Assembly: GCA_963514005.1 (NCBI GenBank)
Contig: OY740806.1
Location: forward strand, 26,040,001 to 26,104,000
DNA length: 64,000 nucleotides
Origin: Raja brachyura
Lineage: Eukaryota
Direction of reading: 5' to 3'
This document shows, piece after piece, positions 1-64,000 of this stretch. The notes beneath the pieces were generated by a model, which saw nothing but the letters and a program-made list of their open reading frames with translations, had not been told where the DNA came from and did no database searches. Both the position numbers and the translations under genes were made by a program. Numbering within the stretch: position 1 is the stretch's first letter; every line of letters begins with the position of its first letter.

Positions 1-110
1 CCTGAAGAAAAACCCATGGGGTCATGGGGAGAACATACAAATTTTATACAGCCAGCACCCATAGTCTGGATCCAACACGGGTCTCTGATGCTGCGCCACC
101 ATGCCGCGTG
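1..110 (-). mobile_element. tRNA-derived SINE (HE1/V-SINE-like), 5' part
   Basis: Reverse complement reads gcggcatggtggcgcagc...agagacccgtgttggatcc (A/B-box-like) followed by ...tttgtatgttctcccc core; related copies elsewhere in the window. Confidence 0.6.
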
Positions 111-124
111 CTGCCCCGCACCGA

Positions 125-650
125 ACATGTAAAAGTTCAAGAGAGTATTCGTCGACGTACCAAATCTCCTCAATCTTTTAAGGAAGTAGAGGCATTGATG
201 GGATTGCTTGCATCAATGTGATGGGCCTAGGAGAGATCTTCAGAGATGGCTGATGTTGTTGGCTCGCCAACCTGGTGATGAAGATAAGTTTGTGGATCCT
301 TGGTTTTTCCCTTCTAAAGTCAACAATCAGATATATCCCTAGTCTTGCTGACATTGAGAACATGATGGTTGTTCTGGCACCATTCAATCAGATTTCCAAT
401 CTCCTTCCTATACTTTGACTGCTTATTACCTGTTATTCCCCAACTCCTGTGCTGATGGTTATCGAGGAGGAGGTGTCGTTGCCAATTCGTACTGATTTGG
501 TCTGCCGATGAGGAAGCCGAGGATCAAGTTGCATAGGGATGAACAGAGTTGCAGTTCCCCGAGTTTGATAACAAGTTGATGATGGTATTGAATGGCGAGA
601 TGTTGTAGCTGAACAACACCCCGACATATGTGTTCCATCACAGAGTGGAG
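125..650 (-). mobile_element. Rex1/Babar-like LINE fragment (RT C-terminal region)
   Basis: Degenerate minus-strand RT-like sequence; homologous to copies at 7200-7870 and 49790-50600. Confidence 0.6.
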
Positions 651-714
651 AGCCAGCAAGGTGGTGTCCCCTTTTGAACTGTTGTGGTGCAATATTGCAG
701 AGGTATTAGTATTG

Positions 715-935
715 GAGAAGGGACCCTTCTTCAGACTCATTGGGTTGGGGGATTCAATGTTCATACCGCTGGGTGGTAAGCTACCCAAGCAGAATATGTG
801 GTGATTTTCCTCCAGTTTATGCATGGCTTCTCACTGGCAATGGAGGAGGCCCAGGGCGGACAGGTCAGTGTGGAAAGGGAGCAGGAGTTAAAATTGTTAG
901 CAACTGGGCGATCCAATTGACCTTGGCGGATTGAG
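715..935 (-). mobile_element. Penelope-like element fragment (GIY-YIG endonuclease C-terminus)
   Basis: Minus-strand HKLEENHHIFCLGSLPPSGMNIE matches the end of the PLE ORF at 15826-16047; joined to a cccttcttcagac terminal motif. Confidence 0.75.
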
Positions 936-1244
936 CACCAGGTTACAGGATCTGAGTTATTGCGGAGGTTAGGTGGGCTTGGACTTTATCCCTTAGAGTG
1001 AAGGGGACTGTAATAATCTTATATAGATGTAAAGAAAATGATTGTAAAGCTCAGGAACTATATGGATGATGAGATTTGTTGTAAATGTAGTAAAACATAT
1101 GTAAGGTAAAATATTGAACAGGGCCCTTGAGGAATATGGGGAGCAGGAGAGAATTGAAACAAGGAATCAGTTGGGCTAAAATAAGCAATAAAATGTCCTA
1201 AGCACATAGAGCTAAGAAAATTCCAAAAGTGTTTAATATATATA

Positions 1245-2012
1245 CTAGACCAAGTGGGACCCGTTGGGTCCCGTCCCCCAACGCAATAAACCACCACTCA
1301 CCCATAGCCCCCACGGGAGGCCTGGTCCCTCAACGCAACCCGTTCCCCAGTGTAAGATTCCAAAACTCACCCATTGGGTCCCTGTCACACGGGAGGCCTG
1401 GTCCCCCAACGCAATATTGCACCACTAACCCATAGCCCCCATGGGAGGCATAGTCCCCCAACTGAAGCCGTTCCCGAACTAAAGATTCCAGCACTCCCCT
1501 GCCTGCCGCAGCAGTTCCAATTACAATTCCAATTCGCCCTCCCCCTCCTGTTGAAGCACTTGCTGCGATATCCCATTGAAGTGAAAAGTTCACAGTATTT
1601 CTGTATTGCAACTTTGTATTGCAGTGTGTTGGAAGCTGGCAGGAAGAATTTTAAGGGTAAAAATCTTGTTAAAGTTGTCATCTGAATTTCCCCTGAAAAG
1701 GGGATTAATAAAGTATTTATCCAACTATCTATCATTTTCAAAGCTTTAATTATCAATGACTTGTAAAATATAGCATCATCACTGGAAGTTCCTGGAAAAA
1801 GGCTCTCTGTGAGAAGCTGCGGTTACCGTTGGCACCATCCCATTGTGATGTCATTGTGGCACCCGGCAGCTTGAAATCTTGAGTATGGCGTGTAGAGGAA
1901 AAATGTGAGTTAGAATATGTAAAATTTTAAGCGCTAGCGCATAGCATTTTGAGGAAGATACAAAACATACATGCACGCACAAGCACACAAGATAAGACCT
2001 TTGGTATATAGA
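1245..2012 (-). mobile_element. Non-autonomous Helitron (768 bp)
   Basis: Minus strand starts A|TCTATATA (2012) and ends ...GTCTAG|T (1245). GC hairpin GGGACCC-gtt-GGGTCCC at 1256-1272 lies just inside the CTAG end; no TSD; internal tandem repeats at 1273-1480; CA-rich tract near the 5' end. Confidence 0.8.
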
Positions 2013-2019
2013 TTGATAG

Positions 2020-2272
2020 CTAGAGGGTTGCTAGGTAAAGGGTAGGACTACAAGGAAAAAACAAGGACATTTATACCTGGAACGAGAGGACGTGAGCGAG
2101 ATACGAAACAAGTAGATATTATAACAACATATAAGACATTTGGACAATACATGGTTTACAAAGTCTTAAAGGGATATTGGCCAAACCCAGGCAAATGGGA
2201 CTGCCATAGATTGTGCATCTTGGTCGGCATGAACAGGTTGGATTGTTCCTGTGCTGTATGACTCAATGACTG
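2020..2272 (+). mobile_element. CR1 LINE 3' end fragment
   Basis: Typical CR1 ORF2 end and 3'UTR (...gggatattggccaaacccaggcaaatgggact...gtgctgtatgactcaatgact). Confidence 0.7.
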
Positions 2273-2850
2273 TCCTCTCCCCTTTATTTCCTTATCCCAC
2301 TCTCTTCTTACCCCAATAATTCCTTTCCCACCTATTCCTCTCTGCCCCTATTCCTCCCCCTCTCATCTATCCTCTCCTTCCTTCCTTCCCCAATCCCACC
2401 CCACCTCTATCTCACCGCTTCCATTTCCCTTTCTGTTGCTTTTCTTTCTCGCAATCTCCCACATTCATTAATTCTCCGTTCCTTCCTCTCTCCTCACCAT
2501 CCCCTCAAAGCTTTTCTCCTCCTTCCATTCAATTTCCTGCCTTTCCCTCTCCTCTTCATTTCCTCTTCCTTCTACCATGCTTTCTCTCTTGCTCTTTCTC
2601 CCTCTAAGCTTCCACCTCTGTTAATTTATTTCTCCATGCTCTTTTCTAAACCCCTTTAGCTTCCTCTCCCTCATAATAGCCTCTGTTTCCATCCTTCCTC
2701 TCCCCTCCTCCCAAGGTTGCTACTGCCACATTCTCAGAACTACTAACCTAGGGGCAGTGCACAAATTCCTCTTCTGTGCTTCCTGCCTTGACCCTTCTTG
2801 CAACCCTCCCCCATTCCTCCTTCCTCTCTCCTCTTCTCACCAGACGAGGA
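2273..2850. repeat. Low-complexity polypyrimidine (CT-rich) tract
   Basis: About 580 bp dominated by C/T on the + strand. Confidence 0.85.
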
Positions 2851-2899
2851 CAGAGGGGGGAAGGGGGACACACACATTTGTAGTCTCATTTGAAAATTG

Positions 2900-4400
2900 T
2901 CACTATCGGTAATCTCAGTTTCAGTGCTTGTATTTAACCCCGAGTTCGGGGAATAAAATAAAGCATAAAGCGCCACTGCCCCCACCCCCAAAAAATATTC
3001 TGGACTGCACATAGCCTCTTCAACAATAAAACAGTGAAATTGTTGGCTTTTAATATTTTTTGTTCAAGTTAAGACACGGATAGTTTTAACTATAAAACTG
3101 TAATTTAGCATGACTTTGAGAGCTTATTTGGATGAATCCAAGGTTTTATATATATTTTTTGTATTTAAATATTTTCAACTTCTGGTGATTGATTTTTGTA
3201 AATATGACCTTAAATATCGCGCTAAATGACTGCGGGGCTGTTGGACCTTGGAATAAGGGAGCGCCCCTCACTCCACGCCACTAAAGTGTATCAGCTTGTG
3301 AGTGGAGATCGGAAACGGGACACTGCACGTTTGTGTAGAGGCTGATCTTTTATACACAGTCCCTTATTGTCCAAGTTCTTTGTTCCTTTCTGTATCTTCT
3401 CAACAACATTACTGAATGCTCCTTCCCCCAGACTCTCATATTCAAACGCTGCCCGAGTCCCCGCTGTGAAAAGTGGCTGGAGGTGGGAGTGAAGGCACTC
3501 AAAAGATTCTTCCATTGATTACGTTTTTTGTTGTGTTGCCCCCCGGGGGGGGGGGGAGGAGCCCCAGGATTAGGGGCAAATTCAACAGTACACATCCGGC
3601 TGCCCCAAGCTCCAACCGCCGGATGTCCCGGCTGGTTATATAAATAGTCAGTTTAAACTATTTGTAGAGTTAAAAGCGAAATAATTGCTTTTGTCGTCGT
3701 CATAACCCAGTAAAAACAAATGTGCCTATAAATTTAGAACATGGTACTTTAAAATTCTGTTAGGATGTTTTGTAGAACCATTGGAAGGTACATGATTAAC
3801 TGAAGACATTACACCGTCATTTTGCAAATTCATGGAATTATAGATGCGTAGTGCTGTGTCTCTATGTCTATGAAGCTCTTTGAAATATTTCCAAAATATT
3901 ACCCTGCTGCTACATTGAAATGTATCAATCAGACGGTGCCATTGAATCTTTGCTACAAAGTCTGTTACGAATCCCGCGTCCTGCGCGCAACTCGCCAGTC
4001 GGCACAGGGGAGGAATATGCTTCTGTTCCAATAAGGCTCTTGTTTTTCATCATTTTATGTTTGCACGGGTTAAAAGTTCAAGTAAAAAAGTCAGTTCCGT
4101 CACGTGGCGAACTCATGACAGAGGATGACAACTTGTTTAAAATGTGTCCACTAACAACCCAAGCTTGCAGCGCACCAGGATCAAGCAGACGGCTGGATTG
4201 ACTTAGAATATAGTTTTATGCATTAACAAATAGGCCGTTTGAAAAATAACGTGTTACTGAATTAAATGTCGCTCTCAGTACTGATTAGAGAGCGTTGTGC
4301 CTGGAACAGTGATTTAGAGATTAGCCAGTTTGTTCATCGTTCATTGATTTCGTTTATATATTGATTTAGTTACGTGTTTTAGCTGGTGCTTAGTCTGATT
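2900..4400. promoter_or_regulatory. Repeat-poor, CpG-retaining region; candidate promoter flank or enhancer
   Basis: About 40 CpGs by manual count in 3200-4400 despite moderate GC; no recognisable transposon; GTCACGTG E-box with overlapping CGTCA half-CRE at 4098-4106. Confidence 0.4.
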
Positions 4401-4644
4401 TGAAATATGCACATATATTTTAACATCATACATTTAAGAGTGGCTTAATTTTTCAGAGGCCATCTGTGCCAATTAAAAAAAAAAAACATTTAATTAGAAC
4501 TAGTCTTTCGATGTTCTTCTAAAAACTGAGTAAACCGTGAAAAAAATGAAGGGATGTGTGGTGGGATGGTCAGCATCAGAGAAAGACCTTGGGCTTAAAC
4601 CAATATGGTATTTAGTAAGTTGTTACTAATCAAGAATCTGTCAA

Positions 4645-4808
4645 GGAAGGAACTGCAGATGTGTAAGAAGTAACTGCAGATGCTGGTTTAAATGGGTGAC
4701 GTTTCCGATTGAGACCTAACAAGGGTCTCGACCTGAAACGTCACCCAATCCTTCTCTCCAGAGATGCTGCCTGTCCCGCTGAGTTATTCCAGCATTTTGT
4801 GTCTCTCT
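4645..4808. mobile_element. Short fold-back PLE-derived element inserted in a CR1
   Basis: gggtgacgtttc...gaaacgtcaccc inverted arms; flanked by AAGAATC(T/A)GTCAA at 4632-4644 and 4809-4821 (12/13). Confidence 0.75.
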
Positions 4809-4821
4809 AAGAATCAGTCAA

Positions 4822-6190
4822 TCTCCACTTTATAAAATATCCAATGACGACCTCCACAGCTGCCTAGCAATATATTCCACATTTTCTCACTAAAGAAATT
4901 CCTCATCATCTCCTTTCTAAAGATATGTCCATTGATTCTGTGCCTTCTGATCCTAAACTCTCCCATTACTGGAAATATTTACGCTAGGCATTTCACTATT
5001 CAGTAATGTTTATAAAGTACCCACTCATCCTTCTAAACTCCAGCAACTACAGGCCTAGGACCATCATACGCTCATCATACGTTAACCTGATAATTCCTGT
5101 AAACCACCTCGGGCCCCTCTCCAGCATTAATGCATCCCTCCTCATAAATAGGGCCCAAAACTGCTTGCAATACTCCAAACGTGGTCCGACCAGTGCCTTA
5201 TCAATACTACATCCCTGCTTTTATATTCTAGTCCTCTGAAAATGAATGCTAACATTGCATTTGCCTTCCTTACAATTGATTCAACTTGCAAATTAACCGT
5301 TGGAGAATCCTACACCAGCACTCTCAAAGCCATTTGCATCTCTGATTTCGGAATCCTCTTAATATTTAGAAAATAATTTATGCCTTTATTCCTACTACCA
5401 AAGTGCATGACCGCACACTATCCTACCCTGTATTCCATTGCAACTTCTTTGCCCATTCTTCCAACCTGTCCAAGTCCTTCTTCGGACTCCCAGCTTCCTC
5501 TACACTACCTGCCCCTCCAATTATCTTCGTATCATCCACAAACTTGGTCACAAAGCCATCAATTCCAAATTATTAATATACAATGTGAAAAGTTGCGGAC
5601 TCAACACTGACGTGTGCAGAACATCATTAGTCTCTGGCAGCCAACCAAAAAAAGCCCCCTTTATTCCCACTCTGTGCCTTCTGCCATTCAGCCAATCTTC
5701 TATCCATGCTAGTACCTTCCTTATAATACCATGGGCTTTAATCCTGTTTACCAGCCTTTTGTGTGGCACCTTACCAAAGGTCTGCTGAAAATTCAAGTAA
5801 ACAAGGGCCCCGACCTGAAACATGACCCATCCTTTTTCTCCAGAGTTGTTACCTGCTGAGTTACTCCAGCACTTTGTGTTTATCTTTGGTAACATTCACT
5901 GACTCTCCTTTGTCTATCCTGCTATTTTCTCCATCAAGAGTTCCAACAAATTTGTCAGGCAAGATCTCCCCTCCATAAAAGGATGCTGACTTCGGCCTAT
6001 TTTATCATGTGTTTCTAAGTACTCAGAAACGTCACCCTTAATAATGGACTCTAAAATCTGACCAACTACTGAAGTTCCCCTCTTTTGCCCCGCTCCTTTT
6101 TTGAACAGTGGAGTAACATTTGTAATTTTCCAGTTCTCTGGGACCATACCTGATTCTAGTGATTCTTAAAAGATCATTACTAATGCCAGC
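4822..6190 (-). mobile_element. CR1 LINE, degenerate RT region (interrupted by a PLE end at about 5803-5890)
   Basis: Minus-strand peptides [67 protein letters not shown]. Confidence 0.9.
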
Positions 6191-7204
6191 ATCAAGTTAT
6201 CTTCATAATCTGCCTCCCCACTTCCAGATACCACACCAATTAGGCTATCACTACCTGTGCCATGTCCAAGATCAGCTACATTGGTACAAACTAGGAATCA
6301 GATCTGGTCTATAGCTCAGTTGCCTTCTGTGTTCACCTGGCTGCTGGAACAAAATGCAGCACCTCGTCCTGATATAAACTAATACTGGCTGCATTGCTTT
6401 ATTGAACAATACTGTTGGCTCTGTTGCAATGCGTGGTGAATGGGCAGGAATAAGTTACAAAAGTAACACTATGGTAACCCTATCCTGTTTTGAAATCTGA
6501 AGATATCATTTGCACTAAGGACTATAGCCTTTGAACAATATGTCTTGGTATTGGGTAATTATTGTCACGTGTATTAAGATTCAGTGAAAAACATTGTTTG
6601 GCATCTATCCAGGCAGATCATACCATACACCAGTACATCAAGGTAATGCTAAAAAGAAACAGTGCAGAATGTAGTATTACAACTGCAGAGAAAGTGCAGT
6701 TAAAACATGTGCAAGGGCCACAATGAGATAGTGAAGATATGAGATGTCCTTTCAAGAGTCTAATAACAGTGAGGACGAAGGTGTTCTCGAATCTGGTGGT
6801 ACCTGCTTTTAACCTTTTGTATATTCTGACTGGGAGAGAAGAGAGAGTGACCAGGATGGGAGTGGTCCTTGATTATTTTGGCTACTTTCCCAAGGCAGCA
6901 TGAAGTGTAGATGGAGTCCAGTGAACGCAGCGGAAGAACTTAGAACATGAAACAGTACAGCACAAAAACGGGCTCGTTGGGCTACTATGTTTGTGCCACA
7001 TGATGCCAAGACCAACCCATATCTGCCTGCATATAATCCATATCCCTCCATTCACTGCATATACATGTGCCTATCCAAAAGTCTCTTAAATGCCACTTTT
7101 GTACCCGCTTCTACCTTCGGCAGCCTTTCCAGGCAACCGGCATTCTCTGTGTAAAAATAACTCGTCCCGCACATTTCCATTAAACTTTCCCCCTCTCACC
7201 TTTT

Positions 7205-7870
7205 AGTTGGAAATTGGGAGTTATGTGGTATTCTGGGCTGTATTCAGAACTATCTGTAATTTCTTACGATCTTGGGCATATAACTGCCATACCAAGCTGC
7301 GATGCACCCTGATAGGATACGTTCCAAGGTGCCTCTGTAGAAATTGGTAAGAGTCAGTGCCTACACGCCCAATTTTTTTAGACTTCTGAGGAAGCGGAGG
7401 TGTGCTTTCTTGACCATGGCCTCAATGAGGTGGGACCAAGAGAAATTGTTGGTAATGTTTACACCTAGGAACTTGAAGTTCAACCGTATTCACTGCAACA
7501 CCTTTCATACAGACTGCACTCCATCCCAGTTCCTGAAGTCAAGACCAGCTCCTTCATTTTGCTGACATTGAGGGAGAGTTTGGTAGCTATGAAAACAAAG
7601 CTCTCTATCTGTTTCCTGTACTCCGTTTTGTCATTATTCAAGATTTAGCTTACTATGGTGGTGTCATCAGCTAACTTGTACATGGAATTAGAGCAGAATT
7701 TATAGGCAGTATAGTACTGGGATGAAAACTGCACCGCTTTTGTGAATTATCTTGGAGGATGTTTTGTCATCTATCTTCATTGCCTGTGGTTTTGGGGTCC
7801 GGAAGTCAAAGATACAGTTGCAGAGAGTAGTGCTGAGTCCTAGTTCCAGGAGTTTGCAGATACGTTTGGC
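7205..7870 (-). mobile_element. Rex1/Babar-like LINE fragment
   Basis: Minus strand encodes a degenerate RFLRSLKK..LTNFYRGTLE..GCIAAWYG-type segment. Confidence 0.7.
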
Positions 7871-8599
7871 TGGAATTATTGAAAGATTTCATAGCAACCT
7901 TTTCCACACAGAGCATGTTAAGCATCTGGAATGAGCTGCCAGAAGTGTAGTGGTTGGTGCAGGTAGAATAACATTTAAAATACATTTGGACAGGTACAAG
8001 GATAGAGAGGATATGAGCAATATGGGTCAACCACAGACAAATGGAACTCGTTCAGATGGGCCCATAGTTAACATGGACAAATGATCTGAATGGTGTGTTT
8101 CTATGTTACTAATTGTATAGTCTTACTTGTATGTTCTCCAGCATTTGGCATTTCTCCAGCATTTGGCATTTCACCCTGAGAAAATGATTCAGTCTGTGAC
8201 CCTATCTATGTCTCATAACTTTATGAACTTCCATCAGCTCTCCTCTCATCCTTTCACGATCAAGCGCAAGCAATCCAAGCTTTTCCATCTTTTCCTTATA
8301 GTTAATATACTCTGATCCATGCAGCACACTTGTAAACCTCTTTTATACCCTCTTCATAGTCTCTTTATCCTTCCTGTAATGGGGCAACCAAAATTGCACA
8401 CAGTGATTAAAATGCAGTATAACCAAAGTTTTGCACAGTGTCATTTTTTTGTATACAGTTCAGTAAAGTATTACTTTAAATAAGCACAATTTTAGATTAA
8501 GTACAAAGTGTAGAGAAATAGTCCACTGAAACAATGTCCGAATCACCAGGTTTTGGCACCATTATCATAGTCCAAATTGCTTTGGGTGCAGCTGGCCAT

Positions 8600-9660
8600 A
8601 AAGGCCCGTTGACCTGACGGCGTTGCTGGGTTGGACTTGGACTCCAGAATCTCTCTGTGCATCAATGTTGTTGAGGCACCTGCAATTAATTGTTTACTTT
8701 CTCCTTGTATCTGACCTCCCAAAATGCAATACCTTACCACATTAAACTCCACAGGCCAATTCTCTTCAAATATCTGTTGCTGATCTATATCCTGCTGAAT
8801 CCTTTGGCAGATTTCCTTATTGTCTGCAATTCCACCTATGTTTGTGTCATCTGCAAAGTTAATAACCAAACCATATACATTTATGTCCAAGTCATATGAC
8901 AACCACAGAGGTCCCAGCATAGATCCTTACGGAATTCCACTGGTCATGGAACTCCACCCAGAATGCCACCCTTTCACACATGCTCTGTCTTCCTTGAGTA
9001 AACCAGTTCTGAATCAAAATGACCAACAGTGCAGAGAAGATTTACAAGGATGTTATCAGGACGTGAGGGCCTGAGCTATCAGGAGAGGATGGGCAGGCTA
9101 CGAATGAGGGATAATCTTATAGAGGTGTATAAGATCATGAAAGGAATAAATAAGGTAAATGCCCGTCTTTTACCAAGGATAAGTGTATCAAGAACCAGGG
9201 GACATAGGTTTAAGGTGAGGGGAAAGATTTAATAGGAACCCGAGGGGCCACATTTTCACACAGAGGTTGGTGAGTGTATGGAACCAGCTGCCAGAGGAGG
9301 TAGTTGAGGCAGGTACTATAACAGCATTTAAAGGGTATTCAGACGAGTACATGGACAGAAAAAGTTGAGTGGGATATGGGCCAAATGCGGGCAAGTGGGA
9401 GTAATGTAGGGTATCTTGGCCAAAGGGCCCATCACCAGAGATCTCATGTATCTTAACCTTCTGGATCAGCCTATCATGAGAGACTTTATCAAATGCCATA
9501 CTAATCTCCATGTAGCGAACATCCCCTACGCTACCCTAATCAGTCATCTTTGTCGCCTCCTCAAAATACCCATTCAAGTTTATAAGATATGATTTGTCCC
9601 ACATATAGTTGACTGTCCACAAGTACCAATTCTCTACCCAATGTGAGTAATTGACATTTG
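8600..9660. mobile_element. Nested CR1 fragments: minus-strand RT remnant interrupted by a plus-strand CR1 3' end (about 9028-9420)
   Basis: Minus: NFADDTNIGG, AFDKVSHDRLIQKVK. Plus: QRRFTRMLSGREGLSYQER...RTRGHRFKVRG. Confidence 0.8.
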
Positions 9661-10579
9661 GATCTTGCTGCTAGATAAGCTGGTGGTAGCATATACAATC
9701 ACAAAACTAAGAAGAACTTGGACAAGCACGTGACTAGTCAAGACATAGAAGTGGGCAAATGGGATTTCTGTTGATGTGCCTAAGGGCCCATTTCTGTGCT
9801 GTACACCTCAATGACTATTCAATTCCGCTGCTTTGATTGGTCTGGATTGTTGCAGATACCCTGATTGGCTGCATTTGGCTGTCTTCACTAAAGACTCACA
9901 GAGTATAATGCACCAATGGTGCAGGCACCCGATGTGACAAATGTCTTTTTTGCAAGAACATAAATGTAGCATAGTATTTCCAAACTGCCTGGGGCAGAGA
10001 GGGAAGCTAGTTTCAGTATTATCTATAATTCACACAGTTCATTCTGTTTTATGGTCCATGCACTTATCTTACTGAAGGATCTTTTTGAGGTCTCCACTTG
10101 CTCTCCCTCCTTTAGAACCTCAGTCTGTTATCTTAAGTAAAGATTAAGAAAGGCTCATAAAATATTGGAATAAAGTTGTATAGTTGGCATGTGTTCAACA
10201 AAATAGTCTTGTTTTTTTTAATGTAGTTGAAGGTCACTATGCCCAAATCTTGATTTCTGAAGATAATATTATGTTTCACTGAGTAACGTAGGTATTTTAA
10301 TAAAGTTTTGAAGCTGGTGAATATATGGTGCCACAGAATAGAACTTATTGGCTTTTATAATAATGCCTTTGTACAGACTGGAAGCAAAATAAATAATATG
10401 CTAGGTTTGATTACTGCACCCAAAGGTGGAATAGAACATTATTTTCTATCAAACAAAACTAAATTTTGTTTTATATATTAATGTGTGGACAGAGCAGTAT
10501 GTTCAGTACCTCCATGATAGTTGGACTGTAAAGATAAAAGCACCTTGTGTATGAATTGTAAAATTCAAATTTTATATTT

Positions 10580-11865
10580 CAATGTCATTAAACTGGAAAG
10601 AGTGCAGAAAAGATTTACGAGGAAGATGCCAGGACTCGAGGGCCTGAGCTACAAGGAGAGGTTGGTGAGGCTAGAACTTTATTCCTTGGAGTGCTGGATG
10701 CTGAGGGGTGAACTTATAGGGGTGTATAAAATCATGATGGGAATAGATAGGGTGAATAAAGAGTCTTTTACCCAGGGTAAGGGAATGAAGAACCAGAGAG
10801 AGAGAGAGAGAGAGAGATGAAAGATTTAATAGGAATCTGAGGGGCAGGTTTTTCACTCAGATGGTGGTGGAATGAGCTGCTAGAGGAGGTAGTTGATGCA
10901 GGTACAACATTTAAAAGATACTTGTGCAGTTAGATTGATTGAAACGGTTAAAGGAATATGGACCAAATGCGGGCAAGTGGGACTTGCTTAGATGGGGCAT
11001 CTTGGTCGGCATGGATGAGTTGGGCCGAAGACCTGTTTTCATGCCAAATGACTCTAATTAAATTTAGGCAAGAATGCTATTGGTACCAAGTGCAATATGA
11101 TGCCAAGCTTGAAGGTGTTTACAATATTTTTTAACGGCCAGTCCCTCTTTGTTAAAGTAGAGGCGTTGAATTTAGGTAAGTAAAACCTGGGCAGGACCTG
11201 CACCAAAAGTGGTTGGGCCCTGTGGAGTGTTGTAAAACAGAGAGACCATGAGGTGAATACATCCATGAGAATGATGACAGGGGTGGGCATGCTTACCTTC
11301 AATAGTCAGAGTATTGAATGCAGGAGTCAAGGTGTCATGCTACAATTGTGCAAAATGTTAGTAAGGAGGCCCATTTGGAGTATTGTGTAGTTCCGGTTGC
11401 CCTGCTGAAGGAAGGATATTAAATTTGAAAGGGTGCAGAAACGATCTATAAGGATGTTATCAGAAAGATTTGTGCTATAAGGAAAAGCCAGATAGGCTGG
11501 GCCTTTCTTCGCTGGATCGATGGAGGCTGAAGGGAGACCTTATAAAAGTTTATAAAATCATGAGGAGCTTAAACAAGGTGAATAGCCACAGTATTTTCCC
11601 CAGGGTAGGTGAATCTAAAACCAGACGGCATATGTTTAAGGTGAGAGGGGAAAAATGTAAGGAGGAGTTGAAGGGCAATTATTTCACAAAGAGGAGGTAG
11701 AACATGCTGCCAGAGGAAATGGTAGAGGCAGGAACAATAACATTCATTTAAAAGACATTTGAACAGGCACATGGTTTGAAGGGATGTATATCTGGTGCAG
11801 GCAAGTGGGACTAGCTTGATGTAATCTGAAGTTGGGCTGAAGGGCCTGTTTACAAGCTGTATAGT
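10580..11865 (+). mobile_element. Two successive CR1 3' fragments (about 10580-11055 and 11140-11865)
   Basis: LERVQKRFTRKMPGLEGLSYKERL and LKGDLIKVYKIMR...SKTRRHMFKVRGE; (GA)n expansion at about 10795-10817. Confidence 0.85.
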
Positions 11866-13544
11866 TCAGTAGGTTTTTAAGAAGGTTCAGACGTGCATTG
11901 GACTTAATGTGACAGAGGAGGTGAGATTTAAGAAAGGCTCCATTTCTGAATTCTTCCACCAGTTGTTACACTGGTAAATGTACATGACCCAGAGCATTGT
12001 AAAGTGGGAGTGTGCCAGCTGGCTGGGAACTGCCCCAAGGAAACATTGCAAACTACTGCCACCCTGCAACCCAGCCTTACACCTGTTCCAACCTCTTGCT
12101 TGCCCGGAAGCCAAGGAGAGACAAAAATAAAGGAATTTTCTTTGTATAATTGTTCGTGTTTCTCCTGTAGGTGTGGGAAAGAAATTAGAAACCCCATGAT
12201 TTTTACCATAAAATTTGTTAATTCAGTACTATTATCCTTTCAATTTTGTTCAAAAATCAGTTTAGTGGTTGCTGGTTGTCTTCCGATTTTGTATCCTCAA
12301 TAAATGTTGACTTGCAATTCAGACTTGGGAGCCTTTATGGCCAAGCCTTGCCTTGCCACTTGCATCATTGCATCACAATCTGCTTGTACTAGCAATTGCT
12401 TACGGCTCTTTGACCTAATGGACAGAATTGTTATGGTTAGCTAGGGTTTACTTTAGTATACCGACCAAGAGCCGACTTGAGGGATCTTGCTTAATGTCCT
12501 CAGTGAGTGATTGTGCAGTTGTCCAAGAGTTGTGAGATTAGTTTCCAAATGAGGCTGTACATAGGCTCTGTGAATTCAGTACTTCATGTCAGGGCTTAAT
12601 TCAATGAATGATTGACTTCTCATTTGATGGAATGGCAGCTCACAATCCTACCCCTTCCTCGTGCCTCCCCCCCCCCCCCCCCCCCCCCCCCCCCTTTCCC
12701 ACCCACCTTGTCAGCTTGATAATTTCCCCTTTGTACACTCATCCTCCATTCCTGACTCGCCCATTTCCCTTTAATCCCCCTTATTTTACCTCCCCCGATC
12801 ACTTTCACCCATATCCCTCCCTCCGGCTTTACATTTCACTCCTCTTCTCTCCTTTTCTTACAACCTTTTGTCTCCTTTTCACCTCGAACCTTTGTCACTT
12901 ACTCCCACCACGTGCCACTAAAACCCTCCCTACCTACCTCTACCCATGTGCCAGTAAAATCCTCCCCTACCTCTCACTTGCCAAACTTTGTCCACTCGCC
13001 ACCTCCCTGGAGGGTTCATCAATAAGCCTCTGCGTGAGGACGAAGTCACACAAAATGATCAGCATGTCTCTGAGTTGGCAATTAACTGCGGGAATTGACC
13101 TGACTATTAGAAATATGATATGAATTTTATGGCATAATCCTCCAAGTTATGGAGTAGAATACTGATGTATTTCCGTGGCTAATGTCACAAACACTTGGTA
13201 ATATATTAAATTCACCCAATAGTTTAGCGTCTGATATGACCAGCTGAACTAATGATTGACTTGGTAAAGAGCATTCCCATTTGTATGTTAGTCAGTAGGC
13301 TGATTCCTGGACTTGTATTGCACAATCATGACCTTCTATTTGCATCACCGTCACTCTATCTAAATGAGTACTGTCTGCGTAAAAGGAGACTCGAGATGAT
13401 CATTAACGAATGTGGTTTTCCATTTCAAAAACAATCAACTACTATCAAAATAACGTTTGTCACTTCTGCAACACACCCAAACGTGCATTGTTCTCCGAAA
13501 ACATTTTGAACTCAATGGTAGAAACCTAAATTGGAGATGCATGT

Positions 13545-13662
13545 AAACGGCAGGTGCCGGATTACAAAAGAGACACAAAGTGTTGGAGTAACGCAGAGGG
13601 TCAGGTAGCAACTCCAAAAGACATGGATAGGTGACGTTTCAGGTCAAGACCCTTCTTCAGAC
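13545..13662 (-). mobile_element. PLE-derived 3' terminal fragment with hammerhead-like motif
   Basis: Minus strand reads gtCTGAAGAAGGGTCTTGACCTGAAACGTCacct. Confidence 0.75.
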
Positions 13663-14374
13663 AGATTGTAGTAGAAAACAGTCCCTTTGGTCCAACTTGG
13701 CCATGCCAACCAAGATGCCCCATCCATGCTAGCCCTACCTGCCTGCTTTTGGCCCATATCCCTCTAAACCTTTCCTATCCATAAGTAGAGGGGGGAAAGT
13801 TTAGTTTACAGATACAGCAGGCCTTTTGGCCCACCAAGTCCATGTCCACCGTAGATAACCCGTTCATACTAGTCCTATGTTCTTCCACTTTCGCATATGC
13901 TCCAAATAGACTAGGGGCAATTTACAGAGGCCAATTAACCTTTCTGTCCCATCCCATCTAGGCCAAAGCGAGGGAGTAATTCGTTTTCTAAAATGAATAG
14001 TGCAGTCATATTTGGGTAAGAACACATGGGCAAAGAAAGCAGGAATATATATCACAATATAACTAAAGGGAAGGGACGTTCTATTGAACTTGAAGTGGCA
14101 TGTTTAGATGTAGTGAGAAAGGAGTGAAGTGTGCAGAATCACATTGCTAGATGGAACATTGAGGCAGGATAGCATAATCTCATGGAGAAATTTAAGATGG
14201 AAACAAGATATTCAAAATAGTGTCATGGGGTCTTCTACTTCCACCCGACACACGGGGGACGTTCAAACCTCTCTAGAATTAGATTCAAGCCCACAACCTA
14301 GATGTAGGCAACACTCTCCTCATTGCATTAAAGGTTGTCATTGCGTTGTCAAACATTTCTCCCTGAACCCATGC

Positions 14375-14875
14375 AAATGGAGAGCCGCGAGCGAGGTGGG
14401 AGTATTTAGGGGAGCTGCGTGCACGGCGGGAGTATTGCAGCGAGCCACGCGGGCCCAACTCGCCATCCAAACCACCGCACCGTGGACCGGAACCCGCCCG
14501 GTTGGCACGACTCATCCCCACAGGCCTCCCAGCAGGCTGCGGTGTTGGAGAGGCCTCGCGGGTCGGCGGTCAATGAGAGCGTGGGGGAACCGCTGTGAGG
14601 GGGGGGAGGGGAAGAACAATGGAGGACCCCGTGCGGGGGGGGGGGGGACGCCGTGGGGGAGGTGAAACAACAATGGACAATGGAGGACCCAGCGTGGGGG
14701 GGGGGGGGGGAACAAAAGGGGGACCCGGAGCTGGGAAGGGGGCAGAGAAAAAAGGAGGAGATGGCGTACTTTGTAACTTTGTCAGCGCAGAAGGTGGCTG
14801 CTATTTACATACCTTGGGTATGCAAGCAAAGAATTTCACTGTGCCTTGTAACGTGACAAAAAAGTACTCCATTCT
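14375..14875 (+). mobile_element. CpG-rich non-autonomous retroposon with Rex1-like 3' tail
   Basis: GC/CpG-rich body with G-runs and repeated gaacaatggaggaccc; ends in gaatttcactgtg...gtgacaaaaaa, like the LINE tails at 21050-21090 and 25510-25550. Confidence 0.5.
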
Positions 14876-15030
14876 ACATTATTTAATGACTCATCCCTTT
14901 GTGGGATCTTGTGTTACTAACTAACTGGCAGCTTTATCATTGACAACACTTAAAAGTTGGTAATTTTTACGATACATTGGGATACCTGACACAATCAATG
15001 TAACCATTCACAGGGAACAAGCTAAGAATA

Positions 15031-15211
15031 GTAAGGAACCGTAGATGCTGGAATCTTGAGGAAAACACAAAGTGCTGGAGGAACTCAACCAGTCAGGCAG
15101 CATCTGTGAAGGGAATGGGCAGGCGGCGTTTCTGGCCAGGAGCCTTCTTTTGTGTAAAGTCCGAAATGTCACCTGTCTATTCCCTCCACAAATGCTGCTT
15201 GACTTTGTGTT
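15031..15211. mobile_element. Old fold-back PLE-derived element
   Basis: agtcaggcagcatctgtgaagggaatgggcagg versus cctgtctattccctccacaaatgctgcttgact inverted arms; aagctaa(g)aata on both flanks. Confidence 0.6.
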
Positions 15212-15496
15212 AAGCTAAAATAAATATACTCTGACCACAAAGCTAAGTGTAAAATGTAACAAAATGCATACTGAAATTTCTTATTGATGCCTGTGAATGC
15301 AGTAGTAATGCGCTTATTACAGAACATTTTATTATTAAACATTTTTCAATGCGGCTTAACAGGCCCATAAAAATATGTTGATAACTAAGAGGGTGGTGGG
15401 AATATGGAATGAGCTGCCAGAGGAGGTAATTGAGGCAGGCATTATAACAGCATTTAAAAGAGATTTGGACAGGTACATGGCTAGGAAATGCTTAGA

Positions 15497-16470
15497 GGAC
15501 ACAAAGTGCTGGAGTAATTCAGTGGGTCAGGCAGCATCTCTGGAGATAAAGAATGGGTGACGTTTCGGGTCGGGACTCTTCTTCCGACTGAAAGTAGGGG
15601 ATGGGAGGGGAAGGTGAAGAGCAGAAGGTGAGAAACCTATCAGGGCCTCAGGCAGGGCGGTGCCTGGTAGATCCATTGTTGGCTCGAGAAGGTGTGATCT
15701 CAAGAGAAACAATGAGGAGAATTATGGAACTGGTAAAACAACTAGGGAGGAGAAATGGGGCAAGGAGAGAGGGGGAGGGGAAGGGAGTATGAGATGAAGT
15801 GACTTAAAATGAGATAATTCAATGTTCAATTGGGTTGTAAGCTGCCCAAGCAAAATATGTGGTGCTGTTCCTCCAATTTGCTTGTGGCCTCACTCTGGCA
15901 ATAGAGGAGGCCAAGGAGAGAAAGGTCAGTATGGGAATTGAAAGGAGAGTTGAAATGGCTGGCAACCAGGAGATCCCGTAGGTCTAGGCGGACCGAGCAC
16001 AGGTGTTCAGTGAAACGGTCACCAAATCTACGTTTAGTCTCGTCCATGTACAGGAGCCCACATCGGGAACATCGGATGCAGTAGATGAGGTTAGAGGAGA
16101 TACATATGAACCTCGGTCTAACCAGAAGGGATTGTTGGGGTCCCTGGATGGAATGAGTGAGGAAGTATAAGGACAGGTGTTACATCTCCAAGATGTGTTT
16201 AGATTGTTTAGTTTGGAGTTGACGGGAATGTCGGGGGATAATGTGTTGGATGCAAAACAACGGACATCTCCTATGGTTGCAGGAGAATGTACCTGGGCAG
16301 GCTGGGTGGGAAGGGATGAATGAACCAAGGAATTGCGAACAGAGTGGTCCCTGCGGGAGGTGAAAAGGGGTGTAGAGGGGAAGATGCGTTTAGTGATGTT
16401 TAGATGTGTTTAGTTTGGAGTTGACGGGAATGTCGGGGGATAATGTGTTGGATGCGAAGGCTGCTGGGGT
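15497..16470 (-). mobile_element. Penelope-like retroelement 3' portion (Zn-knuckle linker, GIY-YIG endonuclease, 3' terminal repeat); defective
   Basis: Minus strand RCNTCPYTSS then, after a frameshift, NLIYCIRCSRCGLLYMDETKRRFGDRFTEHLCSVR...VASHFNSP...KLEEQHHIFCLGSLQPN; followed by the same terminal sequence found in the short copies. Confidence 0.9.
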
Positions 16471-16619
16471 GAGAGACTGCAGAGTGTGGAGAGAATTCCC
16501 TGAGCATCCACTCTACCCGTCAGGCCTTTCACATAGAAATAAGTTCAATTCAATCCAACAGTCCTTCCTTGCTCCCTGGAAATATCCTCTCCCCATCCAC
16601 TTTATCCAGGCCTCTATCA

Positions 16620-17490
16620 CAGGTAGATAGGGTTGTCATGAAGGCATTCAATTCATTGGCCTGTATCATTCGGGGTATTGAGGATATAAATTGGGGTTGG
16701 ACACAAAGAGCTGGAGTAACTGAGCGGGACAGGCCGCATCTTTGGAGAGAAGGAATAGGTGACGTTATTATGTTACAGTTGTACAAGACGTTGGTGAAGC
16801 CACATCTGGCCGCATTCATTTTTTGTCACTCTGCTATAGGAAGGATGTTGTTAAGCTGGAAAGAGTGCAGAAAAGATTTTTGGGGGTGTTGCCAGGACTC
16901 GTGCTTGAGTTGAAGGCAGAGGCTGAGCATGAGCCTGAGAGGTGTATAAGATCTTGATGAAAATTGATCGGGTAAATGCAGTCTTTTACCCAGGGCAGGG
17001 GAAGCAAGAACCATAGGACATTGGGCAGAGGGGAAAGATCTAATAGGAACCTGAGGGGCAACTTTTTCCACACAGAGAGTGGTGGGTATATGGAACGAGC
17101 TGCCAGAGGAGGTAGTTGAGGCAGGTGGTATAACAACATTTGAAAGACATTTGAACAGGCGCATGGATAGGAAAGGAAAAGAGTGATATGGGCCAAAGGC
17201 TGATCAATGGGACTAGTGTAAATAGGGCTTCATGGTCGGCATGGGGAAGTTGGGCTGTTGTTTTCGTGCTGTATAACTATGAATACAGTCTTAGCCTCTC
17301 CTTATAGATCAAGCCCTCAAGTCCTGGCAATATCCTCGTAATTCTCCTCTGCACTCTTTCCAGTTTAATGGCATCTTTCCTATTTCAAGGTGACCAGAAT
17401 TGAACACAATACTCCCAAGTGCGATCTTAAGATCTTGTACATCTGTATCAAAACATCCCAACTTCTATACTCAATTACCTGACTGATGTA
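16620..17490. mobile_element. CR1 fragments (+ about 16620-17285, - about 17295-17490) with a PLE end inserted at about 16699-16765
   Basis: QVDRVVMKAFNSLACIIRGIE...LQLYKTLVKPHL; CR1 3'UTR. Confidence 0.8.
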
Positions 17491-17959
17491 TTGATGACTG
17501 AGCACCAGTGGGTAGGAATGGTGAATTGATCATGATTATTTTTTTTAAAGTGGTGTGCAATTTAAAACAATACTGGATGCATTCTTTAAAAGTGATATGA
17601 AATGGTTGTTTGTGCTAATCAGTCGCATTTGGCATGTCTTCCTTCACCCTGGAGACCTCATTACACTCATGATGCATTCATTTTGCAATGCAATTTAATT
17701 GAAAAATCGCTCTAGGTTCTATTCCAACAAGAAGCCAACATAATAATTTTAAGGGTATTTGAGAGAGAAGGTATTTGCAAGACTGGAGAATGGAACTGAC
17801 AGGATTCCTCTGCGAGATGCCAGCATTGCATCGATGGTTGCGCACTTAGCCCCTTAGAATATTTCCTTTATACACACATCTGTGCGGCCAAATTCTGCTG
17901 TAATTCCATTTACACATTTGCTGATACCACTACAATAATGGGCTGGATCTTGAACAATA

Positions 17960-18365
17960 ACAAGACAGAGTACAGGAATGGGAGAGAGAGCTTAGTGACG
18001 TGATGCCAAGACAGCAACCTCTCCCTCAATGTCAGCAAAATGAAGTAGCTGGTCATTGATTTCGGGAAGTGGGTAACATATGCACTCCAATCTGTATGAA
18101 TGGCGTTGAAGTGGAGATGGTCGAGAGCTTCAAGTTCCTAGATGTAAATGTCAACAACAATTTGATGTGTTCTAACCACATTGACAATAGAGCCAAGAAT
18201 GCACATCAAAACATCTACTTCCTCAGATGACTGAGGAAATTTGGCATGTCCCCAATGACTCGTACTAATTTCTATATGCAGTGTAAAAAGCATCCAGGTT
18301 TGACAATTGCTCTGCTCAAGACCATGAAAAACTGAGGAGAGTTTGGACTCTGCCCAGTCCCTTAT
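17960..18365 (+). mobile_element. Rex1/Babar-like LINE fragment
   Basis: caacctctccctcaatgtcagcaaa (NLSLNVSK), gagagcttcaagttccta (ESFKFL), tacttcctcaga (YFLR). Confidence 0.75.
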
Positions 18366-18722
18366 ACCACAAAGTCTCTGTTTAACAAAACACTCCAGGG
18401 CCCTGCTAAAGGCTCTACTTCATCTAATCCCATTTAGTTCATAATGGAAAACTTCCTGTACAGGGTATTGAAGTGACACCATGAAATATTTCTGATGAAT
18501 AAGTTGAATGATGTACCTGACTACAGGTTTAGCAAAAGTGTCACCTGCAAAGAAGCAATACAATGCAAAGTACTTTAATTTATTTGTTGCAACACAATTA
18601 CAAGATTTCAATGCTCTGGAATTGATGCAGTTAAGCTAAGTTGGATAAACATACGAGGGAGAAAGAATGGAAATTTATGGATGGGAGGCGGTTTGTATGA
18701 AGTATAATACGATACGATAGAA

Positions 18723-18938
18723 CATGGGTTCCCAATCTGGGGTAAATTTACCTCCACCCAGGGGTAATTTGTTGATTCTGGATTTGTTAAAAACAGTATT
18801 TAAAAATGTTTCCTTTGTCATTTGCTTTATTATGAGAGAAGTGTAAACTCAAATTACTGAATAAAACGGGGTGGGGGTAAATTTACTTTCGAAAAGTTGC
18901 CTGGGGTAAACGGGATAAAAAAAGGTTGGGAACCCCTG
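18723..18938. mobile_element. hAT (Charlie-like) MITE, 216 bp
   Basis: TIRs CATGGGTTCCCAATCT / AGGTTGGGAACCCCTG (14/16); perfect 8-bp TSD CGATAGAA at 18715-18722 and 18939-18946; repeated GGGGTAA subterminal motifs. Confidence 0.9.
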
Positions 18939-18946
18939 CGATAGAA

Positions 18947-19455
18947 CTTTATTTATCCCAGGAGGGAAATTGATTTGCCAGCAGTCTTAAAACACAAGAT
19001 ACACGAAACATGAAGTTAAGGTGATGAGTAGAAAGAATTGAGGATGTGCAAAGATTAGGGGGGGGAGGACGGAAATCAGTCTACCCCACAATAGAAGGGG
19101 CAAATGTTGTATAGTTTGACAGCCACTGGGAAAAGGGATCTCCTGTGGCGTTCTGTACTGCATCTTGGTGGAACCAGTCTGTTGCTGAACGTACTCCTCA
19201 GGTTGACCAGTGTATCTTGGAGGGGGTGAGCTGTATTGTCTGAGATGCTCCGCAGTTTGAGGAGCATCCTCCCTTTCAAGACCACCTCCCATGAATCCAA
19301 CTCTGCTTCCAGGATAGAGCCAGCCTTTCTGAGAGCTTGTTAATCGTGTTGCATTCGTGGTCTTCGCCCTGCTGCCTCAGCACATAACAGCAAAGAAGAT
19401 GGGACTGGCTGCCACCGATTGGTAGAGCATCTGCAGCATCTTACTGCAGATGTTA
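18947..19455 (-). mobile_element. Rex1-like LINE 3' end
   Basis: ISDNTAHPLQDTL...FSNRLVPPRCSTERHRRSLFPVAVKLYN, then a 3'UTR ending gggataaataaagttctatcgtatcgtat, split by the MITE. Confidence 0.8.
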
Positions 19456-20139
19456 AAGGCGTTAACGTAATGGATAAGGCTTCAGCTGAATATGAACACA
19501 CATGGTTCATTTTCAGCACATTGACCTTCATCAGTCATAGTATTGAGTATAACAGTTGGGAGGTCTTGTTACAGTTGTGCAAGACATTGGCGAGGCCACA
19601 TTTGGAGTATTATGTTCAGTTTTGGTCACCCTGTTATAGGAAAGATGTTGTTCATCTGGGGAAAGTGTGCAGAGAAGATTTATGCGGATGTTGCCAGGAC
19701 TCGGCGGCCTGCGCTTCAGGGAGAGGTTGAGCAGGCTGGGACTTTATTCTTTGGAGCAAAGGAAGATGAGGGCTGATATTATTGAGGTGTACAAATCATG
19801 GGACGAATAGATTGGGTAAATATACAGTATTTTTCCTGTTTCCATCTCTATGACTGCAACATAACTAATTTGTGTGGTATGCAGACTGCATATTTACATT
19901 CATAGGTCAGGTGTGGGCTATAAAAGTTGGGATGTCATGTTCCTGTTGCATAAAACATTGATTAGACCACATTTGACATTTTGTGTATAATTAAAGTCCC
20001 CCCCCCCCCCCCTCCATTGCAGGAAGGATGTAGAGGCTTGCGAGAGGGTGTAGAAGTGGTTTACCAGAATGCGGCCTGGAATAGAGGATATTAACTATAA
20101 GGAGATTTGGATTGGATTGCAGTGGATGTCAGTCACACA

Positions 20140-20620
20140 TACCAGACTGATTCCTGGGATGTCAGGACTGTCTTATGAAAAAAGACTGGATAGACTCGGT
20201 TTATACTCTCTAGAATTCAGGACATTGAGAGGGGATCTTATAGAAACTTACAAAATTCTTAAAGGGTTGGACAGGCTAGATGCAGGAAGATTGTTCCCGA
20301 TGTTGGGGAAGTCTAGAACAAGGGGTCACAGCTTAAGGATAAGGGGGAAATCCTTTATGACCGAGATGAGAAAGACCTTTTTCACACAGAGAGTGGTGGG
20401 TCTCTGGAACTCTCTGCCACAGAGGGTAGTTGAGGCCAGTTCATTGGCTATATTTAAGAGGGAGTTAGATGTGGCCCTTGTGGCTAAGGGGATCAGAGGG
20501 TATGGAGAGAAGGCAGGTACGGGATACTGAGTTGGATGATCAGCCATGATCATATTGAATGGCGGTGCAGGCTCGAAGGGCTGAATGGCCTACTCCTGCA
20601 CCTAAGTTCTACGTTTCTAT
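20140..20620 (+). mobile_element. Young CR1 LINE 3' end with uninterrupted ORF2 C-terminus
   Basis: TRLIPGMSGLSYEKRLDRLGLYSLEFRTLRGDLIETYKILKG...FFTQRVVGLWNSLPQRVVEA...GYGEKAGTGY-stop; 3'UTR ends ttctacgtttctat. Confidence 0.92.
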
Positions 20621-20624
20621 ACAA

Positions 20625-21470
20625 GACTTCCCACCATTGACTCAATCAAATTTGCCTCGGAAAAGCAGCCAACATAATCAAAACAACGTTCTACCCTGGT
20701 CTTTCCTCCTTCTCACTCCCATCCAGCAGAAGGTACAAAAGCTTGAAAGCATGCACCACCAGACTCAGGAACAGCTTCTTCCCCTCTGTAATCAGGTTTC
20801 TGAAGCTAGGGTAGTTTGATTCACCTCTACCCCATTGAGGACATTGGATTTGGTTTATGAAACTGGTGTACTGCAACACTGAGAACTATATTCTACACTC
20901 TGTATCTCCCCCTTTGCCCTATCTATTGTACTTGTATTTAGTTTAATTTATTATTGTCACGTGTATTGAGTTACAATAAAAGCTGTTGTTTGACTTGATT
21001 GTATTTATGTATAGTATTGTGTGATCAGATTGAAAGGCACGCAAAACAAAGCTTTTCACTGTACATCGATACACGTGACAAAAATAAACCAAAAGGGAGA
21101 GCGTCAGAGTGACTTGATAGAAGTGTATAAACTGATGAGAGGCATAGATAAGATAGATAATCAGAGCCTCTCGCCCAGGATGAAAATGTTAAATACTAAT
21201 GGACATAGCTTTGAGGTGAGAGGGGAAAGAATTACAAGACAAGTTTTATTTTTACACCGAGTTGTGTGTTCCTGGAACACGTTGCCACATAGCAAGCTGA
21301 AAGCAGATACAATAACAATGTTTAAGAGGCATTTAGACAGACATGAATATGAAGGGAGTGGCGGAATATAAACTGAATGCAGGCAGATGTACAGTTTAAA
21401 TTGGCTTCTGGTTGATACGAACGTCATAAGCTTCAGGGCCTGTTTGTGTGCTGTACTGTTCTATGTTCAG
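20625..21470 (+). mobile_element. Rex1-like 3' end (about 20625-21090) followed by CR1 3' end (about 21100-21470)
   Basis: accaccagactcaggaacagcttcttcccc (TTRLRNSFFP); SDLIEVYKLMRGIDK. Confidence 0.75.
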
Positions 21471-22285
21471 AGAAGGAGACCTTCCCTGTCCTGATCCTGC
21501 CTAACCATTCCAGACCACCAACGTGGTTCACTCTTAATTTCTTGAGATACCACCCTTCTGTAAATGAATATATGTTTAATGGAATCACTTTACATCAGTA
21601 AAACTCGAGTACATCTGGCAGTGAACCTCAGCAACTGTGGGAAATAATGATGAACAGAAAGAGGCATGAGTTACTGCTTGGGTTAATCCCAAGGCCTCAG
21701 CTGAAAGCCTGATCTACTACAACCAGTTCTAACCAAAACCACAAGAATCCACTCAAAGGCAGTTACTCAATTCATTCAAATGAACATTTTGCCTCATTCT
21801 TAGATAAATTGTGGTACACTTTAGTTATTCACATACTCCAGTACATTAATTCTGGAAAAGCTGCACTCACTGCCCTAACATTTCTATTGTCCGACTACTT
21901 AAAAAAACACCATACTCGGGTCATATATTCAAAGCACGAGGTTTCACCAAAAATCCGAACTACTGTGATTTTCCCAGTGAAAAGTCGTGAAAACAGTGTT
22001 TTTTAAAACTTCTACAACACAGGATTCTAAAAAATGTTTCATAAATATCCAAAAAGGTATGTTCACTGGTGGAGATTATATATGATTGGAAGATCTGTTG
22101 AACTAAATTAGCTCAAATTTAAATGGACAATACTAAAATATGAGAATGTTACCTCATTTTTATTTATAAACACACAAAGTTGGATTGGAATGAGACTCTG
22201 GTTTGGCCTTGCGATGTGTTTCATCTGGAACTTTCAACAAAGCATCGCCTTCTTTGCTGGAAAGCACACACCCAAAAGAACCTCC

Positions 22286-22478
22286 GTGTAGGAAGAATCT
22301 GCAGATGCTGGTTTACACTGAAGATAGGCACAAAATGCTGGAGCAACTCAGCGGGACATGCAGCACCTCTGGATAGAAGGAATGGGTGACGTTTCGGGAT
22401 GAGACCAGACTTCTTCAGGAGAAGGGTCTCGACCCGAAACATCACCCATTCGGTGCTCCAGCATTTTGTGTCGATCGT
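22286..22478. mobile_element. Fold-back PLE-derived element with tail on the left arm
   Basis: Inverted arms aatgggtgacgtttcggg / cccgaaacatcacccatt and cacaaaatgctggagca / tgctccagcattttgtg; degenerate 13-bp flanking repeat at 22273-22285 and 22479-22491 (11/13). Confidence 0.8.
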
Positions 22479-22544
22479 CAAAAAAACCTTCAGAGGCAAT
22501 GGTTACAGGACCAATTCCCACATCGACATCTCAGCGAAGCTGTT

Positions 22545-22880
22545 TCATTAGTTCCAGCACTGTAACAATATTGAACGATTGGAAGTGCCGTTATTTGAAT
22601 CAGTTGTAGAATGAAAGTCTACTTCTCTACACTGGGCATGTATCCTGAGGAAGAGCAGGGGACAAGGATTTGTGCGTAGTGTCTCACGGACAATATTTAT
22701 CTTTAACCAACAGATTACGTGATCATTATCACACTCTTGGCTGGAAGAGTTTGCTATTAACAAATTGGCTGTCTGGTTCCTATATTGCAATTATTGCATT
22801 TCAAAAGTTCTTCATTATCTTAAAGTGCTTTCAGACATCATGGGTTCATGAAAGGCTCTATATAAATGTAAGTCTTTGTT
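22545..22880 (+). mobile_element. Deu-domain SINE (SacSINE1/AmnSINE1-like), old
   Basis: aatatttatc...acagattac..tcattatcac...caaattggctg...gaaaggctctatataaatgtaagt. Related pieces at about 14895-14990, 28545-28700, 38870-38980, 56160-56365 and 63350-63730 (-). Confidence 0.65.
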
Positions 22881-23204
22881 TTCACTTTGACAATGAAGCT
22901 TCTATACAGGATGTATTTAACTTATTTAAGTAGCAGCGCTGACGTATGAAGTGACTATTAAACCAGAAAGAGTTCTCCTAAACACATTCATCTTTCTGCT
23001 CCGCTTCATATGTCTTATTTCAAACTTAGGATCACCTGCCCTAATATCTGATTTGATAGGTATTGAACTTTCATCGATAGCTCCTTGGAATGTTCTGCTA
23101 CACAGATCTGTGGTGCGCTCATGGGAATTTTGTACCCTGGCTCATCCTCTGCAATCCGCATGCCCTTTGTGGTTTTGTTACAGCAGCCCGTGCACTGAAG
23201 AGAT

Positions 23205-23560
23205 CACTGAGGCTTGGATAGAGTGGATGTGGAGAGGATGTTTCTACTAGTGGGAGAGTCTAGGACCAGAGGTCATAGCCTCAGAATTAAAGGACGCTCC
23301 GTTAGGAAAGAGATGAGGAGGAATTTATTTCGTCAGAGAATGGTGAATCTGTGGAATTCATTGCCATAGAAGGCTGTGGAGGCCGTCAATGGATATTTTT
23401 AAGGCAGATAGATAGATTTTTTACTTAGTACAGATGTCAGGGGTTATGGGGAGAAGGCAGGACAATGGGGTTAAGAGGGAAAGATAGATCTGCCATGATT
23501 GAATGGTGGAGTAGATTTGATGGGCCGAATGGCCTAATTCTACTCCTATCTCCTACGAAC
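23205..23560 (+). mobile_element. CR1 3' end
   Basis: ggagagtctaggaccagaggtcatagcctcagaattaaagga...gatgggccgaatggcctaattctactcct. Confidence 0.85.
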
Positions 23561-24209
23561 TGATCTGATATTTCCTTGAGCACAGAAGATTTAATGAGGA
23601 TCTGATTGAGATGATAAAAGCATTCGATGGGTAATATCAGATAAACTGTGCCTCACAACATTTGGACAGGTACATAGATAGGATTAGAGGGACATGTGCC
23701 AAAAGCAGACAAGTGGGAATAGAGTCGAAGGGCCTGTTTCCACGCTGTATGACTCTGGCTCTCCAGTAACTTGCCTACCACAGATGTTAGGCTCACTGGT
23801 CTATAGTTCCCTGGCTTTTCCTTGCAACCCTTCTTACCAAGAGTCACAACATTAGCACCCTCCGCTCTTCCAACACTTCAGTCGTGTCCAATGGTGATTA
23901 GTATATCTCCGCTGAGAGCCTGCATTTTCATCTCTGCCTTCCCACATTGTTCTCGGATACATCTGGTTCACATAATGCTATAATCACCATCAATGGTGCT
24001 AAAGTGGAAATCAAGAGTCAAGAGTGTTTTATTGTCATTTGTCCCAGAGAGAACAATGAAATTCTTACTTGCTGCAGCACAACAGAATATGTAAACATAG
24101 TACATAAACAAGAGAAAAAAAGTTCAGTGTGTGTGTATATATTATATATATATTACACATACTCAAAAAAACAAAGAATTATAGTGCGATAATAGTAAGT
24201 CTGTTGTAG

Positions 24210-24309
24210 GGTACACAAAAGGCTGGAGAAACTCAGCGGGTGCAGCGGCATCTAAGGAGCGAAGGAGATAGGCGACATTTCGGGTCGAGACCCTTCTTCT
24301 TCAACACAT
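24210..24309 (-). mobile_element. Young short PLE-derived insertion (100 bp)
   Basis: 11-bp TSD GTCTGTTGTAG at 24199-24209 and 24310-24320. Confidence 0.9.
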
Positions 24310-24767
24310 GTCTGTTGTAGTTCAAAGCTTATTTGTTGTCGTGTTTAATAGCCTGATGGCTGTAGAGAAGAAGCTGTTCCTGAACCTGGAAGTTACAGTT
24401 TTCAGGCTCCTGTACCTTCTTCCCGATGGCAGTGGTGCAATGAGTGTGGCCAGGATGGTGTAGGCCTCTGATGATGTTAGCTGCCTTTTTGAGGCAGTGA
24501 CTCCACTAAATCTCTTCGATGGTGGGGAGGTCAGAGCATGGACTGGGCAGTGGTCACTACTTTTTGCAGTCTTTTCCGCTCCTAGACGTTGAGTGCTTCA
24601 AGTTCCTAGGTGAAAATATTACCAACAATATGTCATGAACCTACCATATTGAAGTGTAAGCTAAGAGGGAACACCAACGCCTCTATTTCCTCAGGAGACT
24701 GAGGAATTTCAGCATATCTCCAATGATTCTTACAAACCTCTACAGATACATCATAGAAAGCATACTG

Positions 24768-25131
24768 GGGTTACACAAAAAGCTGGAGAAACTCAGCGGG
24801 TGCAGCAGCATCTAAGGAGTGAAGGAGATAGGCGACGTTTCGGGTCGAGACCCTTTTTCAGACTGGTCAGGGATCAGGGAAACGAGAGATATAAACAGTG
24901 ATATGGAGAGATAAAGCAAGAACAATGAGTGAAAGATATGCAAAAAAGTATTGGTGATAAGAAAAACAGGCCATTGTAAGCTGTTTCTGGTGTGAAAATG
25001 AGAAGCTAGTGCGACTTGGGGGGGGGGGGGGAGATGGTGAAGGAATGTCAGGGCCCGAGGGCTGAGGGAGAGGTGGGGGGGTGGGGGGAAAGGAGCAGTC
25101 TGGGTTAACAGAATTGAGAAAATTCAATGTT
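24768..25131 (-). mobile_element. Young 5'-truncated PLE (ORF end, 3'UTR, terminal motif; 364 bp)
   Basis: Perfect 14-bp TSD TAGAAAGCATACTG at 24754-24767 and 25132-25145; minus strand begins with the ORF end NIEFSQFC-stop. Confidence 0.9.
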
Positions 25132-26541
25132 TAGAAAGCATACTGTTAGGTTGTGTCAATCTACCATTGACCCCATCTACACTTCATGCTGCTTCAGAAA
25201 AGCAGCCAACACAATCAGTCTTTTCCCACCCTAGTCATTCCTCCTACTCCCTGCTCGCATCGGGCAGGAGACACGGATGCTCGAAAGCGCACACCACCAG
25301 ATGCAGGAACAGTTTCTTCGCCTTTGCTACCATAAGCTAGGGTACAGTCCCAATTCTCCAACTTACCTCATTGCAGACATTGGACATTTTGCTGTGATCA
25401 ATATTTGTACACTGTATCTTCTATTCACTCTACCTATTGAACTTGAGATTGGCTTGATTGTATTTATGTGTGATATTAACTGATTTGATTGAACAGCATT
25501 TAATTAACAGCTTTTCACTGTACTTTGGTACATATGACAGTAACAAACCTAAACCTCTGTGAAAGTCTATATCCGAGAGTGGGCCGAAGAATCTTCAGGG
25601 GACTGTGGGATGATGTTAGAGGAGATCTAAATCATGAAGGTCATAGACAAGGTGAATGCACACAGTCTTCTTCCCAGGCAATGTGAACCAAAAACTAGAA
25701 GGCATAGGCTTAAGGTGAGAGGGGAAAATTAAAAAGGGACCCAAGGAACAATTTCTTCACACAGAGGGTGGTAGGTATATAGAACGAGTTGCCTGAGAAA
25801 GTGATTGAGGCAAGTACGTGGAGAATAAATTGGGTGCACTTGTCATTGCGTAAGTCCACATCTGACATGTTGGTGACATTTATAGGCCAGGTGGCCAAAG
25901 TTCAGGACAGGCTGTAAAGAGGAGGAAGAGGATGGCAAGGTAAATGCACAAAATAGAGGGATATGGATTATGTGCAGGTAGATAAAGTCTTGGCGTCATA
26001 TTCAGCACACACATTGTCGGCCAGAGGGCCTGTTCTTGTGCTGTACTGTTCAATGTGTTCTATATAAAGGAACATTGGAGGATTAGTGTTTGTAAATTTG
26101 GTCCAAATAAAAAATCAAGTGTATGTAAGTTTTAAAAGATGAAATCAGACAGAGCCTTAGAGGAATATAAAGCAAATAAGAAAGAAAGAAATGTGAGCCA
26201 TTAGAAGGCCCAAAAAGGTCTTTGGTGAGTTGGATTAAAGAAAGTCCCAAGCCCTATTCTACATACATTAAAAAAACAAGAGGGTAAGCAGAGAGAAGGT
26301 GGGATTGCTCAAAGTTCACAATAGGAGTAAAAATAGGCCATTCAGCCCATTGAGTTTTCTCCGCCATTCAATCGTGGCTGATCTCTGCCTCCTAATCCCA
26401 TTTCCTGCCTTCTCCCCATAACCCTTGATACCCGTTCTAATCAAAGATAAAGACTTTGTGCTTGGTGTCAGAGGATGTAGGCTAGGTACAAAATTAGTTA
26501 TTTGCCTCTGTATTTGCCAAGGAGAAGGAAATGGGGAATAG

Positions 26542-26814
<273 letters not shown>

Positions 26815-26881
26815 TAAAATATCTTTGTTTCAACTGAAAAAATCATTAACACTTCATGAAAAGGATGTCATTGATTGGAAT

Positions 26882-26975
26882 AAGTAGACAAAAATGCTGG
26901 AGAAACTCAGCGGGTGCAGCAGCATCTATGGAGTGAAGGAAATAGGCAACGTTTCAGTCCGAAACCCTTCTTCAG
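26882..26975 (-). mobile_element. Short PLE-derived insertion in the intron after the first kinase exon
   Basis: 10-bp TSD TGATTGGAAT at 26872-26881 and 26976-26985; element 5' end falls exactly at CTGAAGA. Confidence 0.88.
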
Positions 26976-27580
26976 TGATTGGAATGCTAGTTGGAGGTGG
27001 TTTCTTCCAGCACTGACCCAAGATCCGGCTGATACACATTTAGAGGGCCATACTGTTCCCTCGCTTGCTTGGCCGTTCCTTCAGATTAGGGCTGATTTGG
27101 CAGCATGAGATTGTAGAAAGATACACCAGAGACTTTGAACATTCCTTTGCCTCTACCTGCTGAGTTCCTACCGAGATTTTATTCTGCTCCAGATAGTCCA
27201 GCATCTACAGTCTCTTGTGTCTCCCAAGAGATTGCAGCTCTTTGTTCTCATAATTTCACCTTTCTCTCCACCAGTCTCCACTTCCATCCCACACTGCATT
27301 AGTGATTAATTCTCTTTACTCTTGCAAAGATGCTGCTGAGTAGATTTGGGGAGTGGTAAAAATGCAGCTGAATTTTTTTAACAAAAGCAATACTTGCAAT
27401 TTGGCATGTAGCTTGGGATTCGGTCTGCAAAGGGAACACGACGGATAACTAATACTCAAGATTTTTATTACAACTATGTAATTTTTAATGTTGCTTAATG
27501 TCTCATAACTAAAAGCTTTTAGTCCTTTAAAGGATAACAGCAGGAAATATTTGGGGTGTGGATTTTAGGTGTAAGGTGGG

Positions 27581-27696
27581 AAGAAGTGTCTCTGACCTGT
27601 AGAGGTTTGTAAGAATGACCTGAAACGTCACCTACTCTCTTTCTCCAGACATGCTGTCTGGCCTGCTGAGTTCCATCTTTTTATTGTCTATCTTAA
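27581..27696 (+). mobile_element. Older PLE-derived insertion
   Basis: gacctgaaacgtcaccta...ctccagacatgctg; 12-bp flanking repeat GTGTAAGGTGGG at 27569-27580 and 27697-27708. Confidence 0.75.
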
Positions 27697-27840
27697 GTGT
27701 AAGGTGGGTTTTGCTGGCCCTCTGTGTACCTTTATTTTTCTGGTCCATTCGTACCGCAAGCCTGTGGGTATTTTTCAATGTATAAAGTTTGATGATCTGA
27801 GTTGAGGTAGGTGTTGACTTGCTCTTTCTTGTGTTCGCAG

Positions 27841-27904
27841 GTCATGGAGACCAAAAATATGCTGTATCTTGTAACTGAGTATGCCAAAAATGGAGAGATC
27901 TTTG
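27841..27904 (+). CDS. sik2: SIK2 internal coding exon (equivalent to exon 3; 64 bp, phase 0/1)
   Basis: Encodes [21 protein letters not shown] plus the G of Asp. Acceptor ctctttcttgtgttcgcag; donor GTAAGT at 27905. In frame with the previous exon; too short for the ORF track. Confidence 0.96.
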
Positions 27905-28415
27905 GTAAGTGTTTTTCTCATTGCATCTCTGTCCACGTCTGGTCGCCAGTTCTCACGACTCTACATGTGTGAAGACATCTGGTATATATGTTCAGGTTAA
28001 AATGGGTTTACAAAATGAGAGGGATAGCCGCACCATTTGTTTTTTGTAATAGAGCGAACTGAACTTCAGTAATGAAGTGGCACTCAGTAATTCGACCACA
28101 GGCACAAATTCTGGCAGATATATTCGGTGTGTGGCTGAGTGCCAGCTCTGGCTCTTTTTTTCTGAGACAGAATTTGGGCATTCATGTCTCTCTCAGGTGT
28201 GTCTCCCATCCAAGGAGATTTCCACACATTGATATCTCTGCTATAACCTGATAATGACTAGATAATTTATTTATCATCAATGTTGTCAGGACACTGGAGA
28301 TGGTAAACACCAACATGGGCTGATGTTCCATTGGAGCCATGAAGGAGCATGTTTTATAGCATTATGGTACTGTTTCTCAGATGAGACATTAAGCTAAGGC
28401 CTGCATTTATTAATT

Positions 28416-28536
28416 CTTCGTCTTGCGTAGTGTAAAGTTGTAAGACAACTTGTTCTGTTTGATCTTCTGTGCACGCCAGGTTGATTGCATTAGTCAAAAC
28501 AGGGTGGACCACGTGAAGGTTGCAATCTCCCACCCC
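28416..28536. mobile_element. Unclassified 121-bp insertion with 12-bp TSD
   Basis: CATTTATTAATT at 28404-28415 and 28537-28548; interrupts a Deu-SINE-like sequence. Confidence 0.7.
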
Positions 28537-30494
28537 CATTTATTAATTGAACCATCAAGAGCCAATGGCATCCTTTTGAGGAAGAATAAAGGATGCTGTC
28601 TCCAGAGTCCTGGCCACTATTTATCCCAAAGCCAACGTAATTGATAAATAAATTATCTAGGCATTATCATGTTATTGCAATGGGAGATCAGTAGGTGCAA
28701 ATTCAAAAGTACCTCTTGGCTAATAGATACTTCGGGCAACTTGGATTACATAAATTGAAGTTTTTTTTTAAGATGGGTTGCACTGTTACTATGGAATCTT
28801 TACTGTCTGGGATCTCTGAGTGGTTTGAGAGTGGATTTTTGTTTGCAAGGAAATTTTGTTTGAGCTCCTTGCAGGATCTAGCCTGTACACTTTGTGTTGC
28901 ACTGAAGGACTGTTGCATTGTCATTGGTGCCTTTTTTTTATCTGTGCAGGAGCATACGCATTTTTGTTTTAATTCAGCCTTGAAGGATACAAGATTTCAC
29001 CTAAAACATAGCAACTCTTGTATGGTCAACTATCATAAATTCTTATAATTAGTGTGATTGTGCCGGATTAGCAGGATTGTCACTGAACTGTAGGCAAATA
29101 AAATAATTTCACTGTACATAGGTACACATGACAATCACATACCATTGTACATTTGAACCAGTGATCACAGCTTCCTTCACCTAGCCATTTGGACATTGAG
29201 ATTATGAGGAATTCTTAGGCCCAACGCCTCTGTCAACTTAAGTCTTTTATTCATCGTGCATTTGGAGCCATTACTGAATGCAGGATTTCACTGTAGTTAT
29301 TTCCTGGCTGTAATGTGGAGGTGGTGGAAAGTTGGAGGAGGGGGAAGAATGGGTTTGGATCACGTTTTTTAACCTGGAACCTGTTGTATTTAATTCATTT
29401 TGGGGGTCATGCGCATCACAGGCAAGGTCAACATTTGTTATCCATTCTGCATTGCTTTGGAGAAGATGGTTGTGAGCTGCATACATTAACCTTGCAATCA
29501 TTTTCATGAATGCTAGAGGAAGGAGTAATTTCAGTACAGTTTGTGGATGATATACACTGTAGTCACAGTGCACAGAGGGGGGTGTAAATTACTGTTTAGT
29601 ATGACTTGGAGGTAAGAGAACAATCCATTGATACCCAGCTGACAAACTTCCAGAAATGTGGTTCAGAAACACACTTGTGAGGTCTTTGTCAATGGGAAAC
29701 AATTTAGATATTCTCTGTCAAAGGGACAACTCAAGAATTTCTTGTTAGTGCAAACACACTCCAGCGATGCCATCTCAATGGGAACACACTCCTTCACAGC
29801 CTATACATTACTTCCACTTCATCAGAAAGTGTCAACTAAACCCAAAGAGAAAAAGTGTGATCATCAGAAATAAATGTTTATTATTGATATACACAGTAGA
29901 AATAATCTATCAATACATCTAACAAATATAGACAATGAAGGGCTAAGCCTAGATTAATAGACTGCGCAGGAAGCGTTCTCAATACAAACCTGGTCACCTC
30001 ATAGGCCCCAGCAATACTGACTTGCTTGGCAACCTAGCCTTAGATAATACAAAATCTAATAATGTGTGATAAGCTCTTCTAATTGAGCTGCTTTGATGTA
30101 GAATTCTGTTAAGAACATGAAAGAGTTGACTGTTCTGCATCAGCATTTAAGTAGTTTTATGATCTTTCTTGTTGCCCCACTGATGTATGCTTGGCACATT
30201 ATAAGCTCTGTTATATTATGCCATGTCTTTCCTGTGAATGTTTGATTCATTGATTGAATTGATTTGAGTTGAAATATACAGCATGGAAACAGGCCTTTTG
30301 GCTCACCGAGTCCCCGCCATCCATTGATCACCCATTCACATTAGTTCGATGTTATCCCTCTGCCTACCCACTAGGACCAACTAACCTCCAAACCCACACG
30401 TCTTTGGGATCTAGGAGGAAACTGGAGCTTCCAGAGGAAACCAACGCAGATGCTGAAAATTCTAAACACTCTTTAGAATAAGTTTATTCTTTAA

Positions 30495-30690
30495 GGAAAC
30501 AATGAATTGCAGATGCTAGTTTACAAATCATGTCACAAAGTGCTGGAGTAACTCAGCATCTCAGGCAGCACTTCTGGAGAACATGGCTAGGTGAAGCTTC
30601 GGATTGGGATCCTTCTTCAATGTCACCCATCCATGTTCTCCAGAGATGCTGCCTGACCCGCTGAGTTACTACAGCTCTGTGTCTATCTTT
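30495..30690. mobile_element. Older fold-back PLE-derived element
   Basis: gtaactcagc..tcaggcagca..tctggagaacatgg versus ccatgttctccagagatgctgcctga..gctgagttac. Confidence 0.75.
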
Positions 30691-33600
30691 GTTCTTGAGT
30701 TCACTTGGGTTCTCATGCTCTTTCTCAATCTCGTTGTTCATGCCTCCTCTCTTTCTCAAAGGGAAGGCTTTTCTTGGTCTCTTTTTTGTATGTATTCCAT
30801 GGGGTTTACTCATTCTCTCATATTACCTCATGCTTTCTTCTTTTCTGTTTTTTCCGACCTCACATTCTTTCCTTCACATTTACCTGTTCTCCCTTTTTTC
30901 TCATTCTTTTTCGTGTTTGCTTTTCCTTGCTCCTTTCTTCCCTTTTTATTAATCTCTCTTTCTCTCCATTTCACATATCACAGTCAACTGCCTTGATTAT
31001 CATGATTTATTACTTGGGTACAATGTATTCTTCTGTGGAGTGAAACCCATGCTCTGAGAATCTGCCGCAGCATCAGGTAGCATCAGTTTCATCCCACGTG
31101 ACCACCCTTGTGGTTTCCCTACTGACTAAATTCTGGGCAATTCTCTGCCACAACTACGCGTTTCTGTAAAAGCTTTCCTGGAAAGTTCACTGACTTGACT
31201 GGAGTCTGTTTCCTTTTTCCTGTTGAAATTTACTTTCATCCTCCACTGAAACTATTTGTGAACCCTGTTCTCTTCTCATCATTAACTGCACAAATGTTCC
31301 CTAATTTTGTTTTGCCCCTGGTATGTTCTCAGCTCATTGGTTGGTGGTGGGATGCAGGGATGAATGGCCTAGCAAGGACACATCAGTGTTCAGATAAGTG
31401 AGGGTGCAACCGTGTGACGTTGGTAGTTCTCTTGGCTAATGGGAGGCTTGCGTAATCCATGCTTCCTGCTGACAGTTTTAATTGGTTGTTGTGTCTTTTT
31501 TGCAAATTGGTTGTTTCCTGCCAATTGTAGGGCACTGGCTAAAATTTGTAGAGGAAGTGTGTTCATCGTTGATGAGCTGAGAGGAGGCCTGCTTAGAGAA
31601 AGCCAGCATGAAGCTCAGTCCATCAAAGGAAGGCCTTTGTTGCAATGTCTCTAGGCTACATGCTGTACTACTAGTTGCTTTTTATCCTAGCTATTTCTGC
31701 ATTTCTTAAATTTGTAGAAATCCTATGTAGGGAATCCTAATCCTTCATTCTGAAGACTGGTCCCAATTCGTAATACCGTCTGTCCATTTCCCTCCACAGA
31801 TGCTGTCTGACTCGCTGAGTTCCTCCTGCTCTTTGTTTTTTTGTTCAGGATTCCAGCACCTGCAGCCTTGTGACTCCTGGGGAGGAAGCTGTTCACTTGA
31901 TAATTTTATTAACTAAATCTGCAATTGGAGAAATAGGTCATATGCCTGGAGCTTGCTCTGCCAATCAATAAGGTCAACTGCAAAAGATAAACAGCTGGCG
32001 AACTCAACAGGTCAGGCAGCATCTGTGCAGGCAGAGGGATGTTTGACATTTTGGGCTGACACCCTGCATCAGGACTCCACAGTTTGGTGAGAGGTGGGAT
32101 GCAAGGATGTCATTTTGCTTCATGTTAGAGCACCTGCAGTCTTATGCATCCAATGATCTTGGACTGTTGACTTTATGTGCATCTCTTGCACCGACCCCAT
32201 ACCCTTGGTTTCCAGCAGTTTAAAAATGTACTTCACCCATGAGTGATAATAACTCAGCATTCAATTTTCTCGGGCTGAGGATTCCAAAGATTCTCAACCC
32301 GTTTAAATAATTTTATCCCACGCCCCCTCTCCAGATTCTAGATTCCCTCATCAGGGAAAATATTCTTACAGCTTTTGACTTACCAAGCCCCCTTAAAATG
32401 TGTGTTTTAATAAGATCACCCCTCATCCTAAACTCCAGTGTATGGTGGCCTATCCACTTAATCTAGCCATGTTCGGCAGTGACCGTAGTGCCACAAACAC
32501 TCCCTGCTATGGAGATTGAAGGTGAATACAGAGGATTGTATAATATCAGTTCCCTTAGCATAAGACAGTATCACACACAAACATGTCAGAGCTCCACGAT
32601 GATTGGGAGATGACCATGTGTTGCTTGTGTTATAAACTGAAGAAGGTGACAGTTTTGGAGCATGTTTGCTTTAATGGAAGTGACATTGCCATTGCTTTTC
32701 TTCGTAACATTGGATAGTACCAGTTCCTTTTGTCACTTTATTAGTTTCATGGATACTTATTGTAGCAATTTGCCTTTTATTGACCTCTTGGATAAGTCAC
32801 AGATAATGTGAGGAATAAAATTGACTTTGGCTTTGACTGAGACATTTCCTGATAAAAATATTTCTCTAATGTGAAGGAAGGGGAAGATGTACAAAGTTAA
32901 AGCGCACTTGTTAAGAAAAAGTTGGGTGTCGATATGACGTGTCTTTCAAACGATATGCATCCCAAAAACATTCCTATTTGTCGTATTGTTCAGCATGATA
33001 GATTATATTAATAGAATAAGTTGTTCGTATTTTTGTGGGTTTGGTTGGTATAAGAATATTGTTTTGAGTCACCAAGAAAGGTCATGAGTTCTTGAAGCAA
33101 GCCATTGGATTTTGAATATTAACCTCAGCCCTCTGAAATAGAGGGCTAGTATTTCTCAAAAATTGGTTTGAATGCACATTTTTCCTCTTCATGGAGTCTC
33201 TATCACAATTGAAAATTGACAAATGGAGTACTAGAATTAAATATAACTCTACCTCTAACAAAGGAACAATGTGAAACTTGGATGACGAGAGAAATTAGGC
33301 TTTGATCAAGAAAAAGGCGGCATGGGCAGGTATAGGCAGCTAGGATCCAGTGCATCCCTGGCGGAGTTTTGGGAACTGAGGAGTTAGCTAAAAAAGGAAA
33401 TCAGGAGGGCATAGAGGGGAAATATATTATAGGAAACCTGAGGAGCAACATTTTCACACAGAGGGTAGTGGAACAAGCTGCTAGAGGAGGTTGTAGAGGC
33501 AGGTACTTATCACCACGTTTGGATAGATACATGGATAGGATAGGTTTAGAGGGTTGGAGGGTTGCCAAAGGCCCTGTTTCCACGCTCTATGATGATGAAT

Positions 33601-35660
33601 ATGTAAACAATTCCAGCGACATTGCTTCCTGCCAGTGATGCTTTGGATGACCGATGATTGCGTAAAGATCTCCAGCTGACATGTTTAATGCAGTAAAATG
33701 CATAATTCCAGATAGTTTCTTTCATCCTTTTCTGTAATTAGATAGTTTGTTACCTTGCAGTGACACACTGATTACAAATATTCTTGTTAAAGTATGCATA
33801 GCAATCAGTGGGAAGATAAGTGTATTTGTGTGGAAAGTGTGGTGTGATTGTAAAAGTTTAATAAAGAACTCGATCATGACTTTGCTGAGCATACTCAGCT
33901 GCTCTCATGCCACCTCTCATCTGTCACCTCCAACCTTCATTTGATTAGAATTGGGTTCATATTTGGGGTGATAATGCAGTTTTCTGTGAAGCCAAAATGT
34001 CAAACAATTTTTCCAACTGATTATGTTTCAAACCTTTGATTTCTTTAGGGCATGTTCTAATTAAAACAGGCAGATTTCCATCCCTAAAGAACATTAGTAA
34101 ATCTTATGGGTATTTTCAGCAACTCAGCACTTTTGGGATCACCATTATAAATTCTAGCATTTTATTTCCAGATTTATTAAAATTGAATTAATTGTTCTCC
34201 AGCCTCTGGACTATACAACCATACCCTGATACTGATTAATGAAATACTGGCAAGAGTGTTGGCTCCTGGAAAGTCACTGCTCTGCGTGAATCATCGCCTG
34301 CAGAGGGGTAAAGCAGCAACGTTTGAAGAGGGGAGGTGGGAGTTGGTGGGTAAGTGTTGGAATGAGACTACCTCTTGTCATTTCAACATTTGCTTATCAT
34401 CCTCGTAAAACTCTCTTCATTCAACCTTTTTGTTTGTCAAAACGAGGGTCATTGTCTACGGCCTTGACGTCATGAACACATCTCCTTCAGCATCAACTAC
34501 TGGCAGTGGACGGTGAGATTTGCTTTAGGAATGGAGAAGTACAAAACTCTCCATTAAAAATGACTAAAATTTACATTAAAGAGGTTGATTAAAAATTACC
34601 TATTTAATGTTATCTGCAGAACAAAGTCCGTCCACATGTACAATAGCAGCAAATGTAATTGCCCATCATTAGATCACTTCAGCTGGAGCAGCTGAGAGCT
34701 GTAAATCAATGCATGTCTCTGCTCAATGTGTGGTGTTTACTGCACAAAATTCTCTGTGGCAGTTGTCAAAGGCTGAGAGAAGCTGAGTTTTGATGGCGTG
34801 ATGTTAAAGTAAATTAGTAAGGAGGTGACAACGGATAAAATGCTGCAGTTTCAGCTTCGGAGCATTTGAAATATGCTGAAATGTTGGAGCAGCTGTAAAT
34901 ACAGGAAGTGCGTTTTTTCCTTGGCTCCATTGGACGCCTGTGGTCTAAACTGCAAATCTGGCACTAACCCAACAGGTGGATTTGGGCTCTGGGGCGGTCT
35001 CACCAAGGAAACCAGAGTGAAAACTTTTGCCAGATTATTATCAAAGCTTTTTTGTTCCAAAGTACTAAATTAGTATAATTATACAAATTAATTCAAAACT
35101 GAATTGAGGAAAAATATGTATAGTAGTTAAAGCGTGGACCAGATTCTTAATTGAGGTAATTAGTATAGAGGGCATTTAAAACAAAGGAAATGTGTTTCTG
35201 TGCTGCAAAATTCCTCATGCAGAAATTTGTTCTTGGCTTTTCTAGTGGATTTGAGTAATTAACCGTGCTGATCTTTAAGCAGACCTAATCCCTCCACAGC
35301 CATCGCTTCACTCTTAATATACCTGTTGAATCTCTTGTGATTTTCATTTATCTTGCCCACTAGATCCATCTCTTGCCCACTTTTCCTCTCCTGATTTCCC
35401 TCTTAAGTGTACTCCTACATGTTTATACTGGTCAAGGGATTTACTTGATCCTGACAGGTTTATTCTGATGAATGCCTCATTTTTCTTGACTAGGGCCTCA
35501 GTATCTCTTTTCTACCAGGGTTCACTAAACAGTCTGGGTGTCCCAGTTAATATTAGAAAAGCTAAAATCTCCCACTAATACTATCCTATTATTCGTGCAT
35601 CTATCTGCGACCTCCCTATATATCTGCTCTTCTAATTCCCGCTGACAGATAGTTTTCTGA

Positions 35661-35750
35661 TGAAGGGTCTCGACCCGAAACGTCGCCTATTCCATTGCTC
35701 CATAGATGCTGCCTCACCCGCTGAGTTTCTCCAGCTTTTTTGTCTGACCG
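35661..35750 (+). mobile_element. Short PLE-derived insertion with canonical CTGATGA core
   Basis: 10-bp TSD AGTTTTCTGA at 35651-35660 and 35751-35760; motif CTGATGA-A-GGGTCTCGACCC-GAAA-CGTC at 35657-35684, whose first four bases overlap the TSD. Confidence 0.88.
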
Positions 35751-37241
35751 AGTTTTCTGAAAAGGTCAACAAGAGGATTTCTTGAGGGCAGGGCCATGGC
35801 CATTGTCTACATGGACTTCAACAAGGTCAAGAATCTGAATTCCTGCCCGCTGCAACATCTCCTTAGCCATGTATTCATCTTGCCTGTACCTCTGTTTCTA
35901 CCCTCACTAGCATGACACCAGTACTAATTCAGAGGTTACTACCCTTGAGGTCCTGCTTTTTAACTTCTTTCCTAACTCCCTATATTCTCTCGCAGGACCT
36001 CAAATTTTTTCCATTGGCATGATCTCCACAATGACTCTGGCTGCCCACCTTTCTTACAATCTGCTCAAATGTAAAAGTAAAACAAGAACCAGTGATCACA
36101 ACTCTGCTTTTTATGATAGCCATCAATAGAAATAAGTCTGACCTTAGGGAAGGGAACTAAATTGGAATATGGCACATTTCAGCATTATTAGTCAGGTAAA
36201 TTGGGAGTGATTGGTGTTGGGGAAAGGCCACATCTGACAGGCGGTAGTCGTTTAATGGCCAGCTGATCAGATTTCGGGACCGCCATGTTACAGTAACGGT
36301 AAGGGATAATGATGGCAAAGTAAGGTAACTAAGAGGTTGTAAATTTAGTCCAAAAAAAGGAAGTATCCATAAGGTTTAAACAAAATGAAATCATGCAGGG
36401 CCCTTGAGGAATATAAAGCTAGCAAGAAAGAACTCAAGCAGGCAATTAGAAGGGCCATATGGGGCCAGCAAGTGGAGTTTGAGATTAAGCTAGAGGATGT
36501 GTTGTGGCTCTTGAAGAACATTAAGGTGGAAGTATCCCCAGGGCATAATGGGATCTATTCCTGGTTAATGAAAGAGGCAAGAGAGGAGATTGCAGGGGCC
36601 TCGATGAAAATCTTTGCACCATCTATAGCCCCAGGCGAGGTCTTGGAGGACTCAAAAGTAGCTAATGTTGTATAGCAAGGGAGGTAGAGATAATTCAGGA
36701 CATTATAGACTGGTGAACATGACAAGAGTGGTGGGGAAACCTTTGGAGAGGATTCTCCGAGATAATATTTACTTCCATTTAGAATAGAATGGGTTAGTGA
36801 GGGACATTCAGCATGGCAGGCCATGTCTTACAAATTAGATTGAGTTTTTTGAGGTGGGGACAAAGGTGGCTGATGAGGTTAGGGCAGTGGATGTTGTCCA
36901 CATGGATTTTAGTAACGCATTTGATAAAGTCCCTCATTATAGGCTGATCCAGAAAATTAAGATGCACGGATCCACAGTGATTTGGGCATTTGAATTCAGA
37001 GTTCTGCAGGGATCTGTGCTGGGATCCTGAGATGCTGGGACCTCTTTGTTTCTGATACATATAAATGACTTGTTGATTTAAATGGTTGGTTAGTAAACTT
37101 GCAGATGACTCCAATTGATGGAGTTGCAGACAGTGAGGATGGCTGTCAAAGTTTACAGCGGAATATACAGTAGATCAGCTACAGAAAAGGGCGGAGAAAC
37201 GGCAGGTGGAGTTTATTCCGAGCAAGTATGAGGTGTTACAC

Positions 37242-37471
37242 GGGTTACACAAAAAGCTGGAGAAACTCAGCGGGTGCAGCAGCATCTAAGGAGCGAAGGA
37301 GATAGGCGACGTTTCGGGTCGAGACCCTTCTTCAGACTGGGTCTGAAGAAGGGTCTCGACCCGAAACGTCGCCTATCTCCTTCGCTCCTTAGATGCTGCT
37401 GCACCCGCTGAGTTTCTCCAGCTTTTTGTGTAACCCTCGATTCTCCAGCATCTACAGTTCCTTCTTTAACA
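37242..37471. mobile_element. Very young palindromic PLE-derived retroposon (230 bp): 96-bp perfect inverted repeat plus 35-nt tail
   Basis: Arms 37242-37337 and 37341-37436 are exact reverse complements with loop TGG; tail 37437-37471; perfect 14-bp TSD ATGAGGTGTTACAC at 37228-37241 and 37472-37485. Confidence 0.95.
37338..37375 (+). ncRNA. Putative minimal type I hammerhead ribozyme motif
   Basis: UGGGU-CUGAAGA-A-GGGUC(UC)GACCC-GAAA-C-GUC/GCCUA. Core boxes CUGAnGA and GAAA, GUC triplet (predicted cut after 37370), helix II hairpin, palindromic ACGU in place of helix III, and a possible 5-bp helix I with two G-U pairs. Confidence 0.65.
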
Positions 37472-38064
37472 ATGAGGTGTTACACATTGGGAGATCGAAT
37501 GGTGGGGAGAGTATATAGTTAATGGCATGACTCGGGTCGATGATGAAGGCCCACAATTCAGCTTGGGTCATATTGCTCCAGTGCAGTGCGTTATCCAGGG
37601 CAAAGTGATTTGCTTATATTACCACATACGTCATGAGCTTTTAATTGATGGCAATATACATGCAGAAGAACGAGCCTTTTCTTCTGCTTATCAGCAAATG
37701 TCTCCAGGTTTGGTTGACTCGGTTCCGAACAGAATATTTCCCAGAGCTGGGGTTAGGTCTAGGTCGGCTATGATTGGGTTAGGTTCTATGAATTTTTAGA
37801 TTTGGATTGTATTTCAACAGGACCCTGTGAAATTATGATCACAAACCTCCAGCCAGAATAAACCCTTCCACCACAACCATCTGTCTTATATGAGTAAACC
37901 AATTCTGATTCTAAAACAGCCAAATTACTGTGGATCCCATGCATCTTAATCTTAGTTGGACCAATGTAGGCCAATGTCCTATTGAACTCTTGAAAATATT
38001 GCAATGTTTTTTGAAAAAGTTTTGACATTCTGAATTAATTTAACACTTTTTCCCTATAATAATA

Positions 38065-38375
38065 TCATAGAGAAATGGAGCATAGAAACAGGCTCTTGAG
38101 TCCACCATCAACCCATTTACACTAATCTAACATTAATCCTATTCTTCGTACATTCTACCAATTCCTTATAGTTTCTACAACTCACCTACTACTCTATGGT
38201 AATTTGGAGTGGCCACTTGACCTACTGAACTGCATATCTTTGGGATGTGGAGGAAACCCACGTGATCATGGGAAGATTGTGTAATTTCCACACAGACAGC
38301 ATCCAATATCAGGATTGAACCCAGCTCGCTGGTGCGGTGAGGTAGGGGCTCTACTTGGTGCGCACTATGCTGGAC
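38065..38375 (-). mobile_element. tRNA-derived HE1/V-SINE-like element
   Basis: Minus strand: gtagagcccctacctcaccgcaccagcgagctgggttcaatcctga...tgctgtctgtgtggaaatt; CR1-like tail. Other copies at about 13800-13940, 30270-30450, 52700-52920 (+) and 54040-54235 (+). Confidence 0.7.
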
Positions 38376-41300
38376 ATTGCGTAGGGCCCAATGCATTGTA
38401 ATTGAACCAGAGGTGTCTAACCTTTGCAGGAAAATCCTGTTCTGTCTGGTTGTAAATGGGCAAGGCAGGCTCACGTGTTCCTGCAGATGCATTTATCAAT
38501 TAACAACTGGCATTTCCATCGTATTCCAGAGTTGTGAGCATCAAACTGTTAAGATAATGAGAGGTACAAAATTGAATAAATGCTGCACTGTCCGAGAGAT
38601 GATGTTTTATGCATGAGACCATAAGCGTAGACTGTGTCGTCAGGTGGATGTCAGACCCGAAGTTACTATTTTGAATAAAAGTGCTGGAATCTCCAGAATG
38701 TTGGCCAGTCATCTCACGCACACTCATCATTACTTAGAAAACAGTAATGTTTTCCCGATGGCAATGGACTTGAATTGGCTATCTGCTTACGCATTACATG
38801 TTGAGTGCCATAACCAAGCATTACTTGTACACCACATGAATTGTATGTTATAACATTTGCTTTTCACACATTGGCTGCCCTGTTTCCTATATCTCAATAT
38901 TGCCTATATTTCTAAAGAACTGCATTAGATGAAGACACATTGGTAAGATCTGAAAGGCATCACAGAAACGAAAGCTTCGCGTTTCTTCCACATTCATGCG
39001 TCAAAGCAATTAATAGCAGTATTTTGCAGTTCCTGTTTTCCACTGCTCAGGCTGTGGCATCAAACATGTCACATGCATCTCGATCCAAGATATCAGCTGA
39101 TTCCCTGTGTGAGTCAGCAGTAGGTGGAGTCCAGTTAAAATTAGCCGTGAGATAGTTGGGAGCAGAGACTGTGACTCAGTAACCAGTTTGACATTCCACC
39201 ACCACCTCTTTTAATTAAACCAATATGCATTATGTCTTAAATGTATTATGGCCTTCAGCAAAATGTCAGGCATACCAATGTGGAGCACAATACAAACCAA
39301 GACAAAGGTGCGATTTACAAAGATTTATATTTAAGCATACAGGAGCCATGAGGTTGAGCTGACAAGCCCCTGCAGCACAGGTACGACATGTCCTGTGGCT
39401 GGGTTGTCCAGAGAAAAGAGATAATGCCGTGATGTAAGAGGCACTAGTTCACGACAGAGATGAGAAGACGTTTCCTGACACAGAATGTGGTGAACGCTTG
39501 ACTTTCTTTGCCCAACAATGGAGCCTCAGTCATTGAACACATTCAAGGCAGAAATGAATAGATATTTTTATTGTTCATTGCAAGGATGTGGGCATCACAA
39601 GCTGAGCCAGTATTTAATTGCCATTGAGAAGATGGTGGTGCACTTCCTTCTTGATCTGCCGCAGTCCTGGAGGTGTGTGTATTCCCACAATGCTGTTATG
39701 GCGGGAGTTCCTAGATTTTGACACGGCGATAGTGAAACTGTAAAAAAATAATTCCAAGTCAGGACAGTGTGTCCACTGTCGACAACCTCCCGATGGTGGT
39801 GTCCACGTGCTGTTGCAGCACAGATATAGTGGGCCGAAGAGCCTGTTCCTGTGTTGTACTTCTCTATGTTCTTCTGACCTGATGATTGAAGGAAGGTAAT
39901 TCATTGATGAAGCAGCTGAAGATGGTTGGGCCTAGGACAACTGAGGAATCCTGCAGAGATGTCCTGTGGCTGCCTTGATAGATCTCCAACCACCACAACC
40001 ATTTTTGTTTGTTCTTGGTAATATTCCAACCGGTGAAGGGTTTTCTGAATTTTTTGGATGTGAAGGAAATCAGGGATATACAGTTAGTGCAAAAATGTGG
40101 TGCAGAGGAAAAGATGAATATGATTTTATTAAATGTCAGAGTAGTCAATTGGGGCCAAATGCCTTGCTGCTTCTTATTGATGACATGTATCTGGTGGCAA
40201 CTTCGGTCCTCCTACCTACAAAGATATGTTATTTGGTTATGGTTTGAAGAAGTTGTTCACGAGATTCATGTTAAATCTTTCTCCTCTCACTTTAAACGTC
40301 ACACTGCTTGGATTAAACTCCATCTGCTATTTCTCTGCTTATTTCTATAGTTGATCATTATCCAAATCCCGCTGTATATTTTAAAAATCTTCCTCACTGT
40401 CCGCAACTCCAGCTATTTTGGCGTCATATGCAAAATTACTAACCAACTCATTGAAGTCATATATATATATATATATATATTATCAAAGCCCAATACACAG
40501 TGTAAAAATGTGAGGATATTGGAGCCTGCTAAAATGTGTTGTATTACAGGTAGTCTTGTATTTCAATGTGCACACAGTACTACTTCACACATTTGGCATA
40601 CACGGCCGACAATTTTCATCTAATATTTTTGAAAATTCATAGTTTTGCTTTATTTTAGAAATCATGATCGCTTTTGTATTGCCAGGAAAGAAAGTTTTAA
40701 GGCCTGTTGACCCCAGTCAGAGAAACAAAGGAAATAAAATCCTCTGCCATTTCAATATATTGGTTTTGTTCACGTGCCAATCCTCAAATCTGAAGGGAAG
40801 AGCGATGCTGAGATTTTCATCTGTTTGCTGACAATAGCAGGGGAAGAGAAGTCGGCAAGGCGCACACTGAAGGCCCATGATATATAGATCAGCACTTAAA
40901 TACACCAAGGTCTGCAAACATATTGACTTTGACCCTTTTGAAACAACTTTGGAACAAGCTGTTGTGTTACTTCACATTAGGAAAGTGATGCACTGAGACA
41001 ATATATTTCACTCTGCAGTTGCGGATTTTTGTATTTGTAAAAATTAACACTTGTTTATATGTTTCAAAGGATGGAGTGTTAAGCTGTAATGTGCTTCAAA
41101 ACAACGTTTGTTTACAACGAGAGTCTGGAGTCAGAGCAGAGGAAAAACAGTGCAAGTAGAGGAGAAAGGGGCGTAGATAATAGACAGTATAGAGCGGAAG
41201 GGAAAAAAGGTGTTTTAATTTTCTTTTGTTTTCCTTCATTTTCGGAAACTTCGTGCTGTAGAAGCTTTCTGCTTCACTGTGCAATTCAGTTGCAAACGGC

Positions 41301-42429
41301 AACGTTGTTCAATCATAGTCATACAGCATAGAAACAAGCCCTGAGTAGCACCCACTTTATTGTCATCTGCAAACTTACTCATCATACCTTGCACATTCTC
41401 ACATTCCAGACATCCCTTTACCTGCAAACAACTTGCTCCAATCAACCTTTGCAAATTCCTGTCCAATACCATCAAAGCCGGTCTTGCACCAATTCAGAAT
41501 TTTAACTTTTAGACCAGCCCTGTCCTTATCTATAACTATTTAAAAGTTAATAAAATTGTAATTGCTGGTCGCAAAATGCTTACCCACGGACACTTCAGTC
41601 ACATGCTCTTCCTAATTTTCTAAAAGTAGATCAAGATTTGCCCTCACCCTTGTCGTGCCCTTTACATATTGCATGAGGAAAATGTCCTGAACACATTTGA
41701 CAAATTCCACCCTGTCTGAGCCCTTGGCACTATGGCAGTCTCAATCTCTATCTGGAAAGTTAAAGTCCCCTGCTGACAACTCCCTTATTCTTACAGCTGC
41801 CTACAATCTCCCAATACATTTGCTTTTTTCATTCCCATTGACTATTTGGGGGTCTGTAGGATGCTCCCAACATGGTGATTGTCCCCTTTTTATTTCTCAA
41901 CTCCACCCACATAGCCTCACTGGATAAATCGTTGGGGAACATTCCTACTTTAGACTTCTGAAAGAAGTAGTTGAAAGTGGTTCGACCTGGGCCATTGCCC
42001 AGAGGAAGTAATTAATGTCCTAGATAGAGGTGATTCAGCACAGCAACAACAAACATCATTTCTGTGCTGGGTGTGATTCCTCTCATTGGGCTGTTTTCCT
42101 TTAGATTCCTTTCTCCCATGATCCCTGTATTTCAATTTTCCTGGAGTTCCTCAATGCCACCCTCAGCCAAATGTTACCCTGACATCAGTGGCAGCCACCT
42201 TCACCTCAACTCTGGAATTCAGCTCTTTGGACCCAGATCATAATGAAGTCTGGAGCCAAATGGTCGCAGCAAAAAGCCACTATTGATGATCAGGTCTTGG
42301 TGAGTAAGACCACTCACTAGAACCGTCTGTGACACCCTCATTCTGTTACTAACAATTCAGATTAAACCAAACCAATGGTTGTTGGCTGAAATGGATAATT
42401 TTGAATAGAGATACTTAGGCAAGTTTTGT

Positions 42430-42723
42430 GTAGGAAGGAACTGGATATGTTGGTTTAAACTGAAGAGCGACCCAAAAATTTGGAGTAACTCAGCAGATCA
42501 GGCAACATCTCGGGAGAAAAGGAATAGGTGACATTTGAGGTCGAGACCCTTCTTCAGACCAAGGCAAGTCAAGGCAACGTCTTGTGCAGCGGTAGTATAA
42601 CATCCCAACTTTGATAGTCACTTGCCGAATTGATGAAAGCTAATGTACCAAAAGCCTACTTGACCACCGTATCTACCTGTGGCACCACTTTTGAGGAACG
42701 TATGTACCTGCACTCCTGGATCT
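42430..42723 (-). mobile_element. Composite insertion: PLE 3' end (about 42430-42559) plus internal CR1 fragment (about 42595-42723)
   Basis: Whole unit flanked by the 15-bp direct repeat TTAGGCAAGTTTTGT at 42415-42429 and 42724-42738. Confidence 0.7.
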
Positions 42724-45700
42724 TTAGGCAAGTTTTGTTGGGTGATGCCAGTGTAATAATTAGACTGACTGGAGACACTACCAGTACTGGAATACAAGTT
42801 CTCAGCACCCTAGCCAGCATGTTGTAAGGATTTATAGCTTTTCCAATATTCAATGCGCATAGATACTTGATATCATGTAGATCGACTTGCTTTAAACTGG
42901 CTTCCGTGAGCTTGGAGATCACAAAGGATCATCCATGTGTCTGTTTGCGAATGTTTCAGACATGTTTTGGGGGACTTGCGTGCTGGGTCCTGCCATTATT
43001 GCGCAAGGGAATGTTTTCGGAGCCACCTCCCACTGTTACTACTTAATTATCCACCACGAGACACTATCGTGGTGTCAAGATTGCAGGCAGTGGATTGGGT
43101 TTGTTACTTATGGTATCACTTTGCTCTGTTGAAAGAATGCTGCTTCTACTTGTGGTTCAGTGGGAGGACATTATTTCTAATTATGTTTAGGGCTGTTCCT
43201 GGCATTCTCTTCTGCACTACTCGCTGATCAGTTAGTTTGATGGTGACAGTGGAGTGAGGGATGTGCCAGCATATGAAATAGATCATGGAATCTAATCTGC
43301 TGTCATAGCGTCATTGCACTCTGAGATGCCTCGAGTAATTAAGTCAGGTCTGAATCTACATCATTTGGAACAATGATAATGGTGAACAATATAAGGATGG
43401 CATCCTCCATGAGAAGGCAGAACTTGTCCCTGTAAAAACTGTGGTAGTGATTTCAATCACTCCCATAATTGTCAGATGCAGATATATCAGTGAACATGAG
43501 TTTAGATAGACCTTTCCCTTGTGTTTATTCGATTGCCGGCAACTGCAATTCCAGTTTATTGACCATGCCTTTTAGAACTTGTTTATCTTGATGGGTATAT
43601 TTGCTGTCCGCCACGAGCTATTTTACGACAGGTTAGGACATCACCCAGCTAGAACACTTCAGATTCTCCTGCTTTCACAATTGCTTCTTCCAAGTGTTGC
43701 TTAAAATGGAGGTGTAACAGTAGATTGTTATCAGGAGGACGATTTATTACCCATGTTTGCTCTGAGCAACCATGGAGGATTAATTTGTAATGGTTGCTCT
43801 AATATGTAATGAGACCTTGAGTTCATGTTGAGGATCTTCCAATTCACTCGATCCAATTTATGAACCAGTTTGCTCCCATTCTAGGAGACCGTGTCTCTCC
43901 CTGTAATGGCACAGATGTTAGCGAGAAGATGGTGTCATAAATTTTCAGCAACAATACTGACACGGTTACTTTCTAATTTCTAAGATTCTTCTGCTAAAGA
44001 TTTTTCTTTAAATTATGTTTTGATTATATGCTATTCCATTTTGAATAGGCTTAATTGGGAGGTTAATAACAATGCAACTGAGTAGTAATGGAGCATGTTT
44101 AACATCCCAGGCTACATCACATGATTGTTAACAAACAGACTTTGACATTGAATCAAGATGCAAATATTGAACATGTGATTTGGCCAATGGTGGCAATGGT
44201 TTGGTCACTAAAGAGAGGGAGGGCAGTTAACGAGGCAATCCCAGAGCTTGGGCTCTTGGCATCTGGACACAGAGCTGGCAATGGTGAACAAAGAAAATCC
44301 GGATGTGAAACGTGCCAGAATTGGAAGATTACAGAAATGCGGTTGTAGGGCTGGAGGAGTTTCAGGATGGGGAGGCCGAGGCTGAGGCCAAGAAGTGATT
44401 CAATGCCAGAAGAAGAATTATCAGAGTTGTTAGTTGGGGATCTAAGGTAGGATGAAAGATGGGAGACCAGAACTCTGAAATAGCCACCTCTGGAGGTGAC
44501 AAAGACTTAAATTAGGGTTTCAGGAGCTGATAAGATTCAATGTGAATTAACCTGTTTGCGGTAAATTCCATTCAGTTCATTACATCCCCCAGCATCGTAT
44601 CCTACTGATGTCATTGGTTGTTTGAGGTAGTTTTGGGCTCATGTGCTTTAGCATGATGCTTCGTTAAACTAAATGGTTGACCTTATTGCGACCATTGTTC
44701 CAGCGTGGTTCCAGCACTTTCTTTACCTCCAGTAGGTAGTCTTCCAATCCGCAATTCACTTCCTGTAAAAGTGCTACGATTGGAATTACTCAGTTCCCTC
44801 ACAAGGAAATGGAATGGACAACAACGAGATAATTTCCAGGTTCAAGGGGAAAGAAGCCAATTAACCTACAAACCTGAACGTCTTTGGAATGTGGGAGGAA
44901 ACCCGGAGAAAGCCCGTGTGATCACAGGGAGCTTGTGTTGGCCAACACTGGGTTCTCCTCGAGTGCAGAGCCGAGTCTTCCTGCCGGTCTATGTATGTCA
45001 GGGAGAATGTGATTTATTGTAGACTAGAATATCTCCTCCCGCAGGGCCAAAGTGAACATCAAGGAAATAACTTGCTGGTTTCCTCAGCCATGGAGATAAA
45101 ACAATTAATTGTGAAATACATCCTTGAGTGGGTCACGATAACATTGGTTATCACGTGCCTTATCTCTCTCTGGAACGATGGTCCATCAGCTGGGCTGGTG
45201 GAATTGATGCTCACTCATAATTACTCAGCCGCTGCTGTGAGTCTGATGCTGTGACGTGAGGTTTCAGTCCCTGGATATTAAAGTAACCATTTGACTGAGG
45301 CCAGCATGTTGTCACTGTGACCTCACAGTTTTATACACATCTGGAGTTATACCAAGCTCTAATTTATTATCTGAAGACAACTTGGAATGTCCTTAAACCC
45401 ACACCAGCTGTTACTGGTTGACACTATTTACAGGAGGTTTTTCTTTCCCATCCTCAGCAATATGAAGAGGAAATATTGAAGTCAGTTGAATGAGGTTTTA
45501 TTCCAGCGAGATGCATTGGATCTAATGTTAATGCTACGAGTGATTTAGAACACCACTGTGCTAAAAACCAACTCTTTCATGTGATGGTGTGGTGTGAAAT
45601 TAGGATGGTTGTGCCAGCTGTAAACTGACTGCATGACAGTAAGGGGAATGACCTCAAACCGTGGGACAGCAGGGCTTCAGTTCGGCTACACCGTTGACCA

Positions 45701-47949
45701 CTGGTAGCACCAATGCTGCCTGTCCAGTTTGTCTAGTCACAGGTTCAATGGCTCACTGCAATTACTAAGGTGGGCCTGAGTGATTATGTGGTTTAAAAAC
45801 TCCACCTTGCCCTTTATTCCTTCATACTGCAAAGTCTGGGACCAGAGGAACAGGAGCCATTGAGTCATAGACTCGTATAGCATGGAAACAGACCCTTCGG
45901 CCCAACTCGTCCATGCCGTCCAAGATGCCCCATCTAAGCTAGGCCTACATTTGGCCCATATCCCTCTAAAACTCTCCTGTACCTGTTTGTGTCCCTTAAA
46001 TGTTGTTATTGGACTTGCCTCAATATCTCCACTTATCTATCTTCGTACGTCTTAGGATGTCCAGCACCTCCTTGACCGTAATAAGGAATCTCCATTGACT
46101 GTTGCAAATTCCCTCGTCTTCATGTCTTTCTCCACAGTAAAAACAGAGGGCAAATACTCATTGCTCATATCCCATGACTACTAACATAGATAACTTTGGC
46201 TTCTGAGGGCCCCTATTATCTCTCTACCCTCTTACCCTTAATGTACATAATATATTTTGGATTCTCCTTAATCTTAACAGCCAGAGCTATCTCTTCCTCT
46301 CTTTTTCTGGAGGACCCTTTGTATGCAAAAAAACCTACTCCAATCAACTTTGCTCATTCATGCTCATACTATCGAAGTTGGCCTTTTAGATCCCAATTAG
46401 ATCATTGCTTAATTGTTTATACTCGTGGAAGAACATGACTAATGCACTCAACCACTTCTTTTGGCCTTGGCGTTAGGGATGTGTGATGAATGGCAAACTT
46501 GCCAATGATGTCCACATTCTGTAAACAAATGAAATAAAAGCCATCCTCGTCAATCTGCGATCAGTGGTTTCAAGGCGAACATCCTTCCTGTGGCTATAAA
46601 GAGTTGGGTGGTATTTCAACATGTTACATATTTCTTTTGAGTCCCACTCTGACCCTTCTCTCCACACACGAGCATGTTTCCTTGCTCTCATTGTGTGTCG
46701 ATGCCTAGCTGCCCCCTTTCGCAGTCCCTTCAGTTTCTGACCTGCATTGAGATCTTAGATGTTAACGGTATTGGCTCTTGATGTGTCAGCTAGTCCTTCT
46801 CTTCATTTTCCAGTCTCTCCATTCAATGCTATTCTGACAGCAATCTCAGGCACACATCCTGCCTAGTCATATTGTGATTCTGAGTTACCTGAATGCCGGC
46901 ACCTTTCTCTACCTTCACAACTATCGACCAATTGTAGCGCTGTTCCCTGGAGCTCCTTTCATTAAACCCCTTGCCTCACTGCACCCTCTACTTTCAAAAA
47001 TCACTCCTGTATGTTTTCTCTACTTTTCCCAAACGCTGTTGATTTCTGCTCAAAGTCCATCCTTCCTACCTGGTGTTTTGGGACAATATCATGTCAATAG
47101 CATAATATGAAGCCAGTTGTTACATTGTTTCCCAGTTTTGAATATGGTGACCTTATGTTCATGAGAACTTTCATGCTAGCTTGCTAAATATCACGAGAGG
47201 ATCTAATTTCGCTCCATGTTGAAGTTTGTGTGCCTCTGTCCTCATTTCATATCCACCTGTGTTAATTTCCCTTTTATGCCATTAGTACTGAATTATGTTG
47301 TACTCGGGGATATTCTGCATAAATTACTATAAACTAGCTGCATCTGAAATGAGGAATAATGTTTCAGTCCAATTATTTGGACACTGTGTTGAGGAATTCC
47401 TTTGAAGTACCCGGTGGGCCCACAGAGACCGCAGAATTAATATCCGTTCCACTTTCTCTTCTTGTACGGCATCTCTTGTGGTGGAGATGTCCTCCATTGA
47501 TCATTGAACTGACAGGGATGCACAAACTAGTTATTCAAATGCAAGTTCACCTCGGTTACTCTACATTTTACCTCTGCGCTGAGCTTTCGTCAAACATTGC
47601 TGCCAAAATCAAGTACATTCTGGCAGCGAGGCTGTACTAATTGACTCCACATCTGCTCCTCAGTGGCCATCATCTCAGGGGCTCCTCAGGGGCTGCATGC
47701 TTAATCTACTGCTCTACTCTCTTTACAACCATGACTGTGTGGCTGAGCACAGCGTCAATGCCATCTATAAGTATGCTGATGACACAACTGTTGGCTGAAT
47801 CATGGATGGTGATGAGTCAGCATGCAGGAGAGAGATTAAACTTGTGGTTGAGTGATGCCACAACAATAACCTCTCGCTCAACATCGACAAAACCAAGGAA
47901 ATAGTCAGAAAGGGAAGTCTGGAGACCACACGGCAGTTTTTATTGGATA

Positions 47950-48555
47950 TGCAATAGTGCAGATGCTGGTATCTTGAACAGAAACACAAACTGGAATCTT
48001 GAGCAAAAAACAAACCGCTGGTCAGGCAGGATCTTGGAGGGAAATGGACACACAACACTTCAGGTCAAGACCCTTCTTCAGACATGGAGCAAAGGGTAGA
48101 TAACTGGTAGTAAGGGGTGAGGGGAAGGAATGGGTAAGAGCTGGCTAATGACAGATGGATCCAGGTAAGGATGGTGGATTGGCAGATGAGGCCGATGGTG
48201 GAGAGAAAGGTGGAGATAGTGACCTCTGCTGGAGATGATAATGTGGAAGATGAGAGGATGCAAATGATGGAACCTGATAAGAAAGGGACGGTGGGAAGTG
48301 AAATGTAATACCAGAGGGAGGGATTGTATGAAGGGAGTGGAGGAGGGAAACAGGGAAATTGTGGAGTAGGGAGGTGTGATTGATGAGCAGAGGTGGAGGA
48401 GGGGGAACTGAGTAACGGAGGCATGGGGACCAGAAAGAAATGGATGCATGGAGGGAGGGAATTTTACATGAAACTAGACCATTTAATGTTCAAACCGTTT
48501 GGGATGGAGGCTACCCAAACAGAAGATGAGGTGGCGTTCTTCCAGTTGCACTTTA
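47950..48555 (-). mobile_element. Old Penelope-like element 3' portion
   Basis: Minus-strand QLEERHLIFCLGSLHP, CT-rich 3'UTR, then tctgaagaagggtcttgacctgaa and the ccagcatctgca tail. Confidence 0.8.
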
Positions 48556-48646
48556 CACTTTCCATTTACGCTTCCCTTTTTTTTGTCATTTTTCGTTTTC
48601 GGCTCAGTAGTGAATAGAGTTGAGTTGAGTTTAGTGATACAGTGCA

Positions 48647-49686
48647 TAGCAATGTTACAAAATGTTGAGATTTTAAAAATCAAGTCTGCAATTTATCCCA
48701 TCAGTTAAAGCAATAAAAAAAGTTTAATTTGACACCTAATTCACTTTCATATCTTCAGTATTAAGAAAGTTATGACCATTTTCATACTCGGAAATTAGCA
48801 TCTTGTTCCCCATTGCCTTTCAATTGACTGAACTCAAAAGCTGTGATCTAGAACCGTTAAAAGCCCATAGCTTTCTTAAAAATTAAGAGAACTCAATGAA
48901 ATTTTCAGTTATTATAGATTGAAGTATTCTGAAACAAATATGAAACAATCTTACTTGGATGACCTGAAATTAAAGCATATAATTAGTTAGTTATCTAATT
49001 GTAGCTAATTACAAAATTCAATGAGTAGATCTAAACATCTATCCATTTCTTAAAAGATAAACTTTTTTTAAATTGCCTAAGTGTCCAAATAACATTCACA
49101 CAATAATCCACAATATAACATAATTTTTAAATCTCATTTTCATGAATTTCTGGGCCAAATGGAAGGAATTTAGTGTTTAATGCCTGTAAATTAATGGCCA
49201 TTTAAATCAACTAGCGAGTGGGTTTTAGTGGAATGCAGTGGATTGGAACATTGCGGTTTGCTGTGAAGTCGGTATGAAAAATACAGCCGGTTCATACATT
49301 TTTTTTGGACCCCATTTCGCAACATGAAAATATTATTAAAGCCTCCATAAAAACCAACTTTTAATATAAAAATAAACTGTGTACCTTTTTTCTCCCCTAC
49401 GCAAAATCCTTCCCGTTATCGGCGCTCACGGCTTTTGAAGGTGATTTTTAAATTACTCTAGATAATAAATAATCTAGCGTAATTTAAAAATACATTCATT
49501 AATGAAATGTCGGAGCGATTTTCTTCCGCAACAAAATCGCCCAACATTGATCGATTTGCCCAGTCTGAAGAAAAACGGCGCTTTAAAACACCCCCCCCCC
49601 CCCCCCCCCCGAAAGGCGCCAAAGTCGCACACACGGGGAGCGGCAGAACTGCAGCGCTGCTCAAGGTACGTTTTGTAACATACCTA
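48647..49686. mobile_element. Non-autonomous DNA transposon (1040 bp) with short TIRs, superfamily uncertain
   Basis: TAGCAATGTTACAAAA / TTTTGTAACATACCTA (14/16 inverted match); flanking direct repeat CAGTGCA at 48640-48646 and 49687-49693; no transposase ORF. Confidence 0.75.
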
Positions 49687-49784
49687 CAGTGCAGAGAGAG
49701 AAAGAGAGAAGATTGGAGGGTAGGAAAGTAATAAACCCATGAAGCATTCCTTTCTGCTTTCACCCTTCACATGGATGGCATTTC

Positions 49785-50600
49785 AAGTGTCAGAATCAAG
49801 AGTGTTTTATTGTCAAATGTCCCAAAAACAGAGCAATGAAATTCTTACATGCAGCAGCATAACAGATACACAACAGTTAAACGTGGTACTCTGTAAACGG
49901 CATAATGAACAACATAAAAGTGCAGTATTTTTTTTTTTAAACCAATATTAATACAAAGACAAAAACAATGCCCCAAGTCTATGTAGTTCCTAGCTTGGTT
50001 GGAGGTTGTGGTATTTATAACCTGATGTTTATTTTGAAGAAGCTGTTCTTGGACCTGAATGTTACTGGTTTCAGACTGCTATATCTTCTTCGCAATGGCA
50101 GGAGGTGAAATGAGAGCATGGCCAGGGTGTGGATCTCTGATGATGCTGGCTGCCTTTTTGAGGCAGCAGCTTCTGTAGATTCTTTCCATGGTGGGAAGGT
50201 CAGTAGCTATGATGGACTGGGCAGTGTTCACCACTTTTTGCAATCTTCTTCATTCTTGGCTGTTTGACTTGCCAAACCAGGCCATAATGTAACTGCTCAA
50301 TATGCTCTCTACCGTACACCTATAGATGTTTAGGAGGGTATTCATCGCCGGCAAGTTTGTTATTCTTGCACCATTCGGCCAGTCAATTGATCTCCCTCAT
50401 ATACTCTGACTCGTTATCATCCGGAATTTGTCTAACAGCAGTGGTGTTGTCTGCGAATTAAAAGATGAAGTTGGAATTGTTGTCCGGCTACACAGCCATA
50501 GGTATACACTGAGTAGAGCAGGGAACTGAGCACACAGCCTTGAGGTGTTCCTGTGCTGATGGTTATCGAGCAGGAAATGTTGCTGCCTCTCTAATCAACG
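49785..50600 (-). mobile_element. Rex1/Babar-like LINE fragment with 3' tail
   Basis: Same tail as the copy at 24010 (tcaagagtgttttattgtca...caatgaaattcttac); RT remnants ttcgcagacaacaccactg (FADNTT) and ggaacacctcaaggctgtgtgctcag (GTPQGCVLS). Confidence 0.8.
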
Positions 50601-50692
50601 CATTGTCTTTGCTGCTTTTTTTGAAGCTCAGCCTGTCATTTTCTGATATAGTTAATACCACCTCTGATAAACCTACGCTCTTACGCCTCAGA

Positions 50693-50853
50693 AGGACATA
50701 AAGTACTAGAGTAACTCAGCAGGTTAGCCAGCATCGCGACCCGAGACGTCACCTATCAATGTTCTCCAGACATGCTGTCAATACCAGCTGAGTTACTCCA
50801 GCACCGTTCCTTTCGTGTATTAACCAGCAACTGCAGTTCTTTGTTTCTACTGC
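50693..50853. mobile_element. Fold-back PLE-derived element with tail on the right
   Basis: gagtaactcagc / gctgagttactc arms; flanks TA(C/T)GCCTCAGA at 50682-50692 and 50854-50864. Confidence 0.7.
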
Positions 50854-53800
50854 TATGCCTCAGATCATCTGGCGCTGATACCTTCATCCACGTCTTTGTT
50901 AACATTATAGCTGACAAGCTTTGTCTGTGTTCTAACATGCATTTCCATGCCTTGCTCTTTGCTACATGGTTCCTGGTGAAGTACCTCTTCATTTTTAATT
51001 TATTTCTCACCCTTATTTACAAACTTAATCTTGTCAATATGGTGTCCTCTAGCCCCAAATTCTGATGAAATGCCTGTTCTTTAATTTTCCTCATCCCTAA
51101 ATGTAATCACAGTATTTGTGGCTGGGCCTTTGGGTGGCAAACTCACAAATTCTAGAATTCTTTCCCTCTTTGCTTCTCATTTTAAGATGTTTGTTAAAAT
51201 CTTTCCTTCTTTGATCAAGCCTATGACAATCTAATGCAGTTCAGCATCAAACTGCAGCTTAACAATGCTGTGAGGCTTCTCTCTAAGTAAAAGCTGCTGT
51301 TAGAGTTTCAACTGTAACACATCATACAAAGAACACAAATGCACTCCGTTTTTATCTCAACTAACATAACACATGCGCACCTCTGTGTACATGTAGAAAT
51401 ATACACAATGTAGAGCAATCTGCCTTGAATTTTGTTGCATTTTCAGACTAAATATGGATGGCTATTACTTTAAATCTTCCACCATGGTGACACTGCAGAG
51501 CACTGGCTTCCTGCAGCTCTCTAAAGTTGTGTTATGCAGCCAGCAGGGTGTAAATGGTTCCATCTGCCACAGACCAGCCCCCTGGCCATGAGAAGGCAAT
51601 CACACTGCAGCGTTGACAGCTTGTGTGCGTCATCAGCACTGCTTCGAAAATTTTCTACTTCAGATAGCAGCTAACAAGCTTTTAGTTCTCACCTGTTGAT
51701 GGCAACATCAGACAAAAGCTTTCCAGTGAGAGGGGCAAAGGCCATTAAAGCTGTCATTTTATTACTTTCCTGCATTCAAGAGGAATTCTTCCAATTTACA
51801 ATAAATATATCTCCAGTTCAGCAGGGAGTTGGACAGATTTCACCCCCATACATCTATGGTCTTTTGAAATTGCACAATCATAATAGCTACCGAGCACACT
51901 TCATCTCTTTAGGAGCTAACGAGGCATTTCAATGCACATATATTTGCATCCCAAGGAGCCAGATCACATTTTAAATGAGAATCTCTCTGATTAAAATGAT
52001 GGAAATCAAAGTAAATTGACAAAAGACACAATTATAAATCAGCAACCATCTCATTTTTCAAGCCTGTTGTGAAATTTGAAAGCATGGATGTGACATTGAA
52101 CATCTACAGATTCCACCTCAAACGGGCTGAGTTCTGAAACAATCTGATTTTTTTTAAACAAGATTTATTTCAGCACCATTGTACTGACATTTGTGTTCAG
52201 TGTAACACTGGCTGATTAATGTTGTGTTCTCAATGTTGGCTGCAGATGTTGACTTCTGGATTTTGCCATTTACTAAAGTACTGTTTATTTGGTGTAACAT
52301 TGTGATATAACAGCAGCTAGTTATATAGTCATACAGCATGGAAACAGGTCCTTTGGCCCTTCTCATGTTGCAGCCAAGATGCCCCATCTACGCTAATCCC
52401 ACCTGAACATGTTTGGTCGATATTCCTTTTAACTTTTCCAATCCATGTACCTGTCCAAATGTTTTTTTTAATATTGCTATAGTACCTGCCTCAACTACCT
52501 CCTCTGGCAGCTCATTTAATATACCCCACCACACTCTCTGTGAAAAAGTTTTCTCTCAGGTTCATATTAAATCTTTCCCCTTTCACCTTAAGCCTATGTC
52601 CTCTGTGTCTTGATTCCACTCCTTTTGGCAAAAGACTCTGTGTGTTCACCCATCACTATTCCCCTCATGATGTTATACACCTCATGCCTGAATGTTGTCT
52701 AGACACTCTGCATCACAGCTACAGAGACCTGGTTTCGATCGTGACCTCCATTGTTGTCTGTGTGGAGTCTGCATGTTCTCCTGCATGGGTTTCCCTGCAT
52801 ACCCTGGTGTACTCCCACATCCCATATGCAAGTTGGTATATTAATGATTCACTTCCCCTGTGTGTGTAGATGGTGCTTGGTTAATTAGGGGAATTGATGG
52901 GCATGTCACTGAGGAATGAGTTACCGGAAATAAGTTGGGGAATGGATTGAAGGGTTGCTTTGAGAACCGGCAATGAGGTTGGGAAGTGTTATAACACTTG
53001 CAATTTTCCACTTTCCCCTCGATGTATTTTCAGGCTGATGATCTGTTTTCTGCTTTTCTGCTACGTATTCCTCGACGCTGAGACCAAGCCACAGGCAAAT
53101 TGTTCTACTTTGTTGATTCATGGCCGAGTTGAGTGCTACTCACACTCGACACGCATGTCCAATGCACAGGAGCACACATTCGGAGTTGATCTGGCATTAA
53201 ACTGTTCAATTGGTACAGGCAAGCTTTAGGATCTAGGATATTTCTATTGCATCAAGCATTCATTCCAGCAAGGTATCCTCAGGGCTAATCCAGTTTTGGC
53301 TTGGTTCTGTTCTGCTAAATTCTGTAGGACACCATGTAATAATAAATCAAGATGACACATTAATCCCCAGTGCAGGTCAGGAAGCTCAGGAGCTGAGCTG
53401 AGCAGGTTCTGGTGTGAGTTCAGACCTGGCCAGCAGAATTTTGGATCTATTCATGTTTATAGAGAGTTCCCCAAATCTACCTTAATGAATCTCTTTTTAA
53501 AAAAAAAAAGAAATCGTTATTCCTTTGTGAAAATGTATCTGAAATTGAAACCACATTCTAATATAGAGGGGTAGCAATCAATTAAATCTGACATTGCGTT
53601 CTACTTGTGCAGGAAGGAACTGCAGATGCTGGTTTACATCAAAGATAAACACAAAATGCTGGAGTAACTTAGCGGGACAGGCAGCATCTCTGGATAGGGT
53701 AGTGGTAAAAATATCTTTTCAGGTAATCTTACACAAACTCATACAAAAGGCATGGTGTTCTCATTCTCCCCAACGCTATCCCAGTGTAGAATTTATATTG

Positions 53801-55089
53801 CAATTTCCCTGTCTTCCAATATCCCCTGATGGATGATCTGCGGTCTGTAAAACACCCATATGAAGGAGGAAGAATTGTCTGAGGTATACTAATCATTCCA
53901 AGTTTAAATGAAGAATTTCAAGGACCATGGTATGAAAATGCCCAGTAAAAATGCAGAGGGATGTGGGGAAAGATTTCTCGTGCAAAGAGTGGTATTGATC
54001 AGTGTGCGGGTGGAGTCAAACAAGGCTTCTATGGGAGTAGAGTACAGAGTTTGTATGTTTTTCCGCGTGGGTTTTCTCTGGTTGCTCCGGTCTACTTCTA
54101 CACTTCAAAAATGTACAGGTTTGTAGGTTTATAATTGTCTTTGGTAAAAAGTGTAAGTTGTGCCTCCTGTGCTGAATAGTGCTAGTGTATGCAGATCTCT
54201 GTCTCTGCGCTGTATCTCTAAACTAAATCCAACCAAACCTTGACAGGGGGCTTGGCATCACGGGAGCTGAGGCAAAAGCAAAATTAAAAGCTCTCTTAGC
54301 AACCTTATGAACAACTTTCACTGTCACAGTTTATACGGAGTGAGCAGTTAGTGCCGAGACCACGGGGAAATTTTGTTTGCACAAATAATAAGGAACCTAA
54401 GCAGATTAAATCCAAATGGAATTAAAAGGGTCATCAGGTAAACTCTCGCTGGGAAGGTGCATAATGTAAACTGCCTGCTTGCGAATCTGGTGTCAGAACG
54501 AGAACAATGGCATTGGAACCCACTGAGTGTAAACATAGACTCAATGCTGGGGACGTGGGCCTGGAGAGGATATTCCTGTGGATTTTCTCATTGCATTTGA
54601 GAAAAGAAGAAAATATTATACCGTAAAATGAAACCAACAGATGAGGTGTTAATGACGATAAAACAATTTAATCCTTGTATGTGTTTGTTTTTCTGGACCC
54701 TTTTAAACTGGTGTTAATGCAGCTCAAACAACTGTAAGCTGCTTTTTTTTTAAACTCATCTGGCAGTTTATGCAATCCATGCCTCCAGCATGTGTCAGCT
54801 AGATAAAATAAACTGCCATTTGTTTAACAACTCTTACATCCCCAGAACTTCCCAAAGTTATTTTAAGTGCATTGAATTACCTTTTGAAATGTAGACAGAA
54901 ATAGTTGCTTAGTTGTATACATCAATGCAGGTTTAAAAAAAACTGCAGATGCTGGAAATCTGGAAATAAAAGCAGAACGTGGGTGAGTTTGTATGTAATC
55001 ATTGTAAACATTCAGCAGAACAGGCAGATTCATGGAGAATTAGACAGCCTCACTTCCCCTCCATTCACAGCTCATACTTTCCCCTCTCT

Positions 55090-55885
55090 GTAAACTCCAG
55101 CGAGTACAGGCCCAGTATTGTCAAACGCCCAATCATCACCGGATCATTCTTGTGTACCTCCTCTGGACTCTCTCCAATGCCAGCACATCCTTCCTCAGAT
55201 ACGGGGCCCAAAACTGCTTACAATACTCTAAATGCAGTCTGACCAGTGCCTTATAAAGCCTCAGCATTACATCCCTGTTTTTATATTGTAGTCCTCTCAA
55301 AATAAATTATAACATTGCATTTGTCTTCCTAACTACTGATTCAACTTGCAAATTAACTTGGGGGAATCCTGCACCAGTACTCCCAAGTCCCTTTGCACCT
55401 CCAATTTCTGAATCCTCTCCCCATTTAGAAAATAGTCAACATCTTTATTCCTACCACCAAACTGTGTGACTCCACACTATTTCATCTGCCACTTCTTTGC
55501 TCACTCTTCCAATCTGTCCAAGTCCTTCTGCAAAGTCCCTGCTTTATCTACACTAACTGCCCCTCCATCTATCTTCTGCAAAATTGGCCACAAAGCCTTC
55601 AATTCCCTCATCCAAATCATTGATATACAACGTGAAGAGTTGTGGCCCCAGCACCGACCCCTGTGGAACACCACTAGTCACTGGCAGCCAACCAGTAAAA
55701 GCCCCCTTTATTCACACACTTTGCCTTCTGCCATGCAGTCAACCTTCTATGTGTGCTAGTATCTTCCCCTTAATACCATGTGCTCTCATCATCTTTAGCA
55801 GCCTTATCAAAGGCCTCATACAAGGCAGATCCTTATCAAAGGCCTTCTGAAAATCCAGGTAAACAACATCCGTTTGTCTATCCTA
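55090..55885 (-). mobile_element. CR1 LINE RT fragment
   Basis: Homologous to 4822-6190; minus strand encodes DFQKAFDK and [22 protein letters not shown]. Confidence 0.9.
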
Positions 55886-56937
55886 TTTATTTCCTCAGTG
55901 TAAATGATCAAATGAGGTTCCTTCTGTTCATTGTAAGCAAAACCACGTCATGATACTGAGGAGCAGTTAATTTTAAACAGTTAAATGCTGGAAACACTCC
56001 AAGGGTCAGGCAGCATGTTTCACGAGGGAGACCCGCATGATTTAGATTTCGGACATGAAACATTGAATCTTCCTCTTTCCTCAGTTTCTGTCTGACATGT
56101 TGAGTATTTTTTGTTTTTATTTATGATTTCCAGCATCTGCAGTTTTCTTGTTTTTTTTTGATGAATTAATCCTCTTGTTCTAACCAAAAGTAGTTGTAAA
56201 TCAATATCAAACATGGTCATTATGACATTGTTTATTTGTGGACGCTTGCTGTAAGCATATTGACTACCTCATTCCCTGCATTAGAAACCTTTAAAAGCAT
56301 CACATGAATAGTCCACCACCACTTGGGTACGTCCAGAGGTGGTGACACTATGAAAATGCAAGTTCAGTTCATTTGCCGAACCAGGGAGTTCCGTGCATGT
56401 CCTTACTCTGTTTTATGTAAGTGCTTATCCATTTAAAATAAGCACATCAATGCTTGGTAAAGTAGGGAGATAAAGGATTTGCACATGAGCGCATTAACTG
56501 CTCACATGCTAAATGTTTGCTGTGCTGTTTCAAGGCCATAGTGAAGTGATTTCATGCTTGTGCATTTGTTCATTTCTTAGTCTATCTGATAAACCTTTCA
56601 CTATATATTGTCGCTGTGTAACATACAGGAGTTTAGATTTGATTTAAAATCTTTCCAACAAATGACTTTGTAGCATTTATTCCTCATTGTTGATATTTAG
56701 TCTTGTCCGAGGAATGCTGGGTGTTGTACTCAGGAATATCCTGCTTGCATTAATGTCACCCAGCTGTGTGTGGAATGAGTAATGAGTCTCCACTGCAATT
56801 AACCAGGCCGCATGTTGAGACCCTTAAAGCAGAGGTGCCTCACAATGGTTCCAGCATTGCTGTTTTGCTGCTTTACCCTCGTGTGTCTCACTACCAGTAG
56901 ATTATTTAGAAGGTGAAACTGTCCTTAAAAGTTTATA

Positions 56938-57210
56938 TCTTTCTCTCCCTTCCTCTCTTTTTTTCTCTCTTTCTCTCTCTCGCTCTCTTTCTCTCTCTCT
57001 CTCTCTCTCACTGTTTGCCCCCCCCCCCCCCCCTCCCTCTCTGTGTTATCTCTTTTGGGTTTACCTCACTTCACCTTTTCGTTCGTAATTTCTGTCTCAC
57101 TTTCTCTCTGTTTCTTTTTTTTCCCTCGCATTTCTCTCATCACTTTCTTCCTCTTCCTCTTTTTTTCTCTCTTACTCACGCTCTCCCCATCTGTCCCCTC
57201 CTCTTACATT
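56938..57210. repeat. (CT)n / poly-C low-complexity tract
   Basis: Direct observation; accounts for the spurious 210-aa Leu/Phe/Ser-rich ORF. Confidence 0.9.
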
Positions 57211-58465
57211 GCAGTAACTTCAGACGTTATTCTCTCTTAATTCAGAAAGATGACGCGGAGTTTAGCGGAGGTATTTACAATTGTGGCATAAGGGGTAATT
57301 CAAACGAGAAAAATTGGTGTGGCAGAGAGAGCAAAGTGGAACGAATGGGATGGCTCCTTTCTAAGAGACAGTACACAGTGCTTGACCGCTCTCTTGCATT
57401 TCTACATTCTATGATCCTCCTCGTAGGTCACGGAGAGGGGATTATCCATCAGGTAGAGATTGTTGGGCTGATGGACGGGGGGAATTATTTGTTAATCAAT
57501 TCTTTGTTTCCTCATTGTGGTTCACTTCCGGGCCTTTTCCACTAGCAGATTTTGAACCCTGACATTCCCCCTGAAACGAGCAGGGCACCTGTCCCGTCCT
57601 TCCATGGGAAAACACCAGGGTTACTGGGGTAACTCAGACATTCCTCCTCCAGATTTCTGCAGAGCAAATGCTCCATTTTCAACAGCAGATGTATTTGGAG
57701 AGTTTGTATTTCCCTCATCATTTTAACAGCATTCAGTGGGGTGTTTCTGGAATCTGAAAGATAATTCTAGAATGTGGTATGCAACTGCTAAATATTTAGA
57801 AATAATTATCATGTCAATGAGATTTTTATTTTCTCAAGTGTTAATTATTAAAACTACTCGACACAAAACCTCACACTCTGTTTGGATATCAAAGCATCAA
57901 ATCTATTTTCAACTTTTCCACGATTCACGATGTTTACAAGTATATTACCTGTGGACGGGCAACCCCCTTCTACACATCTGTTCCTCACCTTTCTCCATTT
58001 CTATTTCTTCTCCCCCATCTCTCATCCATTTGTTTTTACTCTTTCTCTTATCCTGATTTTTTTTTTCACTCCCTCTCTTCCACTTTTTCAATTTCTCTTT
58101 CTGCACCCGAATCTCTTTTGGACAAAGTTTAGTTTAGGTTATTGTATACGTGCACTGAGGTATAGTGAAAAGCTTTTGTGGCGTGCTAACAAGTCAGTGG
58201 AATGTAGTATTTCACATGTTTGAGAGCACCAGTCGCTGTTATCCTCACCTCGTGTTACCTTTGGAGTGCGTGTAGGGAACACGGGTTGATAATCTCACCC
58301 AGCTTTAGCATATCAACCCTGTCTTCCTCTTTTTAGTTTAGTATATTGGCACGTGTACCCATATACAGTGAACCATCCGTTTCAATAGCCAATCCAATAG
58401 TCCACCAATCTAGATTTCCCTGCGTTTTTTTTTTAAGGAGTCATATCATAGTTTTCTTTCTTTGA

Positions 58466-58675
<210 letters not shown>

Positions 58676-59064
58676 TAATGATAAAAATATGTTCCTTTAT
58701 ACTTCCCCATTGTGGTCCAGTATGTGCATTCATTGTCTTCACTTATTGTCCATTCCATCCACAACACCACCCATGCGTAGCCTCTTTAAACAAATGTGGG
58801 AGGGGCTGTACACTGCAGTCCGTCTCTGCAGAGCCTTGGCGTTGGCTGCACTGAGCACTAGCATGTTCCTCACCAAGTCCTGCTTCCACCTGGAGTGATG
58901 CCAGTCGCCAGTATTTCCTTCGGACATCTCGCTGCAGTGGAGACAAACATGTCTGGCAGTCCTAAGTGAATCTTACACTGAAATACTGATCGTCCAGCAG
59001 CTCTTTGACATTGGTCTGATTAGACATCGCTGACATCCGCCCAGAGATCAGAGAGCCTCTGTTA

Positions 59065-59372
59065 CTAGATGTTTAGTTTAGAGATTCCCACCAAGTTTAT
59101 GCCAACCAACCATCATCTCTTCACACTAGTTCTATGTTATCCCATTTTCACATCCACTCCCTACACACTAGGAGCCATTTATAGAGGCCAATTAACCTAT
59201 AAAACCACCCATCTTGAGGATGTGGAGGAAACCAGAGCATCCGGAGAAAACCCATGCAGTCGCAGGGAGAACATGCAAACTCCATACAGATAGGACCCGA
59301 GGTTAGGATCAAGCCCAGCTACCTGACACTGTGAGGCAGCAGCTTTAACAGCTCCACTGCAGTGTCACCCAA
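59065..59372 (-). mobile_element. tRNA-derived HE1/V-SINE-like element, near full length
   Basis: Minus: gggtgacactgcagtggagctgttaaagctgctgcctcacagtgtcagg..gggcttgatcctaacctcggg..tctgtatggagtttgcatgttctccc...tctctaaactaaac. Confidence 0.75.
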
Positions 59373-59894
59373 CTAGATGCCTGGGACAAAATGCAATAAG
59401 GATCCTTGCATCCTCTGGGACCAGAACTCCTCTGCAAACGAAGACAAAGTGTTGGACAATTGTTGCATTCTCGTAAAAAACGATTTAAGGGTAGCGTGCT
59501 TTGAAAGTGAGACTCTGACCATGCAGGAAGGATCTAAAGAATATTCCATTAACACACATATTTTCAGAGAGTGTGTTCAACTGAGACACCCCACTTCCCT
59601 CCCACACACATGACATCCAATGCAATTTAAAAAATATTTGCTCACAGGATCTGGCCATTGTTGGCAAGGCAGATATTTATTGTTCATCCTTAATTGCTGT
59701 TGATAGAGTGGGGCTTACTGAACTGTTTCCAAATTAACCCTGTTGCTCAGTTGACAGAGTTACATGTAGGCTGGATTGAACGATGAAAGGAGGTTTCCTT
59801 CCCTGGTGAACATGGGTGATCCAGATTTGCTAGATGTTCAATATGGTCATGATATTCATTGCAGAGACTCCTTAAAAATACCAGATTTATCTAA

Positions 59895-60780
59895 TTGAGT
59901 CCTGGCAACATCCTCGTAAATCTTCTCTGCACTCTTGCCAGCTTAACAACTTCCTTCCCACATCAGGATGACCAAAACTGAACACAATACTCCAAATGCA
60001 GCCTTACTATCATCTTGTACAACTGTAACATAACATTCCAACTTCTATGCTCAATACCCTGAATGATAAAGGCCAATGTACTGAAAGCCTTCTTGACCAC
60101 TCTACCTACCTGTGACGCCACTTTCAAGGAACTATGCACTTGCACTCCTCGATCGCACTGCTCTACAACATTCCCCAGGGTCTTGCCAATCACTTTGAAG
60201 GTTCTGCCCTGGTTTGACTTCCCAAAATGCAGCACCTCGCAGTAATCTGCATTAAACGCCATTTACCATTCCTCCGCCCATTTGCCCAACTGATCAAGGT
60301 TCTGCTATATTTTTTGATAACCATCTTCGCTATTTACAATACCAGCCACTTTAGTGTCATCTACAAACATACTGATTATGTTTACTGAATTCTCATCCAA
60401 ATCATTGATATAAACAACACCCAGCATTGGCCTAGCACATCACTAGTTACCTTTACCATCCTATCTCCGTATTCTGTCACCTTCAGGAATCCGTGGATTT
60501 GTACATAAGGTATTTCTGTCCCTCAGTATTTCCTTGGGCCCTACCATTCGATGTGTATATCCTAATTTTATTTGACCTCCCAAAATAAATCACTTTGCAT
60601 TTAGCCGGATTAAAGTCCATCTGCCATTTGTTCAATTTGGCATCTGATCAGCACCTTTCTGTAGCCAGAGATTATCCTCCTCATTATCCACCACTGATTT
60701 TTTTGTGCCATCAACAGATTTAGTAATCATTCTGACTACATTCATATCCAAATTTTTAATGGATGTGATAAATAGCAAGA
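59895..60780 (-). mobile_element. CR1 LINE RT C-terminal fragments
   Basis: MAFNADYCEVLHFGKSNQGR...[57 protein letters not shown]. Confidence 0.9.
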
Positions 60781-60890
60781 CACCAACACCTAGGTACACC
60801 CCTGGTCAGAACTTCAAATAACAAATGCAACCCTTTGCTATCACCAAACCAATTTTTGATCCAATTGCCTTGGATTCCTTGTGCTCCAAT

Positions 60891-61205
60891 CAGGCACGGA
60901 AATCGCTATCAAAACATGGGGGGATCACAATTTCTTGGCGGCCACGCGCGCATGCTCACACATGCGAGACTTCAGCCATGGGCCCTGTGAACGGTAACAT
61001 CGGGAGCTGACCTGGTTGGTGACCGACTCCAGCAACAGCAGCTCCGTCCCCCCCCCCAGAATCGTGGGGCTTCAATCGGCCAGTTCGCGGGGGCTTTCAA
61101 CATCAGGAGCCTCAGGTCAGCAATTTGACCGCGGGGCGGTGGAAGAGCCCGCGGTTGGCCGCGTCGGGCGATGAAAAGCCCCACGAACGGGCCGATTGAA
61201 GCTCC
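60891..61205. mobile_element. CpG-rich element, possibly a truncated DNA transposon end, with internal inverted repeat
   Basis: Begins CAGGCACGGAAATCGC; imperfect inverted repeat of about 36 bp at 61066-61104 and 61170-61205; second terminus not found. Confidence 0.4.
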
Positions 61206-61280
61206 GCTCAATGACCTTTACAATGGTCTCCCTCCTCCAATCACCGCGCTCTATCCTCAGTCCAAACCCCATACTTCCAC

Positions 61281-61367
61281 GGTTACACAAAAAGCTGGAG
61301 AAACTCAGCGGGTGCAGCAGCATCTAAGGAGCGAAGGAGATAGGCGACGTTTCGGGTCCAGACCCTT
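61281..61367 (-). mobile_element. Young short PLE-derived insertion
   Basis: Near-identical to the 37242 left arm; flanking repeat CTTCCAC at 61274-61280 and 61368-61374. Confidence 0.85.
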
Positions 61368-62034
61368 CTTCCACCCCTGACCGACACCTCCGATTTACGC
61401 CCCTGGCTCCAATGAATTGGATCAGCCTTCCATGTGGGTCATTTTGCTGAAGTCCATTTCGACTAAATCAAGTGCAGCGCCCTCAGATATATATTTAATT
61501 ATATCTTCAAAAAACTCAAATTAAATTAGTTGGAATGGTTTCCCACAAGCAATATCATATTTATTATCCCTGATCAGTCTCTGCCTTTCTGTGCAAATTG
61601 ATCCTCCCTCTTATTCGTAGAGTCGTAAGTGGCCAACTCACCGCCCCGAATCGTGGGGCTTCAATCACCACCAAGATGTTCCAGCTAAACTAGTTGGATT
61701 TGCCTGCATTTGGCCCATATCTCTCTAAACCTTTCCCATCCACGTGCCTGTCCAAATATCTTTTAAATGGTGTTATTGTAATTGCTTCAGCTACTACTTC
61801 TGGCAGCTCGTTCCATATACCCTCCCCCTTGGTATGAAAAATCTTTTCCCTTTCATCATAAACCTATGGCCTCTAGATTCCCCTCCCCAGGGAAAAAGAC
61901 TGCGTTTTACGCTTAATAAGCCTCTCGTGATTTTGTACACCTCTATAAGATCTCCCCTCAGGTCAGAGTTCCCATGGGAATGTATCTCTGCTGGGACTCC
62001 CACAATTTCTTTTCCAGTTTCCCACAGTATCTTT

Positions 62035-62375
62035 GCATACCCACACCATCCTGATCACACATTCATCTCACCGTTGCCATCGGGAAGAAGGTACAGGAGC
62101 CTGAAATCTGTAACATCCAGGTTCAGGAACAGCTGCTTCCCCACAACCATCAGGCTATTAAACACAACATCAAATAAGCTCTGAACAATAACAGTCTATT
62201 ATTATCATTGCAGTATATCTTTATTTATTGTGTATATATGGTCTATAATCTATACACACACTGAACTTTTATCTTCCGTTTTGTATTATGTTTACATATT
62301 CTGTTGTGCTGCAACAAGTAAAAATGTCATTGTCCTATCTTGGGGCACATGACAATAAAACTCTCTTGACTCTTG
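62035..62375 (+). mobile_element. Rex1-like LINE 3' end
   Basis: HHPDHTFISPLPSGRRYRSLKSVTSRFRNSCFPTTIRLLN; tail acaataaaactctcttgactcttga. Confidence 0.85.
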
Positions 62376-62544
62376 ATATACCTGATCAAGCCTCTGAGAC
62401 TTACCTACCTTCATATCTTTTAGGACATCCAGCACCTCCTCCACTGTAATACGGCACCTCCTCAAAATATTGCCATCAACTTTCCCAAGTTTCCCTGTTC
62501 TCTTGTGTTTCTCCACAGTAAAAACTGACAAGAAATATTCATTG

Positions 62545-62633
62545 GAGTAGTCTCGACCCGAAGCGTCACCTATGTCCTTCGCTCCTTAGATGCTGCTGCA
62601 CCCGCTGAGTTTCTCCAGCCTTTTGTGTACCCG
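62545..62633 (+). mobile_element. Short PLE-derived insertion
   Basis: 14-bp flanking repeat AGAAATATT(C/A)ATTG at 62531-62544 and 62634-62647. Confidence 0.85.
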
Positions 62634-64000
62634 AGAAATATTAATTGATGATCTTGCCCATCTCCTGTGGCTTCACTCATGGACGATCTCTTTGGTTTCT
62701 GAGGTGCCTTATTCTCTCTTTAGTTTCCATTTTTCCCTTAATATGCATAACATTTATTTTTATTCTCCTTAACCTTATCTGCCAGAGCTCACTCATGCCG
62801 TCTTATTGCCCTGCTGATTTCCTTCTTGAGTATGCACCTCAATCACCTTCACTCACCAGGGGCACATATGATCCCAGCTGCCTATGTCTGACTCTTGCCT
62901 CCCTTTTTTGTCCTGACCAGAACCTCAATTTCTCCTGTCATCGAAGGTGCCTTACTCCCGCACTCTGACAGGAACATGCAGACCTTGAGCTCTGACTACT
63001 CACTTTGAAAACCCTACCACTTGCTGGACTTCAATTTGCCTGCAAACAATCTGTTCCAATCAACTTGTGCAAACTCTCTCTAATACCGTTAAGATTTACC
63101 ATGCCCCAATTTAGAACTTTAACTTGTGGATCAGTACTGTCCTTTACCATAACTATTTAAAAATTAATAGAACACATAGGAGACTGAGGGGTGACCATGT
63201 AATGGTATATAAAATTATGCATATAGATAAGGTGAACACACATAGGTATTTTCCCAAGGAAGAGGATTCAAAAAGTAGAGGGCACAAGTTTAAGGTGAGA
63301 GACTCCTGAAGCTACATGATTCTCCTTCGTGAATCAGAGATTCCCAGGAGTCAAATGCAATCTTGCACTGTTGCAAAATGTCTTTGATAACATCCTTGAA
63401 ATATTTCATATGTCTGCTACAAAACTGGTTACCATAGGCCAACAGTTTAAGGCAAAAGAAGAAGAAAAGTGTTATTTTGGGTACAGCTGATGTGTTCACT
63501 GCTTGAGAATATGGCAGAAGTAAGTTCAATAATAACTTTCAAATGGATTGAAGTTAAATATTGCCAAGGATAAAACAGAGGGCTGTCTGCAGAGAGTGGA
63601 CGATTTGGAGAGTTGTACCAGTAACTGGCACAGAGACAATGGGCCAAGTTGCCTCAAATAATCAGCGTTTTGTTTCCCAAGAGGAATTTCCTTCTTGGCC
63701 CCCTTTTCTGATCACATACTGCACATCTTTTCTCAGTCAAACTGTGAAGCTCACACTCATGCTCAGTTTGACAGTTGAAAGGCATTTACCAACACCGTAG
63801 CCTGTGACCTTTACGCAGTGAAAGGTCACTGATGTGGATTGTGCTTTGATTCAGCACTTCAAAGCATCTCCATTTACAGCACTAAACGGGCGGCCTTCCA
63901 CGGCCAGGGGCTGTAAAACTTGATCATTTCCCTTTGATTTCAACACCGGGGCCAAATGTTAAAAGCTGAAGAAATAATCTGGAACGATTTAAATCTCTTG

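Follow-up and report, generated by a model that had tools for sequence, protein, structure and literature searches.

A 230-nt fold-back in an intron of a SIK-like kinase gene is a real and recent insertion of two head-to-head fragments of a Penelope-like element (PLE), and it is likely to be a by-product of PLE integration rather than a new system. The insertion lies in the window, i.e. the whole stretch of 64,000 nucleotides analysed here, to which all coordinates refer, and is composed of the following parts together with its target site duplication (TSD):

37228..37241, no strand: left copy of the 14-bp TSD, ATGAGGTGTTACAC; present as a single copy in a contig of organism B
37242..37340, minus strand: inverted, 5'-truncated and tail-less copy of 99 nt, including the 3-nt "loop"; 97/99 identity to 24768-24866
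37341..37436, plus strand: direct, 5'-truncated copy of 96 nt, delimited by arm comparison
37437..37471, plus strand: one-sided PLE "tail" of 35 nt; homologous tails are found on older copies
37472..37485, no strand: right copy of the 14-bp TSD, ATGAGGTGTTACAC; delimited by empty-site comparison with organism B

The arms (37242-37337 and 37341-37436) comprise 96 nt each, are 100% complementary and are separated by 3 nt. A first-pass annotation of this DNA had described arms of 96 nt without mismatch, a tail of 35 nt on one side and a TSD of 14 bp, all of which is borne out by the coordinates and the arm comparison, as well as a 3-nt loop. In the latter case, 3 nt do separate the arms, but these bases belong to the element: TGG is the reverse complement of the CCA which precedes the arm in a longer copy (24768-25129), and because of this match the left arm is taken to be 99 nt long. 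Judged from this comparison, the "loop" is the offset between two truncation points and not foreign sequence. The arm contains six CpG dinucleotides (o/e 0.88, with 0.36 for the whole window).

Contigs of four runs (X1, X3, X7 and X10) from four organisms, out of 21 runs, could be placed on window positions 36900-37800. The share of words was 1.00 for X1 (organism A), 0.80 for X3 (organism B) and 0.99 for a further run, X2. For X3, a single contig of 2730 nt joins 36900-37227 directly to 37472-37800 and contains the target once, which corresponds to an empty site. Since organism B is a close relative with an empty site and one target copy, the insertion is real and recent, in line with the earlier claim of a very recent event. 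The right-flank contigs of X7 and X10 start at 37472 or 37473 and are preceded by 26 or 51 unplaced letters, which agrees with an empty site without demonstrating one. For X1, which may be the same sample as the assembly, one contig consists of the left flank plus 22 nt of the inverted arm and another one of the tail plus the right flank, both with 0 mismatches. These outer junctions are in opposite orientations, and an internal inversion is therefore required. Its presence in organism A and absence from organism B make the locus usable as a marker; being one young copy among very many, it otherwise carries little weight.

The host intron is repeat-rich, spans about 30.6 kb and is located between in-phase kinase exons on the plus strand:

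27841..27904, plus strand: SIK-like kinase exon 5' of the host intron; best PDB match is SIK3
58473..58634, plus strand: SIK-like kinase exon 3' of the host intron; best PDB matches are MARK3, with SIK3 lower

Consecutive SIK-like exons on this strand are found at 26662-26778, 27841-27904 and 58473-58634. Based on such matches, the host gene encodes an AMPK-related, SIK-like kinase, with SIK2 as a candidate; SIK paralogues were not separated by the Atlas comparison. The earlier assignment of the insertion to a sik2 intron is borne out at the level of a SIK-like kinase, the flanking plus-strand exons matching SIK3 and MARK3 in the PDB. Judging by its repeats, the host may be a skate or ray. The immediate target of the 230-nt insertion is a decayed LINE RT remnant within this intron, presumably of CR1 type, in the region 36700-37500; related LINE fragments are located at about 8750-9590 and 40300-40460.

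Sequence comparison identifies the arm as the 3' end, hammerhead included, of an EN+ Penelope-like family that is very abundant. A profile built from 15 window copies gave 32 matches, grouped as 24 loci in 64 kb, and 0 matches in the reversed window. In the four runs, 65,928-77,664 contigs per run could be placed on 36900-37800, with a summed depth over the arms of 2-5.6 million versus about 10 on the flanks in X1, a figure which is not a copy number. A 28-nt family pattern gave 0 matches in viral contigs and 0 in metagenome contigs. Most family copies in the window are monomers, five of which are young, tail-less and about 90 nt long (24209-24307, 26885-26975, 35656-35750, 61281-61371 and 62550-62632). 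Family TSDs measure 7-14 bp; those of 7-8 bp and one-mismatch TSDs of 11 bp are weak, since the TSD finder also matches at random sites (46/300 at 7 bp and 8/300 at 11 bp or more). Two further copies display element sequence upstream of the arm:

24768..25129, minus strand: sister copy (362 nt) from the same young subfamily, non-inverted and tail-less, with its own 14-bp TSD; displays upstream element sequence
15495..16400, minus strand: family member of greater age (79% over the arm) whose hammerhead end has a GIY-YIG remnant upstream; from sequence comparison, Pfam and Atlas

While the 362-nt sister copy extends only to the last endonuclease codons, GIY-YIG remnants are found upstream of an arm-type 3' end in three older copies (15826-16122, about 48500 and about 790), and in the copies at about 790 and 48500 the endonuclease C-terminus is joined to the arm-type end. 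The remnant at 15826-16122, from an older subfamily, lies upstream of the 3' end and derives from a GIY-YIG endonuclease whose core contains two cysteines; it scores 0.96 to GIY-YIG clusters in the Atlas and 12.6 bits (E 0.17, below cutoff) with Pfam GIY-YIG. The cysteine pieces of the Neptune CX2-5CxxC linker are present as well, but they are split by a tandem duplication in this decayed copy, the decayed endonuclease region with its internal duplication covering 15495-16766 on the minus strand. By these linker cysteines, the family may be Neptune-like. A motif scan of the 64-kb window detected no RT-bearing copy. The initial identification of the arm as a Penelope 3' end is supported by the hammerhead core, the one-sided tail and the GIY-YIG remnants in older copies. 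MITEs and fold-back DNA transposons feature symmetric terminal inverted repeats and a fixed TSD length. An element of this kind was rejected in view of the one-sided tail, TSDs of 7-14 bp and the predominance of monomers.

Hammerhead cores were detected on both strands of the fold-back, as had been proposed:

37343..37370, plus strand: minimal type-I hammerhead core (CUGAAGA, bulged A, helix II, GAAA, CG, UC); descriptor scan, match starting at 37343
37308..37335, minus strand: the same core with a helix I of only 2 bp; descriptor scan, match starting at 37335

With a strict descriptor, a core with a helix II of at least 4 bp and a CG helix III occurred in 0/20 shuffled windows, and Rfam models gave no hammerhead match on the insertion. 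Owing to the junction bases, the right-arm core could form a helix I of 5 bp, two of them G-U pairs, whereas the parent sequence offers 2 bp; this junction-derived helix (37338-37375) may reflect chance or a spliced template. On the minus strand, polypyrimidine tracts ending in CAG, one base before the hammerhead core, resemble 3' splice sites at 24862-24900 and 15587-15625, and in Drosophila Penelope an intron ends at helix I (PMC4209133). Visual inspection of the 362-nt copy gave no donor site to go with the acceptor-like AG, which leaves the idea that the junction bases come from a spliced template without support. The insertion RNA is predicted to fold with -213.5 kcal/mol (z -29; 0/200 shuffles as good), in agreement with the stable 96-bp hairpin claimed at first pass. 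MicroRNA families in Rfam matched only below the gathering score; such matches are uninformative because any long hairpin would give them, and a miRNA precursor was discarded as no family reached that score.

How the two arms came to be joined is best explained, with a probability of roughly 75%, by a dead-on-arrival head-to-head insertion in which short cDNAs, one primed by each nicked target strand, were fused where they had been truncated. The nicks, 14 bp apart, would have been made in trans by an autonomous partner with RT/GIY-YIG. One target strand would then prime at the outer initiation site, giving the arm with the tail, while the other strand would prime at the inner site, 35 nt upstream, giving the tail-less arm. 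Synthesis of both cDNAs would end a little beyond the hammerhead core, at roughly matching positions, and their ends would join, probably aided by the small imperfect palindrome GAC-CA-GTC, with the TSD resulting from repair. Once transcribed as part of the host gene, the predicted 96-bp hairpin would block the hammerhead fold, and it would probably be neutral or at most an ordinary editing substrate. An inner start site is indicated by the outer end of the left arm: the tail-less monomers at 24768, 61281, 24209 and 62632 have their 3' end at the same element position, as expected if RT starts there. GTTACAC, the last 7 nt of the TSD, recurs at positions 3-9 of the inverted arm (37235-37250) and could mark pairing of the primer end with the template near the inner start site; a match of this type was not seen in the other young copies in the window. 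The two-site reading, at the stated probability, is limited by an endonuclease link that comes from older subfamilies, by one G in the junction beyond what the micro-palindrome predicts and by the identity of the arms, which fits self-priming equally well.

Other fold-backs bear on this question. Head-to-head arrangements make up 7 of the 24 loci in the window, all with different junctions (model positions 11/5, 5/19, 3/3, 3/24, 1/1, 50/13 and 49/15, the last pair being weak with 15 and 18 bits). In all seven, partly as read by eye, the tail is on one arm only; diverged tails at 4660, 13546, 30504, 42437 and 50840 were missed by the strict tail motif and were read by eye. The six older fold-backs, from related subfamilies, are located at 4632-4821, 15030-15215, 22273-22489, 30497-30690, 50682-50864 and 55975-56150. 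Across four species, at least 956 highly varied joints were counted (15 of them listed), not including the junction of the present locus, which is identical to the reference.

The main alternative, though an unlikely one, is that the second arm arose by self-priming, i.e. that a single nucleic-acid strand folded back at the micro-palindrome and copied itself, a model favoured in PMC3846280. It would account for the 0 mismatches between the arms, and the imperfect palindrome GAC-CA-GTC is indeed present in the parent element at the junction point. Moreover, a junction one base shorter, with a 2-nt spacer, recurs in 12, 14, 6 and 12 contigs of the four runs (about 5-11 single-copy depths each). 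Self-priming is opposed, however, by the tail-less arm ending exactly at the end of independent tail-less monomers and by the unequal arm truncation in other fold-backs (e.g. 3/24, 50/13 and 5/19), which a simple hairpin copy would not give.

Quite improbable is the reading that the 230-nt unit belongs to a discrete, non-autonomous family, copied from a master which already held the junction; the first-pass annotation had raised the possibility of a mobilisable ORF-less family. The shared-junction check is largely against it, as the junction is shared by 0/6 other fold-backs in the window and the joints are very diverse; furthermore, the RT start region would be buried in the predicted 96-bp hairpin. 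Fold-backs thus mostly form anew at insertion. On the other side, pLTRs with built-in 5' palindromes are reported in PMC3846280, and among the 15 joints listed some of high depth occur in one species, at about 198x and 45x single-copy depth in X10 and about 60x in X1, depth being a rough guide. High-depth inverted joints limited to one or two runs are 37338>37433 and 37338>37396 (X10), 37337>37395 (X1) and 37275>37393 (X1 and X7). High-depth joints in single runs suggest that some junctions were amplified, possibly as fold-back subfamilies or arrays. As some of the 15 joints listed are of high depth, not every junction is a one-off.

Far less probable still is a function of the hairpin for the host, whether by keeping its own ribozyme inactive and so sparing the kinase pre-mRNA or by supplying substrate for ADAR/Dicer regulation. 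The masking part of this earlier claim stands as a prediction, the hammerhead-competent fold being about 64 kcal/mol costlier than the hairpin, and it is not vacuous on paper because the junction gives the right arm a 5-bp helix I instead of the parental 2 bp. Heavy editing is documented for Penelope repeats of lizards and for palindromic Harbinger repeats of frogs (PMC5625713). The protective part finds no support: single minimal hammerheads gave no in vitro cleavage (PMC4209133), and the Anolis hammerhead needs the protein of the element (PMC11167929). The predicted masking is probably moot, since monomeric hammerheads of this minimal type do not cut. In addition, the insertion is absent from the closest relative and is thus not conserved, and a non-inverted copy with an intact, unmasked core (helix I of 1 bp) lies at 35657 on the plus strand, sharing intron and orientation with the insertion.

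Perfect palindromes are a known class of assembly artefact and no mismatch-free contig spans the exact centre of the fold-back among those listed, but the probability of an artefact here is close to negligible given the TSD with its matching empty site, both outer junctions in contigs, the word shares of 1.00 (X1) and 0.99 (X2) and an asymmetry (tail and 3-nt offset) that agrees with element biology.

Returning to the two-site reading, a broader version can be formulated tentatively. The main mobile product of the family might be a "strong-stop" cDNA of 95-130 nt that begins at the two internal sites of RT initiation and terminates at one fixed position, the 5' boundary of the hammerhead (polypyrimidine-AG, acceptor-like); pairs of such cDNAs would join into near-perfect hairpins, and some junctions would be re-amplified as species-specific ORF-less families. 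We regard this as possible, yet doubtful. Seven of eight young 5' ends, read by eye in a small sample, fall within arm positions -2 to +13 (16 nt) at the hammerhead 5' boundary, with crude nulls giving P <= 0.0007 for the clustering. The top loose contig ends include 37338-37340 in all four runs, partly owing to variable upstream element sequence, and three young monomers display 4-5-nt microhomology (TCTGA, CTGA and GAAG) between TSD and hammerhead core. These data hint at a preferred cDNA stop at the hammerhead boundary, as a lead and not as a result. If the strong-stop reading is true, these genomes would record how PLEs integrate and would keep gaining new intronic dsRNA; if junctions are re-amplified, a head-to-head class would stand beside tandem retrozymes. 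The family hence outweighs the locus: it is abundant, recently active and present as TSD-bounded monomers and fold-backs, and the ends of its copies can separate two-site priming from self-priming, a step of PLE transposition which the papers cited call unresolved.

Comparison with known systems places the insertion, by the sequence features tested (hammerhead, one-sided tail, inverted truncated copy, empty-site TSD and GIY-YIG remnant in an older copy), among EN+ PLE insertions. PLE insertions are described as typically containing an inverted 5'-truncated copy adjoining the 5' end, plus a tail of 30-40 bp at one of the ends (PMC8557442), with TSDs and palindromes at inverted junctions (PMC3846280), and Drosophila Penelope has variable inverted repeats and a 34-bp repeat (PMC2377424). 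With EN+ PLEs (Penelope/Poseidon, Neptune as well as Nematis), this insertion has in common the inverted 5'-truncated copy, the tail on one end, the TSD, the pLTR hammerhead and the junction palindrome (PMC8557442, PMC3846280). It differs in that no ORF lies between the arms and the truncation points are 3 nt apart, resulting in a near-perfect hairpin. The TSD of 14 bp also exceeds the 8-10 bp of the rotifer examples described there.

Opposite-strand hammerhead pairs are documented for metazoan PLEs, and the dispersed minimal hammerheads share with the present ones the bulged base 5' of helix II, a palindromic 15.2-16.2 and the lack of helix III (PMC4209133). In contrast to the pairs described there, about 100-700 bp apart, the cores are here separated by 7 nt; helix II has 4-5 bp in this family and helix I only 2 bp in the parent. 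No cartilaginous fish is named in the sections of that paper covered here; its supplementary alignments may include such motifs. In the Anolis carolinensis Poseidon element (PAc), the tail is bounded by two neighbouring RT start sites, both target strands are cut and extended, and a dimer is predicted (PMC11167929). Paired start sites bounding the tail and the cutting and extension of both strands, as proposed for the present insertion, are common to both, as is a hammerhead about 100 nt upstream of the start sites, whereas the present family may be Neptune-like by the linker cysteines of a decayed copy, and near the inner start site the element matches the final 7 nt of the TSD, initiation in PAc being reported as non-homologous.

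Non-LTR retrozymes are likewise short, ORF-less, PLE-derived and of the type-I hammerhead kind, and were present in the one chondrichthyan sampled (bioRxiv 10.64898/2026.07.22.740005). Retrozymes are head-to-tail tandems, whereas the fold-back is head-to-head with both cores sequestered, and this class was rejected as it needs at least two head-to-tail hammerhead units. ADAR-substrate repeats (frog Harbinger and lizard Penelope) have in common an intronic self-folding repeat with long dsRNA, predicted in the present case, and other vertebrates commonly edit repeats of this type (PMC5625713); here, however, the palindrome arises at insertion and is not part of the family consensus. No description of fold-backs of this family in cartilaginous fishes was found in the literature covered, mostly open-access main texts. 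The earlier proposal of an under-described system is not supported, since the inverted truncated copy, the one-sided tail and opposite-strand hammerhead pairs all appear in PMC8557442, PMC3846280 and PMC4209133. The fold-back structure is already described for PLEs, and the present insertion is a young, near-perfect and ORF-less hairpin example.
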